The notes beneath the pieces are model-generated. The model saw only the letters and a list, made by a program, of their open reading frames with translations, was not told where the DNA came from and made no database searches. Positions 1 through 64,000 of a stretch of DNA of 64,000 nt are shown one piece after another (the first letter of the stretch is position 1; each line of letters begins with the position of its first letter). The stretch is taken from NCBI GenBank assembly GCA_038061795.1, contig JBBTYL010000002.1:105511-169510 (forward strand), written 5' to 3'. The position numbers and the translations under genes were made by a program. The DNA is from Patescibacteria group bacterium (GTDB lineage Bacteria > Patescibacteriota > Minisyncoccia > Phycocordibacterales > PALSA-1337).

Positions 1-218
1 ACCGATATGCTTAAGAAGGTACCGCTTACGATCACCAAAATCGAAGTCAAGCCGAGGAACATATTTGCGATTCCAGCCAAGATGTTGTTTATGAATGATG
101 TTGATGCTCCCTCAAGCAGCGCCGTAACCCCCGCCTGTGCGATTTGCGGCACTATAACCCCCCCTACCGTAATAAGGATCAAGACAGTTGTGAGTATTTT
201 GATAGGGGTATTTTTCAT
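1..218 (-). CDS. Small hydrophobic signal-peptide/membrane protein, N-terminal part only (gene runs off the left edge)
   Basis: Hand translation of the minus strand from the ATG at 218-216 stays open to position 3: MKNTPIKILTTVLILITVGGVIVPQIAQAGVTALLEGASTSFINNILAGIANMFLGLTSILVIVSGTFLSIS. It has a signal-like N-terminus ending AQA followed by a second hydrophobic span. The ATG lies 7 nt after the stop (226-228) of the upstream minus-strand gene, so it is probably in the same operon. It is absent from the ORF track because it is truncated. Confidence 0.45.
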   Translation of the reverse strand, partial: MKNTPIKILTTVLILITVGGVIVPQIAQAGVTALLEGASTSFINNILAGIANMFLGLTSILVIVSGTFLSIS

Positions 219-225
219 GTTTCAA

Positions 226-1842
226 TTATCGGCCGTTTGAGGAATTCTTTTTTGGTGGCGGGAAGGCTTGGCACTGCTGATAGAATGTCGATGCCTGTGT
301 TCGGACTGTAGCCGTGTTTGCTAGAAGGCTGTTGTAATCATCAAGTGCTTTCTGCACGTTCCTCTCGTCAAGCTTGTCCCCATTGCTAGGATCACTCAGC
401 TTCCTAAAGACTTCAGCAGCTTCATTGACATCCTGCAAGCTTTTGGCGTTGTCGGCTTTTTCTTTTGCGCTGAATATTTCCGCGTATTTTATTTGTGCTT
501 CCCGGGCGCCAGCCTCCACGGCGGTATAGACATTGTAAAAGCCTGTGCCAGGAGCTGTTGTTGATTGGATCTTGAGTATTTCCGATTGAGCCATTGCAAC
601 TTCGTCTGGATCAAGCGGCGGCTGGCTGTTCTGTATTTTACCAACATAGCAAGCTTCCGCTGAGTCGAAGGTCGCTTTTGTCGAGGCCATCACTTCAAGC
701 GAGCTGTTCCTATTGTCCATGAACCTTTTTGCAAGGCTGAGGTATGATTCGATATCATCAGAAATCCTTGATCCTATGTCACCGGCTTTCTTTGTGTTCT
801 GCAGGTCATCTACAACGCTGTCTAGATAAGAGCCGCCAGAATAAGAGTCCTTCTTGCTGACCGCCGCGAGGCCCTTTTGGAGTACTTGTGTCGCAAGTTG
901 TGCAAACAGTGCATTGACTATTTCACCAATCTCATCAGCAAGTCCAAGCTTTTCAATAGGTATGTTGAGCTGCTTCTCCAAGGAATTGGCGATAGTTGAA
1001 CCAGGGGTTGAGACAGGACAAATGCTTTTATCCTTTATTGCACTTCCGCTGACTACGAATTTTTCGGTTAGAGGGTCATACGTGCCGCCATCAATAGGTG
1101 TGTCAGAAGTTTCTGATACACCCTTGCAATCCCTCCATGAAAGGAACCCTTTTCCTTGTGAGATTTCACTTTGCTGTTGTCCCTGCTTGTTGGCAACACG
1201 GAAAGAAAGGTCGCTGTCTGCCTGGAGATATGCTCCAAAGACGTTATTTTGCGGTTCGGTGGTGAGAGATACGAAAGCTGGCCACCCGCCCTGTTTGAAG
1301 TCTCCAGCAGTGAAACCGTTGATTGATGCGTTTTCAATAGCGTTTCTTGAATTACTTATGATTGTGCCGAGTGTACAAGCATATCTTTTCTGAAGATTTG
1401 GGCGGTATTTGAACGAAAGTGCAATGCGAATGTCAATGCTGAATGGAGAACATAATTCAGCAAGATCTCCCTTTATGAACTGCCCTGTCGCTTGGTCCGC
1501 TATGTCAAGAAAGAAAGCTCCCGGATTCTGCACAAAGGACGGACTACCATTGAAGCCGCTATTTATCCAATTGACGATCGAACGGGTGATTTCCTGCAGA
1601 ACCATTTCGGCCAGACCGCTTATGAGTGGGTCAAGTATGTACTCTTTGTATTCGTTTGAATAATCAAAAGCCGCGCTCGCAAATTGCGATACCCCATTCA
1701 GAACATTCGTCGCAAGGTTTGGAAGATCGAAAACAGCCCACTGCGCTTCGGTTTTTTTCGGATAAGCTGAAAATGAGGTTGAAAAAGCAATGAGGACGAT
1801 GAGGGTGCCGACAGCAAAATTTTTAACTTTGTTATTTTTCAT
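226..1842 (-). CDS. Secreted/membrane-anchored protein of unknown function (about 538 aa)
   Basis: Long ORF. I prefer the ATG at 1842 (MKNNKVKNFAVGTLIVLIAFSTSFSAYP, a signal or anchor sequence), which lies 4 nt after the upstream stop. The track start at 1890 would overlap the upstream gene by 44 nt. I recognise no catalytic motif. Several Cys pairs and Gly/Asn/Gln-rich segments suggest an extracellular protein. Confidence 0.7.
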   Translation of the reverse strand: MKNNKVKNFAVGTLIVLIAFSTSFSAYPKKTEAQWAVFDLPNLATNVLNGVSQFASAAFDYSNEYKEYILDPLISGLAEMVLQEITRSIVNWINSGFNGSPSFVQNPGAFFLDIADQATGQFIKGDLAELCSPFSIDIRIALSFKYRPNLQKRYACTLGTIISNSRNAIENASINGFTAGDFKQGGWPAFVSLTTEPQNNVFGAYLQADSDLSFRVANKQGQQQSEISQGKGFLSWRDCKGVSETSDTPIDGGTYDPLTEKFVVSGSAIKDKSICPVSTPGSTIANSLEKQLNIPIEKLGLADEIGEIVNALFAQLATQVLQKGLAAVSKKDSYSGGSYLDSVVDDLQNTKKAGDIGSRISDDIESYLSLAKRFMDNRNSSLEVMASTKATFDSAEACYVGKIQNSQPPLDPDEVAMAQSEILKIQSTTAPGTGFYNVYTAVEAGAREAQIKYAEIFSAKEKADNAKSLQDVNEAAEVFRKLSDPSNGDKLDERNVQKALDDYNSLLANTATVRTQASTFYQQCQAFPPPKKNSSNGR

Positions 1843-1846
1843 AAGA

Positions 1847-2749
1847 TCATTTAGGATAGACGAAATAAAAGGCCGGATCCGTCTCTGCATACGTTATGCC
1901 CAAGTAAATCAAATAGCTCTGTACGGCTCTCAACGCGTCGAAGAATCCCTTCTCAATTATAGGCCATTGCCCGGCAGCCTCTATGCCAGCCAAAGGATCG
2001 ATTGTTGCCTTCCTGAATGATTGCATCATGAAAAGTACAGAGTTTATGGCATTTACGAGATCTAAATGAAGGACTTCCATGGATTTCGGAGTCTCAATCT
2101 TAAGAAGCCCATTCACGATATTCTTGTAGCTCTCAATGACAGGATCAAGTTCTTTGAGAATGTCTGGGTTGCCCTTTTGCAAAGCATCTTTGACGATAAG
2201 TCCCTCATTTCTCGATCCAACGACGTATTTTTTAAAAACTGCCGTCATTTCGTTGCCGTATTGCTTTACCGCTTCTTTACTGCTATCGGTTTTTATCTTG
2301 ATCTCCGATATCAGATAGGGCTTTGCTTGCGTTGGGGGTATGGAATCAATCGTTTTCTGTATCAAATCCTGCTGGTTGTATTTGTCACCTGAAATGCCAA
2401 GCTGCCTTAGTTCCATGTAACGCGCAAAGAACTCTCGGCTCAAAGCGTCTATCGGTTCGATTTTTTCAGCAGTTTTTTGCGTCAAGTCCTTGATTATTGA
2501 GGCTGAAGGTGTGCGATTCTCCTTGCTTTTTGGGTCTTTAGGATTCGTCCCGATAAGAATTTCTTCCCAATCCTTCATCCCGTCCCCATCTGTGTCGAGG
2601 TCTTGGGCTGATCTGTCTATCGAATTTACAACCTCTGGTGCGACATAGACATTTTCAGCGTTTTTGTTCCTATATTCGGCGAACACAAAACTTCCTCCAA
2701 CGAGAAGGATTGCGATAAAAATGAACACGATGTTTTTGCCTATTTTCAC
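1847..2749 (-). CDS. Membrane-anchored protein of unknown function with a DxDxDG calcium-binding-like motif
   Basis: N-terminal transmembrane segment (IVFIFIAILLVGGSFVFA). Contains DLDTDGDGMKDWEEILIGTNPKDPKS, which resembles a thrombospondin type-3/EF-hand-like DxDxDG loop. The remainder looks helical and matches nothing I recognise. Confidence 0.7.
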   Translation of the reverse strand: MKIGKNIVFIFIAILLVGGSFVFAEYRNKNAENVYVAPEVVNSIDRSAQDLDTDGDGMKDWEEILIGTNPKDPKSKENRTPSASIIKDLTQKTAEKIEPIDALSREFFARYMELRQLGISGDKYNQQDLIQKTIDSIPPTQAKPYLISEIKIKTDSSKEAVKQYGNEMTAVFKKYVVGSRNEGLIVKDALQKGNPDILKELDPVIESYKNIVNGLLKIETPKSMEVLHLDLVNAINSVLFMMQSFRKATIDPLAGIEAAGQWPIIEKGFFDALRAVQSYLIYLGITYAETDPAFYFVYPK

Positions 2750-2783
2750 AGGTGGCAGTATTTTGGATACTGTGAAAATTATA

Positions 2784-3575
2784 TCAAGATACCAAGCTAT
2801 CTCCTACGATTTTTTTCCACACTTCAAGGCTTATATTCTCTGCACGGAGGTCTTTTGGCAATTTCTCCTTTTCCCAGATGGTCTCGAGCGCCCCTTTGGG
2901 TATTTTTTGCTCTAAATTTCTGATGACAACCTTTCTTTTATGAGCAAACCCCGCTTTCAAAACCTCAAAGAAGTATTTTTCGTCAATCTTCTCGAAAAAT
3001 GATTTGGAAATGTGCTGGATCATAAGCACCGCAGAGTCTACGTTTGGCATGGGACGGAAGAATTTGCGAGGGACTGAGCAAATATACTTCGGCTCTCCAT
3101 AAGCCTTAACTGAAATGGAGAGGATGCTTTCTTTCGCATCCACTACCCTCTTCGCGACCTCCTTCTGTACCATGACGACTATTTTTTGTGGAGGATTGTT
3201 TGATTCGAGAAATTTTCTCAAGAATTCCCCTGTGATGTAGTATGGGATGTTTGCGATGAGGACATAGTTGGCTTTTAATTTTTCATGGGCTGTCTCATCG
3301 AACTCAAGGATGTCGCCATGGATGATTTCAAGCTGCTGGTTTTTTATTTCAGCAAAAAACTTTTCTTGTAGGAAAGGGATTGCCCGATCATCCTTTTCGA
3401 TCGCGATTACGCGTGCCCCAGTCTCGAGCAATTTTGAAGTCAAAGCTCCCTTCCCTGGCCCGACCTCAAGCACGATGCTTTCTTTTGAAATTTCTCCAGC
3501 ATGTATCATCGTGGAAATCACCTGCGGCGCATGCAGGAAATTCTGTCCCAATGATTTTTTTGCTACGAAGCTCAT
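2784..3575 (-). CDS. rsmA: 16S rRNA (adenine1518/1519-N6)-dimethyltransferase
   Basis: KsgA/RsmA motifs SLGQNFL and the SAM-binding EVGPGKGALT. 263 aa is the expected length. Lies 5 nt downstream of pcrA on the same strand. Confidence 0.9.
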   Translation of the reverse strand: MSFVAKKSLGQNFLHAPQVISTMIHAGEISKESIVLEVGPGKGALTSKLLETGARVIAIEKDDRAIPFLQEKFFAEIKNQQLEIIHGDILEFDETAHEKLKANYVLIANIPYYITGEFLRKFLESNNPPQKIVVMVQKEVAKRVVDAKESILSISVKAYGEPKYICSVPRKFFRPMPNVDSAVLMIQHISKSFFEKIDEKYFFEVLKAGFAHKRKVVIRNLEQKIPKGALETIWEKEKLPKDLRAENISLEVWKKIVGDSLVS

Positions 3576-3580
3576 GATAT

Positions 3581-5524
3581 TTAAAAATCTATGAAGATAG
3601 CCTTTACTCCACGAGGAGCTTCTTCATCACCCTTTGATTCTATATGCTCATCGCCGATATCGGAAATGAAATTCGATGGAGCATTGACCTTCTGCGCGCC
3701 ATAGATCGTTCGAAGCTGAGCATAGCTCAAGAAAACTTTTTTTCTCGCGCGAGTGATAGCGACATAGAAGAGCCTCCTCTCTTCTTCCGACTGCGATTCG
3801 CTTTTATTTTCTTCACCCATTCTTTGGTGAGGAAACAAATCTTCTTCGAGTCCAGCGATGAAGACATAATCGAATTCGAGTCCTTTCGATGCATGCACCG
3901 TCATGAGCTTAACAGCGTTATTATCTTTTTCAAGTTCATCTTGATCAGTCGCTAGGGCGGCGTTTTCAAGAAGTTTTTCTATGGCTTCACCTGTTGGAAG
4001 CGCATCGTATTGCGAAGCTACGGAGACCAATTCCCTAAGGTTTTCAAGCTTTTCTTGCTCTTCTGGACCACCATTCCTATACACGGTTTCCATTCCGGTT
4101 TCCTTGATGATGAACTTAATGAGCGTCGAAGGATTTTCTTTCATTGAGACTGCTTTAATCCTTTCAAGGAGGTGGAGAAATTGTTCGACCTTGTTCCTCA
4201 ATGAGGGGCCGAGGGTTTTTTCTTGGCCAGTGATTACCTTTAGCATAGTCGCTTTTCCTATTCCGCGAGGCGGAACATTCACGATTCGAACCATGTCATT
4301 CGTACTTTCTCTGTTGAGCGAAGCCTTTATGAATGAAAGCACATCCTTCACCTCTTTTCTCTCAAAGAATTTTACGCCGAGCACCTGATACGGGATATTC
4401 TTATTCAAGAAAGCCTCTTCAAGGACTCGTGATTGGAAATTTGCTCGATACAAGACTGCAATTTCCCGCGCATTCGTTCCTTCAGAAATAAGCTTTCGCG
4501 CTTCATCGGCGACCATTCTCGCCTCCTCGTGTTCCGTATATGAAATAAGAAGCTCGATCTTTTCTCCCTCAGAATTTTTCGTGAAAAGATTCTTTTCACG
4601 GCGCATGAGATTTTTTTTGATGACGTTATTTGCCGCTGCAAGTATCGTCTGAGTTGAGCGATAATTTTCTTCAAGCGTAATGACTTTAGCTTCAGGATAT
4701 TCTTTTTCGAAATTCAAAATATTTTCTATGTCAGCGCCTCTCCATGAATATATATTCTGGTCCACATCGCCCACGACACAGATGTTCCTGTGTGCTTCAG
4801 CGAGTAGTGAAGCAATCTCATACTGAACCTTGTTCGTATCTTGATACTCATCGATGTGTATATAATTCCAAATTCTACTATAGTGTTTCTTTACCTCAGG
4901 ATGCATTTTAAGGATCATTGATGTTTTTAGCAGAAGATCGTCAAAATCGAGCGATTTCTCTTTCGCAAGCGTCGTTTCATACTTTTCCCAGACTTGTGCC
5001 ACTATTTTCTGAAAATATTCCTTCTGACTGTTCTTGTAAGTTGCCAAAGTGACCCCGTCCCCTTTCTCGCGGGAGATCACATTGAGGATCGTCCCCGGCT
5101 CATATTGCTTCGGATCAAGAGAGAGTTCCTCCAAAGCATCTTTTATCGCCCTTTTTGAGTCTCCTCTATCATAAATCGTAAAATGCCTAGTAATTCCCAA
5201 CAAAGCGCTATTTTCTTTGATTATATGGACACCTAGGGCGTGAAAAGTGCTGACGAAGGGTCTTTCGTTGAAAGAAATGGGAATATTAAGGGTTTTGTCG
5301 GTCTCGATAAGGTGAAAGACACGCTCTCGCATTTCCTTTGCGGCTTTGTTGGTGAAAGTTATTGCTAATATCTTCGATGGTTGCACGCCTTGCTTGATCA
5401 GGTTCAGTATCCTGTGCGTTATTGTTTTAGTCTTCCCAGCCCCAGCTCCAGCAATGATAAGAAGCGGGCCTTTTAGGGTTTCTACGGCTTCTTTCTGGCG
5501 AATATTTAGGCTGCTTTCATGCAT
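3581..5524 (-). CDS. pcrA: ATP-dependent DNA helicase, UvrD/PcrA family
   Basis: Walker A AGAGAGKTKT, DEYQDT (motif II), VGDVDQNIYSWRGA, and TVHASKGLEF near the C-terminus. Start moved from the track's GTG at 5551 to the ATG at 5524 (MHESSLNIRQKEAV), which lies 7 nt after TGGTATAGT (5540-5532, minus strand). Confidence 0.9.
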   Translation of the reverse strand: MHESSLNIRQKEAVETLKGPLLIIAGAGAGKTKTITHRILNLIKQGVQPSKILAITFTNKAAKEMRERVFHLIETDKTLNIPISFNERPFVSTFHALGVHIIKENSALLGITRHFTIYDRGDSKRAIKDALEELSLDPKQYEPGTILNVISREKGDGVTLATYKNSQKEYFQKIVAQVWEKYETTLAKEKSLDFDDLLLKTSMILKMHPEVKKHYSRIWNYIHIDEYQDTNKVQYEIASLLAEAHRNICVVGDVDQNIYSWRGADIENILNFEKEYPEAKVITLEENYRSTQTILAAANNVIKKNLMRREKNLFTKNSEGEKIELLISYTEHEEARMVADEARKLISEGTNAREIAVLYRANFQSRVLEEAFLNKNIPYQVLGVKFFERKEVKDVLSFIKASLNRESTNDMVRIVNVPPRGIGKATMLKVITGQEKTLGPSLRNKVEQFLHLLERIKAVSMKENPSTLIKFIIKETGMETVYRNGGPEEQEKLENLRELVSVASQYDALPTGEAIEKLLENAALATDQDELEKDNNAVKLMTVHASKGLEFDYVFIAGLEEDLFPHQRMGEENKSESQSEEERRLFYVAITRARKKVFLSYAQLRTIYGAQKVNAPSNFISDIGDEHIESKGDEEAPRGVKAIFIDF

Positions 5525-5812
5525 GAAGACAACTATACCACAGAGCCTCACACACCGCAGAAAATCATATATTATTACACAATGAAACTAATATATTTTC
5601 AATAGGTTTTATTGACAGAAATCACTATTTTAGTTGTAAAAATCTTTTCCACAAAGGCTATTGACTTATCAAACCCGCTCGGATAGGCTTGATAGGTACC
5701 TCAAAAATAGATGTATAAAAATGGCTTAACAAAGCCTTCTTCTGAAATTTCAGGTTCGCTGACCCCGCCAGTTATGGCGGCCGAATGATATTGCCGAAAG
5801 ACTATTTGTGTT

Positions 5813-6919
5813 ATGAAATATTTATCTCTTTCAGCCAAAAATAAAATAGCTTTTTTCAAAGCCCTTTCTACAAAAGGTTCATTTTTTGTTGCGACGATTA
5901 TGGCGTTGGTTTTAATGCCAGCATCACATCCAAGGACCGCCCACGCTGGTCTTTTTTCTTTCATTTCCGACCTGACTAGCGACAAGGCATCAGCGAAGAC
6001 GCTTGAAGTTCCTGTTGAATTAAACTCGCAGAATATGGCCTTGCTCCAGGCGGCCGTCAATGTGGACCCCAATCCTAATAAGTCTGACTCATATGACCCG
6101 ATAGTGGTCGACAATTCCTTTGTCGCTCAAATCGGCCCACAAGGTACAGCTTCTGATGTTGAAGATAGGATTTCGACCGAAATCAGCCTTTATACCGTCC
6201 GATCTGGCGATACCCTTTCAAAAATAGCTGAAATGTTCGGTGTTTCAGTGAACACCATCATTTGGGCAAATGAACTTGGCAAGAACCCAGTCATTAGAGA
6301 AGGCCAGATGCTCGTTATCCTCCCAATTTCAGGAATTAAATATACAGTCAGCAGAGGCGATACGATTCGCGGAATCGTATCGAAGTACAAAGCTAATCTA
6401 GAAGAAGTTCTTGAATACAATGATTTGACTCTCGCATCGATTCTTGGGATAGGAGATGTCATTGTCATTCCAGACGCTGAACCTACGATTACGGATGTTC
6501 CAAGGATCATCGCCGCAAGAACCACCGTGTCGACCACAAACGTAGTTCATGATGCCAACGGGCCTTTCTACCCAGGATACTATATTCGTCCGATAGATGG
6601 CGGAAAGAAATCTCAGGGTTTGCACGGATATAACGCCATCGATCTCGCTGCCCCAGTTGGTACAGCCATACATGCAGCCGCTGCTGGTACAGTTATCGCA
6701 AGCATGACGAATGGAGGATGGAATGGTGGCTATGGAAATTATGTAATCATATCTCACAAGAACGGAACCCAAACCCTGTATGCTCATAATCAGAAGAATT
6801 TCGTCAGTGTCGGAGATGCCGTTGAACAGGGGCAATTGATTGCAAAGATCGGGATGACGGGAAAATCAACAGGTCCGCACGTTCATTTCGAGATTCGAGG
6901 AGCAAAGAATCCTTTCTAG
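5813..6919 (+). CDS. Secreted peptidoglycan hydrolase: two LysM domains plus an M23 (LytM-type) metallopeptidase
   Basis: Signal or anchor sequence. Two LysM repeats (YTVRSGDTLSKIAEMFGVSVNTIIWANEL and YTVSRGDTIRGIVSKYKANLEEVLEYNDL). M23 signature HxxxD-like GYNAIDLAAP and the C-terminal GPHVHFEIR. Confidence 0.85.
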   Translation: MKYLSLSAKNKIAFFKALSTKGSFFVATIMALVLMPASHPRTAHAGLFSFISDLTSDKASAKTLEVPVELNSQNMALLQAAVNVDPNPNKSDSYDPIVVDNSFVAQIGPQGTASDVEDRISTEISLYTVRSGDTLSKIAEMFGVSVNTIIWANELGKNPVIREGQMLVILPISGIKYTVSRGDTIRGIVSKYKANLEEVLEYNDLTLASILGIGDVIVIPDAEPTITDVPRIIAARTTVSTTNVVHDANGPFYPGYYIRPIDGGKKSQGLHGYNAIDLAAPVGTAIHAAAAGTVIASMTNGGWNGGYGNYVIISHKNGTQTLYAHNQKNFVSVGDAVEQGQLIAKIGMTGKSTGPHVHFEIRGAKNPF

Positions 6920-6929
6920 CCATCAGCTG

Positions 6930-8459
6930 TCAGAAATTTTTCTGCCGATATTGCAAGGCTTCTAATATATGATTTTTTGTAATTTTATCTGATCCCTCCA
7001 GGTCAGCGATGGTTTGTGAAAGCTTGATGATTCTATGATATGCGCGAGCAGACAGACCGAGTCGCTCGGCTGAATTTTTTAACAGATTCCGCGTATCTTT
7101 TTCGAGGGTGATGCTCTTTTCAATGTCTGAAACACCCATCTCGCTGTTGTATTTTTTGTGCTTGATTCCAAGCCTGCCGAATCTTTTCTTCTGAACCGAC
7201 CTGGCCTTTGCTACCCTTTTTCTTATAGAGCCGGAGCCTTCCGCGTGAGTTGAGGCGTCTGCTAAAGCATCATACTCGATTTTTGAAACGGAGACCCACA
7301 TATCTATTCGATCAATTATCGGTCCAGATATCTTCTTGTTGTAATTGCTGATATCTCTATCGCTGCAAGTACAGCCTCTTTCTTTTCCATAACCGCACGG
7401 GCAGGGATTCATAGAAATGACCATGATGCATTGGGCTGGAAATGTTAGAGAGCCTTTTGCCCGTGAAATGGTAATCAATCTGTCTTCAAGCGGCTGTCGC
7501 AAGGCCTCTATGACCTTTTTGTCAAATTCAGGAAATTCATCAAGGAATAGGACTCCCCTGTGTGCCAGGGTTATTTCTCCTGGCCTCGGAAACGGACCTC
7601 CGCCGACAAGCGATGCGTAAGATGATGTATGGTGTGGCGAGCGGAAAGGCGGCTCTGTAATGAACGGCTTTTCGAGTGTTTTAGCAATGGAATGAATTCC
7701 TGTAACCTCAAGCACTTCTTCATGATCGAGCGGAGGGAGGATTCCTTGGAAGGCTTTTGCCAGCATTGTTTTGCCAGTTCCTGGCGGACCGTACATGCCG
7801 ATATTGTGCCCGCCAGCAGCGGCGATTTCCAAAGCCCTTTTTGCGTTTTCTTGTCCGCGTATGACGCTAAAGTCATTTTGAGGCATAGCGGCTCGCTCCT
7901 TGATTTTTGTTACGGATTGTTTTTTGATCTTCTGGTCTTCTGTCCCGGCAAGATGCCGTAGCACCTGGTTGAGGTTTTGAGCTGCGAAGATGTTTGCGCC
8001 CCTTACCAGCCCCGCCTCCTCGGCGTTTTCAATCGGCACGAAGATTTCTCTGAAGCCATGCCGCTGGGCTCCGCGCACCAGTGGCAGAATGCCGCTTACT
8101 TTCCTGATGTTGCCCTCAAGAGATAGTTCTCCTAGAAAGATCTTTTTTTCAGAATCAAAACAGATATCCCCGCTTGCCGAAAGGTATGCCAATGCCATTC
8201 CCAAGTCAAAAGAAGGCCCTTCCTTGCGTATGTCTGCCGGCGCAAGCGATATTACTACTTTTTGATTTTTCTGTTTCGGGGAGACGTAACCGCTATTTTT
8301 TATTGCTGCTGAAATCCGATCGCGTGCCTCATCCACTGCCTTATCGCCGAGTCCCACAATGGAAAAGGCATGGAGGCCATTGGAGAGATCGACCTCTATT
8401 GTGATGATGTGGGTATCCAACCCCGAAAGCTGCGCACTGAATATTCTTGATATGCTCAT
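6930..8459 (-). CDS. comM: Mg-chelatase-like AAA+ protein YifB/ComM
   Basis: N-terminal Lon-protease-like domain, Walker A GPPGTGKTMLAK, GVLFLDEFPEF (Walker B), and a C-terminal ChlI-like tail. TATAGT (8471-8466, minus strand) lies 6 nt upstream of the ATG. Confidence 0.9.
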   Translation of the reverse strand: MSISRIFSAQLSGLDTHIITIEVDLSNGLHAFSIVGLGDKAVDEARDRISAAIKNSGYVSPKQKNQKVVISLAPADIRKEGPSFDLGMALAYLSASGDICFDSEKKIFLGELSLEGNIRKVSGILPLVRGAQRHGFREIFVPIENAEEAGLVRGANIFAAQNLNQVLRHLAGTEDQKIKKQSVTKIKERAAMPQNDFSVIRGQENAKRALEIAAAGGHNIGMYGPPGTGKTMLAKAFQGILPPLDHEEVLEVTGIHSIAKTLEKPFITEPPFRSPHHTSSYASLVGGGPFPRPGEITLAHRGVLFLDEFPEFDKKVIEALRQPLEDRLITISRAKGSLTFPAQCIMVISMNPCPCGYGKERGCTCSDRDISNYNKKISGPIIDRIDMWVSVSKIEYDALADASTHAEGSGSIRKRVAKARSVQKKRFGRLGIKHKKYNSEMGVSDIEKSITLEKDTRNLLKNSAERLGLSARAYHRIIKLSQTIADLEGSDKITKNHILEALQYRQKNF

Positions 8460-8544
8460 GGATCTACTATACTTGAATGAAATGAAGAAATAATGAAAAA
8501 ACCCCCACAGAGGGAGCTTTTTCGCGTCACATTAAAATTTAACC

Positions 8545-8916
8545 TTATTTTGCTGCATTCATATGCTTGATCGAATTCCTTGCGGATGGATTTGCTTCAA
8601 GCCGCTCCCGCTCGATAGGCTCGCCTGACACCTCGCAAATTCCATATGACCCGCTATCAATCCTTTGAAGCGCCGCTTTCACTTCATTTAACTGCGGCTC
8701 AAGTTGCTGAAGTATTGCTTTATTTTCTTCCAATTCTTCCATCTTGTCAGCGACCTCGTTTTCGTCGGCGCTATCGACCTCTATTTTTCCTGATGTCGCG
8801 TCCCAATCCTCAGGGTTATCTGGATTGACCTTTCCTATGCTTGCCAATTCTTCTTCAAGAAGAGCTTTCTCTTTTAGTAATTTATCCTTGAAATACTGCG
8901 TGTCTTTCTTGTTCAT
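8545..8916 (-). CDS. DksA/TraR-family protein with a degenerate zinc finger
   Basis: Acidic coiled-coil N-terminus. C-terminal YGICEVSGEPIERERLEANPSARNSIKH aligns with the CxxC-(17)-CxxC DksA finger (..RL.A.P.A..C..C), but only the first Cys is kept. Confidence 0.65.
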   Translation of the reverse strand: MNKKDTQYFKDKLLKEKALLEEELASIGKVNPDNPEDWDATSGKIEVDSADENEVADKMEELEENKAILQQLEPQLNEVKAALQRIDSGSYGICEVSGEPIERERLEANPSARNSIKHMNAAK

Positions 8917-8927
8917 ATGGCTTAATA

Positions 8928-9941
8928 CTAGCGTATATAGGTCTGTTTTTCAATGCGGTCGAGCAACGCGCTGATCGTCGACTCCGACGTCGCTACGACG
9001 ACGGTATTTTCGTCGATAAAAGAATAAAGGAAGAGCATCTCTCCTTCCTGGCTGATGAACTCCCTTACATCCCTGTTCTTGATTATCTTATCCTCAAATG
9101 TGCCGCGTATGTTGAAGAACGTCGCAATCGAAGTGGTGCTAAGAGGGTCGCCTATCAGCGTGCGCTGCCTGTAGCCTAGGAGATCCGCCAGATCTTCAGG
9201 CATGAATTCTTCCCACTTGAGCATTCCAGCGAAGGCGTTTTGGAAGAAATCGGTCTTGAAAATCATAAAGGGATAATTCTGACCAGCTGAATCATAAACT
9301 CCGAGCATCCATTGGTCGGTCAGCGATCTTTTGAGGATATCAGGCATGTCGAATTTGATTGCCGAGACGAATTGCGACCCAGTAACCCTGACAGTTGTCG
9401 AGGCGACGGTTTTTGTTGGTATTAGCTCCAATATTTTTTCTGAGCCGATTTCGTATCTCATGAATTCGGTTGACAATAAAGTGACCAGCTGCTCCTCATT
9501 CGAGGAATTAATCGCGACGATTTTCTGGGTGTCAGGTTCGACAATGCTTGGGATTTTTATAGCTTTTTGGGCGGGTTTGTCCGGCACAAGCGGGCTCTTG
9601 AGGTATAGATAATAAGCTCCAGCAACCCCAGCCACGATAAAGACTAGGCTTATGACGATAAGCAGGATTTTTTTTCCTGCTTGCGACGGGGGTTTATTTG
9701 AGATGCTTTCGGAACCAGTCTCCCTTTTGTTTTCAGCGACCACCATGCTCATGACAGAAGATTTCTTTCGTGCCAAGGCTTCGGCGACATCGCTTTCGTA
9801 TGTGCGAATCGGCTTTTGAGCATGCTGCCTGTCTCCTGGTTCAACTTGGTTATCGAGAGCGTGGAGGGGCTGTTTCGAAACGCCCATAGAGTTTTGTGGG
9901 AGTATGGCCGCTATTTCTTCTTTGAGCTTGTCCGGGTTCAT
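8928..9941 (-). CDS. Single-pass membrane protein of unknown function
   Basis: Long ORF between pnp and the dksA-like gene on the same strand (9 nt and 11 nt gaps). One transmembrane segment (ILLIVISLVFIVAGVAGAYYLYL). N-terminal IRTYESDVAEAL motif. No family recognised. Confidence 0.6.
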   Translation of the reverse strand: MNPDKLKEEIAAILPQNSMGVSKQPLHALDNQVEPGDRQHAQKPIRTYESDVAEALARKKSSVMSMVVAENKRETGSESISNKPPSQAGKKILLIVISLVFIVAGVAGAYYLYLKSPLVPDKPAQKAIKIPSIVEPDTQKIVAINSSNEEQLVTLLSTEFMRYEIGSEKILELIPTKTVASTTVRVTGSQFVSAIKFDMPDILKRSLTDQWMLGVYDSAGQNYPFMIFKTDFFQNAFAGMLKWEEFMPEDLADLLGYRQRTLIGDPLSTTSIATFFNIRGTFEDKIIKNRDVREFISQEGEMLFLYSFIDENTVVVATSESTISALLDRIEKQTYIR

Positions 9942-9949
9942 CCACCAAA

Positions 9950-12055
9950 TTATAACATGGAGAGGTTGATTCGTTTCTTCTCGTCGATCTGCCTGATGAC
10001 AACATTAATTTTCGTGCCTTCCTTGAAGCGGTCTGACATTTTTTCGGTTTTTGATGGAGCGATTTCAGAAACATGCACGAGGCCCTCAGTATTCCCTGCA
10101 ATTCGTACGAATACGCCGAAATCCATGACTTTTGTAACTTCTCCTTCGAATTTCTCACCGACCTTGTATTCACGGGTCATGTTGTAGATGATTTCCTTTG
10201 CTTTTTTTGCGGTTCCGTTTTTTCCAGTTATGAAAATTATACCGTCGTCCTCAATTGTTATGTCATCGACGCCAGCCTTCTCTTTTATTTCTTTAATCGT
10301 CTTTCCCCCAGAGCCAATGACAAGGCCGATCTGATCCTGCTTTACTCGCATAGTTATGATTTCAGGCGCATTCGGAGAGATATGTTCTCTCGGAGTCTTG
10401 ATTTCCTTTTCGATGAGATCGAGTATGGTCATGCGGGCTGCACGCGCTTTTTCAAAAGCTTCTTTTATGATTTCAAGAGGGATTCCATCAATTTTAACAT
10501 CCATCTGGATTGCCGTGATTCCTTGCCGTGTTCCAGCTACTTTGAAATCCATATCGCCGTGATGATCTTCTGGGCCCTGGATATCCGTAAGAACTTTATA
10601 TTCGTATTTTTTCTTTCCAAGGAGCCTGCCGAGCACTCCAGGTTTCGCTTCACGCATCATAAGTCCTGAAGCGATACCAGCTACTGGTGCCTTGATCGGA
10701 ACCCCCGCATCCATAAGTGCAAGCGTTGATCCGCAGACGGAACCCATTGAAGTTGATCCGTTTGATGAAAATGCTTCAGATACGATTCTGATCGTGTATG
10801 GGAATGAAAGTCGAGATGGAATAATTGGAAGGAGTGCTTTTTCTGCGAGTGCCCCGTGCCCGATCATCCTGCGATTCGTTCCGCCAATGCGTCCCGTCTC
10901 GCCAGTTGAAAATGGTGGAAAGTTGTAGTGGTGCATGAATCTTTTTTCTTCGTGTACCTCCATGCCGTCCATGACTTGAGCATCTCCTGGCCCTCCGAGT
11001 GTCAGAGCAGAAAGAATATGGGTTGCCCCACGATAAAATATTCCAGATCCATGTAGAATCGGAGAAACTCCCCCTGCTTTCACATAGAGGGGACGTATCT
11101 CATCCATCTTTCTTCCATCCGCTCGCTTGTCGTTCTCGATCGCCTCCGTATGGAGAAGCTCGTTTATCTTTTCATCCAAATATTCTTCTGCGAGCGCCTT
11201 GTTGCCTTCTGGGAATTTCTCATTGAAAAGTTTCATCCACACACCAACAACTTCAGCCATTTTTTCTTTTCCTGGGCCTGCAAATACGTATTCAGAAAGT
11301 TTCGGTGCGATTTCAGAAGCAAAAAGTTCTTCCGTCCCAGGAGTAAGCTGCGGCTTTTCGATGGTCTTTTTTGGCTTGCCGATTTCTTTTATGATTCCTT
11401 CTTGCCATGCCTGGATCTTCTCAATTTCCTCGCTTGCCTTTGCGAGAGCTTTATTCACCTCGTCTTCCGTAACTTCCTTTCCTTCGACTTCGATCATGTT
11501 GATGAGCCCGTCCTTCCCGCAGGCCACGAGGTCAAAAGAAATATTCGCCTCTTCGCGCTGAGCGTAGTTTGGATTTACATGAAAGCCTTCGTTCTTTGAG
11601 ATTCGAATAGCTGAAGCAGGTCCGTTCCATGGAATGTCTGAAGTTCCGAGCGCAAGTGATGCAGCGATAACTGAAATGACATCAGGATCATCTTCATCTA
11701 TTGAAAGCACTGTTAGAACCACCTGCACCTCATGACGGATGTGTTGATCAAAAAGAGGTCTAATTGTCCGGTCTACAATTCGTCCAGAGAGAATCGCTTC
11801 GTCAGTCGGCCGCCCCTCCCTGCGGATGAATCTGCTGCCAAGGATTTTTCCTGAAGCATAGAATCTTTCCTCATAGTCGACAGTGAGCGGAAAAAAATCT
11901 CCACCCTTTGGTTCTTTGCCGATGACTGCAGTGGCGAGTACCACTGTGTTGCCATATCGCATCATTACCGAACCGTTTGCCTGCTCTGCTAAGTCATTGA
12001 ATTCTGCTATGAGCGTCTTGCCGCCGACTTCAAGGGAAAATTGTTTGGAGTTCAT
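9950..12055 (-). CDS. pnp: Polyribonucleotide nucleotidyltransferase (PNPase)
   Basis: 701 aa. Two RNase PH-like cores (FPPFSTGE; MDFKVAGT), a KH motif (GSGGKTIKEIKE) and a C-terminal S1 domain (GEVTKVMDFGVFVRI). Confidence 0.95.
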   Translation of the reverse strand: MNSKQFSLEVGGKTLIAEFNDLAEQANGSVMMRYGNTVVLATAVIGKEPKGGDFFPLTVDYEERFYASGKILGSRFIRREGRPTDEAILSGRIVDRTIRPLFDQHIRHEVQVVLTVLSIDEDDPDVISVIAASLALGTSDIPWNGPASAIRISKNEGFHVNPNYAQREEANISFDLVACGKDGLINMIEVEGKEVTEDEVNKALAKASEEIEKIQAWQEGIIKEIGKPKKTIEKPQLTPGTEELFASEIAPKLSEYVFAGPGKEKMAEVVGVWMKLFNEKFPEGNKALAEEYLDEKINELLHTEAIENDKRADGRKMDEIRPLYVKAGGVSPILHGSGIFYRGATHILSALTLGGPGDAQVMDGMEVHEEKRFMHHYNFPPFSTGETGRIGGTNRRMIGHGALAEKALLPIIPSRLSFPYTIRIVSEAFSSNGSTSMGSVCGSTLALMDAGVPIKAPVAGIASGLMMREAKPGVLGRLLGKKKYEYKVLTDIQGPEDHHGDMDFKVAGTRQGITAIQMDVKIDGIPLEIIKEAFEKARAARMTILDLIEKEIKTPREHISPNAPEIITMRVKQDQIGLVIGSGGKTIKEIKEKAGVDDITIEDDGIIFITGKNGTAKKAKEIIYNMTREYKVGEKFEGEVTKVMDFGVFVRIAGNTEGLVHVSEIAPSKTEKMSDRFKEGTKINVVIRQIDEKKRINLSML

Positions 12056-12065
12056 GCTCCCTATT

Positions 12066-12710
12066 CTACTCCTGTCCCGACAAATCTGCTATATCGTCCG
12101 CTACTGTACCGAGAGTTGCGTCTTTCGGACCGCGTCGCTTGAACATTCCCCTTCCAGGGCGTCCATTTGGTCGATTGCTGTTTCCAGCTTTCGCTGCGAA
12201 TCGATTGCCTATGAGATATTTGCTGACATTTTCATCTAGATCATAGAAATCGTCTACGACTTCTCGGAGCTTTGTTGATGTTGATTTTCCAAATGATACA
12301 ACCTCTACTTGGCAGCCTTGATTGACCTGCAAGTATTCTACGAGAGGCGCGAAGTCGCCATCCCCTGTTACGAGAATGACTGCATCGAGCTTTGGTGCGA
12401 GCTTTACAGCATCGATAGCCATGCCGACATCCCAGTCTGCTTTCTTTGCTCCGCTGCCGAAGATCTGGAGATCCTTGGTTTTTGTTTCGATTCCCATCTT
12501 CGTGAGCGCCTCGAAAAAGGCTTTCTCATCGCCTGCTTCCGTCGTGATGACGTATGCGACCGCACGGATGATGGATCGCTCCCCCACCGCATCTTTCACT
12601 ATCTGGCCGAAATTGACCTTTGAGTGATAGAGATTCTTTGCACTATGATAAATGTTTTGCGTATCGATGAATACACCGACTCGCTGTTCCTTATGTTTGA
12701 TTACTGACAT
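12066..12710 (-). CDS. NYN/LabA-like (PIN-fold) putative ribonuclease
   Basis: RVGVFIDTQNIYHSAK ... AVILVTGDGDFAPLVEYLQ matches the NYN/LabA (DUF88) pattern. It has a basic, Gly/Arg-rich C-terminal tail. The gene sits between rpsO and pnp. Confidence 0.8.
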   Translation of the reverse strand: MSVIKHKEQRVGVFIDTQNIYHSAKNLYHSKVNFGQIVKDAVGERSIIRAVAYVITTEAGDEKAFFEALTKMGIETKTKDLQIFGSGAKKADWDVGMAIDAVKLAPKLDAVILVTGDGDFAPLVEYLQVNQGCQVEVVSFGKSTSTKLREVVDDFYDLDENVSKYLIGNRFAAKAGNSNRPNGRPGRGMFKRRGPKDATLGTVADDIADLSGQE

Positions 12711-12808
12711 ATAAAATTACTTAACTAAATTATTAAAAATGAAAACGAAACCAATTATTAAAAATAACTGACGACAGGAGAAATTATATCATGAAACGAA
12801 GATGGCTG

Positions 12809-13078
12809 TTACTTAGCCTTAATATCGAGCTTCTTTGCGATACTGTTGTAACGTTTCGTGCTCTTTTTCTTCAAATAATTCATGTGAGTCTGGCGATCGG
12901 CAACCATGGCGAGGAGGCCTCGTCGCGAATGGTTGTCTTTCTTATGCTTCTTCAAATGACTTGCCAATTCGTCGATCCTTTTCGTCAAAATTGAAATCTG
13001 AACCTCTGGAGAACCAGTGTCCTTGTCGTGGATTGCCACGTTTTTGATGATGTTTGACTTCTGTCGTGTCGTTAACAT
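12809..13078 (-). CDS. rpsO: 30S ribosomal protein S15
   Basis: 89 aa. GSPEVQISILTKRIDELASHLKKHKKDNHSRRGLL is canonical S15. Confidence 0.95.
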   Translation of the reverse strand: MLTTRQKSNIIKNVAIHDKDTGSPEVQISILTKRIDELASHLKKHKKDNHSRRGLLAMVADRQTHMNYLKKKSTKRYNSIAKKLDIKAK

Positions 13079-13153
13079 TGTGCATGTATACTAGCACGAA
13101 TGGGTTAAGTGCGCAAGTTTGGCCTAATACGTCGGCAGGGTTATACTTTACCC

Positions 13154-14089
13154 ATGTCGCACAATCTACAGAACCTCAAGACCGAATTTCTCCAATATAT
13201 CGAAATTGAGAGAGGCCGAAGTCTCAATACTGTTCGAAATTATGACCAGTATTTGAGCCGTTTCCTTGATTATACAAAGCTTAAGGATCCCAAAGGCATC
13301 ACAGATGGCGTCGTTCGAGACTTCAGAATATGGCTCAACAGGCAGGAGGCGAAGAAGGAAAAAGGCATGTCAGCTACTACGCTCAAGAAACGCACCCAAA
13401 ATTACTATCTGATCGCTCTGAGAGCTTTTCTAAAGTATTTGGCGAGGCAGGATATAGCTTCTTTGGCTCCTGATAGGATAGAACTCGCAAAAATTCCAGA
13501 AAGAACAATAGATCTTATAACTATTGAGGAATTGAGCCGTCTTCTGGCAGCTCCTGATACTTCGGAACTGCGAGGATTGCGGGATAAGGCCATGCTTGAA
13601 CTCTTTTTCTCTACAGGATTGCGCGTTTCAGAGCTTTGTTCCCTGCCCCGCGATATAAACCTTAAGCTTGATGAGCTTTCTGTTCGCGGAAAAGGTGAAA
13701 AAGTGAGGGTTGTTTTTATTTCTGATGACGCGCGTGACGCACTTGAGCGTTATTTGGACAAACGTGACGATATGGACGATGCGCTTTTTGTGCAAATTGC
13801 AGGCAAAAATGAAAAATTAATGAAAAATCGAGATTCGATGAGGCTCACTTCCCGTTCCGTTGAGAGAATCATCAAGCACTACGCAGTCAAGGCTGGAATT
13901 TCCAAAAAAGTGACCCCCCATGTCATTCGCCATTCTTTTGCGACTGATCTATTGAGAAACGGCGCTGATCTACGCTCTGTCCAGATGTTGCTTGGTCATG
14001 CGAATATCAATACTACCCAGATTTATACACACGTTACTGACAGTGAACTCAAGAAAATCCACAAGAAGTTCCACAGGAAGAGCGAATAG
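13154..14089 (+). CDS. xerC: Tyrosine recombinase, XerC/XerD-like
   Basis: SAM-like N-terminal domain. Catalytic-domain motifs HVIRHSFATDLL and LLGHANINTTQIYTHV (R..HxxR..Y). Start moved from the track's GTG at 13109 to the ATG at 13154, which lies 6 nt after TATACT (13142-13147). Confidence 0.85.
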   Translation: MSHNLQNLKTEFLQYIEIERGRSLNTVRNYDQYLSRFLDYTKLKDPKGITDGVVRDFRIWLNRQEAKKEKGMSATTLKKRTQNYYLIALRAFLKYLARQDIASLAPDRIELAKIPERTIDLITIEELSRLLAAPDTSELRGLRDKAMLELFFSTGLRVSELCSLPRDINLKLDELSVRGKGEKVRVVFISDDARDALERYLDKRDDMDDALFVQIAGKNEKLMKNRDSMRLTSRSVERIIKHYAVKAGISKKVTPHVIRHSFATDLLRNGADLRSVQMLLGHANINTTQIYTHVTDSELKKIHKKFHRKSE

Positions 14090-14103
14090 GTTATGATTAG
14101 TCC

Positions 14104-14898
14104 ATGAAAATAATCTCATGGAACGTCAATGGAATCCGAGCAGTAATCAAAAAAGGCGCTTTTCAATCATTTATCGAGGAACATAAGCCGGACATTCTCT
14201 GTTTACAGGAAACAAAGGCTCAACAAGGCCAGGCTGAGATTGATTTGCCAGAATATGGGGAATATTGGAACTCTGCAGTGAAAAAGGGATATTCAGGCAC
14301 AGCGATTTTTACTAAGGTTAAGCCGATTAGTGTCGAAAACGGCTTCCCTGCCGATATAATCGAAAAATATGGCTTAAAGGCTGATGATTATGGTGATCCA
14401 ACGACCGAAGGCCGCGTCATTGCAGCGGAATTCGAAGATTTCTATGTAGTCACTGTCTATACCCCGAACGCAAAGGATGATTTGAGCCGTATTCCCCTTC
14501 GGCATAAGCACTGGGACCCTGCTTTTCTTGCTTATTGCAAGAAACTAGAAAAAAAGAAGCCAGTCATCTTTTGTGGTGATTTAAATGTTGCGCATACCCC
14601 AGATGATCTCGCGCGACCAAAAGAAAATGTTGGACTCAAAGGATTTACTGACGAAGAACGAGAGGGTTTTCAAAAATTTATTGATGCAGGGTTCGTGGAT
14701 ACATTCAGAATTTCTACACAAGGAAATGGTCACTACACGTGGTGGTCTCACTTTGCAAATGCACGAGAGCGAAATGTCGGTTGGAGAATCGATTATTTTT
14801 TAGTGTCAGCAGCGCTTGTGACTAAAATCAAATCCGCCCTTATTTTGCATGATGTAATGGGATCTGATCATTGCCCCGTCGAGCTTGTCCTTAAGTAA
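14104..14898 (+). CDS. xth: Exodeoxyribonuclease III (AP endonuclease)
   Basis: SWNVNGIRA, LCLQETK, and the C-terminal GSDHCPV motif. 264 aa. TATGAT (14092-14097) lies 6 nt upstream of the ATG. Confidence 0.9.
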   Translation: MKIISWNVNGIRAVIKKGAFQSFIEEHKPDILCLQETKAQQGQAEIDLPEYGEYWNSAVKKGYSGTAIFTKVKPISVENGFPADIIEKYGLKADDYGDPTTEGRVIAAEFEDFYVVTVYTPNAKDDLSRIPLRHKHWDPAFLAYCKKLEKKKPVIFCGDLNVAHTPDDLARPKENVGLKGFTDEEREGFQKFIDAGFVDTFRISTQGNGHYTWWSHFANARERNVGWRIDYFLVSAALVTKIKSALILHDVMGSDHCPVELVLK

Positions 14899-14977
14899 TT
14901 TCCAAAGACTTTTTGGGCTGTCTTTTATAAAGGACAAAAAGAAAATGAAGTTATCCACATATTTCTTGCACATGTCC

Positions 14978-15006
14978 TTTACGTGTCTTTTATACATTGC
15001 TATACT
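14978..15006 (+). promoter_or_regulatory. Sigma70-type promoter with an extended -10 and no start codon behind it
   Basis: TTTACG (14978-83), a 17-nt spacer, then TATACT (15001-06), with TGc immediately upstream (TGCTATACT). This is the same -10 class found in front of many genes here. No ATG follows within 100 nt except a 4-codon ORF. Confidence 0.4.
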
Positions 15007-15410
15007 AATCCCAGATCCGCAGTGTTGTATAACCGAGGATCAACGCAGCACCAGCTCTTCAAAAAATTTAGGGGTAGTAAGCTCTTTTTTTGGAATTCAT
15101 TCCGAAGAGAAGCAACCCTTCTTTAGCTTAATTTGAGTCGGTATGGGAATTTTTTGAACACTTTTAGCCGGGCCAATGGCTTAGGCATTATCTATAGAAA
15201 ATCTCACAAACTCCATTATTGTTGAAGTTGCTGGTCAGTTTCGCTGGGTCTCGCTTGGAACTGTGGTTCCAACACATGGACTCCTTCGTGTCATAAGTGG
15301 ATTCCGCACAGCCGCAAATGTTTGTTCTGCACGTATTCTCGTAGTATCTAACCATGAGACGCCGCGCATAATTAAACTAATCTCTGCGGCTGTTTTTGTG
15401 CCTAGAAATT

Positions 15411-15434
15411 TAAAACGGCTATGTTGAGCCATTT
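15411..15434. terminator. Bidirectional intrinsic-terminator-like hairpin downstream of cca
   Basis: AAAACGGCT-atgttg-AGCCATTTT forms a 9-bp stem with one G-U pair on the minus strand. It is flanked by an A-run and a T-run, so either strand reads stem plus U-tract. It lies about 50 nt after the cca stop. Confidence 0.5.
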
Positions 15435-15481
15435 TAGATGTGTTTCACATGAAATCTATTCATTATTAAGGCAAATGTTAC

Positions 15482-16984
15482 TTATGAAACGTGGTATTTT
15501 CTCCTTATTTCCTCAACATTTTCATTATCAGCATCTTCTCGCTTTGATTTACCCTGTTTTCCAAGGAGCTCCAAATCTTTTTCAGGTAATATAATGAGCT
15601 TTTGAGCCTTGTTTTCAAGATATTCTGCAGTATTTAACTTAGGGTCTTCAAGTACCTCTTCAAGCAGAGCATGCAAAACAAAGCCAATCTTAGGTCCAGG
15701 CGTTACATGTGTAACCTCCATAATACGTTTTCCATCTATCTTGAGCATTCCAACAGATACAGGGTCTCGAAGGGCTTCCTCAACCATTGCTTTGTATTTG
15801 CGTAGACGATAGGGGTTTTCCTTCGGACGTCCAGTTCCTATACGATCGCATATTCTTATATTCATGAGATCCCAAATATTGTCTCGACCTACATTTGCAA
15901 TCATCCTACGTACAGCAGAAAGGGTAATCGTTTCTGTATCAGAGAAAAACATATGCCAACGGATCATTTTTACAACCCTTTCAACTGTTTTAACGGGAAA
16001 CCTCATTCTTTCAAGGATTTTCTTTGTTACACGTGAACCAACTACCTCATGCCCGTAGAAGGTAATCTGGTTTGTTTCATGTGAAATTCTCTTTGTTTCC
16101 GGCTTTGATATGTCGTGGAACAGGGCAGATAGGCGGATATCGATGGGCAACCCTTTGTCAGCAGCATGTTGCACGGTGCGCAAAAGATGTTCCCAGACGT
16201 CAAAAGCATGGGCTTGGTTCTGTCCAACTCCCCTAGCCCTAAGCAATTCTGGGACTATATATTGGAGAAGACCGAGCTTTTCAAGCAACTCAATGCCAGC
16301 TTTTGGGCTTGGAGACATGAGTATCCTTACAAATTCATCACGGATTCTTTCAATTGAGATCTTAGTAAGAAGCTTCCCATGGCTCAATATAGCCCTTTCT
16401 GTATCAATGTTAATCGTGAAACTTAATTCTGTGGCCAAACGAACCGCCCGAATCATTCTTAGTGCGTCCTCGGTGAAGCGATCATTAGGATCACCAACAG
16501 CTTTAACGGTTTTGTCCTTTATGTCCTTTAATCCACCAAATAAATCAACAATGTCTTTTATTGCTCCTTTAGACAAACTCACTGCAATCGCGTTAATCGT
16601 GAAATCCCGACGCTTAAGGTCGTCTTCGATAGTTTCACTGAACCTCACCTCATCTGGATGCCTATGGTCAGTATAAGAGCTTTCAAGACGGTATGGGGTG
16701 ACTTCCACAATCTTTAATCGCTCATCCTCAGCGGATTCGTTCACGACTCCAACCGTTCCGTAGGCGTTTTCATAGAAAGTCTTTTGGAATAGGGGAATGA
16801 TCTGTTCCGGCGTCGCGTTGGTCGTGATATCCCAGTCTTTCGGTGTTCGTCCAAGCAAGATGTCTCGAGTGCAACCGCCAACAAGAAAAGCCTTGAAACC
16901 TGCTTTTTCAATGGTCTCAACGATTTGCACTATTTCTTTAGGAATGGCCTGATTTTTCATACATTCATAGTAGCATCTATTCAT
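15482..16984 (-). CDS. cca: CCA-adding tRNA nucleotidyltransferase / poly(A) polymerase family protein with an HD domain
   Basis: GGCTRDILLGRTPKDWDITT (GG.vRD...D.D nucleotidyltransferase motif), the RRDFTINA motif, and HD-domain LFHDISKP. The alternative start MKNQ at 16960 is possible. Confidence 0.85.
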   Translation of the reverse strand: MNRCYYECMKNQAIPKEIVQIVETIEKAGFKAFLVGGCTRDILLGRTPKDWDITTNATPEQIIPLFQKTFYENAYGTVGVVNESAEDERLKIVEVTPYRLESSYTDHRHPDEVRFSETIEDDLKRRDFTINAIAVSLSKGAIKDIVDLFGGLKDIKDKTVKAVGDPNDRFTEDALRMIRAVRLATELSFTINIDTERAILSHGKLLTKISIERIRDEFVRILMSPSPKAGIELLEKLGLLQYIVPELLRARGVGQNQAHAFDVWEHLLRTVQHAADKGLPIDIRLSALFHDISKPETKRISHETNQITFYGHEVVGSRVTKKILERMRFPVKTVERVVKMIRWHMFFSDTETITLSAVRRMIANVGRDNIWDLMNIRICDRIGTGRPKENPYRLRKYKAMVEEALRDPVSVGMLKIDGKRIMEVTHVTPGPKIGFVLHALLEEVLEDPKLNTAEYLENKAQKLIILPEKDLELLGKQGKSKREDADNENVEEIRRKYHVS

Positions 16985-17025
16985 ATTTTTTTCATTACTG
17001 CATATATGATATAATGTTATACAAT

Positions 17026-17577
17026 ATGATATCTAACATTCAAAATGTAAAAAAAGCCCGAGAATTAAGGCTGGCAGGGAAGTCGCTTTCAGAAATTTCA
17101 AAGGAACTCGCAGTTGCAACCAGCACTCTCTCAATGTGGTTGAAAGATATTGTCTTAACCGAGCCTCAACAGCAGGCTCTAAAGGCAAGAGTTAAAAACA
17201 AGATGAACCGGGGAAGGCTGAACGCCATGATTTCTCGAAAATCAGCCCGGATTTTCAAAGAAAAGACTATTTATGAGCAAGCTGAAAAAGAACTGGAATC
17301 TCTTAGAAAAGACCCATTTTTTGTGCTTGGTTTGGCTTTGTATTGGATGAACGGCGCTCAAAAAGGCGCTTTTCAGTTTTCAAATTCTGATCCTGAAGCG
17401 ATTCTAATAATGTCGATATGGATAAAAAAATATCTGAATGCTGAAGATAGCCTCATAAAACAGCGAAATTACAATGGCCATCTCCGGGTTGATATTAGCA
17501 GGATCGATGTTTTGAGGAGAGTAATCGCTTGGCAAAAGCAATTAATCAAGTATTATGCTAGTATAGCTAATGTTTGA
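17026..17577 (+). CDS. Helix-turn-helix protein of unknown function
   Basis: ARELRLAGKSLSEISKELAVATSTLSMWLKDI is a clear HTH. TGATATAAT (17007-17015) overlaps the track's ATG at 17014, so the in-frame ATG at 17026 (MISNIQ) is the more likely start. The rest is unrecognised. Confidence 0.55.
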   Translation: MISNIQNVKKARELRLAGKSLSEISKELAVATSTLSMWLKDIVLTEPQQQALKARVKNKMNRGRLNAMISRKSARIFKEKTIYEQAEKELESLRKDPFFVLGLALYWMNGAQKGAFQFSNSDPEAILIMSIWIKKYLNAEDSLIKQRNYNGHLRVDISRIDVLRRVIAWQKQLIKYYASIANV

Positions 17578-17580
17578 AAT

Positions 17581-17655
17581 GCACCCGTAGTGAAATGGAT
17601 ATCATACCGGTCTTCGGAACCGTTGTTGGGGGTTCGAATCCCTCCGGGTGCACCA
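17581..17655 (+). tRNA. tRNA-Arg (anticodon TCG), CCA encoded
   Basis: Hand-folded cloverleaf. Acceptor GCACCCG/CGGGTGC, anticodon loop CT-TCG-GA, T-loop GGTTCGAATCC, discriminator A, then CCA. Confidence 0.85.
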
Positions 17656-17698
17656 AGTTGGGAATAGGGATGTTTTGTTATATACTATTTCCAACAAT

Positions 17699-17772
17699 GC
17701 GGGCATGGTTTAGTGGTAGAACACGTCCTTGCCAAGGACGAGACGGGAGTTCGATTCTCCCTGCCCGCACCA
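17699..17772 (+). tRNA. tRNA-Gly (anticodon GCC), CCA encoded
   Basis: Acceptor GCGGGCA/TGCCCGC, anticodon stem CGTCC/GGACG with loop TT-GCC-AA, T-arm GGGAGTTCGATTCTCCC, then A plus CCA. Confidence 0.9.
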
Positions 17773-17928
17773 CAAAGAAGGTTGAATTGTCCTATCGTAT
17801 AGTCCTTTTATTAAATGGCTTAAATGCTCATGTTTATCTCAAAACTGTGGATAAGTATGGGGACAATGTTTATAAGACAGTGAAAATGTGGCTTATATTC
17901 GTGTCCTTTGACCTTTTGCGTTGTTCAC

Positions 17929-18309
17929 ATGAAAAACACTTATTCTACAAGAGAAAAGGGAAACAGAGGCGAGGATATTGCATGCCAATACCTTGAAGGC
18001 CGAGGTTTTTTCATTCAGGAACGAAACCATCTCCGAAAATGGGGAGAAATAGATATTATTGCGATAAAGGACGATGTCTTACATTTTGTTGAAGTGAAAA
18101 GCATCATACACTCGGGCGTTTCAGGATATCGTCCTGAGGAAAATGTTCATGCGATCAAGCAGAAAAAACTGCGAAGGGTCATCCAAACCTATCTTAATGA
18201 AACAAGGTATGACAAGGATGCAGAATTCCAGTTCCATGTAATCAGCGTTATTCATAAAGGATCAATGGGGAAGCCAGAGGTGAAAATGCTTGAAAACGTT
18301 ATTTTGTAG
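17929..18309 (+). CDS. yraN: YraN-family (UPF0102) endonuclease-like protein
   Basis: GNRGEDIACQYLEGRGFFIQERN...GEIDIIA...LHFVEVK matches the YraN/restriction-endonuclease-like fold pattern. Start moved from the track's TTG at 17908 to the ATG at 17929. Confidence 0.8.
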   Translation: MKNTYSTREKGNRGEDIACQYLEGRGFFIQERNHLRKWGEIDIIAIKDDVLHFVEVKSIIHSGVSGYRPEENVHAIKQKKLRRVIQTYLNETRYDKDAEFQFHVISVIHKGSMGKPEVKMLENVIL

Positions 18310-18384
18310 GATTCTATAGAATTCGATAGAATTTTTGGCGACGCTGTGCTAGTATGGTTAGGTTCAATTGAAAATCAAGGTCAT

Positions 18385-18457
18385 CGGAGCGTGGTGTAAC
18401 GGCTAACATTCCTGTTTTGGGAACAGGCGACTCCGGGTTCGAATCCCGGCGCTCCGA
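18385..18457 (+). tRNA. tRNA-Pro (anticodon TGG), CCA not encoded
   Basis: Acceptor CGGAGCG/CGCTCCG, anticodon stem CCTGT/ACAGG with loop TT-TGG-GA, T-arm CCGGGTTCGAATCCCGG, discriminator A, followed by caa. Confidence 0.85.
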
Positions 18458-18499
18458 CAAGGTATGAAAATTAACAGCGAATTTTTTAATCAAAAGGAA

Positions 18500-18508
18500 T
18501 GATATACT
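18500..18508 (+). promoter_or_regulatory. Extended -10 promoter (TGATATACT) 7 nt upstream of the ATG at 18516
   Basis: TGnTATAnT motif. The 7-nt spacing to the start codon leaves no room for a leader or Shine-Dalgarno sequence. Confidence 0.5.
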
Positions 18509-18515
18509 AGGGAAT

Positions 18516-18962
18516 ATGTTCAAGAAAACCGTAAACTATTTTGATAAGCTTGAAGACCGCACTCGTGGACGCTTGAGCAAGTTTCCCATCATTTATACCT
18601 TCATCGGCGGCGTGGCTATCGTGCTTTTCTGGAGGGCCGTTTGGAATACTGCGGATATGCTTCAGTCGCAGGGCGGCATCCTGGGTTTTATTTTTTACGA
18701 GCCTGTCAACATGATCATCGTCGTCATTATTCTCCTAGTAAGCGGCCTCTTCGTTTCGTACTTCATTGGAGATACGATTCTGATCTCCGGCCTGAAGCAG
18801 CAGAAGAAAATCTATGAAAAGACCGAGATGGAGGTGAAAGAAGAAGAAGCGACTTTGGGAGAAATCAAAATCGCCCTCAAAGAAATCAAGAAAGAGGTTG
18901 ATGAAATAAAGGATACGGTCGAATATGACCACACTGTCGATGAAGGCAGTGGCAAAAATTAG
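18516..18962 (+). CDS. Two-TM membrane protein with a charged coiled-coil tail, unknown function
   Basis: Hydrophobic spans IIYTFIGGVAIVLFW and MIIVVIILLVSGLFVSYFIG, followed by a Glu/Lys-rich C-terminus. No family recognised. Confidence 0.6.
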   Translation: MFKKTVNYFDKLEDRTRGRLSKFPIIYTFIGGVAIVLFWRAVWNTADMLQSQGGILGFIFYEPVNMIIVVIILLVSGLFVSYFIGDTILISGLKQQKKIYEKTEMEVKEEEATLGEIKIALKEIKKEVDEIKDTVEYDHTVDEGSGKN

Positions 18963-19002
18963 GATTTCTGGTAGTATAGGTTTCGTGCTCAGGAAGGGAA
19001 TT

Positions 19003-19073
19003 GCGGGACTAGTTTAATGGTAGAATAGAAGTTTTCCAAACTTTTGGTGGGAGTTCGATTCTCCCGTCCCGCA
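19003..19073 (+). tRNA. tRNA-Gly (anticodon TCC), CCA not encoded
   Basis: Acceptor GCGGGAC/GTCCCGC, anticodon stem GAAGT/ACTTT with loop TT-TCC-AA, T-arm GGGAGTTCGATTCTCCC, discriminator A, followed by cag. Confidence 0.85.
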
Positions 19074-19102
19074 CAGATAACAGAGTAAGACATAGATAAA
19101 GC

Positions 19103-19128
19103 AAAATACCGTCCTAAGGCGGTATTTT
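19103..19128. terminator. Bidirectional intrinsic terminator between tRNA-Gly(TCC) and hup
   Basis: AAAATACCG-tcctaagg-CGGTATTTT forms a perfect 9-bp stem. The A-run and T-run give a U-tract on either strand. Confidence 0.6.
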
Positions 19129-19171
19129 GTTCAATAAGATCTCGAGCGAGTTCTTATTATTTATACTGTCC

Positions 19172-19444
19172 TTATTTTACAGCGTCCTTCAAAGCCTTTG
19201 CGGCTCGGAACTTAGGAACCTTCATAGCTGGAACCTTGATTGCTTCTCCAGTTCGTGGATTTCGAGCTTCTCGTGCTGCTCGCTGCTTTACTGAGAAGAT
19301 TCCAAGGCCTGCAATTGAAACTTCATCTCCCTTCTTGAGAGAGTTGACGATAGAATTCATCACTGTTTCAACTGCCTGCTCTGCCTGAACCTTCGTTCCT
19401 CCGAGAATCGCATGTACTGCATCTACAATTCCTGCTTTGTTCAT
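19172..19444 (-). CDS. hup: DNA-binding protein HU
   Basis: 90 aa. MNKAGIVDAV..., GDEVSIAGLGIFSVKQRAAREARNPRTGEAIKVPA is canonical HU/IHF. Confidence 0.9.
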   Translation of the reverse strand: MNKAGIVDAVHAILGGTKVQAEQAVETVMNSIVNSLKKGDEVSIAGLGIFSVKQRAAREARNPRTGEAIKVPAMKVPKFRAAKALKDAVK

Positions 19445-19640
19445 TGTGTTTGTTGGTTACTGCTAATAAATGTTTCTAACCTCGGATTAATTATATAATA
19501 AGCCATTCTTTAAGCAATAGGTCCAAAATTAGGCAATATAATTAGCAAATGAGCAAAATAATAAGCCTAGTGGTGCTTAATAGCCATAAATGGTAGCATT
19601 ATGGCTATATTATTAAGTCAGTAACATAATTCAAAATATC

Positions 19641-19892
19641 ATGGCAAATTCAGCATTTATGCAACCGATGAAATTGAGCGCGGATCTAGAGGCGGTGGTG
19701 GGGAAGGGTCCTATGGCTCGATCAGAGGTAGTAAGCAAGCTTTGGGTTTATATCAAAGGAAAGAATCTCCAGGACGCGAAGGACAAACGAATCATCAACA
19801 ATGACGAAGCTCTCAAGAAGATTTTCGATAACCAGCCAACAGTCCATATGATGAAGATGGCAGGGTTCATATCAAAGCATCTTACGAAATAA
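19641..19892 (+). CDS. SWIB/MDM2-domain protein
   Basis: 83 aa. LSADLEAVVGKGPMARSEVVSKLWVYIKGKNLQDAKDKRIINNDEALKKIF follows the SWIB-domain pattern (..L..ivG....sR.e..k.lW.YIk...LQd...kr.I..D..L..if). Confidence 0.8.
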   Translation: MANSAFMQPMKLSADLEAVVGKGPMARSEVVSKLWVYIKGKNLQDAKDKRIINNDEALKKIFDNQPTVHMMKMAGFISKHLTK

Positions 19893-19915
19893 GCCAGTTA
19901 TTACATATGATGTAC

Positions 19916-19943
19916 AAAAAAGCCGGAATCTCCGGTTTTTTTT
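19916..19943. terminator. Bidirectional terminator-like hairpin between the SWIB gene and the ABC permease gene
   Basis: AAAAAAGCCGGA-atc-TCCGGTTTTTTTT: a short GC stem flanked by an A-run and a T-run, between convergent genes. Confidence 0.5.
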
Positions 19944-19950
19944 GTGATAG

Positions 19951-20691
19951 TTACTTCCCAATCCAGTGTAAGTAGTGTTTCTCGATAAAAACGAATATGA
20001 GATTGATCAGATAGCCCAATAGAGCCGTTGTGAATATAGCTGCATATACTTCAGGAACGTTGTATGTAATCTGATTGTCGATTATGAGATGGCCTAGTCC
20101 GTGCGATGTGCCTACAAACATCTCTGTTGCGATGATGAGGAGTAGTACCCAGGTCAGACCAATACGGAGACCAACGAAAATATGCGGAAGTGTCTCGAAG
20201 TAAACAACAGATTTAAGGACGGTAAGCCGGCCGGCTCCCATGATTTCTGCCGCTAATATTCTTGACCTCTTTGTGTGCATCACGCCATGAGCTATGGTAA
20301 AAATGACTATGAATAAGGAACTTCCCCCAGCTGTTAGTATCTTTGAGGCGTCACCAATGCCAAAGAAAAGAAGGAATAAGGGGAATATAGCTAGAGGCGA
20401 AGTTGATTTTCCAAGATCAATGATAAATTCAGTATATTTATAAGCACGCGGATGCGCCCCTAGGATGACTCCAAGAGGGACTCCGATACAAAGAGGACCC
20501 ATAAACGCGAGAAGGACGCGCCTGATTGTGAACCATAAGTCTGTGTAGATATCACCGTGGATGAACTGAAGAAAAAACGCCTTAGCAAACAGGGCTGGAT
20601 TTGGGAACAGAAAAGGGTCTACCAGCTTCAACGATGAAAGCAAGAACCACAAGAAAAATAGGACTAAAATTGAAATAATCGTTTGTTTCAT
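19951..20691 (-). CDS. ABC transporter permease (NitT/TauT-type)
   Basis: Six predicted transmembrane spans, the size and layout of SsuC/TauC-type permeases. Overlaps the upstream ATPase gene by 4 nt. Confidence 0.85.
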   Translation of the reverse strand: MKQTIISILVLFFLWFLLSSLKLVDPFLFPNPALFAKAFFLQFIHGDIYTDLWFTIRRVLLAFMGPLCIGVPLGVILGAHPRAYKYTEFIIDLGKSTSPLAIFPLFLLFFGIGDASKILTAGGSSLFIVIFTIAHGVMHTKRSRILAAEIMGAGRLTVLKSVVYFETLPHIFVGLRIGLTWVLLLIIATEMFVGTSHGLGHLIIDNQITYNVPEVYAAIFTTALLGYLINLIFVFIEKHYLHWIGK

Positions 20692-21440
20692 ATGCTTGTA
20701 CTGCGCTGGAACGTTTGCAGCACTTTGTCTTTGATACGATGAAACGTTTCTGATTTAAGTGCATCAATGGAACGAGGAAAAGGGATTCCGTTCTCAATCG
20801 TATCCAGTATCGTGGTTGGATTTTTGCCCAGCACCAAGATTCGATGTGACAGATGCACAGCTTCCTCAATGTTGTGGGTGATGATGAGCACAGTTGGTCT
20901 GTATGATTCGTAATATCGAAGCAAGTGTTTTCGTAGGAGCAGGTTGTTCTCGTAATCGAGAGCCGAGAACGGCTCATCGATAAGAAGGAGAGTGGGGCGT
21001 GTCACAAGAGCCCTAATGAAGGCGAGGATCTGCTGCTGACCTCCGGAGAGTTGATAGGGATACGCATTCCAGTCGAATTGAAATTCGAAAACTGTCTGGA
21101 GTTCTTCTACTCGTTTTCGAATCTCTTCCTTAGACAAGCCTTGGATTTCAAGAGGAAAGGCAATGTTTTCAAAATTAGTTCTCCAGGGGAAGAGGGAATC
21201 ACGGTAATTTTGAAAGATATAACTCAAACGGAACTCTTTATCTTTGTCTATAGTTCGTTCGCCCTTATCAGGAGTAGTGATTCCCGCGATTATGTTCAAT
21301 AGTGTAGATTTTCCGGAACCGTTCGGGCCAAATATCGCGGTTATCTTTCGCGGCTCAATCTCCACGGAGAAATCCTTGAAGAGCAGGATTTTTCCGAAGC
21401 GCTTAACAAGGCCTTTGACTGTTACAGCGGACGTATTCAT
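20688..21440 (-). CDS. ABC transporter ATP-binding protein (NitT/TauT-type)
   Basis: Walker A GPNGSGKSTLLN, signature LSGGQQQ, Walker B LLLIDEPFSALD. Confidence 0.9.
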   Translation of the reverse strand: MNTSAVTVKGLVKRFGKILLFKDFSVEIEPRKITAIFGPNGSGKSTLLNIIAGITTPDKGERTIDKDKEFRLSYIFQNYRDSLFPWRTNFENIAFPLEIQGLSKEEIRKRVEELQTVFEFQFDWNAYPYQLSGGQQQILAFIRALVTRPTLLLIDEPFSALDYENNLLLRKHLLRYYESYRPTVLIITHNIEEAVHLSHRILVLGKNPTTILDTIENGIPFPRSIDALKSETFHRIKDKVLQTFQRSTSI

Positions 21441-22405
21441 TTATCGAATAGGAAAGCAGCCGCCGAGAGAGGTGAGGTGATGACATTATATTCTTTGAAT
21501 ACCCCAACGAACTTCTCTATCGCATCGATATCTGCCGAAGTGAAATCTTTGTACATCTTATAAACTGGAAGATTCACTTTGCTTGCAAGCTCTGGCGTGA
21601 GCGGTATATACGCAGGGAAATAGTGTCGTAGGCTATCAACATCCTTATCAATGTCTGCATGCGCCATTTCGAGCGCAGTCAAAGCTTTCTTTAACGATTC
21701 CGGATTCTCGTTTACGAACTTCACCGATACATTGCCGACCCCAGCATAGAATGGATCGGATACATAAACGAGATTAGGTGACTTGACGAGTATTTTTGAT
21801 ATATCAAGTGAATCGGCAACAGTAATCACTGGCTCGATGGCTAGAAGTGCGTCGATCTGCTTTGATGCAAGGGCTTGTGCTTGTAGAGGAATTGCAAGTT
21901 CGACCAATGTGAGATCCTTATCGATATCCAAACTATTTTTTAGGAATATATTGCGCGCAATCGTTTTCCATTGGATGCCAGGAAGTACTCCGACCTTCTT
22001 GCCTTTCAGATCGGCGATGCTTGCAATAGAGCTATCTTTTCCCACTAGTATTGCTTCGGCAATATGTTCTTTGTCACCTCCAGCAACGGCGAATACTTTG
22101 AGCGAATTTGGATTCTTACTCTCCGCAATCGCAGTGATTCCTGTTGCTGCCGCCAATGCCATATCTATGTGCCCGGAAATGAGTGCATCGATGATCTGGT
22201 TCGGCGCCTCGAATTTTGTTATTTCGGCACGGATGCCTTGTTCAGCAAAATAGCCTTTTTCCTGCGCTACGAAGAGAGGAAGGGCATGAACGGCTGGAAG
22301 ATAGCCAAAGCGGACCACCTGTTCTGCTGATTTTTCGTTGATACTTAAGGTTATACCTCCGATGATCAGAATTGCTATAACTACGATACTAATGATTTTT
22401 TTCAT
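21437..22405 (-). CDS. ABC transporter substrate-binding protein (NMT1/THI5/SsuA-like)
   Basis: N-terminal anchor sequence and a periplasmic-binding-protein type 2 layout (VRFGYLPAVHALPLFVAQEKGYF, KGKKVGVLPG). First gene of a three-gene operon with 4-nt overlaps. The substrate cannot be inferred. Confidence 0.8.
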   Translation of the reverse strand: MKKIISIVVIAILIIGGITLSINEKSAEQVVRFGYLPAVHALPLFVAQEKGYFAEQGIRAEITKFEAPNQIIDALISGHIDMALAAATGITAIAESKNPNSLKVFAVAGGDKEHIAEAILVGKDSSIASIADLKGKKVGVLPGIQWKTIARNIFLKNSLDIDKDLTLVELAIPLQAQALASKQIDALLAIEPVITVADSLDISKILVKSPNLVYVSDPFYAGVGNVSVKFVNENPESLKKALTALEMAHADIDKDVDSLRHYFPAYIPLTPELASKVNLPVYKMYKDFTSADIDAIEKFVGVFKEYNVITSPLSAAAFLFDK

Positions 22406-22544
22406 AATTATTATATAAACTATTAATACGCGTTATTCTTCCAAATTTGTCAAATTATGTCATTTATGTCGACTATAGATGTTTATTTGACTTATTAAGC
22501 TATATATAGTAACGTTAAATTGTTGTCTAAAGATTCGACACTTT

Positions 22545-23291
22545 ATGCATAAAAACATTCTCACAGAAACTCTTACGGATTTGGGACTCTCGGAAAATGA
22601 GTCTGCAGTGTACTTTTCTGCTCTTTCTCTTGGTCCCACCACCATTTTGAAAGTAGCTAAATCTGCTGAAATCAAAAGAACGACGGTGTATTCAGTTATC
22701 GAATCCCTGCAGAGTAAGGGATTGGTGCGCATAGAGCTCAAAGGCTTCAAAAAGCTCTATGTAGCAGAAGGACCCGAAAAACTTGAATCGATTCTTGAGC
22801 AGCGAAAAGCAAAGCTCAAGCAATTTATGCCCGAACTTGCAGCTTTATATAATCTCAAGGGAGGGGAGAGTTTTTTAAAGTACCATGAAGGGTTGGAAGC
22901 AGTGAAAAATGTCTACGAAAGCCTTATCAAGGATGTCAGGCCACATGAGGACTATCTAGTCATGGCCAATCAAGATCAATGGCTCTCCCTCGATCCTGAT
23001 TATTTCCGTGATTTTCTGGTACGTCGCGCAAAGCTTCCTATAAAAGTCCGTATGATGTTCCAAGACACAGAGCTTGGCAGGAAGTGGCAGGCAGAACGCC
23101 ATGTTCTAAACACCAAGATAAGGATGTTGCCCGAGTCTACCAAGCTTACTACCAATCTTGTTGTCACGCCTCAGCGGGTCCTTATACACCAACTGATTCC
23201 ACCGGTTTTTGGTATTGTCATAGAGAATAGAAGCATTATCAGAATGCATCAAGAGATGTACGATATTATATGGAAATCACTCTCGGAATAA
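22545..23291 (+). CDS. TrmB-family transcriptional regulator
   Basis: The N-terminal winged helix LGLSENESAVYFSALSLGPTTILKVAKSAEIKRTTVYSVIESLQSKGLV is typical of TrmB. Divergent from the ABC operon. Confidence 0.75.
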   Translation: MHKNILTETLTDLGLSENESAVYFSALSLGPTTILKVAKSAEIKRTTVYSVIESLQSKGLVRIELKGFKKLYVAEGPEKLESILEQRKAKLKQFMPELAALYNLKGGESFLKYHEGLEAVKNVYESLIKDVRPHEDYLVMANQDQWLSLDPDYFRDFLVRRAKLPIKVRMMFQDTELGRKWQAERHVLNTKIRMLPESTKLTTNLVVTPQRVLIHQLIPPVFGIVIENRSIIRMHQEMYDIIWKSLSE

Positions 23292-23300
23292 GAATTTTGT

Positions 23301-24830
23301 TTATCTCGCAAAATCAATAACTCTTGTCTCTCGTATAATCGTAACTTTGATTTCTCCTGGATACTTAAGATCTTTCTCTATTTTAAGCGCTATATCCCGT
23401 GCCATGTTCTTGGCTTCGAGGTCAGTGACCTTTTCTGGAGTTACGAAGATGCGTATTTCACGGCCTGCCTGAAGTGCATAGGACTTCTCAACGCCGTTAA
23501 AGGCATTTGCAATAGCTTCTAGGTCCCCAAGGCGCTTAAGGTAATTCTCGATGCTGTCGTGTCGGGCACCTGGGCGAGCGCCTGAAATGGCATCAGCCGT
23601 CTGAACAATGCGGGATTCTATTGTTTCGTAAGGGTATTCCTCATGATGAGCTTGCATTGCCTTGACGATATCTTCGCTTGCGCCGAATTTCTGGAGAATC
23701 CTCCGCCCTATTTCTACGTGTGTACCGACAACCTCATGGTCAAGCGCCTTGCCGATATCGTGGAGAAGGGCACCTGCCTTTGCAACTGCGACGTTTGCGC
23801 CTATTTCAGCTGCAATCATTCCTGCGATATGTGACATCTCTATAGAGTGCTGGAGGACGTTCTGACCATAGCTGGTTCGGAAGTGCAATCGGCCTAATAT
23901 AAGGAGGATTCGAGGATCGAGACCGATAACTCCGCACTCGTAGGCTGCATGCTCGCCTTTTTCCTTTATAGTCTGATTTATGCTTGCGTGCGCCTGTTCA
24001 ACGACTTTCTCGATCTTTGCTGGCTGGATTCTGCCGTCTTTGATGAGTTCCTCGAGAGCGACTCGCGCGACATGTCGTCGTACAGGATCAAATGAAGAGA
24101 TGATGATGGTTCCTGGAGTATCATCGACGATGACTTCCACGCCAGTCATCCTTTCGAACGCCTTGATGTTTCGTCCTTCTTTTCCGATAATCTTTCCTTT
24201 GATTTCATCATTCGGGATCGTAACCGATGTCGACATGACATCTGATGCTACGGAGTTTGCGAGACGCTGAATAGAAGTCGAAAGGATTTCCTTCGCTTTT
24301 CTCTCAAGTGTTTCTTCGCCGTTCTGTTCAAGCTTCTGAATGCGCACAAGCATATCTTGCTCGGAATTCTTCTCGACTGTCTTGATGAGCATATTTCGTG
24401 CATCTTCTGGAGACATGCCGGAAATCTTCTCAAGTTCCTTTGCCTTATCTTGTTCGAGCTTCTCGGCTTTCTCTCGAATAGCTTTTATCTCAGCTACCTT
24501 TTCCTTGATGGCTTCTACCTCCTTATCTATATCAGCTTGCCGCTTGTCGGCAGCGTCTTCTTTCTTAATAAGGCGGAGTTCGGCTTGCCTGACTTTCTCT
24601 TCCTTTTCCTTGATCTCAACCCGCGCTTCCTCGATGAATTTCTTTGATTTCGTATCGGCCTCGGCAGTGATTTTTTTGGCTTCTTCTTTTGCGGTGAGAA
24701 GCATTTCCTTTATTTCGAGCTCCATCGATCCCTTTTTGCCCAAAGAGATAATGAGGCGGAGATAGTAGCCGATTGCGACGCCGGCGACTCCCGCTATGCT
24801 CAGGAATACCGCTACTAATTTTAATGACAT
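23301..24830 (-). CDS. rny: Ribonuclease Y
   Basis: N-terminal transmembrane segment, long Glu/Lys coiled coil, KH domain (GKIIGKEGRNIKAFE), HD domain (LLHDIGK). 509 aa. Confidence 0.9.
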   Translation of the reverse strand: MSLKLVAVFLSIAGVAGVAIGYYLRLIISLGKKGSMELEIKEMLLTAKEEAKKITAEADTKSKKFIEEARVEIKEKEEKVRQAELRLIKKEDAADKRQADIDKEVEAIKEKVAEIKAIREKAEKLEQDKAKELEKISGMSPEDARNMLIKTVEKNSEQDMLVRIQKLEQNGEETLERKAKEILSTSIQRLANSVASDVMSTSVTIPNDEIKGKIIGKEGRNIKAFERMTGVEVIVDDTPGTIIISSFDPVRRHVARVALEELIKDGRIQPAKIEKVVEQAHASINQTIKEKGEHAAYECGVIGLDPRILLILGRLHFRTSYGQNVLQHSIEMSHIAGMIAAEIGANVAVAKAGALLHDIGKALDHEVVGTHVEIGRRILQKFGASEDIVKAMQAHHEEYPYETIESRIVQTADAISGARPGARHDSIENYLKRLGDLEAIANAFNGVEKSYALQAGREIRIFVTPEKVTDLEAKNMARDIALKIEKDLKYPGEIKVTIIRETRVIDFAR

Positions 24831-24967
24831 ATGCGAATATTGATTCGCCTCTGGAGACTTTTAACTTGGTGTATGGGATTTTAGGGATAATGCATGTGAC
24901 ACGGCAGTTTCAGGTTCTTTAAGGGGAATCGAAAAATTAAATTTATAACGCCCCAACTGTATCACAA

Positions 24968-25537
24968 TTAAAAGACCTTGTCGATGATGCCGTATTTCTT
25001 TGATTCTTCTGCATCCATGAAGAAGTTTCGATCCACATCTTTTTCGATCTTTGCTAGAGTCTGGCCTGTGTTTTTGGCAAGCATTTTATTCATATTCTCA
25101 CGAGTCTTTAGGATGTGTCGAGCGCTGATTTCGATATCTGAAGCCTGTCCCTCCGCTCCGCCCAATGGCTGATGAATCATGACCTCGGCATTCGGTAGGG
25201 CATAGCGCTTACCCTTTTTTCCAGCTGAAAGGATGAGGGCCCCCATCGAAGCTGCCACCCCGACGCAGACTGTAGAGACGTCGTTCTTTATATTATTCAT
25301 AGTATCGATAATTGCGAGTCCGGCCGTAACTACTCCTCCGGGTGAGTTGATATAAAGGGTGATGTCCTTCTTTGGATCTTCCGCCTGAAGGAAAAGAAGC
25401 TGCGCCACGACGATGTTTGCTACATGGTCATCTATTGATCCAGTAAGGAAAATGATGTTTTCCTTTAGGAGTCGTGAATAAATGTCATAGGCTCGTTCGC
25501 CCATATTTGTCTTCTCAATTACTGTTGGTATAAGCAT
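24968..25537 (-). CDS. clpP: ATP-dependent Clp protease proteolytic subunit
   Basis: [10 protein letters not shown]..., catalytic Ser context [11 protein letters not shown], His context MIHQPLGG. Start moved from 25555 to the ATG at 25537, which lies 6 nt after TATGAT (25549-25544, minus strand) and gives the canonical ClpP N-terminus. Confidence 0.9.
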
Positions 25538-25606
25538 GTTCCTATCATACCTCATGTTTCATATTTGGCAACTTCCGTGATTTTTTTTAAGGTATATAAT
25601 TTCGGC

Positions 25607-26296
25607 ATGCGGTTGAACCGATTTTTTTGTGAAGTGACGCTTGATCAAAAATCAACGCTTATTACCCATGCACCTCTCGTCAATCAATTGAAGAACGTTT
25701 TTCGGTTAGTGACTGGCGATAAGATTATTCTATTTGATGGTTCTGGCTTTGATTTCATTTCTGTCATAGAAGGTTATGAAAAAGACACTGTTTCATTCTC
25801 GGTAGTTGAAGTAAAGCAAAACATGGTTGTTGCACGAAATGAAACATACCTCTTTGCTTCCATCGTGAAAAAAGACAACTTCGAATGGATCGCGCAGAAG
25901 GCGACTGAGCTCGGAGTTTCGCACATCGTGCCAGTCATGTCCGAACGAAGTGAAAAGAAGAATCTCAACATGGAACGATTGCACAAGATCGTTATCGAGG
26001 CGGCAGAACAGTCTGGTCGCGGAACCATTCCGGAGATTTCAGAAATACTCGGCCTAGAAACCGTGCTTGAAAAATATTCTCATATAAAGTCTCTTGCTTG
26101 GGATATCATGGCAGAAAAGTTTGTTTCACAGGATGTTGCTGAAATTTCTGGAGCGTACATCGGTCCAGAAGGAGGGTGGTCCCCGAAGGAGCTTGAACTG
26201 TTTGCGAAACACAACTTAAAGACCAGATCTCTCGGGCCCCAGGTCTTGCGAGCGGAGACTGCAGTTATCGCAGCTCTCTCACAAATGGTTTTTTAA
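25607..26296 (+). CDS. rsmE: 16S rRNA (uracil1498-N3)-methyltransferase
   Basis: MRLNRFF start typical of RsmE, and the C-terminal SPOUT motif GPEGGWSPKE. Start moved from the track's TTG at 25565 to the ATG at 25607, which lies 6 nt after TATAAT (25595-25600). Confidence 0.85.
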   Translation: MRLNRFFCEVTLDQKSTLITHAPLVNQLKNVFRLVTGDKIILFDGSGFDFISVIEGYEKDTVSFSVVEVKQNMVVARNETYLFASIVKKDNFEWIAQKATELGVSHIVPVMSERSEKKNLNMERLHKIVIEAAEQSGRGTIPEISEILGLETVLEKYSHIKSLAWDIMAEKFVSQDVAEISGAYIGPEGGWSPKELELFAKHNLKTRSLGPQVLRAETAVIAALSQMVF

Positions 26297-26299
26297 TTT

Positions 26300-27406
26300 T
26301 TATTTTGCCTCTTTATTTTCTCCTTCTAGAAACGCGTAGACCTTTTCGTTCGTGAGAACAGTTTCGGCGTAGATTGTTGCCCGCTCTCGGTCGGCATCCT
26401 TATAGTGTTCCACTATATGACTGACCTCCGCTTCTATTTCTTTGATGTCTGGGGCTAGCTTTTCAACCTTTGCAATTTCGTTCAAGATGAGCTGGAGCTT
26501 CGCTTTCTTTTCCGCAGAGGGCTTCCACTCAATTCGGATTTCTTCCATCGTCTTCTTCGCATGTTTTACATAGTCCTCAAGTTTCACACCCATGCGTTCG
26601 ATGTCATCGGAGAACTGAGCCTCGATTCTTCGAAGCTCGCTTTCGACCAATACTTCCGGCAAATCAATCTTTGATTCATCAATGAGCTTGTCTGAAATAG
26701 CGATTCGTTTCTTTTCCTTTGCCTGTGAAACTTTGTCTTCGGCAAGGGAAATTTTTATTTTTTCCTTGAGATCTGCGACATTCTTGAAATCGCCGAGAGT
26801 CATTGCGAATTCGTCTGTCATTTCGGGCATTGAGGTTTCAACAGCTTTCTCGTGCTCCTCCTTTGTCATCTTCTGATGATCATGTCCAGAATGATCGGCT
26901 CGAGACTTTCGGATTCGTAGCAGCGCATCCTCGACATCCTTATCAGTGACTTCTGCGGGCGCAATTTCCTTCTTGCTTTCTTCTTTTGAAATTTTCTTGT
27001 AGTCCGCTAATTTTATTTCCGGAACTACTGCGGTAATTATTTTAAACTCGAGAGGGTTGCCTGTGGCAAGCTTCGTGATGGAAACCTCTGGCCGTCCGAG
27101 CGCGTCGATCTTTTCGCTAATGACTATTTCAGGATATGTTCGTGCAATCGCAAGCTCTGCCATCTCCTCGAGGATTGGCATCTCTCCGACTTTTGAAATA
27201 AGGATGGCTTCAGGGACTTTTCCTTTTCGGAACCCATCAAGCGTGATCTCTTCGTTGATGTTCTGAAGAGCCTTGCTCCGGAATGAAGAAAAGGCTTCGG
27301 AAGAAATGGCGCCTGTGATTTCCACGCGAGATTTATCAAGCTTTGTGATCTTGATATTCTCGACCTTGGAAGCCGCCGCTTCCTTCTTTGTTGATGTTTT
27401 TTTCAT
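26300..27406 (-). CDS. tig: Trigger factor, apparently lacking the PPIase domain
   Basis: The N-terminal ribosome-binding domain contains the GFRKGKVP signature. The C-terminal arm domain starts at PEMTDEFAMTLGDFKNVADLKEKI. Only about 22 residues (DHSGHDHQKMTKEEHEKAVETS) lie where the roughly 100-aa FKBP domain normally sits. Start moved from the TTG at 27415 to the ATG at 27406. Confidence 0.8.
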   Translation of the reverse strand: MKKTSTKKEAAASKVENIKITKLDKSRVEITGAISSEAFSSFRSKALQNINEEITLDGFRKGKVPEAILISKVGEMPILEEMAELAIARTYPEIVISEKIDALGRPEVSITKLATGNPLEFKIITAVVPEIKLADYKKISKEESKKEIAPAEVTDKDVEDALLRIRKSRADHSGHDHQKMTKEEHEKAVETSMPEMTDEFAMTLGDFKNVADLKEKIKISLAEDKVSQAKEKKRIAISDKLIDESKIDLPEVLVESELRRIEAQFSDDIERMGVKLEDYVKHAKKTMEEIRIEWKPSAEKKAKLQLILNEIAKVEKLAPDIKEIEAEVSHIVEHYKDADRERATIYAETVLTNEKVYAFLEGENKEAK

Positions 27407-27511
27407 AGTTTTCAAAGTCTACATTTCGAAGGGCAGTTTGGCAAGTTTTAAGAAAAAGAAAACCCTCTCATCTTTGAAAGGGCATTCTTTCAAAATCTTT
27501 TTTTGTCTAGC

Positions 27512-27799
27512 TTAGAAACTATAATCCACATCCTGAAGCTGAGCGTCAAGGTCAGCTTCAAGGTCAACCTCATTCGTCGAGGTAGAAAGCCCCGCTTCGT
27601 TACGGATAGGCACCTCCTGATTTACGTTAGATTCCTGTGAGGTCGTATCGAGCTTACCGCCGAAGAACCAGAGGGCAGCAATAATGATGATGAGCACGAT
27701 GACCAGCGTGCCGATAATCGGACCGACTTTTCTCTCTGGCTTTGGCACCGGCGGAATGCCATTCATCATCCCGCTTGAATTTTGTGTATTTGGTTCCAT
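27512..27799 (-). CDS. Small single-pass membrane protein, unknown function
   Basis: 95 aa. Pro-rich N-terminus, one strong transmembrane segment (GPIIGTLVIVLIIIIAALWFFG), acidic C-terminus. No recognisable family. Confidence 0.5.
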   Translation of the reverse strand: MEPNTQNSSGMMNGIPPVPKPERKVGPIIGTLVIVLIIIIAALWFFGGKLDTTSQESNVNQEVPIRNEAGLSTSTNEVDLEADLDAQLQDVDYSF

Positions 27800-27824
27800 G
27801 TGTTTGGTGTAAGTTATTTAATGA

Positions 27825-28730
27825 TTAAATTGTGGTTGTCGTGCTTGCTGTCGTCGTTGCCGTACTTGTGGCTGTTCCGTTTCCCTTGCCTCGACTCATT
27901 TTTTTTGCAATCGCTCCAACAACCTTTTTAAAAGCATCTCGTGCATCCTTTACTGCCCTGATAGCGGCATCGCCGACCTGGCGAGGCTTCGTTAATTCGA
28001 TTTCGGCTGTCGTCGAAGCTTCTGCGGCTGCTGATGTATTTCCTGTTGAGATATTGAGTGTACCGAGTGCATCAACAGCAATTCTTGCGTCTGCAAGTTT
28101 CTTGTCTGCGATGATGAGCTGCGCTTTTGCTTCAGTCATATCTCGGCCTTCAGTTTCAACCTTTATAATCCTCTCATTTATTCGTCCTCGGATATTGAGG
28201 AGATTCTCGAGGGCGAAATTCAAGTGTTCAACCAAAGCGCCTTTTCGTATTTCAAATGCGTCTTTTCGCATTTTTTCCATAATGTCCTTTCGGTCATCTT
28301 TGAATTTTTTGAACATTTCTGTTGTAGATGCTCGAAGTTCTTTTCGATCATCCCTCCTATCTTCTCTCTTGTCCTCGATGCAATCACGCCTTAGCCCGGG
28401 AGTCGTAGATGAAACTAGAATGTTTTTACAATCATCATCGCTATCGTCATCACTTTCATCGTCATCATTCTCTCTGAAATTTTTTCTTAATTCACCTATT
28501 GCATTTGTCGTAGATGCCCGAAGCTCCTTCCGATTGTCGTCGAAGTCTTTTCTAAGCCCCCTGAGATCATCAGATTTTTCATTTCTGATTTCGCTGTTTT
28601 TCTCAAATCGAGCCTCCGCTCTCTCTTTGAGCGGATTTGACGAACCGCTTTCTGCGAGTGCGGTAAGCGCGATGGAGGAAATGGCGATGGCACAAGCCAA
28701 AACCAGTGTTTTTGTTATAGATAATTTCAT
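27825..28730 (-). CDS. Secreted, highly charged helical repeat protein, unknown function
   Basis: Clear signal peptide (MKLSITKTLVLACAIAISSIALTALA). Internal duplication (NRKELRASTTNAIGELRKNF and DRKELRASTTEMFKKFKDD). A poly-acidic run (DDDESDDDSDDD) and a Thr/Ser-rich tail. Chosen over the equally long plus-strand ORF 27832..28743. Confidence 0.6.
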   Translation of the reverse strand: MKLSITKTLVLACAIAISSIALTALAESGSSNPLKERAEARFEKNSEIRNEKSDDLRGLRKDFDDNRKELRASTTNAIGELRKNFRENDDDESDDDSDDDCKNILVSSTTPGLRRDCIEDKREDRRDDRKELRASTTEMFKKFKDDRKDIMEKMRKDAFEIRKGALVEHLNFALENLLNIRGRINERIIKVETEGRDMTEAKAQLIIADKKLADARIAVDALGTLNISTGNTSAAAEASTTAEIELTKPRQVGDAAIRAVKDARDAFKKVVGAIAKKMSRGKGNGTATSTATTTASTTTTI

Positions 28731-28805
28731 TTTTGTTGGTTGATTAACGATTAAAAGGCAAATCTAAAAAGATTATGGACCTTGTAACCATTATATCACA
28801 GGAAA

Positions 28806-29945
28806 TTATTCCTCCTTCGGTTCGACGATTTCAGCAATAGGTGTTGACTGAATGTCAATCTTCCAACCGGTGAGTTTTGCCGCAAGACGCACGTTTTGGC
28901 CTCCTTTTCCGATTGCGAGCGACTGCTGATCCTCTGAAACATGCACTATTGCGCGCTTTTCCTCGTTATTTAGGTCAATTCTGATGATTTTTGCGGGAGA
29001 GAGTGATTCCTGGATGAATGTCGCCGGATCCTCGTTCCATTGTATGATATCGATCTTTTCACCTGCTAGTTCGCTCATAACCGTTGAAACTCGTACTCCT
29101 CGCTGCCCGACAAGCGATCCGATGGGGTCAATGTGGCTGTCTGTAGAGTGAACAGCGATCTTTGAACGAGCGCCTGCTTCACGAGCGATAGCCTTTACTT
29201 CTACAGTTCCTTGTGCGATTTCTGGTGCTTCTATCTCAAAAAGCTTGGCCAGGAACTTAGGATGTGATCGGGAAAGCTTCAAAATGATGCCTTTTGGCGT
29301 TTCCTCTACAGCATAAAGGTACGCTCGGATTCGTTCTCCTTGCTTGTAGCGCTCGCTTGGAATCTGCTCTTCGTAACCGATCATTCCCACAGCACGGCCC
29401 ATATCGACGAAAATAGCCCCTCGCTCTATTCTTTGTACCGTTCCAGAGACGATTTCTCCTTCTTTCTGGCCATATTCGCTCAAAACTGAGGTTTTTTCAG
29501 CTTCTCGGATCTTCTGGATGATGACCTGCTTGGCCGTTTGAGCTGCAATTCGTCCGTAATCTCCCTTTTCTTCGAGAGGGAAGATGATTTCATCGTCTAC
29601 CGCAGCGCCTTTCTTTATTTTTTTCGCATCAGCAAGGAGAATATGGTGTTCAGGGTTGAATCGTACTCGGATGTTTTCTTCAGCCATATTAGCGATATCC
29701 TGCTCATCCTCCTCGTCTTCCATGATGACCTTTGATTCGTCAACGACGATTTTCACCTGGTAAAACTCAACTTTTCCGGAGTTATTGTCAAAAACAGCTC
29801 GAACGATCTGGCCCTTCTTGCCGTATTCCTTCTTGTAAGCCGTTGCGAGAGCAAGCTCAATAGCTTCCAACATCTTTTCCTTTGGAATTCCTCGCTCATC
29901 CTCAAGCTGCTGAAGCACTGAATGTATTACTTTAAGATCAAACAT
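28806..29945 (-). CDS. nusA: Transcription termination/antitermination factor NusA
   Basis: N-terminal domain, S1 domain (GEIVSGTVQRIERGAIFVDMG), two KH domains (GPIGSLVGQRGVRV; AIGKGGQNVRLAAKLTGWKIDI). Confidence 0.9.
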   Translation of the reverse strand: MFDLKVIHSVLQQLEDERGIPKEKMLEAIELALATAYKKEYGKKGQIVRAVFDNNSGKVEFYQVKIVVDESKVIMEDEEDEQDIANMAEENIRVRFNPEHHILLADAKKIKKGAAVDDEIIFPLEEKGDYGRIAAQTAKQVIIQKIREAEKTSVLSEYGQKEGEIVSGTVQRIERGAIFVDMGRAVGMIGYEEQIPSERYKQGERIRAYLYAVEETPKGIILKLSRSHPKFLAKLFEIEAPEIAQGTVEVKAIAREAGARSKIAVHSTDSHIDPIGSLVGQRGVRVSTVMSELAGEKIDIIQWNEDPATFIQESLSPAKIIRIDLNNEEKRAIVHVSEDQQSLAIGKGGQNVRLAAKLTGWKIDIQSTPIAEIVEPKEE

Positions 29946-30080
29946 ATGTGATTTTTATGAATTTTTTTAAAAAAAGAGCTCGCCTCGCAGCGAACCTCAG
30001 TTGAAAAGAGTATACCACAATGCATACATATCCACAAGTGGAGATGGAGTTAGCATGATAATAGTAGTATTATTGTATGT

Positions 30081-31217
30081 ATGAATCATAATAAACTATT
30101 TTTATTTTTGGTTTTATTCATTTCTTTCTTCATCATAGGTTCAAAAGCGCAGGCTGGCACAACTCCACTCAAGGGATGGGCATGGTCTGATGGAACCGGA
30201 TGGCTTAGTTTTAGTTCTGCAAATCCCGAATTGGGAGCAGGTCCTGCGTATGGCGTGACATTCTCTACGACGACGAACTCAACTGTCGGAAATTTCGGCG
30301 GATATGCGTGGTCTCCGAATATCGGATGGGTAAGCTTTGATGCTACTGACGGAACTCATCCTAGTGCATCTACAGATCTTACAACAGGCTTGGTGACAGG
30401 CTGGGCTCAGGCGATTGCTGGTGCGGGAAGAACTGACGGATGGGATGGATGGATACGTCTTTCAGACACTGGCGATGCCACTCCAAAGTATCCTTCCGGC
30501 TTTGTCGATGGAACAAAGGGAATCACATTCGATCCTGCGACTGGAAATTTCAAGGGATATTCATGGGGAGACACGAACGTCGGATGGCTTGCCTTCAGCT
30601 CAAATGTCGGCGTACCTTTCACTCCGCCAACCTGTGAGCCGAATTGTGGAGGAGTGGAGGATACATCAAGTCTCGATCTAGAAGTGAATGCAAATGGGAC
30701 TGGGTGGTATAGTTCAGCGTCGATTACGGCGAGAGAAGATAATACTGCGACGGTGGTTGTGAGATGGAATCTAGAAAATGTAAGTAATGTACAAATCGTA
30801 AACAACACCGATGGTGTAATTGGTTGGCCAGGAGCGAATCTTAACGATACAGATTATGGAGATGGAGATTTTTCAATAGATGATCAAACATCTGTTACTT
30901 TCTCAAATATTACTTCTACCATCGTAAAAAAGCTGAGACTTATGTATACAGATAACACTGATGCTGATCGCTATGCAGAAGTTTCTGTTACAATTTATCC
31001 TTATGGTATACCACCAGTCATCAACTGTCCTACACCTACGAATGCGCAGCTATGCTCAGGTTCATCGTATGCCGAGAGTGTGCCTTCAGTGCTTAGAGTA
31101 AATGCCGGACTATGTACTTCAGTAACAACTCCGCTTTCTTGTGAGTTCTATTGCCCTCAAGGATTTAAAATTGTTGGTAGTGTTTGCCGACGATCGGGAA
31201 CTCTAATTGAAAGATAA
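30081..31217 (+). CDS. Secreted protein with G-[WY]-[AS]-W-[SG]...GW-[ILV]-[SA]-F repeats and a Cys-rich C-terminus
   Basis: Signal peptide ending AQA. Motif copies GWAWSDGTGWLSF, GYAWSPNIGWVSF and GYSWGDTNVGWLAF, plus a degenerate TGWAQ...GWDGWIRL copy. The C-terminal region has 8 Cys. TATTAT (30068-73) lies 7 nt upstream of the ATG. Confidence 0.7.
   Translation: MNHNKLFLFLVLFISFFIIGSKAQAGTTPLKGWAWSDGTGWLSFSSANPELGAGPAYGVTFSTTTNSTVGNFGGYAWSPNIGWVSFDATDGTHPSASTDLTTGLVTGWAQAIAGAGRTDGWDGWIRLSDTGDATPKYPSGFVDGTKGITFDPATGNFKGYSWGDTNVGWLAFSSNVGVPFTPPTCEPNCGGVEDTSSLDLEVNANGTGWYSSASITAREDNTATVVVRWNLENVSNVQIVNNTDGVIGWPGANLNDTDYGDGDFSIDDQTSVTFSNITSTIVKKLRLMYTDNTDADRYAEVSVTIYPYGIPPVINCPTPTNAQLCSGSSYAESVPSVLRVNAGLCTSVTTPLSCEFYCPQGFKIVGSVCRRSGTLIER
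30174..30596 (+). repeat. Protein-level tandem Trp/Gly motif repeats (3 clear copies plus 1 degenerate)
   Basis: Copies lie at aa 32-44, 74-86 and 159-172, with a degenerate copy around aa 106-126 of the 378-aa product. Confidence 0.6.
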
Positions 31218-31288
31218 TAAAGTGATGCTATAAAAAGAGATTAGGCGCGTCGCTGTGAAGCAACACGCCTTTTCTTGTGGAAGTTTTT

Positions 31289-31981
31289 TCACTTCCTTTT
31301 CTTCAAAGTACGAAGACCGATCAATCCAAGCAGCAGAATCGCGGTGCTTGAAGGTTCGGGAACACCGAAGTTGATTCTGCTGGAAGCGTTTTCTCCAAAG
31401 AGCGTGTAGGTGACTTCCTGGTATGTAAAATCTGACCAGGATTCCAACGCTTCGTTCAGTGGAGTATTTCCTACATCAATTACGAGTCCGGCACCAGCCA
31501 TATAAACGGCATGGACCAGCGCATTTGCGTTGCCGGAAGAGTATGTAATATCGTCACTTGTTCCCAGGATATTGTCTGGACCCTTGTTGATGCCATATCC
31601 AGTATTGTATCCGCTGAAAGTCCGATCGTATTGGGAAAGGCTCGGATTCACAGTGGAATACCGAATCTGCGAAAGAGAGAAGGCGGTGTCGCTTACAACA
31701 GCAAAAGCATAGCGGAGTCCGCTTCCTGTAGTGCCGTAATTGAATACCGATTGCAGCGGAATGGTGGAATTGTTCGCGACAGGAGTCCAATTTCCGCTGG
31801 CTGGATTGTTGTGTTCCATTGAACCTGCAATGCTGTAATAAGTGGCGGATGAAGCTGGCTGACTAACAATGCCAGCTTGCACCTGAAACCGAAGTGTTCC
31901 CTGCGCCCACGAAGTGGCCGCGAGGAATGTAACGAACAGGGCAACGACAAGCGCCGCCAACCATTTGATTTTGGTCTTCAT
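31289..31981 (-). CDS. Secreted protein with a C-terminal PEP-CTERM-type sorting signal
   Basis: N-terminal signal peptide (MKTKIKWLAALVVALFVTFLAATSWAQG). The C-terminus FGVPEPSSTAILLLGLIGLRTLKKRK has the VPEP motif, a hydrophobic helix and a basic cluster, which is the PEP-CTERM architecture (nt 31292-31369). Confidence 0.75.
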   Translation of the reverse strand: MKTKIKWLAALVVALFVTFLAATSWAQGTLRFQVQAGIVSQPASSATYYSIAGSMEHNNPASGNWTPVANNSTIPLQSVFNYGTTGSGLRYAFAVVSDTAFSLSQIRYSTVNPSLSQYDRTFSGYNTGYGINKGPDNILGTSDDITYSSGNANALVHAVYMAGAGLVIDVGNTPLNEALESWSDFTYQEVTYTLFGENASSRINFGVPEPSSTAILLLGLIGLRTLKKRK

Positions 31982-32125
31982 AGTTTTTTCGAGTAACGGA
32001 CAATTTTGAGTTTGTTGGCTGACCGACGTAGATCAACCGATTTAACTACAGTATACCACTTTATTCAATAAAAGTAAAGCTTTTCACTTTTACACATAAT
32101 TGAGCCCGTAAGACAGCCATTTTTC

Positions 32126-32134
32126 TGATATAAT
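32126..32134 (+). promoter_or_regulatory. Extended -10 promoter (TGATATAAT) for the pilus operon
   Basis: Perfect TGnTATAAT. The track's GTG start at 32136 lies 1 nt after the hexamer and cannot be transcribed from this promoter. The first ATG (32151) would sit on a leader of about 10 nt. Confidence 0.5.
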
Positions 32135-32150
32135 AGTGTTCAACACCCCT

Positions 32151-33899
32151 ATGTTCATCGAAGACTCACAGCTCAATAAATTCATCATCGATTCTAATCT
32201 CGTATCGAAGGCGGACCTTGAAATTGCGCAAAAGGAAGCTGATAAAAAAGGCGTACGAATAGGGGAAATACTCGTCAGCACAGGGAAGATTACGGAAGAC
32301 AATCTCCGAAGGATGCAGGCATACGTGCTCGGTATACCGTTCGTCGACCTTAAGACCAAAAAAATCCCTTTTGAAACACTCTCGCTCATACCTGAACCGG
32401 TAGCCCGAACTCACAACGTCGTCGCTTTCCAGAAGAGCGAGGAAACGCTCGAAGTCGCCATGCTAGATGTCGAGGACCTTTCAGCTATTGATTTCATAAA
32501 AAAGAAGGTTAATTTGAAAATTCTTCCGCGTCTCACTGATGTCGAATCAATGAAAAGCGCTATCATCCAGTATCAAAAAACACTTAAAGCCGAGTTCGGA
32601 GATATCATTCAGAAGGAATCAGAAACGCTCAAGACCATCGCTGAAGAATCAGGAGAGCCGGCTACGGAAGAGGATTTGAAGAAGATTGCGCAGGATCTCC
32701 CGGTAGTACGCATCGTGGACACACTGCTCAAGCACGCAATTCTCCAGGATGCATCTGATATCCATATCGAGCCGATGGATGACCAGCTTCTCGTCCGTTA
32801 CCGCATCGATGGGCTTCTTCACGATGCCATGGTGCTTCCAAAGAACGCAGAGCCTTCTATTACAGCCCGTATCAAGGTGCTTTCGAACCTCAAGCTCGAT
32901 GAGAAGCGACTACCTCAGGACGGACGATTCAAGATCGAGATGAATAACGAAAAAGTTTCATTCCGAGTCTCGATGCTTCCGACATACTATGGAGAAAAGA
33001 CCGTGATGCGTCTCCTTCGGGAGAGCGTTTCAGGATTCACTTTGGAATACCTCGGCTTCCATGGTGAAGGACTTGAGAGGATTCACAACGCAAGCAAGCT
33101 TACGACAGGAATGATCCTTACAACAGGCCCGACCGGTTCTGGAAAGACAACAACCCTCTACACTATTCTTGATATTTTGAATCAGCCTGATGTGAACATT
33201 TCTACGATTGAAGATCCGGTGGAGTATCAGATGAAAAGGATCAATCAGACGCAGGTGAAGCCCGAGATCGGATTTACTTTTGCTTCTGGATTGAGAACTC
33301 TCGTGCGACAGGATCCAGACATCATCATGGTGGGAGAGATCCGAGACAACGAGACAGCATCTCTCGCCGTGAATGCATCGCTGACTGGGCACCTCGTGCT
33401 TTCAACGCTCCATACGAACAGCGCTGCCGGAGCGATTCCACGGCTTCTCGATATGAAGATCGAACCGTTCCTTCTCGTTTCAACTATCAACATCATCATT
33501 GCCCAGCGTCTCGTGAGAAAGCTTTCAGAGAATAAAGAGAAATACCTTCTAACGAAGGCAGAGCTCGCTTCTCTTGGAAAGACCGTGGATCTCGATCGTG
33601 TGCTCGAGCTCCTCAAGGCTGAGAAGATTGTGAAGGCTGGAGATACATGGGAAAAGATCCCGTTCTTCAAGCCAGTAGCATCGAAGGAAGACGACGGCTA
33701 CAAAGGCAGAGTCGGTATTCATGAGGTGCTCAAGGTGACGCAGACGATCAAGGAGCTTATCATCAAGGGCGCGACAAGCGGAGAGATAGAAACGCAGGCA
33801 AAGAAAGAGGGCATGACGACAATGATTGAAGACGGAATCTACAATGCCGCGAAGGGAGATACGACTATAGAGGAAGTGCTTCGCGTTGTCTCCGAATAG
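32151..33899 (+). CDS. pilB: Type IV pilus / type II secretion assembly ATPase (PilB/GspE family)
   Basis: N-terminal GSPII_E_N-like domain, Walker A GPTGSGKTTTLY, Asp box, Walker B IIMVGEIRD, His box LTGHLVLSTLHTN. Confidence 0.9.
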   Translation: MFIEDSQLNKFIIDSNLVSKADLEIAQKEADKKGVRIGEILVSTGKITEDNLRRMQAYVLGIPFVDLKTKKIPFETLSLIPEPVARTHNVVAFQKSEETLEVAMLDVEDLSAIDFIKKKVNLKILPRLTDVESMKSAIIQYQKTLKAEFGDIIQKESETLKTIAEESGEPATEEDLKKIAQDLPVVRIVDTLLKHAILQDASDIHIEPMDDQLLVRYRIDGLLHDAMVLPKNAEPSITARIKVLSNLKLDEKRLPQDGRFKIEMNNEKVSFRVSMLPTYYGEKTVMRLLRESVSGFTLEYLGFHGEGLERIHNASKLTTGMILTTGPTGSGKTTTLYTILDILNQPDVNISTIEDPVEYQMKRINQTQVKPEIGFTFASGLRTLVRQDPDIIMVGEIRDNETASLAVNASLTGHLVLSTLHTNSAAGAIPRLLDMKIEPFLLVSTINIIIAQRLVRKLSENKEKYLLTKAELASLGKTVDLDRVLELLKAEKIVKAGDTWEKIPFFKPVASKEDDGYKGRVGIHEVLKVTQTIKELIIKGATSGEIETQAKKEGMTTMIEDGIYNAAKGDTTIEEVLRVVSE

Positions 33900-33916
33900 C
33901 TTTAAAAATAATTTTC

Positions 33917-35140
33917 ATGTCACATTTCATTTACAAAGCAAAGAAGCCGACTGGCGAAATATATAAAAGCGAAAAGGATGCGCAGGACCGCTACGAGCTT
34001 TATCGTATGATAAAGGAGAGCGGAGAAGAAGTCGTCGATGTCCAGGAAAAAGGCGCTGCGGGCTCTTTCTTCAAGATGCCTTCGCTTACCTTTTCTTTTC
34101 TCAATAACGTAAAGACGCAGGAGAAGATAAACTTTGCGCGAAATCTTGGATCCATGATCACTGCCGGGCTTGCTATGTCCCGCGCCCTTTCCGTCATGGA
34201 GCGTCAGACGAAGAACAAGGCGATGAAGAATATCCTCATTTCCTTACAGAAGGATGTGAGCGAGGGAAAGACATTGAGCACTGCAATGAGCAGCTACAAG
34301 AACGTCTTTTCCCCGCTGTTCATATCGATGGTTGCTGCGGGAGAGCAGAGCGGAAATCTCGCCGAGTCCCTCAAGATTGTCGGGCTCCAGATGGACAAGA
34401 ACTACGCGCTTCAGAGAAGGGTAAAAGGCGCCATGATGTATCCGAGCGTCATTCTCATTGCCATGGTCCTCATCGCCATCCTCATGCTTACCTATATCGT
34501 GCCGACGCTCATGAAGACGTTCACTGAACTCAAGCTGGATCTTCCTTTGTCTACGAAATTCGTGCTCTACACAAGCAATACGATACGTGACCACGGACTT
34601 GTCGTCTTTCTAGCCACCGCGGTGATTATCGGCGCACTCATCGTCTGGTCAAAGCGCGCAAGCGGAAAGAATGTCATCCATTATGCAATCCTCAAGATTC
34701 CAGTCATCGGAGGAATAATAAAGGAGGTGAATGCCGCGCGAACGGCGCGAACGCTCTCCTCGCTTCTCAATTCTGGCGTCGATGTCGTCGAATCGGTTCG
34801 CATAACGATGGACGTCATTCAGAATGTCCATTACAAGGATATTCTCAGAAGGGCAGGCGAGGCGATAAAGAAAGGAGATCCGATCTCGAAGATCTTCACG
34901 GAGAACGAGAAGCTTTACCCGCTTTTCCTCGGGGAGATGATGAATGTCGGGGAAGAGACCGGAAAAATCGGGGAGATGCTCATGGGGGTGGCGGTCTTTT
35001 ATGAGGATGATGTCGAGCAGAAGACGAAGGATATGTCGACCATCATCGAGCCGTTCCTCATGGTTTTCATCGGCGCGGCGGTCGGCTTCTTCGCTGTGGC
35101 GATGATTTCCCCAATGTATTCACTTGTAAATGTCATTTAG
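33917..35140 (+). CDS. pilC: Type IV pilus platform protein (PilC/GspF family)
   Basis: 407 aa. Duplicated GspF domain with 3 transmembrane spans. Motifs GLAMSRALSVM and the C-terminal PMYSLVNVI-type ending. Confidence 0.9.
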   Translation: MSHFIYKAKKPTGEIYKSEKDAQDRYELYRMIKESGEEVVDVQEKGAAGSFFKMPSLTFSFLNNVKTQEKINFARNLGSMITAGLAMSRALSVMERQTKNKAMKNILISLQKDVSEGKTLSTAMSSYKNVFSPLFISMVAAGEQSGNLAESLKIVGLQMDKNYALQRRVKGAMMYPSVILIAMVLIAILMLTYIVPTLMKTFTELKLDLPLSTKFVLYTSNTIRDHGLVVFLATAVIIGALIVWSKRASGKNVIHYAILKIPVIGGIIKEVNAARTARTLSSLLNSGVDVVESVRITMDVIQNVHYKDILRRAGEAIKKGDPISKIFTENEKLYPLFLGEMMNVGEETGKIGEMLMGVAVFYEDDVEQKTKDMSTIIEPFLMVFIGAAVGFFAVAMISPMYSLVNVI

Positions 35141-36908
35141 AAACAAAATAAAGCAAAATGGAAACAGGGCTTTTACCCTAGTCGAGACATTGGTAGGTGT
35201 CGCTGTTTTTCTCATAATCGCCACAGCCACTTATCAGGCATATGTCAGCCTTTTCGCTTTGATCAATCAGAACCAGTACAAGATACTCGGGCTCAATCTT
35301 GCAAACGAGCAGTTTGAGATTATCAGAAATCTCACATATTCCGATGTGGGAGTTCAAGGAGGGCTTCCGAACGGAAAAATTCCCCATGAGCAGACGCTGA
35401 CCAGGGGAGGAGTCGTTTTTAGTGTAACGATAACCATAAGAAACGTCGACCTTCCATTTGACGGTACCATAGGCGGTTCTCCGAATGACCTTTCTCCGGC
35501 AGACAACAAGCTCGTGGAGCTCGAGATAGATTGCCTTTCGTGCAATTCCTTTGCGCCTCTTTTCCTGACGACGACTGTCGCGCCGAAAGCTCTTGAGACA
35601 TCTTCATCGAATGGAGCGCTTTTCATCAGGGTGTTCGATGCAAACGGGGTAGCGGTCACCGACGCTGACGTGCATATAGTCAATACGCAGGCGAATCCTG
35701 ATATCATCATCGACGACGTGACCGATGCTGGCGGCATGCTTCAGATAATCGATGCGCCGCCGGGAGTCGAGGCTTACGAAATCACCGTCACAAAAGCGGG
35801 ATACTCGACAGCCCGCACCTACTCTCAGGCAGAGCTCAATCCATCAATTCCTAGCACCCCACACGCAACGGTGGTAGTTCAAAGTGTGACCTCGATCAGT
35901 TTTGCCATAGATCAATTGGCTTCGCTCGCCATTTCAAGCGTTGATCCATTTTGCGCCCCGGTCGGAAATTTTAATTTTTCTCTAAGAGGCACAAAAAATA
36001 TCGCTGCGAGCCCCGATGTCTCCAAGTATTATCAGAATCTTGCGACAAATGGTTCCGGACTGCTTAATCTTAATTCAATGGAATGGGGAACATACTTCTT
36101 TACTCCGACTGATACTGCTTATGATGTCGCCGGTTTCAATCCGCTCAATCCTGTCGCACTGAATCCAGGAGCCGCGCAGGAAAGTCAGATCATAATCGTA
36201 CCGCAAACCTCAGTCGGCTTATTGGTAACCGTGAAGGATTCTACCACTCAATTGCCTGTAGCAGACGCGGCCGTGACTCTTTCCAAGATCGGATATGACG
36301 AAACTAAGACAACTGGAAAGGGCTATATCATTCAAAGCGATTGGTCTGGAGCAGGTGGTTATACTGAAGAAATAGGGACGGACGAAACGGATCCTGTCGG
36401 GGAAATAAAATTGAAAAAAGTCTTTGGCTTGTACAACCCAGATGGCATTCTCATGTCCTCAACCATTGATACCGGCTCGGCAAGCAACTTTTATAATCTG
36501 ATCTGGGCGCCGTCAGGGGTTCCAGCGTCGACGACGCTCAAGTTCCAAATAGCGACAGCAACGACAACCTCTCCTGTTTCGTGGCAATTTCTCGGACCAG
36601 ACGGCACGCCAGCGACCTATTACGTTATTTCGGATTCCCCAATCAATGCTATTCATAATGGGGACCGGTACTTGCGCTACAAGGCATTTTTGCATACGGA
36701 TGACGGCTTAATAACTCCGAATATATCCGATGTTGCGTTTACCTTCACTTCATCCTGTACTCCCCCTGGCCAGGTTTTTTTCCAAGGAATCACGACAGAC
36801 AACTATGAGCTTGAGATTTCAAGAGCGGGGTACGATACGCAGAACATTTCGATTTCAATTGGCAGCGGGTGGCAGAATCAGGAAGTCATATTGCAAGCTT
36901 CTCCATAA
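35130..36908 (+). CDS. Giant pilin-like protein: class III (prepilin) signal plus repeated carboxypeptidase-regulatory-like beta domains
   Basis: The N-terminus NRAFTLVETLVGVAVFLIIATATYQAY is a prepilin-type signal with Glu at +5. It is followed by about 550 aa containing repeats such as VRVFDANGVAVTDADVHIVN...ITVTKAGYST, LLVTVKDSTTQLPVADAAVTLSKIGYD and YELEISRAGYDT. Overlaps pilC by 11 nt. Confidence 0.75.
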   Translation: MSFRNKIKQNGNRAFTLVETLVGVAVFLIIATATYQAYVSLFALINQNQYKILGLNLANEQFEIIRNLTYSDVGVQGGLPNGKIPHEQTLTRGGVVFSVTITIRNVDLPFDGTIGGSPNDLSPADNKLVELEIDCLSCNSFAPLFLTTTVAPKALETSSSNGALFIRVFDANGVAVTDADVHIVNTQANPDIIIDDVTDAGGMLQIIDAPPGVEAYEITVTKAGYSTARTYSQAELNPSIPSTPHATVVVQSVTSISFAIDQLASLAISSVDPFCAPVGNFNFSLRGTKNIAASPDVSKYYQNLATNGSGLLNLNSMEWGTYFFTPTDTAYDVAGFNPLNPVALNPGAAQESQIIIVPQTSVGLLVTVKDSTTQLPVADAAVTLSKIGYDETKTTGKGYIIQSDWSGAGGYTEEIGTDETDPVGEIKLKKVFGLYNPDGILMSSTIDTGSASNFYNLIWAPSGVPASTTLKFQIATATTTSPVSWQFLGPDGTPATYYVISDSPINAIHNGDRYLRYKAFLHTDDGLITPNISDVAFTFTSSCTPPGQVFFQGITTDNYELEISRAGYDTQNISISIGSGWQNQEVILQASP

Positions 36909-36911
36909 TAT

Positions 36912-37532
36912 ATGAAATTTTATTTTAAAAAAGGATTTACGCTCGTTGAACTCATAGTAGTCATTGGAATTTTGGGCTTGATCATGATCGGCGTCAGTAA
37001 TTTTCAAGTAGATGTGCTTGTGTATAATAAATATGCAGAAAATTCACTCTCAAGTGCGCAAGATGCAAGAAATGTTCTCAGGGTAATAGTAAAAGAGCTT
37101 CGCACCGCATCCCCAAGCAATAACGGGGCATACGCCATTGCTCAAGCGGCAACGAGCACCATAACGTTCTTCAGTGATACTGATGGCGATGGATTGAAAG
37201 AACAGATACGCTATTTTATCTCGACGACAACCCCCGTAACTTTGAAAAAAGGTTCTATCAAGCCTATAGGCTCACCCTCTGTGTACAGTCCTTCTGCCGA
37301 AGTCTTTTCAACCTTAGCGTATAATATAAAGAATGCTACTAGTACAGCACTGTTTGAATATTATGATAACGGCTACGCAGGTACGAGCAGCCCATTGACC
37401 CAGCCAGTGACAGTTACCAGCATTCGTCTGGTCAAGATCAATCTGATGATTGATGCTGATCCGAACAAGTCGCCGATTCCAAGGCTCTATACCTCTCAAG
37501 TAAGCTTAAGAAATCTAAAAGATAATTTATGA
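36912..37532 (+). CDS. Type IV pilin-like protein with a canonical prepilin signal
   Basis: MKFYFKKGFTLVELIVVIGILGLIMIG contains the KKG|FTLVE cleavage/methylation motif. At 206 aa it is the candidate major pilin of the cluster. Confidence 0.8.
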   Translation: MKFYFKKGFTLVELIVVIGILGLIMIGVSNFQVDVLVYNKYAENSLSSAQDARNVLRVIVKELRTASPSNNGAYAIAQAATSTITFFSDTDGDGLKEQIRYFISTTTPVTLKKGSIKPIGSPSVYSPSAEVFSTLAYNIKNATSTALFEYYDNGYAGTSSPLTQPVTVTSIRLVKINLMIDADPNKSPIPRLYTSQVSLRNLKDNL

Positions 37533-38956
37533 TATTAAAAAAAGGCCTTATTCTCGTCAATGTCTTGGTGTTCGGAGCCATTGCCATCATTGTCACAAGC
37601 GCCATGGTGAACTGGGGAGCAACCATGCTGAAAGATACGAAGCAGCTGAGTGCTCGAGAGCAGGCTTTTCAGATTGCTGAAGCCGGCATTGATTATTATC
37701 GATGGCATCTAGCCCACTCTCCCACAGACTATAAGGACGGCACGGCTACCACGACCAACGGCCCCTTTATCCATGATTTCGAAGATAAGGACGGAAACGT
37801 GATTGGCGCGTTCGAGTTGACCATAACTCCGCCGCTGATAGGATCTACGCTGGTGAAGATAGTTTCAAAGGGGACGGTCGTTGAGTATCCTTCAGTCTAT
37901 CGCAAGATTCAGTCAACGCTTGCCATACCATCCCTTGCGAAGTATGCAGTGGTAGCGAATGCCTTCATGAATTTTGGTTCAGGTACTGTCGTACAGGGTC
38001 CAATTCACTCAAATGGGGGAATACATTTCGATGGAATAGCATATAATATTGTTTCGAGCGCTGTTAACACATTTACCGATCCTGATGTCAATGCGACAAA
38101 ATGGGCCGTCTACACCACTTCAGGGAGCGATGATCCGAATCCTATGACGGCATTGCCTGTTCGCAATGATGTTTTTATGGCAGGAAGGCAGTTTCCATTA
38201 GCAGCGGTTGATTTCAATGCCCTCACAGCCGATTTATCAAATCTAAAGGCACAGGCAACTTCCAGCGGCGCATATTTCGCTCCGTCTGGCGCTCAAGGAT
38301 ACCATATAGTCCTCAATACGAATGATACGTTTACTATCTATACCGTAAACTCTTTAATAAATCTTACGGGATCTTGTGCGACAAATGCGACTGCTCAAAG
38401 CCAGTCAGGATGGGGATCGTGGAGCATCAATACCCAAAGCGCAGCCATAGGCACCTACGCATTTCCTTCAAACGGAATTATTTTCGTCGAAGACAATGTA
38501 TGGGTTGACGGGACTATAAATACGGCTCGTCTCACGATAGCAGCAGGAGTCTTTCCAGATGATGCAAGTACAAGGAAAAGCATTACAGTCAATAGTAATT
38601 TGCTTTATACGAATTATGACGGACAGGATGTCATTGCTCTTATCGCTCAAAAAAATATAAATGCTGGATTCAGCAGCCTCAATACGCAAAGAATCGACGC
38701 AGCGCTTGTCGCTCAAAACGGCCGCGCAGGAAGATATTATTATTCTACGAATTGCGGAACAGGGCATACAAGAAGCACACTGACGCTCTACGGCATGATT
38801 GCGACCAATCAGCGTTACGGTTTTGCCTATTCTGGCGGTACAGGATATACGACAAGAAACATTATCTATGATAGTTATCTTCTATATGGCCCCCCACCTT
38901 CATTTCCTCTGACTTCAAGCCAGTATACGACCCTCTCCTGGGAGGAGATTAAATAA
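37529..38956 (+). CDS. Pilus-associated protein with a non-canonical pilin-like N-terminus (PilX-like?)
   Basis: MILKKGLILVNVLVFGAIAIIVTSAMVNW has KKG followed by a hydrophobic helix, but no Phe at +1 and no Glu at +5. The large Gly/Asn/Thr-rich extracellular part suggests a beta-helix. Overlaps the upstream pilin gene by 4 nt. Confidence 0.6.
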   Translation: MILKKGLILVNVLVFGAIAIIVTSAMVNWGATMLKDTKQLSAREQAFQIAEAGIDYYRWHLAHSPTDYKDGTATTTNGPFIHDFEDKDGNVIGAFELTITPPLIGSTLVKIVSKGTVVEYPSVYRKIQSTLAIPSLAKYAVVANAFMNFGSGTVVQGPIHSNGGIHFDGIAYNIVSSAVNTFTDPDVNATKWAVYTTSGSDDPNPMTALPVRNDVFMAGRQFPLAAVDFNALTADLSNLKAQATSSGAYFAPSGAQGYHIVLNTNDTFTIYTVNSLINLTGSCATNATAQSQSGWGSWSINTQSAAIGTYAFPSNGIIFVEDNVWVDGTINTARLTIAAGVFPDDASTRKSITVNSNLLYTNYDGQDVIALIAQKNINAGFSSLNTQRIDAALVAQNGRAGRYYYSTNCGTGHTRSTLTLYGMIATNQRYGFAYSGGTGYTTRNIIYDSYLLYGPPPSFPLTSSQYTTLSWEEIK

Positions 38957-38968
38957 GGATTACCGCTG

Positions 38969-38977
38969 TGGTATACT
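38969..38977 (+). promoter_or_regulatory. Extended -10 promoter (TGGTATACT) 6 nt upstream of the tpiA ATG
   Basis: TGnTATAnT motif. The spacing implies that transcription starts at or next to the start codon. Confidence 0.5.
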
Positions 38978-38983
38978 GTTTTC

Positions 38984-39742
38984 ATGAAGAAAAAGCTGAT
39001 CATCGGCAATTGGAAGATGAATCCGACGACTCTTGATGAGGCGCGTCGGATTTTCCGTTCTACGAAAAATGTGACGAAGAGACTCACTTCGACCGAGGTC
39101 GTTGTCTGTCCTCCTTTTGTCTATATTCCCGCCTTGCTTGCAAAAAGGGGAGACCCTGTCGTCTCCATAGGAGCACAGGACTCATATTCGCAGGAGCAGG
39201 GATCGTTCACTGGAGAAGTCAGCCCGCTCATGCTCAAGGATATCGGCGTGACGCATGTGATCATCGGGCATTCGGAGCGCCGTGCAAAAGGAGAGACAGA
39301 TGAAGCAATTTCCACGAAGATAGCTCAGGCCCTTGAGGCTGGCCTTCGCGTCGTCCTTTGTGTGGGGGAGAAAGAAAGAGACGAGCAGGGAACCTATCTC
39401 GATGTCCTGAAGGTTCAGATAAAGAACTCGCTCAATAAAATTCCTAAAAAGCTTATCGGAAAGCTGATTGTGGCATACGAGCCAATCTGGGCCATTGGCG
39501 GCAAGGAAGCGATGGATCCAGCGCTTATCTATGAAATGTCGCTTTTCGTCAAAAAAGTGCTATCCGATATCTACGGTCACGCCGAAGCCGTATCGACTCC
39601 GGTTCTATATGGCGGCGCTGTCAATTTCAGAAATGCCGGAGATATCATCGTGAAGGGCCAAGTCGACGGGCTGCTTGTCGGCCGTGAAAGCGTCAATTCT
39701 GACGGCTTCACGGAATTGCTTAAGGCCGTTGATCTCCTTTAA
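38984..39742 (+). CDS. tpiA: Triosephosphate isomerase
   Basis: GNWKMN, IGHSERR, AYEPIWAIG, YGGAV motifs. 252 aa. Confidence 0.95.
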   Translation: MKKKLIIGNWKMNPTTLDEARRIFRSTKNVTKRLTSTEVVVCPPFVYIPALLAKRGDPVVSIGAQDSYSQEQGSFTGEVSPLMLKDIGVTHVIIGHSERRAKGETDEAISTKIAQALEAGLRVVLCVGEKERDEQGTYLDVLKVQIKNSLNKIPKKLIGKLIVAYEPIWAIGGKEAMDPALIYEMSLFVKKVLSDIYGHAEAVSTPVLYGGAVNFRNAGDIIVKGQVDGLLVGRESVNSDGFTELLKAVDLL

Positions 39743-39752
39743 TCATTTCGAA

Positions 39753-40814
39753 ATGAAAAACATACTGGATGTTGAAAATTTGGACGGCGTCAGGGTGCTT
39801 GTACGAGCCGACTTCAATGTGCCTATACAGAACGGAATCATTAACGATGACTTTAGAATCAGGAAATCATTGCCCCTTTTGAAATACCTTATCGGAAAAG
39901 GCGCCCAGCTTATCCTCATAAGTCATATCGAGACGAAGGACGACCCGACATTGAAGCCGGTGGCCGATGCGCTCAAGAAAATGGGAATTGATTGCGTATT
40001 CGAAAATAATTACAAAAAGGCACTTAGCACTAAAAACAAGGTCACATTGCTTGAGAACCTCCGTGGACATGATGGCGAAAAGAATAATGACAGGAAATTC
40101 GCAAGGGAACTGGCATCGCTTGCGGATATTTATGTAAATGAAGCATTTTCATGCTCACATAGGGAACATGCATCCATCTGTGCGATTACTGAATTCATTC
40201 CAAGCTATGCCGGATTGCAGTTTGCAGAAGAAATCAAGCATTTGAGCTCGGCATTCAATCCTGACCACCCGTTTCTTTTCATACTCGGCGGCGCAAAATT
40301 CGATACGAAGCTGCCCTTGGTTGAAAAATTCATAAAGCTTGCTGATACGGTTTTCATCGGTGGCGCGCTTGCGAACGATTTCTTCAAGGAACAGGGCAGG
40401 GATATAGGAACTTCAATGGTTTCTGATACGAAGCCTGATCTTTCGAACTTCCTACACAGCGAAAAGCTCCTCTTACCGCTCGATAGCATTCTCAAAGATA
40501 CCGCGATCATGGATGCAGGCCTGAAAACAGTAGAAATGCTCCGCCAAGAAATCGAAAAGGCCCGCTATGTTCTTTGGAATGGTCCGCTCGGCGCTTATGA
40601 GACTGGGTACAAGGCTTCCACGCTCCAGCTTGCCGAGATTCTAGCTGATGCCACTAAAAAAGGAGCCAAAACCATCGTCGGCGGCGGAGATACCCTTGCT
40701 ACTATCACCGAGCTTAAGCTCGAGGATTCATTCACTTTCGTCTCGACTGGAGGGGGGGCGATGCTCGAATATCTTGCAAAAGGCACCTTGCCTGGAATCA
40801 AAGCATTGACGTAG
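39753..40814 (+). CDS. pgk: Phosphoglycerate kinase
   Basis: VLVRADFNVP, ISHIETKDD-type region, GGAKFDTKL, and the C-terminal STGGGAMLEYL. Start moved from the track's 39675 (which overlaps tpiA) to the ATG at 39753. At about 353 aa it is somewhat short for a PGK. Confidence 0.9.
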   Translation: MKNILDVENLDGVRVLVRADFNVPIQNGIINDDFRIRKSLPLLKYLIGKGAQLILISHIETKDDPTLKPVADALKKMGIDCVFENNYKKALSTKNKVTLLENLRGHDGEKNNDRKFARELASLADIYVNEAFSCSHREHASICAITEFIPSYAGLQFAEEIKHLSSAFNPDHPFLFILGGAKFDTKLPLVEKFIKLADTVFIGGALANDFFKEQGRDIGTSMVSDTKPDLSNFLHSEKLLLPLDSILKDTAIMDAGLKTVEMLRQEIEKARYVLWNGPLGAYETGYKASTLQLAEILADATKKGAKTIVGGGDTLATITELKLEDSFTFVSTGGGAMLEYLAKGTLPGIKALT

Positions 40815-40904
40815 ATAAATTTCCATTGCTGACCATCATTTCGTAATTGCGAAATCTCGAAACAAGAGGGATAATGGCATTATATTAATTTTTTTATTAA
40901 AATA

Positions 40905-43055
40905 ATGCCGCAAAAAATCATTAAGCGTGATGGGAAAGAGGTTGATTTTGAAGAGAAGAAAATAGAGCGTGCGATAAGGAATGCGGGAGGCGCGACGCAG
41001 GAATTCGATGGAAAAGTCGCGAAAGTTCTTGCAAAACAGGTCGCTCAGATCATGAAGGCATCGCTCAAAGAAAAAACCGAGAAACATGTTCCTCGGGTAG
41101 AGGAAATTCAAGACATTGTTGAGAAAGTTTTGATGCAGTCTCGCTACAAGAAGACGGCAAAGGCATATATTCTCTACAGGGCACAGCATGCTGAGATGAG
41201 GGCGTTTGCGACTGCTGCCTCGCTTGGACTTATTGATAACTACCTAGAAAAACTTGATTGGCAGGTCAAAGAGAATAGCAACATGGGCTACTCTCTTCAG
41301 GGTCTTAACAATTATATCTTTTCTGAAGTCAGCAAGACGTATTGGCTCAACAAGATTTATCCTCGAGAAATCAGGGAGGCTTATGAAAATGGAGATCTTC
41401 ATCTTCACGATCTTGGAACGCTTTCCATTTATTGCGTCGGTTGGGATCTTCTAGACCTCCTCACGGAAGGCTTCCGCGGAGTTTCTGATAAGATCGAGTC
41501 CGCTCCTCCGAAGCATTTTCGAACAGCGCTCGGCCAGGTCGTGAATTTCATGTACACGTTGCAAGGCGAGGCAGCGGGCGCGATTGCTTTTTCGAACTTC
41601 GATACGCTCCTTGCGCCATTCATCCGCTATGACGGACTTACTTCGGACGAGGTGAAGCAATCCCTTCAGGAATTTGTTTTCAACATGAATGTTCCGACCC
41701 GTGTCGGATTCCAGACCCCGTTTTCAAATATCACTCTTGACCTTACGCCGTCGCCGAATTTCAAGAAGACGAAGGTTATCATCGGCGGAAAGCCTCAGAA
41801 TGAAACCTACTCAGAATTCCAAAGAGAAATGGATATGCTCAACACTGCGTTTTTCGAAGTGATGAGTGAAGGAGACGCCGCAGGAAGGGTATTCACATTT
41901 CCGATTCCTACCGTAAATGTCACGAAGGACTTTGATTGGGACAATCCGAATCTTAAAGGCCTATGGGAAATTACAGCGAAGTATGGCGTTCCGTACTTCA
42001 GCAATTTCGTGAATTCCGATATGAAGCCAGAAGATACTCGCTCAATGTGTTGCCGTTTAAGGCTAGATCTTGAAGAGCTTGATCGAAGAGGGGGAGGCCT
42101 TTTCGGAGCCAATGCGCTAACAGGGTCAGTCGGCGTGGTTACGATCAACCTGCCTCGCCTCGGATATCTCGCACAAGGAAAGGGAAAGGATAAAGGAAAG
42201 AAAGCTTTTTACAAGCTTCTTGCTGAGAAGATGGATATTGCAAAAGAAAGCCTTGAGATCAAGCGAAAGATTCTTGAGCGATTTACCGATGCGAACCTGT
42301 ACCCATACACGAAGTTTTACCTCAGGAAAATCAAGCAATCATACGGCGAGTATTGGAAAAACCATTTCTCGACGATCGGCCTTGTCGGCATGAACGAAGC
42401 CGCGTTAAATCTTATCGGCTGTGATATCGGCCATGATGAAGGAAGAAAATTTGCTGGTGAAGTACTTGATTTCATGAGAAAGAGGCTCGTCGGCTATCAG
42501 AAAGAGACCGGAAATCTTTATAATCTCGAGGCAAGCCCAGCTGAGGGAACTGCATATCGCCTCGCGCTTAAAGACAAGAAGCTTTATCCAGACATCATCG
42601 TTGCAAATGAAAGCGACTTTACAAACGGCGCACAGCCATTCTATACGAACTCATCCCAGCTTCCGGTGAATTACACTACTGACATAATTGAGGCGCTTGA
42701 TATACAAGACAATCTCCAGACAAAATATACCGGAGGAACCGTGGTTCATCTTTTCTTGGGAGAGCGTATCGCCGATGCCTCATCAGTGCCGTCCCTTGTT
42801 AAAAAAATCTGCGAAAATTATAAATTGCCATATTTCACTTTGACTCCCACATTCAGCGTCTGTTCTTCTCATGGATATATCGCAGGAGAGAAGCATACGT
42901 GTCCGACATGCAACGCTGCGTGCGAAGTTTACTCCCGAGTCGTTGGTTATCTTCGGCCAGTCAGCCAATGGAATGCCGGCAAGCAGGAAGAGTATAAGCT
43001 TAGAGACACATTCGTCCCAGAAGTCGAATTGAAGGCATCTGTTAAATCGCATTAA
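40905..43055 (+). CDS. nrdD: Anaerobic (class III) ribonucleoside-triphosphate reductase
   Basis: N-terminal ATP-cone (IIKRDGKEVDFEEKKIERAI), C-terminal Zn site CPTCNAAC and the glycyl-radical motif SRVVGYLRP. 716 aa. Confidence 0.95.
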   Translation: MPQKIIKRDGKEVDFEEKKIERAIRNAGGATQEFDGKVAKVLAKQVAQIMKASLKEKTEKHVPRVEEIQDIVEKVLMQSRYKKTAKAYILYRAQHAEMRAFATAASLGLIDNYLEKLDWQVKENSNMGYSLQGLNNYIFSEVSKTYWLNKIYPREIREAYENGDLHLHDLGTLSIYCVGWDLLDLLTEGFRGVSDKIESAPPKHFRTALGQVVNFMYTLQGEAAGAIAFSNFDTLLAPFIRYDGLTSDEVKQSLQEFVFNMNVPTRVGFQTPFSNITLDLTPSPNFKKTKVIIGGKPQNETYSEFQREMDMLNTAFFEVMSEGDAAGRVFTFPIPTVNVTKDFDWDNPNLKGLWEITAKYGVPYFSNFVNSDMKPEDTRSMCCRLRLDLEELDRRGGGLFGANALTGSVGVVTINLPRLGYLAQGKGKDKGKKAFYKLLAEKMDIAKESLEIKRKILERFTDANLYPYTKFYLRKIKQSYGEYWKNHFSTIGLVGMNEAALNLIGCDIGHDEGRKFAGEVLDFMRKRLVGYQKETGNLYNLEASPAEGTAYRLALKDKKLYPDIIVANESDFTNGAQPFYTNSSQLPVNYTTDIIEALDIQDNLQTKYTGGTVVHLFLGERIADASSVPSLVKKICENYKLPYFTLTPTFSVCSSHGYIAGEKHTCPTCNAACEVYSRVVGYLRPVSQWNAGKQEEYKLRDTFVPEVELKASVKSH

Positions 43056-43058
43056 AAT

Positions 43059-43748
43059 ATGGTTTTCGGAGGATTCGAAAAATGCACGCTGATAGACTAT
43101 CCCGGCAAAGTCGCCTGCATGGTCTACACGATTGGCTGCAATTTTCGATGCCCGTATTGCCATAATCCCGAACTCGTTGACGAAACCGTTGAAAACAAGA
43201 CGAATGAGAGCGATATTTTGAAATTTCTTGAAAAAAGGAAGAAAATGCTCGATGCAATTGTGATTACAGGAGGCGAACCGACAATGCATGGCAGAAAGCT
43301 TCTTTCTTTCATGAAGAAGGTCAAGAATCTCGGCTTTCTGGTCAAGCTGGACTCGAACGGCACGAATCCTGATTTTATCAAAGAAGCTCTTGATAAAAAG
43401 CTTGTTGATTATATTGCGATGGATATAAAGTCTCCGCTTTCGAAATACAGCCAGACAGTAGCAAGGCCGGTCGATATCAGCAACATACGCAAGAGCATAA
43501 GACTTATTATGGACTCATCAATCGAATACGAGTTTCGGACGACTGTCATAAAAGCGCTTCTTTCGCCTCAGGATTTCGATGAAATCGGCCGTGAGATCAG
43601 CGGAGCAAAGAAGTTCTTTCTGCAGAAATTCATCCCGACAAAACTGCTCAACCCCCAGTTCAGGAAGAAGGTCACGTATTCTGATGACGAGTTCTCCCTA
43701 TTGCAAGAAAAAATGAACAACTATGTTGCATACTGCGGAATCCGCTAA
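43059..43748 (+). CDS. nrdG: Class III RNR activating enzyme (radical SAM)
   Basis: CNFRCPYCHNPE radical-SAM cluster motif and GGEPT. Located immediately after nrdD. Confidence 0.9.
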   Translation: MVFGGFEKCTLIDYPGKVACMVYTIGCNFRCPYCHNPELVDETVENKTNESDILKFLEKRKKMLDAIVITGGEPTMHGRKLLSFMKKVKNLGFLVKLDSNGTNPDFIKEALDKKLVDYIAMDIKSPLSKYSQTVARPVDISNIRKSIRLIMDSSIEYEFRTTVIKALLSPQDFDEIGREISGAKKFFLQKFIPTKLLNPQFRKKVTYSDDEFSLLQEKMNNYVAYCGIR

Positions 43749-44946
43749 GACAATTTACCTCGATTATGCCGCAACAACTCCGACAGACCCAGAGGTGCTT
43801 AAGATGATGCTACCGTATTTCGGTCGTGAATATAGCAATGCATCATCTATGCACTCAAGTGGGCGCAGGGCAGGACAGGCTATCGCTGATGCGAGGTCTC
43901 TCGTTGCGAGTATTTTGAAGTGCGAACCAAAAGAAATTATCTTTACCGGCTCTGGAACTGAGTCTGATAATCTTGCCTTGCTTGGAGTCGCCCGCGCCTA
44001 TAAATCAGAAGGCAATCATATCATTATTTCGTCCATCGAACACAAGGCAGTCACTGAATCGGCCCAGTATCTCAGAGAGGAAGGGTTTAAGGTAAGTATC
44101 ACGCCTGTTATGGCGGATGGACTGATTGATGTTTCAGCGCTTATGGCTCTCGTTACGGAGAAAACAATACTTATATCCGTCATGTACGCGAACAATGAGA
44201 TTGGAACGATACAGCCGATTCAAGAAATTGCTTCAAGGCTTCAGCTTTGGAAATCCGCAAGAGGGAACAGGATAATGCCCTTTATCCATACTGATGCGTG
44301 TCAGGCAGCCGGCGCACTATCCCTCGATGTAAAAAAGCTCGGCGTTGATCTCATGACTATAAATAGCTCGAAGATCTACGGCCCGAAAGGGGCGGGCGCG
44401 CTTTTCAAGAATAAAGCAATAAAATTGAAACCCACCATTGTCGGCGGAGAACAAGAAAAAAATCAGCGCGCGGGGACTGAAAACATAGCGCTTATTGTCG
44501 GTTTTGCTGAAGCCTTGAAAAAGGCTGATTCTTTGAGGGTTATGGAAAGCAAGCGCCTTATTCTGCTCAGGGATTATTTTATAAAGTCTTTATTGACAAA
44601 AATTCCAAATGCAATTCTCAATGGACACCCGAAGCGCCGTTTGCCGAATAATATTCATGTATCAATTCCGAATATTGAAGGCGAGTCAATTCTTCTCATG
44701 CTTGATAAGCTAGGCATTGAGGCATCAACAGGTTCCGCATGTTCTGCATATGACTTGCGACCCTCTCATGTTCTTATGGCCATCGGACAGACGCCGGAGT
44801 TCGCACATGGAAGCATTCGATTTTCGCTCGGCAAAACGACGAAGAAAAAAGATATTGACTACGTTCTCTCGGTATTTCCAGGAATCGTCGCTCGCTTATC
44901 AAGCATATCGGCGCTAACAACAAAAAGAAATGAAAAAAAATACTAA
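43723..44946 (+). CDS. nifS: Cysteine desulfurase (NifS/IscS family)
   Basis: IYLDYAATTP, PLP-lysine context SSKIYGPKGAGAL, active-site Cys STGSACSA. The 26-nt overlap with nrdG means the true start may be an internal non-ATG codon. Confidence 0.9.
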   Translation: MLHTAESAKTIYLDYAATTPTDPEVLKMMLPYFGREYSNASSMHSSGRRAGQAIADARSLVASILKCEPKEIIFTGSGTESDNLALLGVARAYKSEGNHIIISSIEHKAVTESAQYLREEGFKVSITPVMADGLIDVSALMALVTEKTILISVMYANNEIGTIQPIQEIASRLQLWKSARGNRIMPFIHTDACQAAGALSLDVKKLGVDLMTINSSKIYGPKGAGALFKNKAIKLKPTIVGGEQEKNQRAGTENIALIVGFAEALKKADSLRVMESKRLILLRDYFIKSLLTKIPNAILNGHPKRRLPNNIHVSIPNIEGESILLMLDKLGIEASTGSACSAYDLRPSHVLMAIGQTPEFAHGSIRFSLGKTTKKKDIDYVLSVFPGIVARLSSISALTTKRNEKKY

Positions 44947-45370
44947 AAAAGTCCAAAAGACGTGCGATGTCGGCGATTGGCTTTATAGCGATGTCGTCAA
45001 GGATCATTTTTTCAATCCTCGGAACATCCTTTTTGATGAAGCAGACTATGTCGCGGACGGAGTTGGGATCGTGGGAAGTCCTGCCTGCGGAGATATGATG
45101 GTTGTCTGGATTAAGGTCGATAAGTCTGGCAAAAAGATACAAGAATGCAAATGGCGCACGTTCGGATGCGCATCAGCGATCGCATCAACTTCGATGATGT
45201 CGCTTATGGTTACCGAGAATGGCGGCATGACGCTCGCGCGGGCCAAAAGACTCTCGCCAGAATCCATCATCGATAGGCTTCTTGGCTTGCCGGATAGGAA
45301 GTATCACTGTTCCGTGCTCGGGCAGAATGCGCTCAGGGAAGCGATTCTGGATTACGAAAAGCAAAAATAA
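44930..45370 (+). CDS. nifU: Fe-S cluster scaffold protein (NifU N-terminal / IscU-like)
   Basis: Three conserved Cys contexts: GSPACGDMM, FGCASAIAS and YHCSVLG-type. Confidence 0.85.
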   Translation: MKKNTKKVQKTCDVGDWLYSDVVKDHFFNPRNILFDEADYVADGVGIVGSPACGDMMVVWIKVDKSGKKIQECKWRTFGCASAIASTSMMSLMVTENGGMTLARAKRLSPESIIDRLLGLPDRKYHCSVLGQNALREAILDYEKQK

Positions 45371-45371
45371 G

Positions 45372-46085
45372 ATGTCACAGGAAGAAATAAAGAAGACGTA
45401 CAAGGTAATTAAGAATCGTGTAGAAACGCACGACACCGCTACGCTCGACCTTGTCTTTGAAGACGGTTCTGTACCGCAATATAAAGCTGGGCAGTTCATA
45501 ACCATTTATTTTCCTGAGATCGGGACACCAGAGGGAAAGGCCTACAGCATTTCAAGCTCGCCTAGTGAAAAGGGAATGAGCATAACCATCAAAGCAATAG
45601 GACTTTTTTCAAAAAGGCTTTGCGCGATGAAGCCTGGAGATGCTTTTATAGGTTCGCTTCCATACGGATATTTTTTCAGCGAATCAGACAGGACGCCGCT
45701 CGTTCTCGTGGCTGGGGGCATCGGCGTGACACCGTTTCGAGGAATGATACTCGATTCATTCGAAAGGACGCCGCATCGCAAGATAATACTTTTTCAGAGC
45801 TGCAAGACGGTCGATGACATTGTCTTCAAGAAAGATTTCGAGGATCTAGCCCGCAAGCACCCCCAATTCAAGCCGATCTTTTTTGTAACTCGTCAGGAAA
45901 GCCCGGACCCGAGCCATATCTGCCGACGCATCGAAGTGATGGATATTGTCGGCAAAAACAGCCCGAAAGAAAAAGAATATTTTATCTGTGGATCGATACC
46001 GTTCGTCGGAGACCTATGGAAGGCTCTTCGAAAGAAAGGGGTTGCAGAAGAAATGATCTGCACTGAAGCTTTCTTTTCGCACTGA
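45372..46085 (+). CDS. FAD/NAD(P)H-binding oxidoreductase, ferredoxin-NADP reductase-like fold
   Basis: FAD-binding KAYSISSSP (RxYS motif) and NAD-binding VAGGIGVTPFRGM. There is no C-terminal Fe-S Cys cluster. Start moved from the track's 45282 (inside nifU) to the ATG at 45372, 1 nt after the nifU stop. Confidence 0.75.
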   Translation: MSQEEIKKTYKVIKNRVETHDTATLDLVFEDGSVPQYKAGQFITIYFPEIGTPEGKAYSISSSPSEKGMSITIKAIGLFSKRLCAMKPGDAFIGSLPYGYFFSESDRTPLVLVAGGIGVTPFRGMILDSFERTPHRKIILFQSCKTVDDIVFKKDFEDLARKHPQFKPIFFVTRQESPDPSHICRRIEVMDIVGKNSPKEKEYFICGSIPFVGDLWKALRKKGVAEEMICTEAFFSH

Positions 46086-46106
46086 ATCATATATAATTAC
46101 GAAACT

Positions 46107-46436
46107 ATGAAATTGTCAGAAAGGAAAAACATGCAGACGGTCCTTCCGAAAGAAGCGTATGAAAAGAACGCGCTTATTTACAAGATTCTTGCCAACCCCA
46201 AACGTCTCGAAATTCTAAATCTGCTCAAGAAGCAGGAGACTTCAGTCGAAGATCTCTTGAGGATAACCAAGCTTCCCAAAGCGAACCTTTCTCAACATCT
46301 TGCGCTTATGCGCCACAACGGCCTTGTTATCCCTCGCCGTTCCGGGCTCAATATCTACTACAGCATCATTGATCCTCGAATAGTGGAGCCTTGCAAGATT
46401 CTTCACGAGCTTCGCCATCAGGACCTTGTAGTCTAA
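46107..46436 (+). CDS. ArsR/SmtB-family transcriptional regulator
   Basis: IYKILANPKRLEILNLL...SVEDLLRITKLPKANLSQHLALMRHNGLV is the canonical ArsR winged HTH. Confidence 0.8.
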   Translation: MKLSERKNMQTVLPKEAYEKNALIYKILANPKRLEILNLLKKQETSVEDLLRITKLPKANLSQHLALMRHNGLVIPRRSGLNIYYSIIDPRIVEPCKILHELRHQDLVV

Positions 46437-46795
46437 CCTAAATTCTCAACTATTAGTTTTTTATTTGTTTCAAAATCTTTTTTATCTCCAGAAACTTTGT
46501 TGTCCGGGAAGACCCATATATGCGCATGATGAACTTCTTCACCAACTATTTTGCTTAAGACAAATTCAGTATTGAAAGCTTTTTTTTGTGCTAGGGCAAT
46601 CTTTTTTACAACTTCAAAATACTCGCCGGCATTTGGAACATCCCAAACCCATCTGTAATGTTGTTTAGGAATTATAAGGGTATGTCCTGGAGACATCGGA
46701 TCAATGCTTAGAAAGGCGAGAAAGTGAGTATCTTCATAGACGACGTGAGCAGGTATGTCTTTTTTTACTATCTTGCAAAAAATACAGTTTTCCAT
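46433..46795 (-). CDS. HIT-family (histidine triad) nucleotide hydrolase
   Basis: MENCIFCKIV... and the HHAHIWVFP histidine triad. Only the C-terminal 120 aa of the 290-aa track ORF look like HIT. The ATG at 46795 lies 6 nt after TGCTATAAT (46810-46802, minus strand). Confidence 0.85.
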   Translation of the reverse strand: MENCIFCKIVKKDIPAHVVYEDTHFLAFLSIDPMSPGHTLIIPKQHYRWVWDVPNAGEYFEVVKKIALAQKKAFNTEFVLSKIVGEEVHHAHIWVFPDNKVSGDKKDFETNKKLIVENLG

Positions 46796-46801
46796 GCAGC
46801 T

Positions 46802-46821
46802 ATTATAGCAGATGGTATACT
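46802..46821. promoter_or_regulatory. Back-to-back divergent extended -10 promoters in the 33-bp HIT/recJ spacer
   Basis: Minus strand: TGCTATAAT (46810-46802), then 6 nt, then the ATG at 46795. Plus strand: TGGTATACT (46813-46821), then 7 nt, then the ATG at 46829. The two boxes are 2 nt apart. Confidence 0.55.
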
Positions 46822-46828
46822 GGTATCC

Positions 46829-48523
46829 ATGCCGAAATATCAAGTGAGGGAAAAGATAGATGGCGATTTCATTGATAATCTGCTCTTTCATCGAGGAATC
46901 AAAACTGCAGAAGAAAAGATGGCTTTTCTCAATCCTGATTACGACAAGCATGTTTATGACCCCTTTTTGCTGAAAGATGCTGAAAAAGCCGCAAAAAGGA
47001 TAATTAAAGCCATTGAAAATGATGAAAAAATAGTCGTCTATAGCGACTATGATGCCGATGGAATTCCTGCAGGAGTCATTTTCCATGATTTTTTCAAGAA
47101 AATCGGCTTTAAGAATTTTACGAATTATATTCCACACAGGCATGATGAAGGTTTCGGCCTCAATGATGATGCTGTCTCTCAGTTTGTTGACGATAAAGTA
47201 AAGCTCCTTATTACGCTTGATTGTGGGATTGCAGACATTGCTGCTGTGAAGCTCGCGAAAAAGGGGGGAATTGATGTCATTATTACAGATCATCACGAGC
47301 CTCATGAGAAGCTACCGCCAGCCTTTGCGATCGTCGATCACAAGCAGAAGGATTGCGAGTATCCTGAAAAAATCCTTTGCGGTTCAGGAGTCGGATATAA
47401 GCTAATCCAGGCGATTCTTAAATCAAACAGGTTTGGGCTTAAGGAGGGCTATGAGAAATGGCTGCTCGATATGGTCGGACTGGCGACGCTTTCTGATATG
47501 GTTCCGCTAACTGGGGAGAATCGTGCATTGGCGCATTTCGGCATGCGAGTCTTGAAAATGAGTCCCCGCAAGGGCCTTATGAGATTGCTTGGGCATTTGA
47601 AAATTCCGCAGAAGCATCTGACAGAAGACGATATCAGCTTCATGATCACTCCGCGCATCAATGCCGCTTCCCGCATGGGCGTTCCGATGGACGCTTTCCG
47701 CTTGCTTGCTACGGACGATGACCATGAAGCCCACGAATACGTACAGCATTTGGACAAGATAAATAATGAGAGAAAGGGAACTGTCGCGGCATTGGTAAAG
47801 GAAGTGAAGAAAATAATTGCTGAGCGTCACGCAGACAATCCTCGAAATGTGATTGTGGCTGGAAATCCCGGATGGCGACCATCGTTGCTTGGACTAGTTG
47901 CCAACAATCTCGCAGAAGAATATGGAAAGCCTGCGTTTTTGTGGGGAAGGGACGGCGATGGCGTGATAAAGGGGTCCTGCCGTTCTGGCGAGACGGTTAG
48001 CGTTGTTGATCTAATGCACAAGGCACCAGTAGGGACTTTCTTGCAATACGGCGGGCACTTCGCTTCCGGCGGCTTTGCGGTTTCAAACGAAGCGATACAT
48101 CACCTTGATGATCATCTCAATTCTGCTTTTGATTTGCTTGCGAAAGAAGATAAAGTAATCGATCCAGATTTCATCGATATGGAGCTTCTGCTTGATGACG
48201 TGAATTGGAATTCGTACGGAAGCGTCGAGAAGCTTGCACCGTTCGGCGTCGGGAACAAGAAACCGACATTCCTTTTTAAGGACATTAAGATTGTTGGAAT
48301 AAAGGAATTCGGAAAAGAAAAAAATCATTTGGAATTGAATTTCAAAAAAGAGAATGGCCAAAGCGTAAATGCCATGGGATTTTTCATGACAGCTGATCTA
48401 TTTAAGAACAAGAAGGGCGAAACGATAAAGCCGACAGATTCGATTGACCTTATCGCTACTATGGAAAAATCGATATTCCGCGGCAAGACAGAGCTTAGGC
48501 TGAGAATTGTTGATATACTATAA
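46829..48523 (+). CDS. recJ: Single-stranded-DNA-specific exonuclease RecJ
   Basis: DHH motifs VYSDYDADGI, TLDCG and ITDHHEP, plus DHHA1 GGHFASGG. Start moved from the track's 46724 (which overlaps HIT) to the ATG at 46829. Confidence 0.9.
   Translation: MPKYQVREKIDGDFIDNLLFHRGIKTAEEKMAFLNPDYDKHVYDPFLLKDAEKAAKRIIKAIENDEKIVVYSDYDADGIPAGVIFHDFFKKIGFKNFTNYIPHRHDEGFGLNDDAVSQFVDDKVKLLITLDCGIADIAAVKLAKKGGIDVIITDHHEPHEKLPPAFAIVDHKQKDCEYPEKILCGSGVGYKLIQAILKSNRFGLKEGYEKWLLDMVGLATLSDMVPLTGENRALAHFGMRVLKMSPRKGLMRLLGHLKIPQKHLTEDDISFMITPRINAASRMGVPMDAFRLLATDDDHEAHEYVQHLDKINNERKGTVAALVKEVKKIIAERHADNPRNVIVAGNPGWRPSLLGLVANNLAEEYGKPAFLWGRDGDGVIKGSCRSGETVSVVDLMHKAPVGTFLQYGGHFASGGFAVSNEAIHHLDDHLNSAFDLLAKEDKVIDPDFIDMELLLDDVNWNSYGSVEKLAPFGVGNKKPTFLFKDIKIVGIKEFGKEKNHLELNFKKENGQSVNAMGFFMTADLFKNKKGETIKPTDSIDLIATMEKSIFRGKTELRLRIVDIL
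48511..48519 (+). promoter_or_regulatory. Extended -10 promoter (TGATATACT) inside the recJ 3' end, 7 nt upstream of the rnhA ATG
   Basis: TGnTATAnT motif. It overlaps the last recJ codons (stop at 48521-23). Confidence 0.45.
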
Positions 48524-48526
48524 TCC

Positions 48527-49015
48527 ATGAATAACGGCACAATTACGATTTTTACTGACGGTTCATCGCGAGGAAACCCTGGTCCTGGAGGCTGGGGAGC
48601 GATTGTTGTTTCTGAAACCACTGTGAAGGAGCTCGGCGGAAGGGAGGATATGACGACGAACAATAGAATGGAATTGCTTGGTGCAATTGAATCTTTAAAT
48701 TCTGTCGACTCAGCAGATTCAATTATCCTCCATTCTGATTCCCAATATGTAATAAAAGGCATGACAGAATGGATTGCTGGCTGGCAGAAAAGAGGCTGGA
48801 GGAACTCTCAGAAAAAAGCCGTATTGAATCGTGATCTTTGGGAAAGGCTTCTCGAGGCGTCTGAAGGAAAAAATATCAAATGGATGTATGTGAAAGGCCA
48901 TGCAGAAAATCCTGGGAACAATAGGTGTGATGAAATAGCTACGACATTCGCTGATAATGAGCCTACTAGGCTCTACGAAGGAACCCCTTCTGGTTACTCG
49001 GTAAAAATTCACTAG
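48527..49015 (+). CDS. rnhA: Ribonuclease HI
   Basis: IFTDGSSRGNPGPGGWGAIV, NNRMELLGAIESL and DSQYVIKG motifs, which carry the DEDD catalytic residues. Confidence 0.9.
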   Translation: MNNGTITIFTDGSSRGNPGPGGWGAIVVSETTVKELGGREDMTTNNRMELLGAIESLNSVDSADSIILHSDSQYVIKGMTEWIAGWQKRGWRNSQKKAVLNRDLWERLLEASEGKNIKWMYVKGHAENPGNNRCDEIATTFADNEPTRLYEGTPSGYSVKIH

Positions 49016-49045
49016 AAATTCATCTCAACCTGCTAGGCTAGTTGG

Positions 49046-50407
49046 ATGAATCATAAGAAGTTTAATTTTATTCTCATAATTGTCTTACTTGCGACAATTT
49101 GCACGCGGGGCTATTTTGCTTTTGATAGGGGTAATCGTGATGCGATGGTTGAGAAGTATTCAGGCCAGACAGTTGAAGTGCTTGGAGTTATTTCTGATGA
49201 GCCATTGGTAAAGGATTTTACTAAGACATTTACAGTGCGCGCAGAAAAAATAAATAGTGAAACAGAGAATGTTTCACTTCGCGTACAGACAGAAAGATAT
49301 CTTGATTTCGAATATGGACAAAAGATTATTTTAAAAGGGAAATTGTCTGCGCCATTCAATTTCAAAAGCAATGGAGGAAGGACATTTGATTACATCAACT
49401 TTCTTCTGAAGGATGGGATTTATTTCGAAATGAAGAAGCCTGTGATTGAGATCGTCGGCGAAAGGGAAGGAAGCATCATTTCAAAAACACTTTTCAGTAT
49501 CAAGCAGGGATTTCTTGGAAATATAAAGAAAGTCTTAGGTGAGCCTCACGCCGCCCTCGCAGGCGGACTTGTGGTTGGGGAGAAGAGCGCGCTTGGGAAA
49601 GAATTAATCGATGATTTTAGGATGGCAGGACTCATACACATCGTTGTGCTTTCTGGCTATAACATCACAATCGTCGCAGATTCGATTAGGAGAATCCTAG
49701 CTTTCTTGCCAAGGACTATCGGCATCATCCTTGGCGGTTTGGGAATCGTTAGCTTTGGAATCCTGGTAGGAGGCGGGGCAACTGTCGTACGTTCGTGCAT
49801 CATGGCTGTGATTGCTCTCTTCGCAACGCTTTTACGAAAGGATTACAATGTCGGCAAAGCGCTCTTTATTGCTGCAGCGCTTATGCTTATTCAGAATCCC
49901 TTGATACTGTTTTACGATCCGTCCTTCCAGCTTTCGTTTCTTGCGACATTCGGCCTGATCCTTCTTTCGTCTCCGATAGAGAAACGGCTTGGATTCATAA
50001 CGGAAAGATTCGGAATCAGGGGACTTGTGGCTTCGACGCTTGCGACCCAGATATTTGTTTCGCCCTACATCCTCTACATGATGGGACAACTGTCGATCAT
50101 CGGAATGGTTGTAAATATTCTTGTTTTGCCAATTATTCCTACAACGATGCTTTTTGTTACGCTTACCGGATTGTTCGGTTTCGTCTCGACGTTCATATCG
50201 GAAATAACAGGATGGGTTTCCCATATCCTGTTATCCTATGAGCTTATGATGGTCCGCTTCTTCGCGCATGTACCTTTTGCCTCAATCAATCTTCCGAAAT
50301 TTTCCTTCTGGATAGTCGTTGGATTCTACGCCAGCTATTTCGTCGCGCTTGCGAAATTTCCCTCGACGATTTCCCAATTCAAGTTTTGGAAAAAATCTTC
50401 CACATAA
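49046..50407 (+). CDS. comEC: ComEC/Rec2 DNA-uptake channel: N-terminal OB-like (DUF4131) and competence domains only
   Basis: N-terminal transmembrane segment plus OB-like region, then the polytopic competence domain (LAGGLVVGEKS..., HIVVLSGYNITIV). It ends without the usual C-terminal metallo-beta-lactamase domain. Confidence 0.85.
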   Translation: MNHKKFNFILIIVLLATICTRGYFAFDRGNRDAMVEKYSGQTVEVLGVISDEPLVKDFTKTFTVRAEKINSETENVSLRVQTERYLDFEYGQKIILKGKLSAPFNFKSNGGRTFDYINFLLKDGIYFEMKKPVIEIVGEREGSIISKTLFSIKQGFLGNIKKVLGEPHAALAGGLVVGEKSALGKELIDDFRMAGLIHIVVLSGYNITIVADSIRRILAFLPRTIGIILGGLGIVSFGILVGGGATVVRSCIMAVIALFATLLRKDYNVGKALFIAAALMLIQNPLILFYDPSFQLSFLATFGLILLSSPIEKRLGFITERFGIRGLVASTLATQIFVSPYILYMMGQLSIIGMVVNILVLPIIPTTMLFVTLTGLFGFVSTFISEITGWVSHILLSYELMMVRFFAHVPFASINLPKFSFWIVVGFYASYFVALAKFPSTISQFKFWKKSST

Positions 50408-50883
50408 TTCTTCTTTCCTGACGGCTGGTAATCTGCTACGTAAGAGTGTTCCCACATATCGAGTGCAAGAATGAGGGGGCAGTCCTGAAGCTGGCTGATA
50501 TGCTGTTCTTCCACCCAGGCGCTGATGAGGGCCTTTTGTTTTGCATCATAGTAGAGCATTGCCCAACCGATACCTCGCGTGAGAGCGATTGCCTTGAAGC
50601 TCGCAAGCCATCCGTCAAAAGATCCGAAGTCAGCTTCTATCTGCTTCTTAAGCGCACCATTTGATAGCGTTCTCGCTCCTCCTTCTAGGCTTGAGAAATA
50701 AATTTCATGATTTCTCATACCGTTGTATTCGAAGCCGAGGCGGCGGACATCTTGCTTGCCTTCGATAGTTTCGTTGAGATTCTTAACATAGCCGGCATAG
50801 AGTTTGAGATGCTCCTCGATCGTCTTTGTGGAAATGCCTTTGAGGGCGGGGATATCAAATTTTTTTTCTGTGTATGTTGTCAT
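50335..50883 (-). CDS. Fe/Mn-family superoxide dismutase (compact form)
   Basis: FDIPAL...TIEEH (ligand-His context), MRNHEIYF (NH motif), and LDMWEHSYVADY (D..H ligands, compare DVWEHAYY). 182 aa. The 3' end overlaps the comEC 3' end by 73 nt (convergent). Confidence 0.85.
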   Translation of the reverse strand: MTTYTEKKFDIPALKGISTKTIEEHLKLYAGYVKNLNETIEGKQDVRRLGFEYNGMRNHEIYFSSLEGGARTLSNGALKKQIEADFGSFDGWLASFKAIALTRGIGWAMLYYDAKQKALISAWVEEQHISQLQDCPLILALDMWEHSYVADYQPSGKKNYVEDFFQNLNWEIVEGNFASATK

Positions 50884-50935
50884 GGATTTTCATTAAATTC
50901 ATTAAAATTTCACTCGACTTATATATGATTGTAGC

Positions 50936-51706
50936 ATGGATTTTTTCAAGAAAAATTGGAAGTGGCTTTTTGTGGCTCTGGCGCTAGCTTCCTTAGGATT
51001 GGGCTTTTATATCTGGAAATGGGAATTCAGAGAGCCCTTGCTTGAGGTGCATTTCTTTAGCCTGAACAAAGGCCGCTCCATTTTTGTCAGAACTTCAGAA
51101 AGCAAAACCATTCTTATCGGAGGAGGGCAGAACTCGGAAGTTATTCGAGAAATTACCAATGTGCTGCCGTTTTATTCCCGCAAGATTGATTATGTACTTA
51201 TTCCAAGTGCTGTTCCCGCGCAGATCGGCGGACTAATCGAGGTGATTGATAGGTATGAAGTTGGGGAAATCATCATGCCGAAACTCTTAGCTACAAGTAC
51301 TGTCCTTACGCAACTTATGAAAGAAGTCAGAAAGAAAAAAATTCATATTGAAGAAGTTGAAAAAGGAGACGATATAGAAATCGGCGGAGCCAAACTCGAA
51401 GTCCTTTTTCCATATGAAGAATTCAAATTCAACAAAAGCAGCCTGCCAGAATTAGGGCTAGAGATTTCTTACAAAGATACTTCTGCATACCTGATGGGGA
51501 ATTTATCAAAAACAATTCAAAAGGATATTCTGAAAAACACTGAAATTAATAAAGGCGAAAATATAATCGAATTCTATAACAGTATGGCAGACGGGAAAGT
51601 TTATAAAGAGCTGGTGGAGGCAATTGATCCGAGGTTCATTTTTTCAACGAATGAGAAAGCCGCCACGATGATATCGGACGGGGAAGGGTGGCGAAAAGAA
51701 AGATAG
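50936..51706 (+). CDS. Stand-alone ComEC-type metallo-beta-lactamase-fold domain with all metal ligands substituted
   Basis: N-terminal transmembrane segment. LLEVHFFSLNKGRSIFVRT..TILIGGGQ aligns with the ComEC l.v.flDVGQGDa...LiDgG motif. IDYVLIPSAVPAQIGGL aligns with iD.liLTHxHxDHiGGl. DVGQGD has become SLNKGR, and HxHxDH has become SAVPAQ. Confidence 0.6.
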   Translation: MDFFKKNWKWLFVALALASLGLGFYIWKWEFREPLLEVHFFSLNKGRSIFVRTSESKTILIGGGQNSEVIREITNVLPFYSRKIDYVLIPSAVPAQIGGLIEVIDRYEVGEIIMPKLLATSTVLTQLMKEVRKKKIHIEEVEKGDDIEIGGAKLEVLFPYEEFKFNKSSLPELGLEISYKDTSAYLMGNLSKTIQKDILKNTEINKGENIIEFYNSMADGKVYKELVEAIDPRFIFSTNEKAATMISDGEGWRKER

Positions 51707-51737
51707 ACAACAAAAAACCGCTTTCGCGGATTTTGTC

Positions 51738-51980
51738 TTATATGATTCCTGCTTTCTTGAGAGTTGCGAATGCACCTCGCTTCTGGATGGTCTTGAGGGC
51801 TCGGGTAGAGATGGTAAGGATGAAGGATTTCTTGAGTTCAGGAACATAAATCTTCTTTTTTTGAAGATTGACGTACTTCCGCACCATTCCTGTAGGGTTG
51901 AACTGCGTAGCACGAGTGGCGTTTGAATATCCGCCCGCTACCATTGAACCTCGTTTTGTTATTGCACATACTTTAGCCAT
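51738..51980 (-). CDS. rpmB: 50S ribosomal protein L28
   Basis: MAKVCAITKRGSMVAGGYSNATRATQFNPTG... is canonical L28. The ATG at 51980 replaces the longer track ORF starting at 52076. Confidence 0.9.
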   Translation of the reverse strand: MAKVCAITKRGSMVAGGYSNATRATQFNPTGMVRKYVNLQKKKIYVPELKKSFILTISTRALKTIQKRGAFATLKKAGII

Positions 51981-52020
51981 AGTGTTAGTCATGCTATCAT
52001 AATCCATATATTTGGCAAGC

Positions 52021-52623
52021 ATGGACGCTTTAACCCTCATTATTTCTATAGTCATACTCATCATGTCAGTGGTCATCCACGAGCTTTCGCATGGTTATAC
52101 GGCTGAACTTTTAGGCGACCCTACTCCTAGGCTGCAAGGAAGGCTTACCCTCAATCCCCTGAAGCATCTCGAAGTTTTCGGTTCCTTGATAGTTCCACTC
52201 ATCACTTCAATGGCAGGATTCACCTTTGGCTGGGCCAAGCCAGTGCAGTGGAATCCTTACAATGTTAAGAATAAAAGATGGGGCGAACTGATGATTGCTA
52301 TCGCTGGACCAGTCTCGAATCTTCTTATTGCTGTGGTTTTTGGCCTTGTGCTACGTGCGGCTGGCCCGTCCCTTTCCGAATCATTCATTCAGATTTCCTT
52401 TTATGTGATTGCAATAAATATCGTCCTAGCGGTCTTCAACTTGGTCCCGATTCCGCCGCTCGACGGGTCAAAAGTCCTTTTTGCATTTCTCCCTGCGAGG
52501 TTTGCAAATGTAAGGGAAACGCTTGAGCGCTACTCGATTTTCTTCTTTTTGATACTGATCTTCTTTCTTTGGAGATTCGTCGAGCCGATTATTCCTTTCA
52601 TATTCAAGCTGATAGTTGGGTAG
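52021..52623 (+). CDS. Site-2 protease family (M50) membrane metalloprotease
   Basis: HELSHGY zinc motif in the first transmembrane segment, and a second ligand context NLVPIPPLDGSK. Start taken at the ATG at 52021 (the track uses the TTG at 52012). Confidence 0.8.
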   Translation: MDALTLIISIVILIMSVVIHELSHGYTAELLGDPTPRLQGRLTLNPLKHLEVFGSLIVPLITSMAGFTFGWAKPVQWNPYNVKNKRWGELMIAIAGPVSNLLIAVVFGLVLRAAGPSLSESFIQISFYVIAINIVLAVFNLVPIPPLDGSKVLFAFLPARFANVRETLERYSIFFFLILIFFLWRFVEPIIPFIFKLIVG

Positions 52624-52708
52624 GGTTAATTTTATTGCAAAATATATGTCCTATGATAGTGTTTAGGGCAGTCAAACTGAAATTTAAACCTACAACCAAG
52701 GCAAAATC

Positions 52709-53128
52709 ATGAGTATCACTTCTTTACCTGATGAGATTACTCAGGCTATTGCTCCGTTACGCGGAAACATCGACGAGATCGATTTTGAAATCATACGGCT
52801 TCTTGGTCAGCGAATCCGATTCGTAAGAGAAATCGGAGAATTGAAAAAGACACTTGGAACGCAGGTGAGAGATCATGGAAGGGAAAACGCTCAAATGCGC
52901 AAGATATTTGAACTAAGCCGTGAACAAAACGTGCCCCCAGGCTACACCGCCCTCGTCTTCCGTATGATTATCGAGGCTTCGGTGCGCATCCAGCAAGGAG
53001 AAGACGCCCCGACGACTTTCCGTGAAGGGCATTGCATCTGCTGTGGCTGGAACACTTCCGCCATGGAGCTCGACCCTGACCTTCATTGGCCGGTATGTAT
53101 CGTTTGTCGTCAGCCACTTTTCTTCTGA
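52709..53128 (+). CDS. AroQ-class chorismate mutase domain fused to a C-terminal Cys4 (zinc-ribbon-like) tail
   Basis: LRGNIDEIDFEIIRLLGQRIRFVREIGELKKTLGTQVRDHGRENAQMRKIFEL...LVFRMIIEASVRIQ aligns motif for motif with CM_2 (LR..I D..D..ll.LL..R......ig..K......v.D..RE.......lf..ii..S...Q). The tail is HCICCGW...WPVCIVC. Confidence 0.75.
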   Translation: MSITSLPDEITQAIAPLRGNIDEIDFEIIRLLGQRIRFVREIGELKKTLGTQVRDHGRENAQMRKIFELSREQNVPPGYTALVFRMIIEASVRIQQGEDAPTTFREGHCICCGWNTSAMELDPDLHWPVCIVCRQPLFF

Positions 53129-53158
53129 TCAGAAAATTATCATCGCCGAACAAACAAA

Positions 53159-53198
53159 GGCACGGATTCCAAGCGGGGTCCGTGCCTGATTTTATTTA
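53159..53198 (+). terminator. Intrinsic terminator after the chorismate mutase gene
   Basis: GGCACGGA-ttccaagcgggg-TCCGTGCC forms an 8-bp GC-rich stem (53159-53186) followed by TGATTTTATTTATT. Confidence 0.6.
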
Positions 53199-53226
53199 TT
53201 GACAAAAATTTCTATCGGAGTAAGAT
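53199..53226 (+). promoter_or_regulatory. Sigma70-like promoter with no ORF behind it
   Basis: Consensus -35 TTGACA (53199-204), a 16-nt spacer, then TAAGAT (53221-26). The predicted transcription start at about 53233 leads straight into a long hairpin, not a start codon. Confidence 0.45.
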
Positions 53227-53577
53227 ATTCCCAGTCCCTGATTTCGTTTGTCGGGAAGGAAAACGGTTCACCCCGTTTTGACTACCGAGATCAGGCTAGG
53301 TCATTGGCACGACTTGCCAAGATTGGATCTAGAAGGCCTAAAATGGCTGGTTATCTATACCTCCTTGCGTCATGGCGAGATACTATCTCCGCCTAGCAGT
53401 CACCTCAATCAAAAGAAAAGGGTGTGCAAAAATAGAAGTTTCAGATTCGTATGCTGGATCATCGATTTACGACAAAGTTGACTCGCAAGAGCAAAGTCGC
53501 ATCTTGGTTCGTCAACAGCGATGTAGGCGTCCAATAGGATCCGTTCCTATCGAAAAATTACCTTTCCACGGTTTTCC

Positions 53578-53615
53578 AAAGCGCGTTTCCTGCAAGGATT
53601 CGCGCTTTTCTTTAT
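53578..53615 (+). terminator. Intrinsic-terminator-like hairpin about 150 nt upstream of rpsL
   Basis: AAAGCGCG-tttcctgcaaggatt-CGCGCTTT forms an 8-bp stem followed by TCTTTAT. Confidence 0.5.
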
Positions 53616-53759
53616 ATAATTTACCTTTTCCTCCTTATATGCTAGAGTAACCCCACGTTCAAATAGAGCTTAGAGGTGAGTAACCGCTTGGTGAAAACAA
53701 TCAACTCTTTGCAGAATTGAGCCCCATTATCAGGTTTTATTAAAAAATTAATATAAAGA

Positions 53760-54191
53760 ATGCCAACAATCAATCAGCTTGTGCGTAAGAATCGCGCTCG
53801 ATTCACGAGAAAGTCAAAGTCGATCGCTCTCACAAAGAGTTTTAATACTATCAAGAACCGCCCTAACTATTTCCCATCTCCATTCAAGCGAGGTGTATGT
53901 ATAAAGGTTACGACAAAGACTCCAAAGAAGCCGAACTCCGCTATCCGAAAGATTGCTCGAGTACGACTTTCAAATGGAATGGAAGTTACAGCCTACATCC
54001 CAGGAGAAGGACATAACCTTCAGGAACACTCAGTGGTTCTCCTTCGAGGTGGACGAGTAAAGGACGTAGGTCTCCGATACACGGTGGTTCGAGGAGTGCT
54101 CGATGCAGCCGGAGTAGAGAAGCGACGAAAGGGTCGAAGCCAGTACGGAAACAAGAAGCCTAAGGAAAATAAAGCGGCAACGAAGGCTTAA
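53760..54191 (+). CDS. rpsL: 30S ribosomal protein S12
   Basis: [10 protein letters not shown]...[10 protein letters not shown]...[21 protein letters not shown] is canonical S12. Confidence 0.97.
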
Positions 54192-54224
54192 TACTATTTA
54201 TCTAACTTAATTTAAAATACTACT

Positions 54225-54692
54225 ATGCGAAGACGAATAAAGAATAAGCATCCGTTGAAGCCAGAGCCAGTTTACGAATCCGTAAAGGTTGCTAAGCTTG
54301 TGAATTACGTGATGGATTCAGGAAAGAAGAATGCAGCGCGGAAGATCGTTTATGATTGCATGACAATCATCAAGGAAAGGACGAAGTCTGAGCCAATCGA
54401 AGTCCTCGAGACAGCATTGAAGAACACGATGCCTGCTATGGAAGTACGATCACGACGAGTGGGAGGTGCAAACTATCAGGTTCCTCGAGAAGTCCGACCA
54501 GAACGACAGCGATCTCTTTCTATGAAATGGATTGTTCTTGCTGCTCGATCAAAGAAGGGAAAGCCTATGGCAGACAAGCTTGCTGATGAGATTATTGCAG
54601 CATCTAAAAACGAAGGAGAAGCAGTCAAGAAGCGAGAAAATACTCATAAGATGGCAGAGGCAAACAAGGCCTTCGCTCACTTTGCTTGGTAA
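54225..54692 (+). CDS. rpsG: 30S ribosomal protein S7
   Basis: Canonical S7 (PEPVYESVKVAKLVNYVM..GKK..A..I; EVRSRRVGGANYQVP). Confidence 0.97.
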   Translation: MRRRIKNKHPLKPEPVYESVKVAKLVNYVMDSGKKNAARKIVYDCMTIIKERTKSEPIEVLETALKNTMPAMEVRSRRVGGANYQVPREVRPERQRSLSMKWIVLAARSKKGKPMADKLADEIIAASKNEGEAVKKRENTHKMAEANKAFAHFAW

Positions 54693-54744
54693 TATGTTTA
54701 CAAGAGTTCTTTATTATTTAATTTAAATTTTGCAATTTTAATTT

Positions 54745-56889
54745 ATGCAACGAGACTATCCCCTAGAAAAAGTTCGTAACTTCGGTATCATCGCCCACAT
54801 CGATGCTGGAAAAACAACCACCTCAGAGCGAATCCTCTACTACACAGGAGAAATCCATAAGATTGGAGAGGTGCACGAGGGTGAAACTACAACCGACTGG
54901 ATGGAACAGGAGCGAGAGCGCGGAATCACTATTACCGCAGCCGCCATCACTTGTTTCTGGAATCCTTCATACATGCCAGCAAAAGATCTTTCAAAGAAAG
55001 TTCGATTCAATGTCATCGACACACCAGGACACATCGACTTTACCGTAGAGGTAAAGCGTTCACTACGAGTTCTCGACGGAGCCGTTGTGGTATTCGACGG
55101 AGTTGCCGGTGTGGAACCACAGTCAGAAACGAACTGGAGATATGCTGACGAGAGCAATGTGCCCCGACTTTGCTTCATTAACAAGATGGACCGAATGGGT
55201 GCATCATTCGAGCGATCATACGCTTCTATTTTAGAGCGACTCAACAAGAAGGCTGTCCGATTCCAGATTCCGATAGGAACGGAAGGCGATCATAACGGAG
55301 TCATCGATCTTTTGAAAATGAAAGCCTACTACTTCGAAGGAGAGAAGGGGATCAATGTCGTCGAGAAGGAAATTCCTGAAAGCCTTCTTGCGGATGCCAA
55401 GAAATATCATGCAGAACTTATTGAGAAGGCTGTTGAGCACAATGATGATCTCATGCAGCAGTATCTCGATGGAAAGGAAATTTCAGTGGATGTCATCAAG
55501 GCAGAGGTTCGAAAGCTGGTCATCGATAACAAAATTTTCCCAGTATTTACAGGTTCAGCCCTCAAGAACGTTGGGGTTCAGCTCGTACTCGATGCTGTTG
55601 TTGACTATCTTCCAGCTCCTACAGATATCAAGGCCGTTCACGGAATTGATCCAAATACAGGAGATAGAATCGAGCGACATCCATCAGATGCAGAGCCTTT
55701 TGCAGCACTTGCATTCAAACTTCAGAACGACCCATTCGTCGGACAGCTTACATTTTTCCGAGTATATTCAGGAACGATCGAAGCAGGAAGTTATATCTAT
55801 AACTCAACAACAGGGAAGAAAGAGCGACTCGGACGCATCGTGCGGCTTCAGGCCGACAAGCGAGAAGAGGTCAAGAAAGTCTTTGCTGGAGAAATCGCAG
55901 CAGCCGTAGGTCTTAAGGATGCTCGAACATCACATACATTCTGCGATGAGGAAAAGCCGATTATTCTTGAGAAGATCAAGTTCATGGAACCGGTGGTTTC
56001 TCTTCGAATCGAGCCAAAGACCAAGGCAGATCAGGAAAAAATGGGCATGGCCCTCAAGAAGCTTGGAGACGAGGATCCAACATTCCGAATTTCTTCAAAC
56101 AGTGAGACAGGAGAGACTATCATTTCAGGTATGGGTGAGCTTCACTTGGATATCATGGTTGACCGAATGAAGCGCGAGTTCGGCGTTGAAGCGAATGTCG
56201 GCAAGCCGCAGGTGGCATATCGAGAGACAATCATGGGAACTGCGGAAGCGGAACACAAGTACATCAAGCAATCTGGAGGTAAGGGTCAATACGGTCACGT
56301 AAAGATTACTCTCAAGCCGATGGAGAAGCTTGACCCAGAAGCAAAAATTCCAAAGAACGTCAGCCGATATGACGACTTCGAATTCATCAACTCAATCAAG
56401 GGAGGAGTTATTCCTCAGGAATTTATTCCAGCTGTTGAGAAGGGAGTTCATGAAGCTATGGACCGAGGTATCGTTGCAGGATTCAGGATGGTTAATGTTT
56501 CGTGTGAGCTCACATTCGGTTCTTACCACGATGTGGACTCATCTGAAATCGCTTACAAGATCGCGGGGTCGCAGGCCTTTCAGGAAGGAGCGAAGCGCGC
56601 GAAGCCGGTCATACTTGAGCCTATCATGAAGATCGAAGTGCTTTTCCCTGACAAGTTCATGGGAGACGTTACAGGCAGCATCTCATCTAAGCGAGGAACT
56701 ATTCTTGAAATGACGGAACGAGGTCAGGCGAAGGTCCTTCACGCTATGGTACCGCTTTCAGAAATGTTCGGATACACGACACAGCTTCGATCGATGACAT
56801 CTGGACAGGGAAGCTCTACGATGGAATTCGATCACTACGAGGTTGTTCCGAAGAACGTCGAAGCAGCTATCGTCGAGACGAGAAAATAA
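54745..56889 (+). CDS. fusA: Translation elongation factor G
   Basis: G1 AHIDAGKTTTSE, G3 DTPGHIDF, G4 NKMD. 714 aa. Domain IV/V motifs are present. Confidence 0.97.
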   Translation: MQRDYPLEKVRNFGIIAHIDAGKTTTSERILYYTGEIHKIGEVHEGETTTDWMEQERERGITITAAAITCFWNPSYMPAKDLSKKVRFNVIDTPGHIDFTVEVKRSLRVLDGAVVVFDGVAGVEPQSETNWRYADESNVPRLCFINKMDRMGASFERSYASILERLNKKAVRFQIPIGTEGDHNGVIDLLKMKAYYFEGEKGINVVEKEIPESLLADAKKYHAELIEKAVEHNDDLMQQYLDGKEISVDVIKAEVRKLVIDNKIFPVFTGSALKNVGVQLVLDAVVDYLPAPTDIKAVHGIDPNTGDRIERHPSDAEPFAALAFKLQNDPFVGQLTFFRVYSGTIEAGSYIYNSTTGKKERLGRIVRLQADKREEVKKVFAGEIAAAVGLKDARTSHTFCDEEKPIILEKIKFMEPVVSLRIEPKTKADQEKMGMALKKLGDEDPTFRISSNSETGETIISGMGELHLDIMVDRMKREFGVEANVGKPQVAYRETIMGTAEAEHKYIKQSGGKGQYGHVKITLKPMEKLDPEAKIPKNVSRYDDFEFINSIKGGVIPQEFIPAVEKGVHEAMDRGIVAGFRMVNVSCELTFGSYHDVDSSEIAYKIAGSQAFQEGAKRAKPVILEPIMKIEVLFPDKFMGDVTGSISSKRGTILEMTERGQAKVLHAMVPLSEMFGYTTQLRSMTSGQGSSTMEFDHYEVVPKNVEAAIVETRK

Positions 56890-56912
56890 TTCATTTCAAA
56901 GATATTACAAAC

Positions 56913-56942
56913 AAAAAGCCACTTTTACCTGAGTGGTTTTTT
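56913..56942 (+). terminator. Intrinsic terminator immediately after fusA
   Basis: AAAA(G)CCACT-tttacctg-AGTGGTTTTTT: a stem with an A/U extension followed by a T-run, 24 nt after the fusA stop. Confidence 0.6.
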
Positions 56943-57014
56943 GTTGACTAAATTGTTTTTATATTGTAATTTAGATGACAGCTACGAACATTACAACCCC
57001 TAACCTCCACTGTT

Positions 57015-57554
57015 ATGATTGAAATTCTCCGTTACGCGGATAACTACCTAATCGTGTTTTTCTTCCAGCCGGTGTCTCGGCTTTTCCAGAAGAAAACCGG
57101 CCTCAATAACTTCTTTCTTGCTCGTCTATTCTTGGCGATTTATGCCACGTTCATGTTTAGTGGCATGTCGAGAATCGAGGGTATTCCTATCGGGGCGTAC
57201 TTATTTCCCGCAATCATTGTTCTCGGCGGACTGATCATTAGCGTGGAAGAGGAGAAGTTGCAGCGCGATGGCGACAAGAATGATCCACCCCTAGGAGGCA
57301 TGCGCCGAAGGGTCATTTTCATCACAGCACGGCTGATTTTTGTTTTCGCAGTGGTGAAGTTTGTTCTCGGATACTTGACTGACTTCCGAGACTGGTCAAC
57401 GTTCATATACACTCTCACCCGCCTGCTCCCGCTGCCGTTCTTTCTCTTCTTCTGTGCATGCGTACCTTCCGGCAAAGAGGGAAACAAGTTTCTGGAATTC
57501 AGAGACAAGATATGGACCAAGGCGCGCACTTGGCTCAAGGATGAATTCGATTGA
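57015..57554 (+). CDS. Polytopic membrane protein (about 4 TM), unknown function
   Basis: 179 aa with four hydrophobic spans. It is preceded by TTGACT (56944-49), a 17-nt spacer, then TAATTT. No family recognised. Confidence 0.6.
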   Translation: MIEILRYADNYLIVFFFQPVSRLFQKKTGLNNFFLARLFLAIYATFMFSGMSRIEGIPIGAYLFPAIIVLGGLIISVEEEKLQRDGDKNDPPLGGMRRRVIFITARLIFVFAVVKFVLGYLTDFRDWSTFIYTLTRLLPLPFFLFFCACVPSGKEGNKFLEFRDKIWTKARTWLKDEFD

Positions 57555-57571
57555 TCGGTTTTGGTTTTCAG

Positions 57572-57598
57572 AAAGCGCCTTGTTTATGCGGGCGCTTT
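57572..57598. terminator. Bidirectional terminator hairpin between convergent genes
   Basis: AAAGCGCC-ttgtttatgcg-GGCGCTTT forms a perfect 8-bp stem flanked by A and T runs. Confidence 0.55.
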
Positions 57599-58404
57599 TA
57601 ATTTGGTGTCGAGAAGAAAGGGAACTCCCCAATCAGTTCTTCTGAATTATAAAAACTTTGCGCAAGTCCCCCGAAGCTATAACTAGTTCCGTTGATTTCA
57701 ATTTCAGCCCCGCCGATCTGAGGGATTGCCTTAGGCTTTGAATTTGCGAACCCGATGTTGTAGAGGGTTGAAACTATACCTGCGTTGTTGCTGATTGAGA
57801 AACCAGCGTGCTCCCACTGCTTCTCGATCTGAGCAATAAAAAGCGCCCCGTAAAGATATGAAAAGTATCTATCGTCCTCGTCCGTGAGCCGCTCGAACCT
57901 TTCCTTGTCGGGATTGTCAGTCTTGAAATTCAAGACATGCTCAAAATTTGGCCCGAGATAAAATGGGGAAGTCCTGTCTTTCAGATTATTCTCGATTTCA
58001 ATCGCTGTCTCCTGCTTTATGCCCATCACGCCCCAAGAAAATTGGCTCTGGTTGCCTAGGATTTTAAGGGGAGCAAACACTTTCTTGAAGACTTCTCGTT
58101 CGGAATAGAAAAGACGGAGCTGTTCTACGACGAGAGGATTGACAATCATGCGAGCAGGAATGCCGGTCTCTAAAGCGACTCTATTTATGACGGCGGAATC
58201 CTTCCTTATTGCTTTTTCGAGAATAAGCCATTCCTCGCTCTTTGACCAAGAATTCTCGTCTACCAGATCTTGGAAATAGTCACGTTGCGTGTCAACCACG
58301 CCTTTTGTTCTCGTCCAGCCGAGTTCTACAGACAAGTATCCAAGCATAAGAAAGAGGCCGACAGCGGCGAATACATAGACCAGGAAGCTGAATATTTTTT
58401 TCAT
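57598..58404 (-). CDS. Membrane-anchored extracytoplasmic protein, unknown function (weak lytic-transglycosylase-like motif)
   Basis: N-terminal anchor (FSFLVYVFAAVGLFLMLGYL). SQFSWGVMGIKQETA loosely resembles the SLT motif S.aGA.GLMQi.p.Ta, but this is too weak for a call. Confidence 0.6.
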   Translation of the reverse strand: MKKIFSFLVYVFAAVGLFLMLGYLSVELGWTRTKGVVDTQRDYFQDLVDENSWSKSEEWLILEKAIRKDSAVINRVALETGIPARMIVNPLVVEQLRLFYSEREVFKKVFAPLKILGNQSQFSWGVMGIKQETAIEIENNLKDRTSPFYLGPNFEHVLNFKTDNPDKERFERLTDEDDRYFSYLYGALFIAQIEKQWEHAGFSISNNAGIVSTLYNIGFANSKPKAIPQIGGAEIEINGTSYSFGGLAQSFYNSEELIGEFPFFSTPN

Positions 58405-58569
58405 AATTCACTCCAATAATATCACATGTGGATAAGTGCCGTTGTGCGCGACAGGAAACGCGCTATACTGATACCACTACCCGAGGACGTCCTGCGAAAG
58501 CAGACGTCTTCTTTCTTTGTCTCGGTAGACACTTTGGAATTATTAATTCGCTCATAATCTTCGCACTAT

Positions 58570-61500
58570 ATGGCACCAATTATCAAAAATACAATGTTCG
58601 GCAAGTACTTCCAGCATGTTCTTGTGCTCACGTTTCTAGCAGGCATCGCATATCCGCTTCCACAAGTGAAAGCGGCAATGGAAGGGGCTTTTGCTTTTGG
58701 AAGCGAGACATCTGCGACAGCCGCGGTTATTTCAATTAGGAAAAATCAGGCTGTCGTTACAGATATCAAAGCTAAGGTTTCGTATGACTCTGGACATAAA
58801 GAGTCAAACCTTGTCGTAACTTCAAGCGTGAAAATTACAGCCGGTGCGTCGGACATCACTTTGTTTGCTAAGGGATCTGCGCAGGCAAATTTATATAACA
58901 AGACGTTGAAGCTTCAAGGTCCGGTTTTGAACATGTCGGTCGTATCTTCAAGCCTCAAGAATAATTCTTCCGGTGCATATATCATCAAAAAGGGGACAGC
59001 GGCTTCTTTCACTTATGTCGGACAGGTCGGTCCAGCCAGCATGATTGCTGGACAGTATGAGGCATCCATCGTCGCAGTGTTTACTGGAGGAGGAAAGCTC
59101 TCTGTCTCAACCAACAAGTCAAAGCCAGTCACTATCGTCGGAGAGGCAAGTCCTTTTATTACAATCGCAGGTAAGGGAATTTACGGAACAGCAAACAAGG
59201 TCAGTGTGAATGGAGTTCGACTTGGGAAGGATATCAAAGTTATGATTCAGAATGACACCTACTCAAAAACTTTCTCCATGTCATTGAAAGAGAAGGCGAC
59301 TCAATTCAGCTTCAATCTCGCTGACTACGCAGTTCCTCCAGGATCTTATTCTATGTTTGTCATCAACACGAAGCTTGGAGATACGGCAGGGAGAAGCAAT
59401 AATGTCGGATTCACAGTTTTGAATCAGAGCAAAGTGATTATCGCAAAGGTTGCACCTGGAACTCTCGCGTTAAGTTTTGATTCAGCAAAAAAGGAATCTC
59501 TTCTTTCTGCGCCATTTAGCGTGAAAGTAAAAGCTGCAAATGATGATCTCGCATTTAACAACTCTACATTCTATGTTGTTGCTCAGAATGAGGTTGGAAA
59601 TCATAATGTCACTTCCACAGTGATAAAGTCTATAAAGTCAGAGAATGGTACTAGTACCCCGTCACAACCTTTTATCCTTAAGGCGGGAACAGAAGCAACG
59701 TTCAATATCGTCTCAGGGATAAATCCACAGACGCTTTTTGCAGGACCATATACGATGTCTGTCATTGGACTGTATCCAGCACCTCAAGGGACATCAAGTC
59801 CAGTTGCTGTTCAGGTCCAAGACAATAAGACAAATAAAGTCGTAATCATCGGAGAATCATCTCCTTACATCACTTCTGTGAATAGTCCTGTAAGTGTCGG
59901 TGATAAAGTGACGATTAAGGGAACGAGATTGAGCGGGGGACAAATCTTAATTGATGGAGCTGTCCTTGAGAACACTATCGTAGTTGGCGCAGTCGACGGA
60001 ACCGTATTGCAATTCGTCCTGCCATCTTCATTTACAAATGGATTCCATCAGCTATCAGTCAAAAGCGATGCGTATGGTGCAAGCAACACAGTTTACTTCG
60101 AATCAACAGGCGGAACAGATGTTCCTCCAGTCGTAGTTTGCCCAGCAGGATATATCTGTGAACCTGTTCCTCCGACAAATCCTCAGCCAGAAGGATGTCC
60201 TGCAGGATTCACATGTACGATAGTTACTACACCAAGTCCGTGCTATGTGTTCAGCTATAACTTAACTCTCGGTGATACTGGGACGGATGTCTCGGCACTT
60301 CAGAAGTTCTTGATTTCAAACGGGTTCGATATACCTGACATAACCTCAGGTCAGAATGCTCCAGGAATCTTTGGTGCCACGACAAAAGAAGCTGTAATCA
60401 AGTATCAGACAAGTGTCGGTCAGCCAGCAACAGGTTTTGTCGGACCGCTTACTCGGGCAGCATTGAATGCGTGTACCCCAACAGTTCCAACACCAACTTA
60501 CCCAGGGTTCTTTATGACACTTTCGAAATCCTCATATTCTGCAAATGAAAAAGTCGTAGCAAAAATAAACAGAGCAGATGGAAATACTAATCCTTATTAT
60601 GTCGATGTGTATGTTTTTGGTCCAAACTTAAATATTCCAACATATTCTCTTAAAAAGAATGTAGGAATTGGTCAGGACACAGAAATATCATTCCAGATGG
60701 ATCAGTTGTCACCAGTTTATAGCGGACCAGGTTATTACTCTCTATTATTGTGTGATGGTGGTCAGAAGTGTGATGGCGGTCGAAATACTAATGCAATTGG
60801 ATTTGAGGTTAAGCCCGCAATTGCACCCCCTATAACAATTCTAAGCCCTAATGGAGGAGAGACATATAAAACCGGTGATGTTGTCCGCATTGCATGGAAG
60901 ACAACTGTAAAAACTGATTCAGTGACTATTTGGTTGTCAGATAAGTATGGACAAACAGTCAGGGAAATTAAAGTGCCAGCTTCTAATACAGGAATTTACC
61001 CATGGACCATTCCACAAGATGTAGTTCCAGCTGGAACTACGGGTGCTTTCAAAATATTTATGAATACTAGCAGTCCTGTAACGGGACAGGTTGATAGTGA
61101 TTTCAGTGATTCTCCTTTCACTATTACAAAACCCTTCACACCACCTGATAATTCAAGCAACTCCTATACAGAGATCAAACCAGTCGTGAGCTTCGTATCT
61201 GCAAACACGAATGTGATTGCTGGCTCGGGCGCGAATGATGATACTGGAGTCTTCAATATAAAGTATAAAGTTACGGCTATAGGTGGCGATGTTTATTTTT
61301 CAGGAACAAGCTATAGAGTTGAGAAGTCAGGCGTGTGGGTGACTTCTCCCAATATAGCAGTAGCATTAAGTAATCTTTCAGATCCGACATTAACAGCCAA
61401 TGGCAACTATTTGGTTGAAGAAGGTGATTCTGAAACAATTGAAGTAACTGTTACTGTGCCGTTGAGTGGGGGAACACTGACTTCAGGCATGTATCGTCTT

Positions 61501-61602
61501 GTTTTCAGAGGTTTCCATTGGGGTATGAATGATTCGCTAGTCAATACTATTTTTGACTCTGGCCTTGAGTCATTCATCACCAATTACGTCAATTTGAACT
61601 AA
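58570..61602 (+). CDS. Large (1010 aa) surface protein: Ig/IPT-like repeats, Cys/Pro-rich linker, PG_binding_1 domain, C-terminal beta domains
   Basis: Signal peptide (FQHVLVLTFLAGIAYPLPQVKA). IPT/TIG-like modules (GESSPYITSVNSPVSVGDKVTIKGTRLSG...; GEASPFITIAGKG...VSVNGVRLG). Linker VVCPAGYICEPVPPTNPQPEGCPAGFTCT. Peptidoglycan-binding repeat LTLGDTGTDVSALQKFLISNGF...GIFGATTKEAVIKYQTSVGQPATGFVGPLTRAAL. Ig-like module ITILSPNGGETYKTGDVVRIAWKT. Confidence 0.75.
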   Translation: MAPIIKNTMFGKYFQHVLVLTFLAGIAYPLPQVKAAMEGAFAFGSETSATAAVISIRKNQAVVTDIKAKVSYDSGHKESNLVVTSSVKITAGASDITLFAKGSAQANLYNKTLKLQGPVLNMSVVSSSLKNNSSGAYIIKKGTAASFTYVGQVGPASMIAGQYEASIVAVFTGGGKLSVSTNKSKPVTIVGEASPFITIAGKGIYGTANKVSVNGVRLGKDIKVMIQNDTYSKTFSMSLKEKATQFSFNLADYAVPPGSYSMFVINTKLGDTAGRSNNVGFTVLNQSKVIIAKVAPGTLALSFDSAKKESLLSAPFSVKVKAANDDLAFNNSTFYVVAQNEVGNHNVTSTVIKSIKSENGTSTPSQPFILKAGTEATFNIVSGINPQTLFAGPYTMSVIGLYPAPQGTSSPVAVQVQDNKTNKVVIIGESSPYITSVNSPVSVGDKVTIKGTRLSGGQILIDGAVLENTIVVGAVDGTVLQFVLPSSFTNGFHQLSVKSDAYGASNTVYFESTGGTDVPPVVVCPAGYICEPVPPTNPQPEGCPAGFTCTIVTTPSPCYVFSYNLTLGDTGTDVSALQKFLISNGFDIPDITSGQNAPGIFGATTKEAVIKYQTSVGQPATGFVGPLTRAALNACTPTVPTPTYPGFFMTLSKSSYSANEKVVAKINRADGNTNPYYVDVYVFGPNLNIPTYSLKKNVGIGQDTEISFQMDQLSPVYSGPGYYSLLLCDGGQKCDGGRNTNAIGFEVKPAIAPPITILSPNGGETYKTGDVVRIAWKTTVKTDSVTIWLSDKYGQTVREIKVPASNTGIYPWTIPQDVVPAGTTGAFKIFMNTSSPVTGQVDSDFSDSPFTITKPFTPPDNSSNSYTEIKPVVSFVSANTNVIAGSGANDDTGVFNIKYKVTAIGGDVYFSGTSYRVEKSGVWVTSPNIAVALSNLSDPTLTANGNYLVEEGDSETIEVTVTVPLSGGTLTSGMYRLVFRGFHWGMNDSLVNTIFDSGLESFITNYVNLN

Positions 61603-61616
61603 AAGAGACCTTAAAT

Positions 61617-61645
61617 TTGACTTCTAAATGCGTACTTGCTATGAT
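61617..61645 (+). promoter_or_regulatory. Near-consensus promoter for tuf
   Basis: TTGACT (61617-22), a 17-nt spacer, then TATGAT (61640-45), with a TGc extension (TGCTATGAT). The leader to the tuf ATG is about 105 nt. Confidence 0.55.
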
Positions 61646-61758
61646 GGCGAGTACGCATTTAGCGTTGGCTTGGTGTCTCTTCTAAGAGACGAACCCCTTA
61701 TTAATAGTTTTAACATAATTTATCTTTGGACCCTCTGGGTTTAAAGCACTAAAATCAT

Positions 61759-62946
61759 ATGGCAGCAGAATTTAATCGTACAAAGCCGCACGTTAACGTT
61801 GGTACTATCGGACACGTTGACCACGGAAAGACAACTCTTACTACTTCTATCCTCGCTGTACAGGCAAAAGACGGTCTTGCTCAACTCAAGGCTTATGCTG
61901 ATATTGCAAAGGGAGGAACGGTGCGAGACGCTACAAAGGTGGTTACCATCTCTCTAGCTCACGTAGAATATGAGTCAAATGCTAGACATTACGCTCATAT
62001 CGATGCTCCAGGTCACGCAGACTATATTAAGAACATGATCACCGGTGCCGCTCAGATGGACGGCGCTATTCTCGTAGTATCTGCTCTTGACGGAGTTATG
62101 CCACAGACACGAGAGCATATTCTTCTTGCAAAGCAGGTCGGAGTGCCACAGATCGTCGTTTTCCTTAACAAGTGCGACATGGTAGCTGAAGCCGATCTCC
62201 TTGACCTCGTTGAAGAAGAGGTTCGAGAACTTCTTACAAAGAATGGTTTCGACGGAAAGGGCGCTCCGGTTATTCGAGGTTCTGCTCTTAAGGCTCTTGA
62301 GGGCGATGCAGCATGGGTTGCAAAGATCAAGGACCTTATGAACGCTCTTGATACATATATTCCTACCCCAGTGCGTGAAGTTGATAAGCCATTCCTTATG
62401 CCAATCGAGGACATCTTTTCAATTGAAGGACGAGGAACGGTGGTTACAGGCCGAATCGAGCGAGGTATGATCAAAGTAGGCGAGGAAGTCGAAATCCTTG
62501 GTTTCAAAGATACTACGAAGACTACGATTACCGGCATCGAAATGTTCAACAAGTCTCTTAAGGAGGGTATTGCCGGAGACAACGCAGGGCTTCTTCTTCG
62601 AGGTACAGGAAAGGATGATGTTACTCGAGGTATGGTTCTTGCAAAGACTGGCTCTGTTAAGCCTCATACTGACTTCGAGGCCGAAGTGTATATCCTCAAG
62701 AAAGAAGAGGGAGGACGACATACTCCATTCTTTACAGGGTACAAGCCTCAGTTCTATATCCGAACAACTGACGTTACTGGAGAGGTTGCCCTTGCTGCAG
62801 GCGTAGAAATGGTTATGCCAGGAGACACAGTTACATTCAAGGTAAAGCTCGTAGCTCCAGTTGCTCTTGAAGACAAGATGCGATTCGCTATCCGAGAAGG
62901 AGGAAAGACAGTAGGTGCAGGAGTTGTAACAAAGATAGTTGCATAA
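61759..62946 (+). CDS. tuf: Translation elongation factor Tu
   Basis: [22 protein letters not shown]. 395 aa, canonical throughout. Confidence 0.97.
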
Positions 62947-62963
62947 TAACTTATTTAACTATC

Positions 62964-63350
62964 ATGACTACAATCGCTGAGGAAAAGAAATCTGTGAAGA
63001 AGGTAACAAAGCCTCGAGCCGCGAAGGCGGTTAAAGAAGGCGATGCTGCAAAGCTCCGAATCCGAGTTCGTGCATACGAACACAAGATTCTTGATGCTTC
63101 TCTCAAGCAAATCATGGACACAGCGATTCGTTATGATGTTAAGTTCTTTGGTCCCATTCCGCTTCCAACTGAAATCAAGAAATATACGGTAAATCGCGCT
63201 TCGTTCGTATTCAAGAATGCTCGAGAACAATTTGAAATGCGAGTGCACAAGCGACTTATAGATATCTTGAATCCCAATCAGAAGATCATAGAAGCACTTA
63301 CCAACCTCAGTCTTCCATCTGGCGTCAATATTGACGTCAAGATGATGTAG
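62964..63350 (+). CDS. rpsJ: 30S ribosomal protein S10 with a Lys/Ala-rich N-terminal extension
   Basis: The core KLRIRVRAYEHKILD...PIPLPT...FTVNRASFVFKNAREQFEMRVHKRLIDI is S10. About 25 extra N-terminal residues (MTTIAEEKKSVKKVTKPRAAKAVKEGDAA) precede it. A GTG at 62994 is an alternative start that would still leave an extension. Confidence 0.9.
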   Translation: MTTIAEEKKSVKKVTKPRAAKAVKEGDAAKLRIRVRAYEHKILDASLKQIMDTAIRYDVKFFGPIPLPTEIKKYTVNRASFVFKNAREQFEMRVHKRLIDILNPNQKIIEALTNLSLPSGVNIDVKMM

Positions 63351-63372
63351 GCTTTCGCTTTAAATTACTGAA

Positions 63373-63990
63373 ATGAAATTCATTCTTGGACGAAAATTAA
63401 ACATGACTCAAATCTTTGATAAAGATGGGCTTGTTCAGCCTGCGACTATGGTCGAGGCTTCTCCCATTGTCGTTACGCAGGTAAAGACAAAGGAAAATGA
63501 TGGCTACGCAGCTGTCCAAGTCGCCACAGGATCAAAGAATCCTAATCGCTTGAACAAGGCGATGAAGGGCCATATGAAGGACCTCGGGGCATACTCCGAT
63601 CTCCGGGAGTTTCGAGATTTCGCTTCTGATGTAGCTCCAGCACAGAAAGTCGGCGATAAGATCGACCTCTCTCAGTTTAAGGAAGGAGATGTCATCGAGG
63701 TAAGCGCCATTTCAAAGGGCAAGGGCTTTCAGGGTGTGGTCAAGAGACATGGTTTCGGAGGAGGTCCACGATCACACGGTCAGAAGCACTCTGAGAGAGA
63801 GCCAGGTTCTATTGGAGGGGGTCTTCGAAACAAGGTTCCGAAGAAGATGCGAATGGCAGGCCGAATGGGCAGCGATCGAATCACGGTGAAGAATCTAAAG
63901 GTCGTTCATATCGACTCTGCATCAAACACTCTTTATATTTCAGGAGCAATTCCTGGACGAAAGGGTACTCTTGTCGAAATAACAGGATAA
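63373..63990 (+). CDS. rplC: 50S ribosomal protein L3
   Basis: GRKLNMTQIFD...VTQVKT..DGY.AVQV...GKGFQGVVKRHGFGGGP.SHG is canonical L3. Confidence 0.95.
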   Translation: MKFILGRKLNMTQIFDKDGLVQPATMVEASPIVVTQVKTKENDGYAAVQVATGSKNPNRLNKAMKGHMKDLGAYSDLREFRDFASDVAPAQKVGDKIDLSQFKEGDVIEVSAISKGKGFQGVVKRHGFGGGPRSHGQKHSEREPGSIGGGLRNKVPKKMRMAGRMGSDRITVKNLKVVHIDSASNTLYISGAIPGRKGTLVEITG

Positions 63991-64000
63991 TCACTATGGA

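Follow-up and report, generated by a model that had tools for sequence, protein, structure and literature searches.

A predicted promoter-to-terminator unit upstream of rpsL in a groundwater patescibacterium is a candidate gene for a large structured RNA

Few bacterial RNAs combine a length above approximately 300 nt with many conserved helices. Where the function of such an RNA is known, it is that of a central machine (rRNAs, RNase P, tmRNA, self-splicing introns and guide-RNA scaffolds), and OLE, ROOL, GOLLD and raiA are long-standing puzzles. Genomes of the Candidate Phyla Radiation (CPR) are tiny and have almost no DNA to spare, so that a structured RNA of 385 to 455 nt with a consensus promoter is unlikely to be idle in them. 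Here, we describe a candidate of this kind, named Z, in a 64-kb stretch of DNA (the window) from groundwater Patescibacteria. Like OLE, ROOL, GOLLD, raiA and HEARO, Z is a stand-alone unit of more than 200 nt without an ORF, with many conserved helices, conserved unpaired segments and stem lengths that vary peripherally, and it has a patchy distribution in variable or cargo DNA. Unlike them, it has a different helix topology, no sequence or structure match in Rfam and, so far, an origin in one narrow clade of Paceibacterota. We consider it likely, judging from the sequence comparisons presented below, that Z is a gene in its own right, encoding a structured non-coding RNA outside the described families, of approximately 385 nt in the window and as much as 455 nt in a relative.

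The unit between a chorismate mutase gene and rpsL

The original prediction placed a promoter-to-terminator unit encoding a candidate structured RNA in an unusually long non-coding gap upstream of rpsL. All of its features were found, with coordinates that are exact or off by 1 to 2 nt. The gap measures 631 nt (53129-53759) and extends from the chorismate mutase ORF (CM_2, 52709-53128; Pfam E = 1.7e-21) to rpsL (53760-54191). Z comprises window positions 53199-53614 on the + strand, i.e., a promoter, approximately 385 nt without a conserved ORF, and a hairpin with a U-tract:

53158-53197, + strand: intrinsic terminator of the chorismate mutase gene, a 13-bp hairpin (53158-53187) followed by a T-tract, from the terminator scan
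53199-53226, + strand: Z promoter, sigma-70-type, with -35 TTGACA (53199-53204), a 16-nt spacer and -10 TAAGAT (53221-53226)
53233-53614, + strand: predicted Z RNA, approximately 385 nt from the predicted start to the end of the U-tract
53578-53614, + strand: Z terminator, AAAGCGCG-UU-UCCU-GCA-AGGA-UU-CGCGCUUU, then UCUUUAU
53620-53759, + strand: outside Z, promoter-like site and conserved leader of rpsL (leader approximately 110 nt, with a covarying hairpin)

Homologues were obtained by fetching the syntenic locus of relatives through their M50 protease genes. Two other related species carry Z, one at locus L094 (2722-3109, 388 nt, 70% identical to the window) and one at L096 (4388-4842, 455 nt, 57% identical), with promoter and terminator at the same places. 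The consensus promoter in the window is the sole promoter-like site found by the promoter scan within 52600-54300, and transcription is predicted to start near 53233. Both homologues have its counterpart, TTGACAAAAATTT...TAGGAT, at the equivalent place (L094, 2690-2717; L096, 4356-4383), and the scan gave no other site in either of them. Since the chorismate mutase terminator precedes this promoter, Z would be insulated from upstream transcription; L094 and L096 have a terminator of different sequence at the same place, directly 5' of the Z promoter. At the other end, the hairpin spans 53578-53608 and is followed by TTTTCTTTAT (local fold -18.3 kcal/mol). It was not listed by the simple terminator scan because its stem has a 2x2 internal loop. 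L094 and L096 have this terminator in almost unchanged form, and it also occurs in L088, directly 3' of a chorismate mutase homologue.

Z lies immediately 5' of rpsL in the same orientation and ends in a terminator-like hairpin approximately 150 nt before the start codon, a position that invites comparison with the r-protein leaders (rpsL_psuedo, rpsL_ricks, S15). Z could then regulate the str operon (rpsL-rpsG-fusA) in cis, as a leader or attenuator whose 3' hairpin is a regulated terminator that responds, for example, to S12 or S7 binding. However, both the Z terminator and a second promoter-like site (TTTACC-17-TGcTAGAGT, 53620-53648; called by eye, 8/12, below the scan threshold) intervene between Z and rpsL, and the sequence between 53620 and the ATG forms a distinct unit, with its own covarying hairpin, that is conserved in L094, L096 and L098. 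In L098, this unit starts 9 to 10 nt past the M50 stop codon and the operon works without Z; L103 likewise has no Z, and in L088 the Z terminator adjoins a different gene. Known r-protein leaders are, moreover, several times shorter than Z (385 to 455 nt), and the sole Rfam match to such a leader was to S15 on the minus strand (13.8 bits, E = 1.6). The proposal of a ribosomal-protein leader is therefore disfavoured, and we regard it as improbable.

A conserved fold and its statistical support

The comparison of three distinct sequences from one narrow clade (window, L094 and L096) suggests that Z folds into approximately 13 helices, most of them hairpins in series (P2/P3, P4/P4a, P5, P6/P6a, P7, P8, P10/P9, P11 and P12). 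The predicted elements are:

53237-53295, + strand: 5' domain, with outer stem P2, inner hairpin P3 and an internal loop (MFE fold)
53237-53246 with 53286-53295, + strand: P2, outer stem of the 5' hairpin, CCTGATTTCG with CGAGATCAGG
53260-53266 with 53273-53279, + strand: P3, inner hairpin of the 5' domain
53250-53259, + strand: 5' strand of the long-range helix PK, GUCGGGAAGG, pairing with 53561-53569
53561-53569, + strand: 3' strand of PK, CCUUUCCAC, pairing with 53250-53259
53296-53302 with 53326-53332 and 53304-53309 with 53315-53320, + strand: P4/P4a, hairpins in 53296-53348
53335-53338 with 53345-53348, + strand: P5, GGCC/GGCU, GGC/GCC and AGGGU/ACCCU in the three sequences
53349-53365, + strand: conserved single-stranded segment, GGUUAUCUAUACCUCCU, unpaired in all three sequences
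53365-53368 with 53396-53399 and 53374-53381 with 53385-53393, + strand: P6/P6a, hairpins in 53365-53424
53401-53405 with 53420-53424, + strand: P7, CACCU/GGGUG, CACCC/GGGUG and CAUGGC/GCUAUG, three double changes
53423-53438 (part of 53423-53460), + strand: most conserved block, UGUGCAAAAAUAGAAG, invariant apart from Y/R positions
53438-53444 with 53454-53460, + strand: P8, GUUUCAG/CUGGAUC, GAUUGGC/GCCAAUC and GGUUCAAU/GUUGAAUC
53470-53549, + strand: 3' domain, P10 enclosing P9, then P11 and P12
53470-53473 with 53496-53499, + strand: P10, three double changes, encloses P9
53482-53491, + strand: P9, GNRA hairpin CUC-GCAA-GAG
approximately 53510-53529, + strand: P11, variable hairpin (20, 26 and 50 nt)
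53535-53539 with 53545-53549, + strand: P12, three double changes

For the 5' hairpin, the outer pairing and the AAAACGG/CCGTTTT stem that had been proposed both hold, while the loop is TTCACC instead of TTCAC. P2 pairing is preserved in L096 via C-G to U-A and G-C to U-A changes, and P3 reads AAAACGG/CCGUUUU in the window and AAUGGG/UCCAUU and AAGCA/UGCUU in the other two sequences. Between P2 and P3 lies the conserved internal loop UUyGUyGGGrAGG. A 3-bp GTC/GAC helix formerly drawn inside the hairpin is not conserved in relatives, and the GGGAAGG stretch taken for a bulge is instead a strand of the conserved long-range helix PK, which includes GGGAAGG (53253-53259) with CCUUUCC (53561-53567). 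PK is predicted by RNAalifold in all three sequences. In an alignment made without fitting to the structure, 92.6% of the PK cells are paired, and PK shows an A-U to G-C double change as well as a G·U to G-C change; in L094 the 3' strand CCUCCCCAC matches the 5' GGGGAGG. RNAalifold picks PK and refolds the P2 strands otherwise; if P2 forms at the same time, the two would constitute a pseudoknot.

Further downstream, the previously noted hairpins TTGGCA/TGCCAA (53304-53309 with 53315-53320) and GGCGAGAT/ATCTCCGCC (53374-53381 with 53385-53393) are both present, the former corresponding to P4a, which has three double changes and 94% pairing in the unfitted alignment. P6 reads UUGC/GCAG, CCGC/GUGG and CCUGCGUA/UAUGCAGG across the three sequences, and the P8 loop of L096 carries a 52-nt insertion. 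A GUUGAC/GUCAAC helix (53477-53482 with 53510-53515) was rejected, as it appears only in the single-sequence fold of the window and is not conserved in relatives.

The single-sequence fold of Z from the window has z = -2.9 versus dinucleotide shuffles, and the comparative tests are much stronger. The RNAalifold consensus reaches -60.1 kcal/mol versus -35.4 ± 4.4 in column-shuffled alignments (z = -5.6, 0/200 shuffles; z = -4.1 without the terminator), with compensatory changes in 25 of the 91 predicted pairs. The unfitted MAFFT alignment has 81.6% of its cells paired and 17 pairs with double changes, compared to 8.3 ± 2.1 in shuffles (0/500) and 2 to 7 in a control with slid partners. The curated model, of approximately 13 helices and 84 pairs, has 223 of 232 cells paired and double changes in 32 pairs versus 1 to 5 in slid controls, counts that lean towards the modelled structure because the alignment was hand-fitted to it. 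With just three sequences, a formal covariation statistic such as R-scape has no power. G·U pairs outnumber A·C mismatches on the + strand of the curated model (18 to 4), which favours this strand and agrees with the direction in which promoter and terminator point. Conservation and covariation in relatives, which the original prediction had named as a check, are thus seen in two homologues that keep the promoter, the terminator and, by compensatory changes, most helices.

No coding signature accompanies this conservation. The overlapping ORFs of 65, 77 and 92 aa in Z, already considered unconvincing, have no homology, and no ORF is common to the Z sequences. Gene callers placed no gene at Z in any assembly, Pfam gave no match in Z, many indels are not multiples of 3, and substitutions are spread evenly over the three phases, without codon periodicity (p = 0.84, 0.70 and 0.33). 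By contrast, almost all of the 96 substitutions in the adjacent M50 gene are at every third base. We also discarded short ORFs 3' of an SD-like GGAGG in L094 and L096, which have no counterpart in the window, and a role for ACCUCCU as anti-SD sponge or SD-targeting seed. An anti-Shine-Dalgarno role of 53349-53365 was likewise rejected because the genome hardly uses SD sites (an SD-like motif precedes 2 of 56 window ORFs, and many ORFs appear leaderless).

These data bear on whether Z might be a decaying pseudogene or intergenic DNA without function, whose apparent structure would arise from the alignment and a few stable hairpins. The available sequences number just three, identity to L096 is low, and the three overlapping same-strand ORFs could suggest a frameshifted gene. 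Yet the lack of ORF homology and codon periodicity led us to reject a frameshifted pseudogene as well as a small protein, and promoter and terminator are at identical positions in the three sequences. In addition, the consensus fold beats 200 of 200 column shuffles, and double changes exceed both types of control in an alignment that was not fitted to the structure. We therefore judge non-functional DNA to be very unlikely.

Comparison with known RNA families

Neither Rfam 15 nor ARAGORN returned a match for Z. At E <= 10, Rfam gave chance-level matches alone for the window, L094 and L096, mostly on the wrong strand of the terminator hairpin. No Rfam 15 model was matched for 6S RNA, riboswitches, T-box, group I/II introns or small ribozymes, or for HEARO, ROOL, GOLLD, OLE or raiA.

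Standard models might nevertheless miss a housekeeping RNA that has diverged strongly (RNase P RNA, SRP RNA, tmRNA or 6S RNA). The size of Z matches RNase P RNA and tmRNA, and none of the four was found elsewhere in the 64-kb window. RNase P RNAs of the CPR are known to be divergent and can be detectable only far below Rfam thresholds, with scores down to approximately 5 bits (PMC8172020), and such scores fall below the reporting level of the Rfam search used here. The RF00010, RF00011 and archaeal RNase P models gave no match at E <= 10 in the three sequences. Hallmarks of RNase P RNA are the P4 pseudoknot (GGAAAGUCC ... ACAGAA-N-GGCUUA) and the CR-II motif GGUGAAA, and the P4, CR-I, CR-II and CR-V motifs are absent, at up to one mismatch, from homologous positions in the three sequences. 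Z does resemble RNase P RNA in length, in having a GNRA hairpin and in a long-range helix that links the 5' region to near the 3' end. However, it lacks the P4 sequence, CR-I to CR-V and a P1 terminal helix, its string of hairpins with one long-range helix is unlike the nested, multi-branched P1-P18 core, and it is dispensable at its locus in L098 and L088. For tmRNA, ARAGORN found none in the window region or five related loci, Rfam gave no match, and the T-arm/CCA end is absent at homologous positions.

A resemblance to SRP RNA helix 8 had also been pointed out. The helix-8 motif is a GNRA-capped stem with GGAA/AGCA loops. A 17-nt stretch of the window matches it at 12 of 17 positions, and L096 has GGAAGCAG. 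However, the stretch is not conserved (GUCGGGAAGGAAAACGG / GUUGGGGAGGAAAUGGG / GUUGGGAGGAAGCAGAUG) and is part of the long-range helix and of a covarying stem, not of a GNRA-capped helix 8, indicating a chance resemblance. The helix-8 motif is absent at homologous positions in the three sequences, in which Bacteria_small_SRP and Bacteria_large_SRP gave no match at the gathering score or E <= 10.

Z is, moreover, missing at the L098 site and mostly deleted in L088, and its sequences have diverged to 57% to 70% identity. Since Rfam and ARAGORN gave no match and the hallmark motifs are absent, a divergent housekeeping RNA is disfavoured, and we consider it highly improbable. Among the three identities put forward, something new fits best.

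Distribution, genomic setting and possible role of Z

Z is absent from the syntenic site in the close relative L098 and in L103, while L088 retains just its last approximately 50 nt, for which the better reading is that most of Z was deleted. The more distant relatives L006, L007, L009, L011, L012 and L014 have rpsL without Z. An S12-based search of GTDB representative genomes yielded at least 80 loci (S12 identity <= 81%); among the matches listed, blastn and nhmmer found no similarity to Z, and M50 abuts rpsL in most loci. Scans of IMG/VR with four Z motifs gave nothing or chance matches, a metagenome scan with an exact 20-mer of the 5' hairpin gave three chance matches, and blastn of a phage collection gave no Z match. 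From these searches, the distribution of Z appears narrow, and Z is probably accessory: some close lineages carry it, and in others it is absent or has been deleted. Between the window and L096, Z identity (57%) barely exceeds that at third codon positions of the neighbouring M50 gene (50%), so that constraint on primary sequence outside the conserved blocks is weak.

The contents of the M50-rpsL gap vary among close relatives: it can be empty or contain X+Y+Z, the chorismate mutase gene with Z, X with the chorismate mutase gene, two unknown proteins, or an APH-like kinase, where X and Y are further small non-coding promoter-to-terminator units. The junction is a variable cargo and recombination site in these organisms. 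In a lineage whose M50 gene is just 78% identical, the copy is 100% identical from 52591 onward, and this locus is where contigs of several assemblies break. We rejected a discrete mobile cassette of 1.1 kb (52591-53692), as its supposed ends are contig ends produced by 55-mer graph overlaps (52591-52645 and 53693-53747), and L082 remains 99.7% identical over 1.9 kb to the right. The only safe claim is that this is a variable region shared by co-occurring genotypes. The chorismate mutase has one homologue among 5.8 billion proteins, on contig L088. A 430-nt MITE-like insertion in the 3' end of the chorismate mutase gene, suggested by comparison with L088 (direct repeats GAAAATTA / GAAAAATTA), was dropped because L094 and L096 carry Z without the chorismate mutase gene.

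The differing cargo, the identical copy beside a diverged M50 gene and the broken contigs would all be consistent with Z as the RNA or the remnant of a selfish or mobile element (for example, non-autonomous and IS- or intron-derived) that sits as cargo in a hot spot of recombination. However, Z is single-copy in the 64-kb window and the 107 fetched loci, its junctions, read against L088 and L098, show no convincing terminal inverted repeats or target duplication, and there is no transposase, reverse transcriptase or integrase nearby. Rfam models for introns, ribozymes and omega-RNA are silent. Conservation of promoter and terminator, together with helices kept by compensatory change, points to selection on the Z RNA itself, and a mobile-element origin has little probability in our view.

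Returning to an independent RNA gene, PK would bring the 3' end of Z back to the internal loop of the 5' hairpin and so tie the hairpins together. Four conserved unpaired segments (GGUUAUCUAUACCUCCU, UGUGYAAAARUAGAAG, AUCAUYGAUUU and AAAGUUG) are the likely functional core or binding surface. Most likely, Z would act in trans rather than in cis on rpsL, with a putative role as a protein- or RNA-binding scaffold, or possibly as a catalyst. A bolder reading, which we regard as rather unlikely, is that Z is the first of a new class of large pseudoknotted functional RNAs (ribozyme or RNP core), specific to the ultra-small Paceibacterota and located in a horizontally exchanged X-Y-Z "RNA island" that adjoins the str operon. 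If the family extends beyond three sequences, Z would be a further orphan among the large RNAs, from a little-explored region of the tree, and a concrete target for metatranscriptomics and biochemistry.

Gene order and homologues of Z

The genome that holds the window is a Paceibacterota-like Patescibacteria genome from groundwater. GCA_964357215.1 and assemblies from Hainich well H41 both encode an S12 protein identical to that of the window; among the matches listed in this search, the nearest GTDB representatives were Kaiserbacteria, Taylorbacteria and Paceibacterota MAGs. The candidate RNA, Z, lies between an M50 protease gene and the str operon.

Features of the window (window coordinates) and the copies of Z
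17581-17652, 17699-17769, 18385-18457 and 19003-19073: four tRNA genes (Rfam)
51738-52076, minus strand: L28
52021-52623: M50 site-2 protease
52709-53128: CM_2 chorismate-mutase-like protein
53158-53187: terminator hairpin, 3' of the chorismate-mutase ORF and 5' of Z
53231-53614: Z, window copy W, 384 nt
53760-54191: rpsL, then rpsG and fusA
Locus L094, 2722-3109: Z, copy A, 388 nt
Locus L096, 4388-4842: Z, copy B, 455 nt

In distant relatives reached via S12 (≤81% identity, among the matches listed), no DNA similar to Z was found, and in several of them (L006, L007, L009, L011, L012 and L014) M50 directly abuts rpsL, so that the chorismate-mutase gene and the 631-nt gap are lineage-specific. 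Close relatives were reached via M50 homologues with 83-93% amino-acid identity and then their contigs. Two of these, L094 (from Hainich, 0.1 µm fraction) and L096 (GCA_974884615.1), carry no gene between M50 and rpsL; the gaps are 841 and 922 nt long, respectively, and can be aligned with the window starting at the promoter. An nhmmer profile matched Z in W, A and B, in identical contigs of the window genotype and, as a 42-nt piece of the terminator, in L088, and nothing else; no second copy was found in the window or the 103 loci searched. A metagenome scan with an exact Z 20-mer gave chance matches only.

The chorismate-mutase protein has a Cys-rich, zinc-ribbon-like C-terminal tail (CICCGW...CIVCRQ). 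A search of 5.8 billion proteins detected one homologue of it, 58% identical, and no other. For a metabolically reduced Patescibacteria genome, an isolated chorismate mutase is an oddity.

Transcription signals and coding potential

The original prediction of a promoter-to-terminator unit rested on a TTGACA-16-TAAGAT promoter, which is present and is the sole promoter-like site that a promoter scan reports in 1.7 kb. The promoter (TTGACAAAAATTT...TA(A/G)GAT) occupies the same homologous position in W, A and B, is the only site reported in each of the three gaps, and is preceded within approximately 12 nt by a terminator of differing sequence. The predicted 3' hairpin with U-tract is there as well, and the 3' element of Z, ACGGUUUUCCAAAGCGCGUUUCCUGCAAGGAUUCGCGCUUUU, is almost invariant across copies.

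Downstream of Z lies a separate conserved block, TTTACC-17-TGcTAGAGT followed by a leader of approximately 110 nt. In L098 this block begins 9-10 nt past the M50 stop codon, without any Z, so the arrangement indicates that Z is an independent unit and not an rpsL leader, one of the identities originally considered. The rpsL leader (53620-53759) contains a small hairpin, AGAGGUGAGUAACCGCUUGGUGAAAACAAUCAACUCU, whose pairing is kept by compensatory changes in five lineages (AGAG/CUCU, AGGA/UCCU, AGGG/CCCU), making it a better candidate than Z for a str-operon (S12/S7) regulatory leader. A strongly conserved leader of this kind is unusual in an otherwise leaderless-looking genome: SD-like motifs precede just 2 of 56 long ORFs in the whole window, and a TATAAT-like box lies approximately 7-12 nt 5' of many start codons (e.g., 48527, 38984, 32136, 21437-22405), which suggests that leaderless mRNAs are widespread. 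On the same two grounds we rejected ACCUCCU as an anti-Shine-Dalgarno mimic.

The three overlapping ORFs of this gap, already judged unconvincing, have no Pfam match, the 92-aa ORF has no record as a called gene, and no ORF is common to W, A and B. Substitutions between copies show no preference for any of the three phases (chi-square p = 0.84, 0.70 and 0.33) and alignment gap runs include 1, 2, 4, 7 and 8 nt; by contrast, the 96 differences that separate two genotypes in the adjacent M50 gene nearly all sit at every third base.

At gathering thresholds, Rfam 15 returned the four tRNAs as sole matches in 64 kb and no rRNA, RNase P, SRP, tmRNA or 6S genes. The proposed check against SRP, RNase P, 6S, tmRNA and r-protein leaders gave only chance-level matches in the M50-rpsL gap at E ≤ 10, most of them to the terminator hairpin in the wrong orientation; ARAGORN found no tRNA or tmRNA there, and neither program matched the relatives' copies. 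Rfam silence by itself is not decisive, since one study (PMC8172020) reported that in 10 of 35 circular CPR genomes RNase P RNAs came up only at scores well under the Rfam thresholds. It is nevertheless very improbable that Z is a highly diverged housekeeping RNA. At this site it is absent in L098 and L103, and only its last ~50 nt are left in L088. Whereas RNase P RNA has a nested P1-P18 core, Z consists of hairpins in a row and a single long-range helix. Using what we take to be the defining motifs, Z has no P4/CR-I, CR-II or CR-V, SRP helix-8 or tmRNA acceptor/T-arm at any homologous position; the RNase P P4 motif and tmRNA tRNA-like end, looked for without success on first reading, are thus absent from the relatives too.

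A conserved fold

Taken alone, the plus strand of the window copy folds with moderately greater stability than its shuffles do (z = -2.9). The predicted hairpins at 53237-53295, TTGGCA/TGCCAA and GGCGAGAT/ATCTCCGCC are all present, and most of the local helices (among P2-P12) are maintained by compensatory changes.

Helix strands in W, A and B
P3: AAAACGG/CCGUUUU, AAUGGG/UCCAUU, AAGCA/UGCUU
P4a: UUGGCA/UGCCAA, ACAGC/GCUGU, UCGGC/GCCGA
P7: CACCU/GGGUG, CACCC/GGGUG, CAUGGC/GCUAUG
P8: GUUUCAG/CUGGAUC, GAUUGGC/GCCAAUC, GGUUCAAU/GUUGAAUC (52-nt loop insertion in L096)
P10: CGAC/GUCG, GCAGC/GCUGC, CGAU/AUCG
P12: UAGGA/UCCUA (W), GGGAA/UUUCC (B)

On a MAFFT alignment, the RNAalifold consensus energy is -60.1 kcal/mol (z = -5.6; z = -4.1 without the invariant terminator), whereas 200 column shuffles gave -35.4 ± 4.4 and none of them reached the observed value. 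Of the 91 RNAalifold pairs, 25 show compensatory changes. When our helices are mapped from W onto this unfitted alignment, which is free of hand-curation bias, 81.6% of cells are paired versus 38-50% with partners slid, and 17 pairs are changed on both sides versus 8.3 ± 2.1 in shuffles (0 of 500) and 2-7 when slid. The hand-curated model (84 non-terminator pairs) has 223/232 cells paired (96%, versus 37-44% slid) and 32 double-change pairs (7 with any break, versus 1-5 slid), counts biased in favour of the model, since it guided the fitting of the alignment. Compensatory changes thus exceed controls, as expected of the structured RNA originally proposed, across three sequences of one clade and with the strongest counts from the hand-fitted alignment. 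G.U pairs outnumber A.C mismatches on the plus strand (18 versus 4), in agreement with promoter and terminator orientation.

The GGGAAGG segment exists, but is one strand of a long-range helix conserved in relatives rather than a bulge: GUCGGGAAGG (53250-53259) pairs with CCUUUCCAC (53561-53569), the strands in L094 being GGGGAGG and CCUCCCC (92.6% paired, unfitted alignment). Since the 5' strand lies inside P2's internal loop, P2 and this helix would make a possible pseudoknot, provided that they can coexist; in the RNAalifold consensus the long-range pairing is retained and the P2 strands are folded differently.

The M50-rpsL junction and the nature of Z

Content between M50 and rpsL
L098: nothing
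Window: chorismate mutase, then Z
L094, L096: small units X (~150 nt) and Y (~100 nt), then Z
L088: X, 58%-identical chorismate-mutase homologue, then Z terminator
L103: two unknown proteins
L100-L102: APH-like kinase gene 3' of M50; contigs stop before rpsL

The L087/L099-type lineage has an M50 approximately 78% identical to that of the window, yet matches it with 100% identity between 52591 and at least 53173, and contigs in several assemblies end at 55-mer overlaps (52591-52645, 53693-53747). Together these indicate co-occurring genotypes and recent exchange; we do not claim a defined mobile cassette. The junction is a hot spot for cargo and recombination, and its gene content varies among close relatives.

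Across window 52591-53747 and loci L081-L090 and L099, independent assemblies break at 52591/52645, 53173, 53438 and 53693/53747. The 1371-nt L088 contig starts with ~250 nt of AT-rich RimP-like fragment unrelated to the remainder; it is probably chimeric, or else M50 is truncated at that point, and the membrane-like minus-strand ORF to its right therefore calls for caution. X and Y are located 3' of the M50 stop codon and 5' of Z (L094, 2413-2690; L096, 4065-4356; X in L088, 424-585), are absent from the window and have no Rfam match. X ends in GGGGUCGGAACCGCAAGGAACUGACCCCAUUUUUU and also precedes the L088 chorismate-mutase homologue; Y has a promoter (TTGTAT-17-TACAAT), two hairpins and a terminator. 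Both look like promoter-to-terminator units, with clear terminator-like hairpins and U-tracts and promoters read by eye, not reported by the scan.

For Z itself, comparison of the copies establishes a conserved promoter, terminator and fold, a non-coding character and independence from rpsL. In our model, the long-range helix would close a compact architecture exposing four conserved unpaired segments: GGUUAUCUAUACCUCCU, UGUGYAAAARUAGAAG, AUCAUYGAUUU and AAAGUUG. The peripheral stems (P8 loop, P9, P11) are variable, which is typical of RNAs with a functional core rather than periphery. Speculatively, Z could work in trans, either as a catalyst or as a scaffold that binds proteins or RNA. On this comparative evidence, Z is a genuine structured ncRNA gene, not described before and of narrow known distribution, and is probably accessory.
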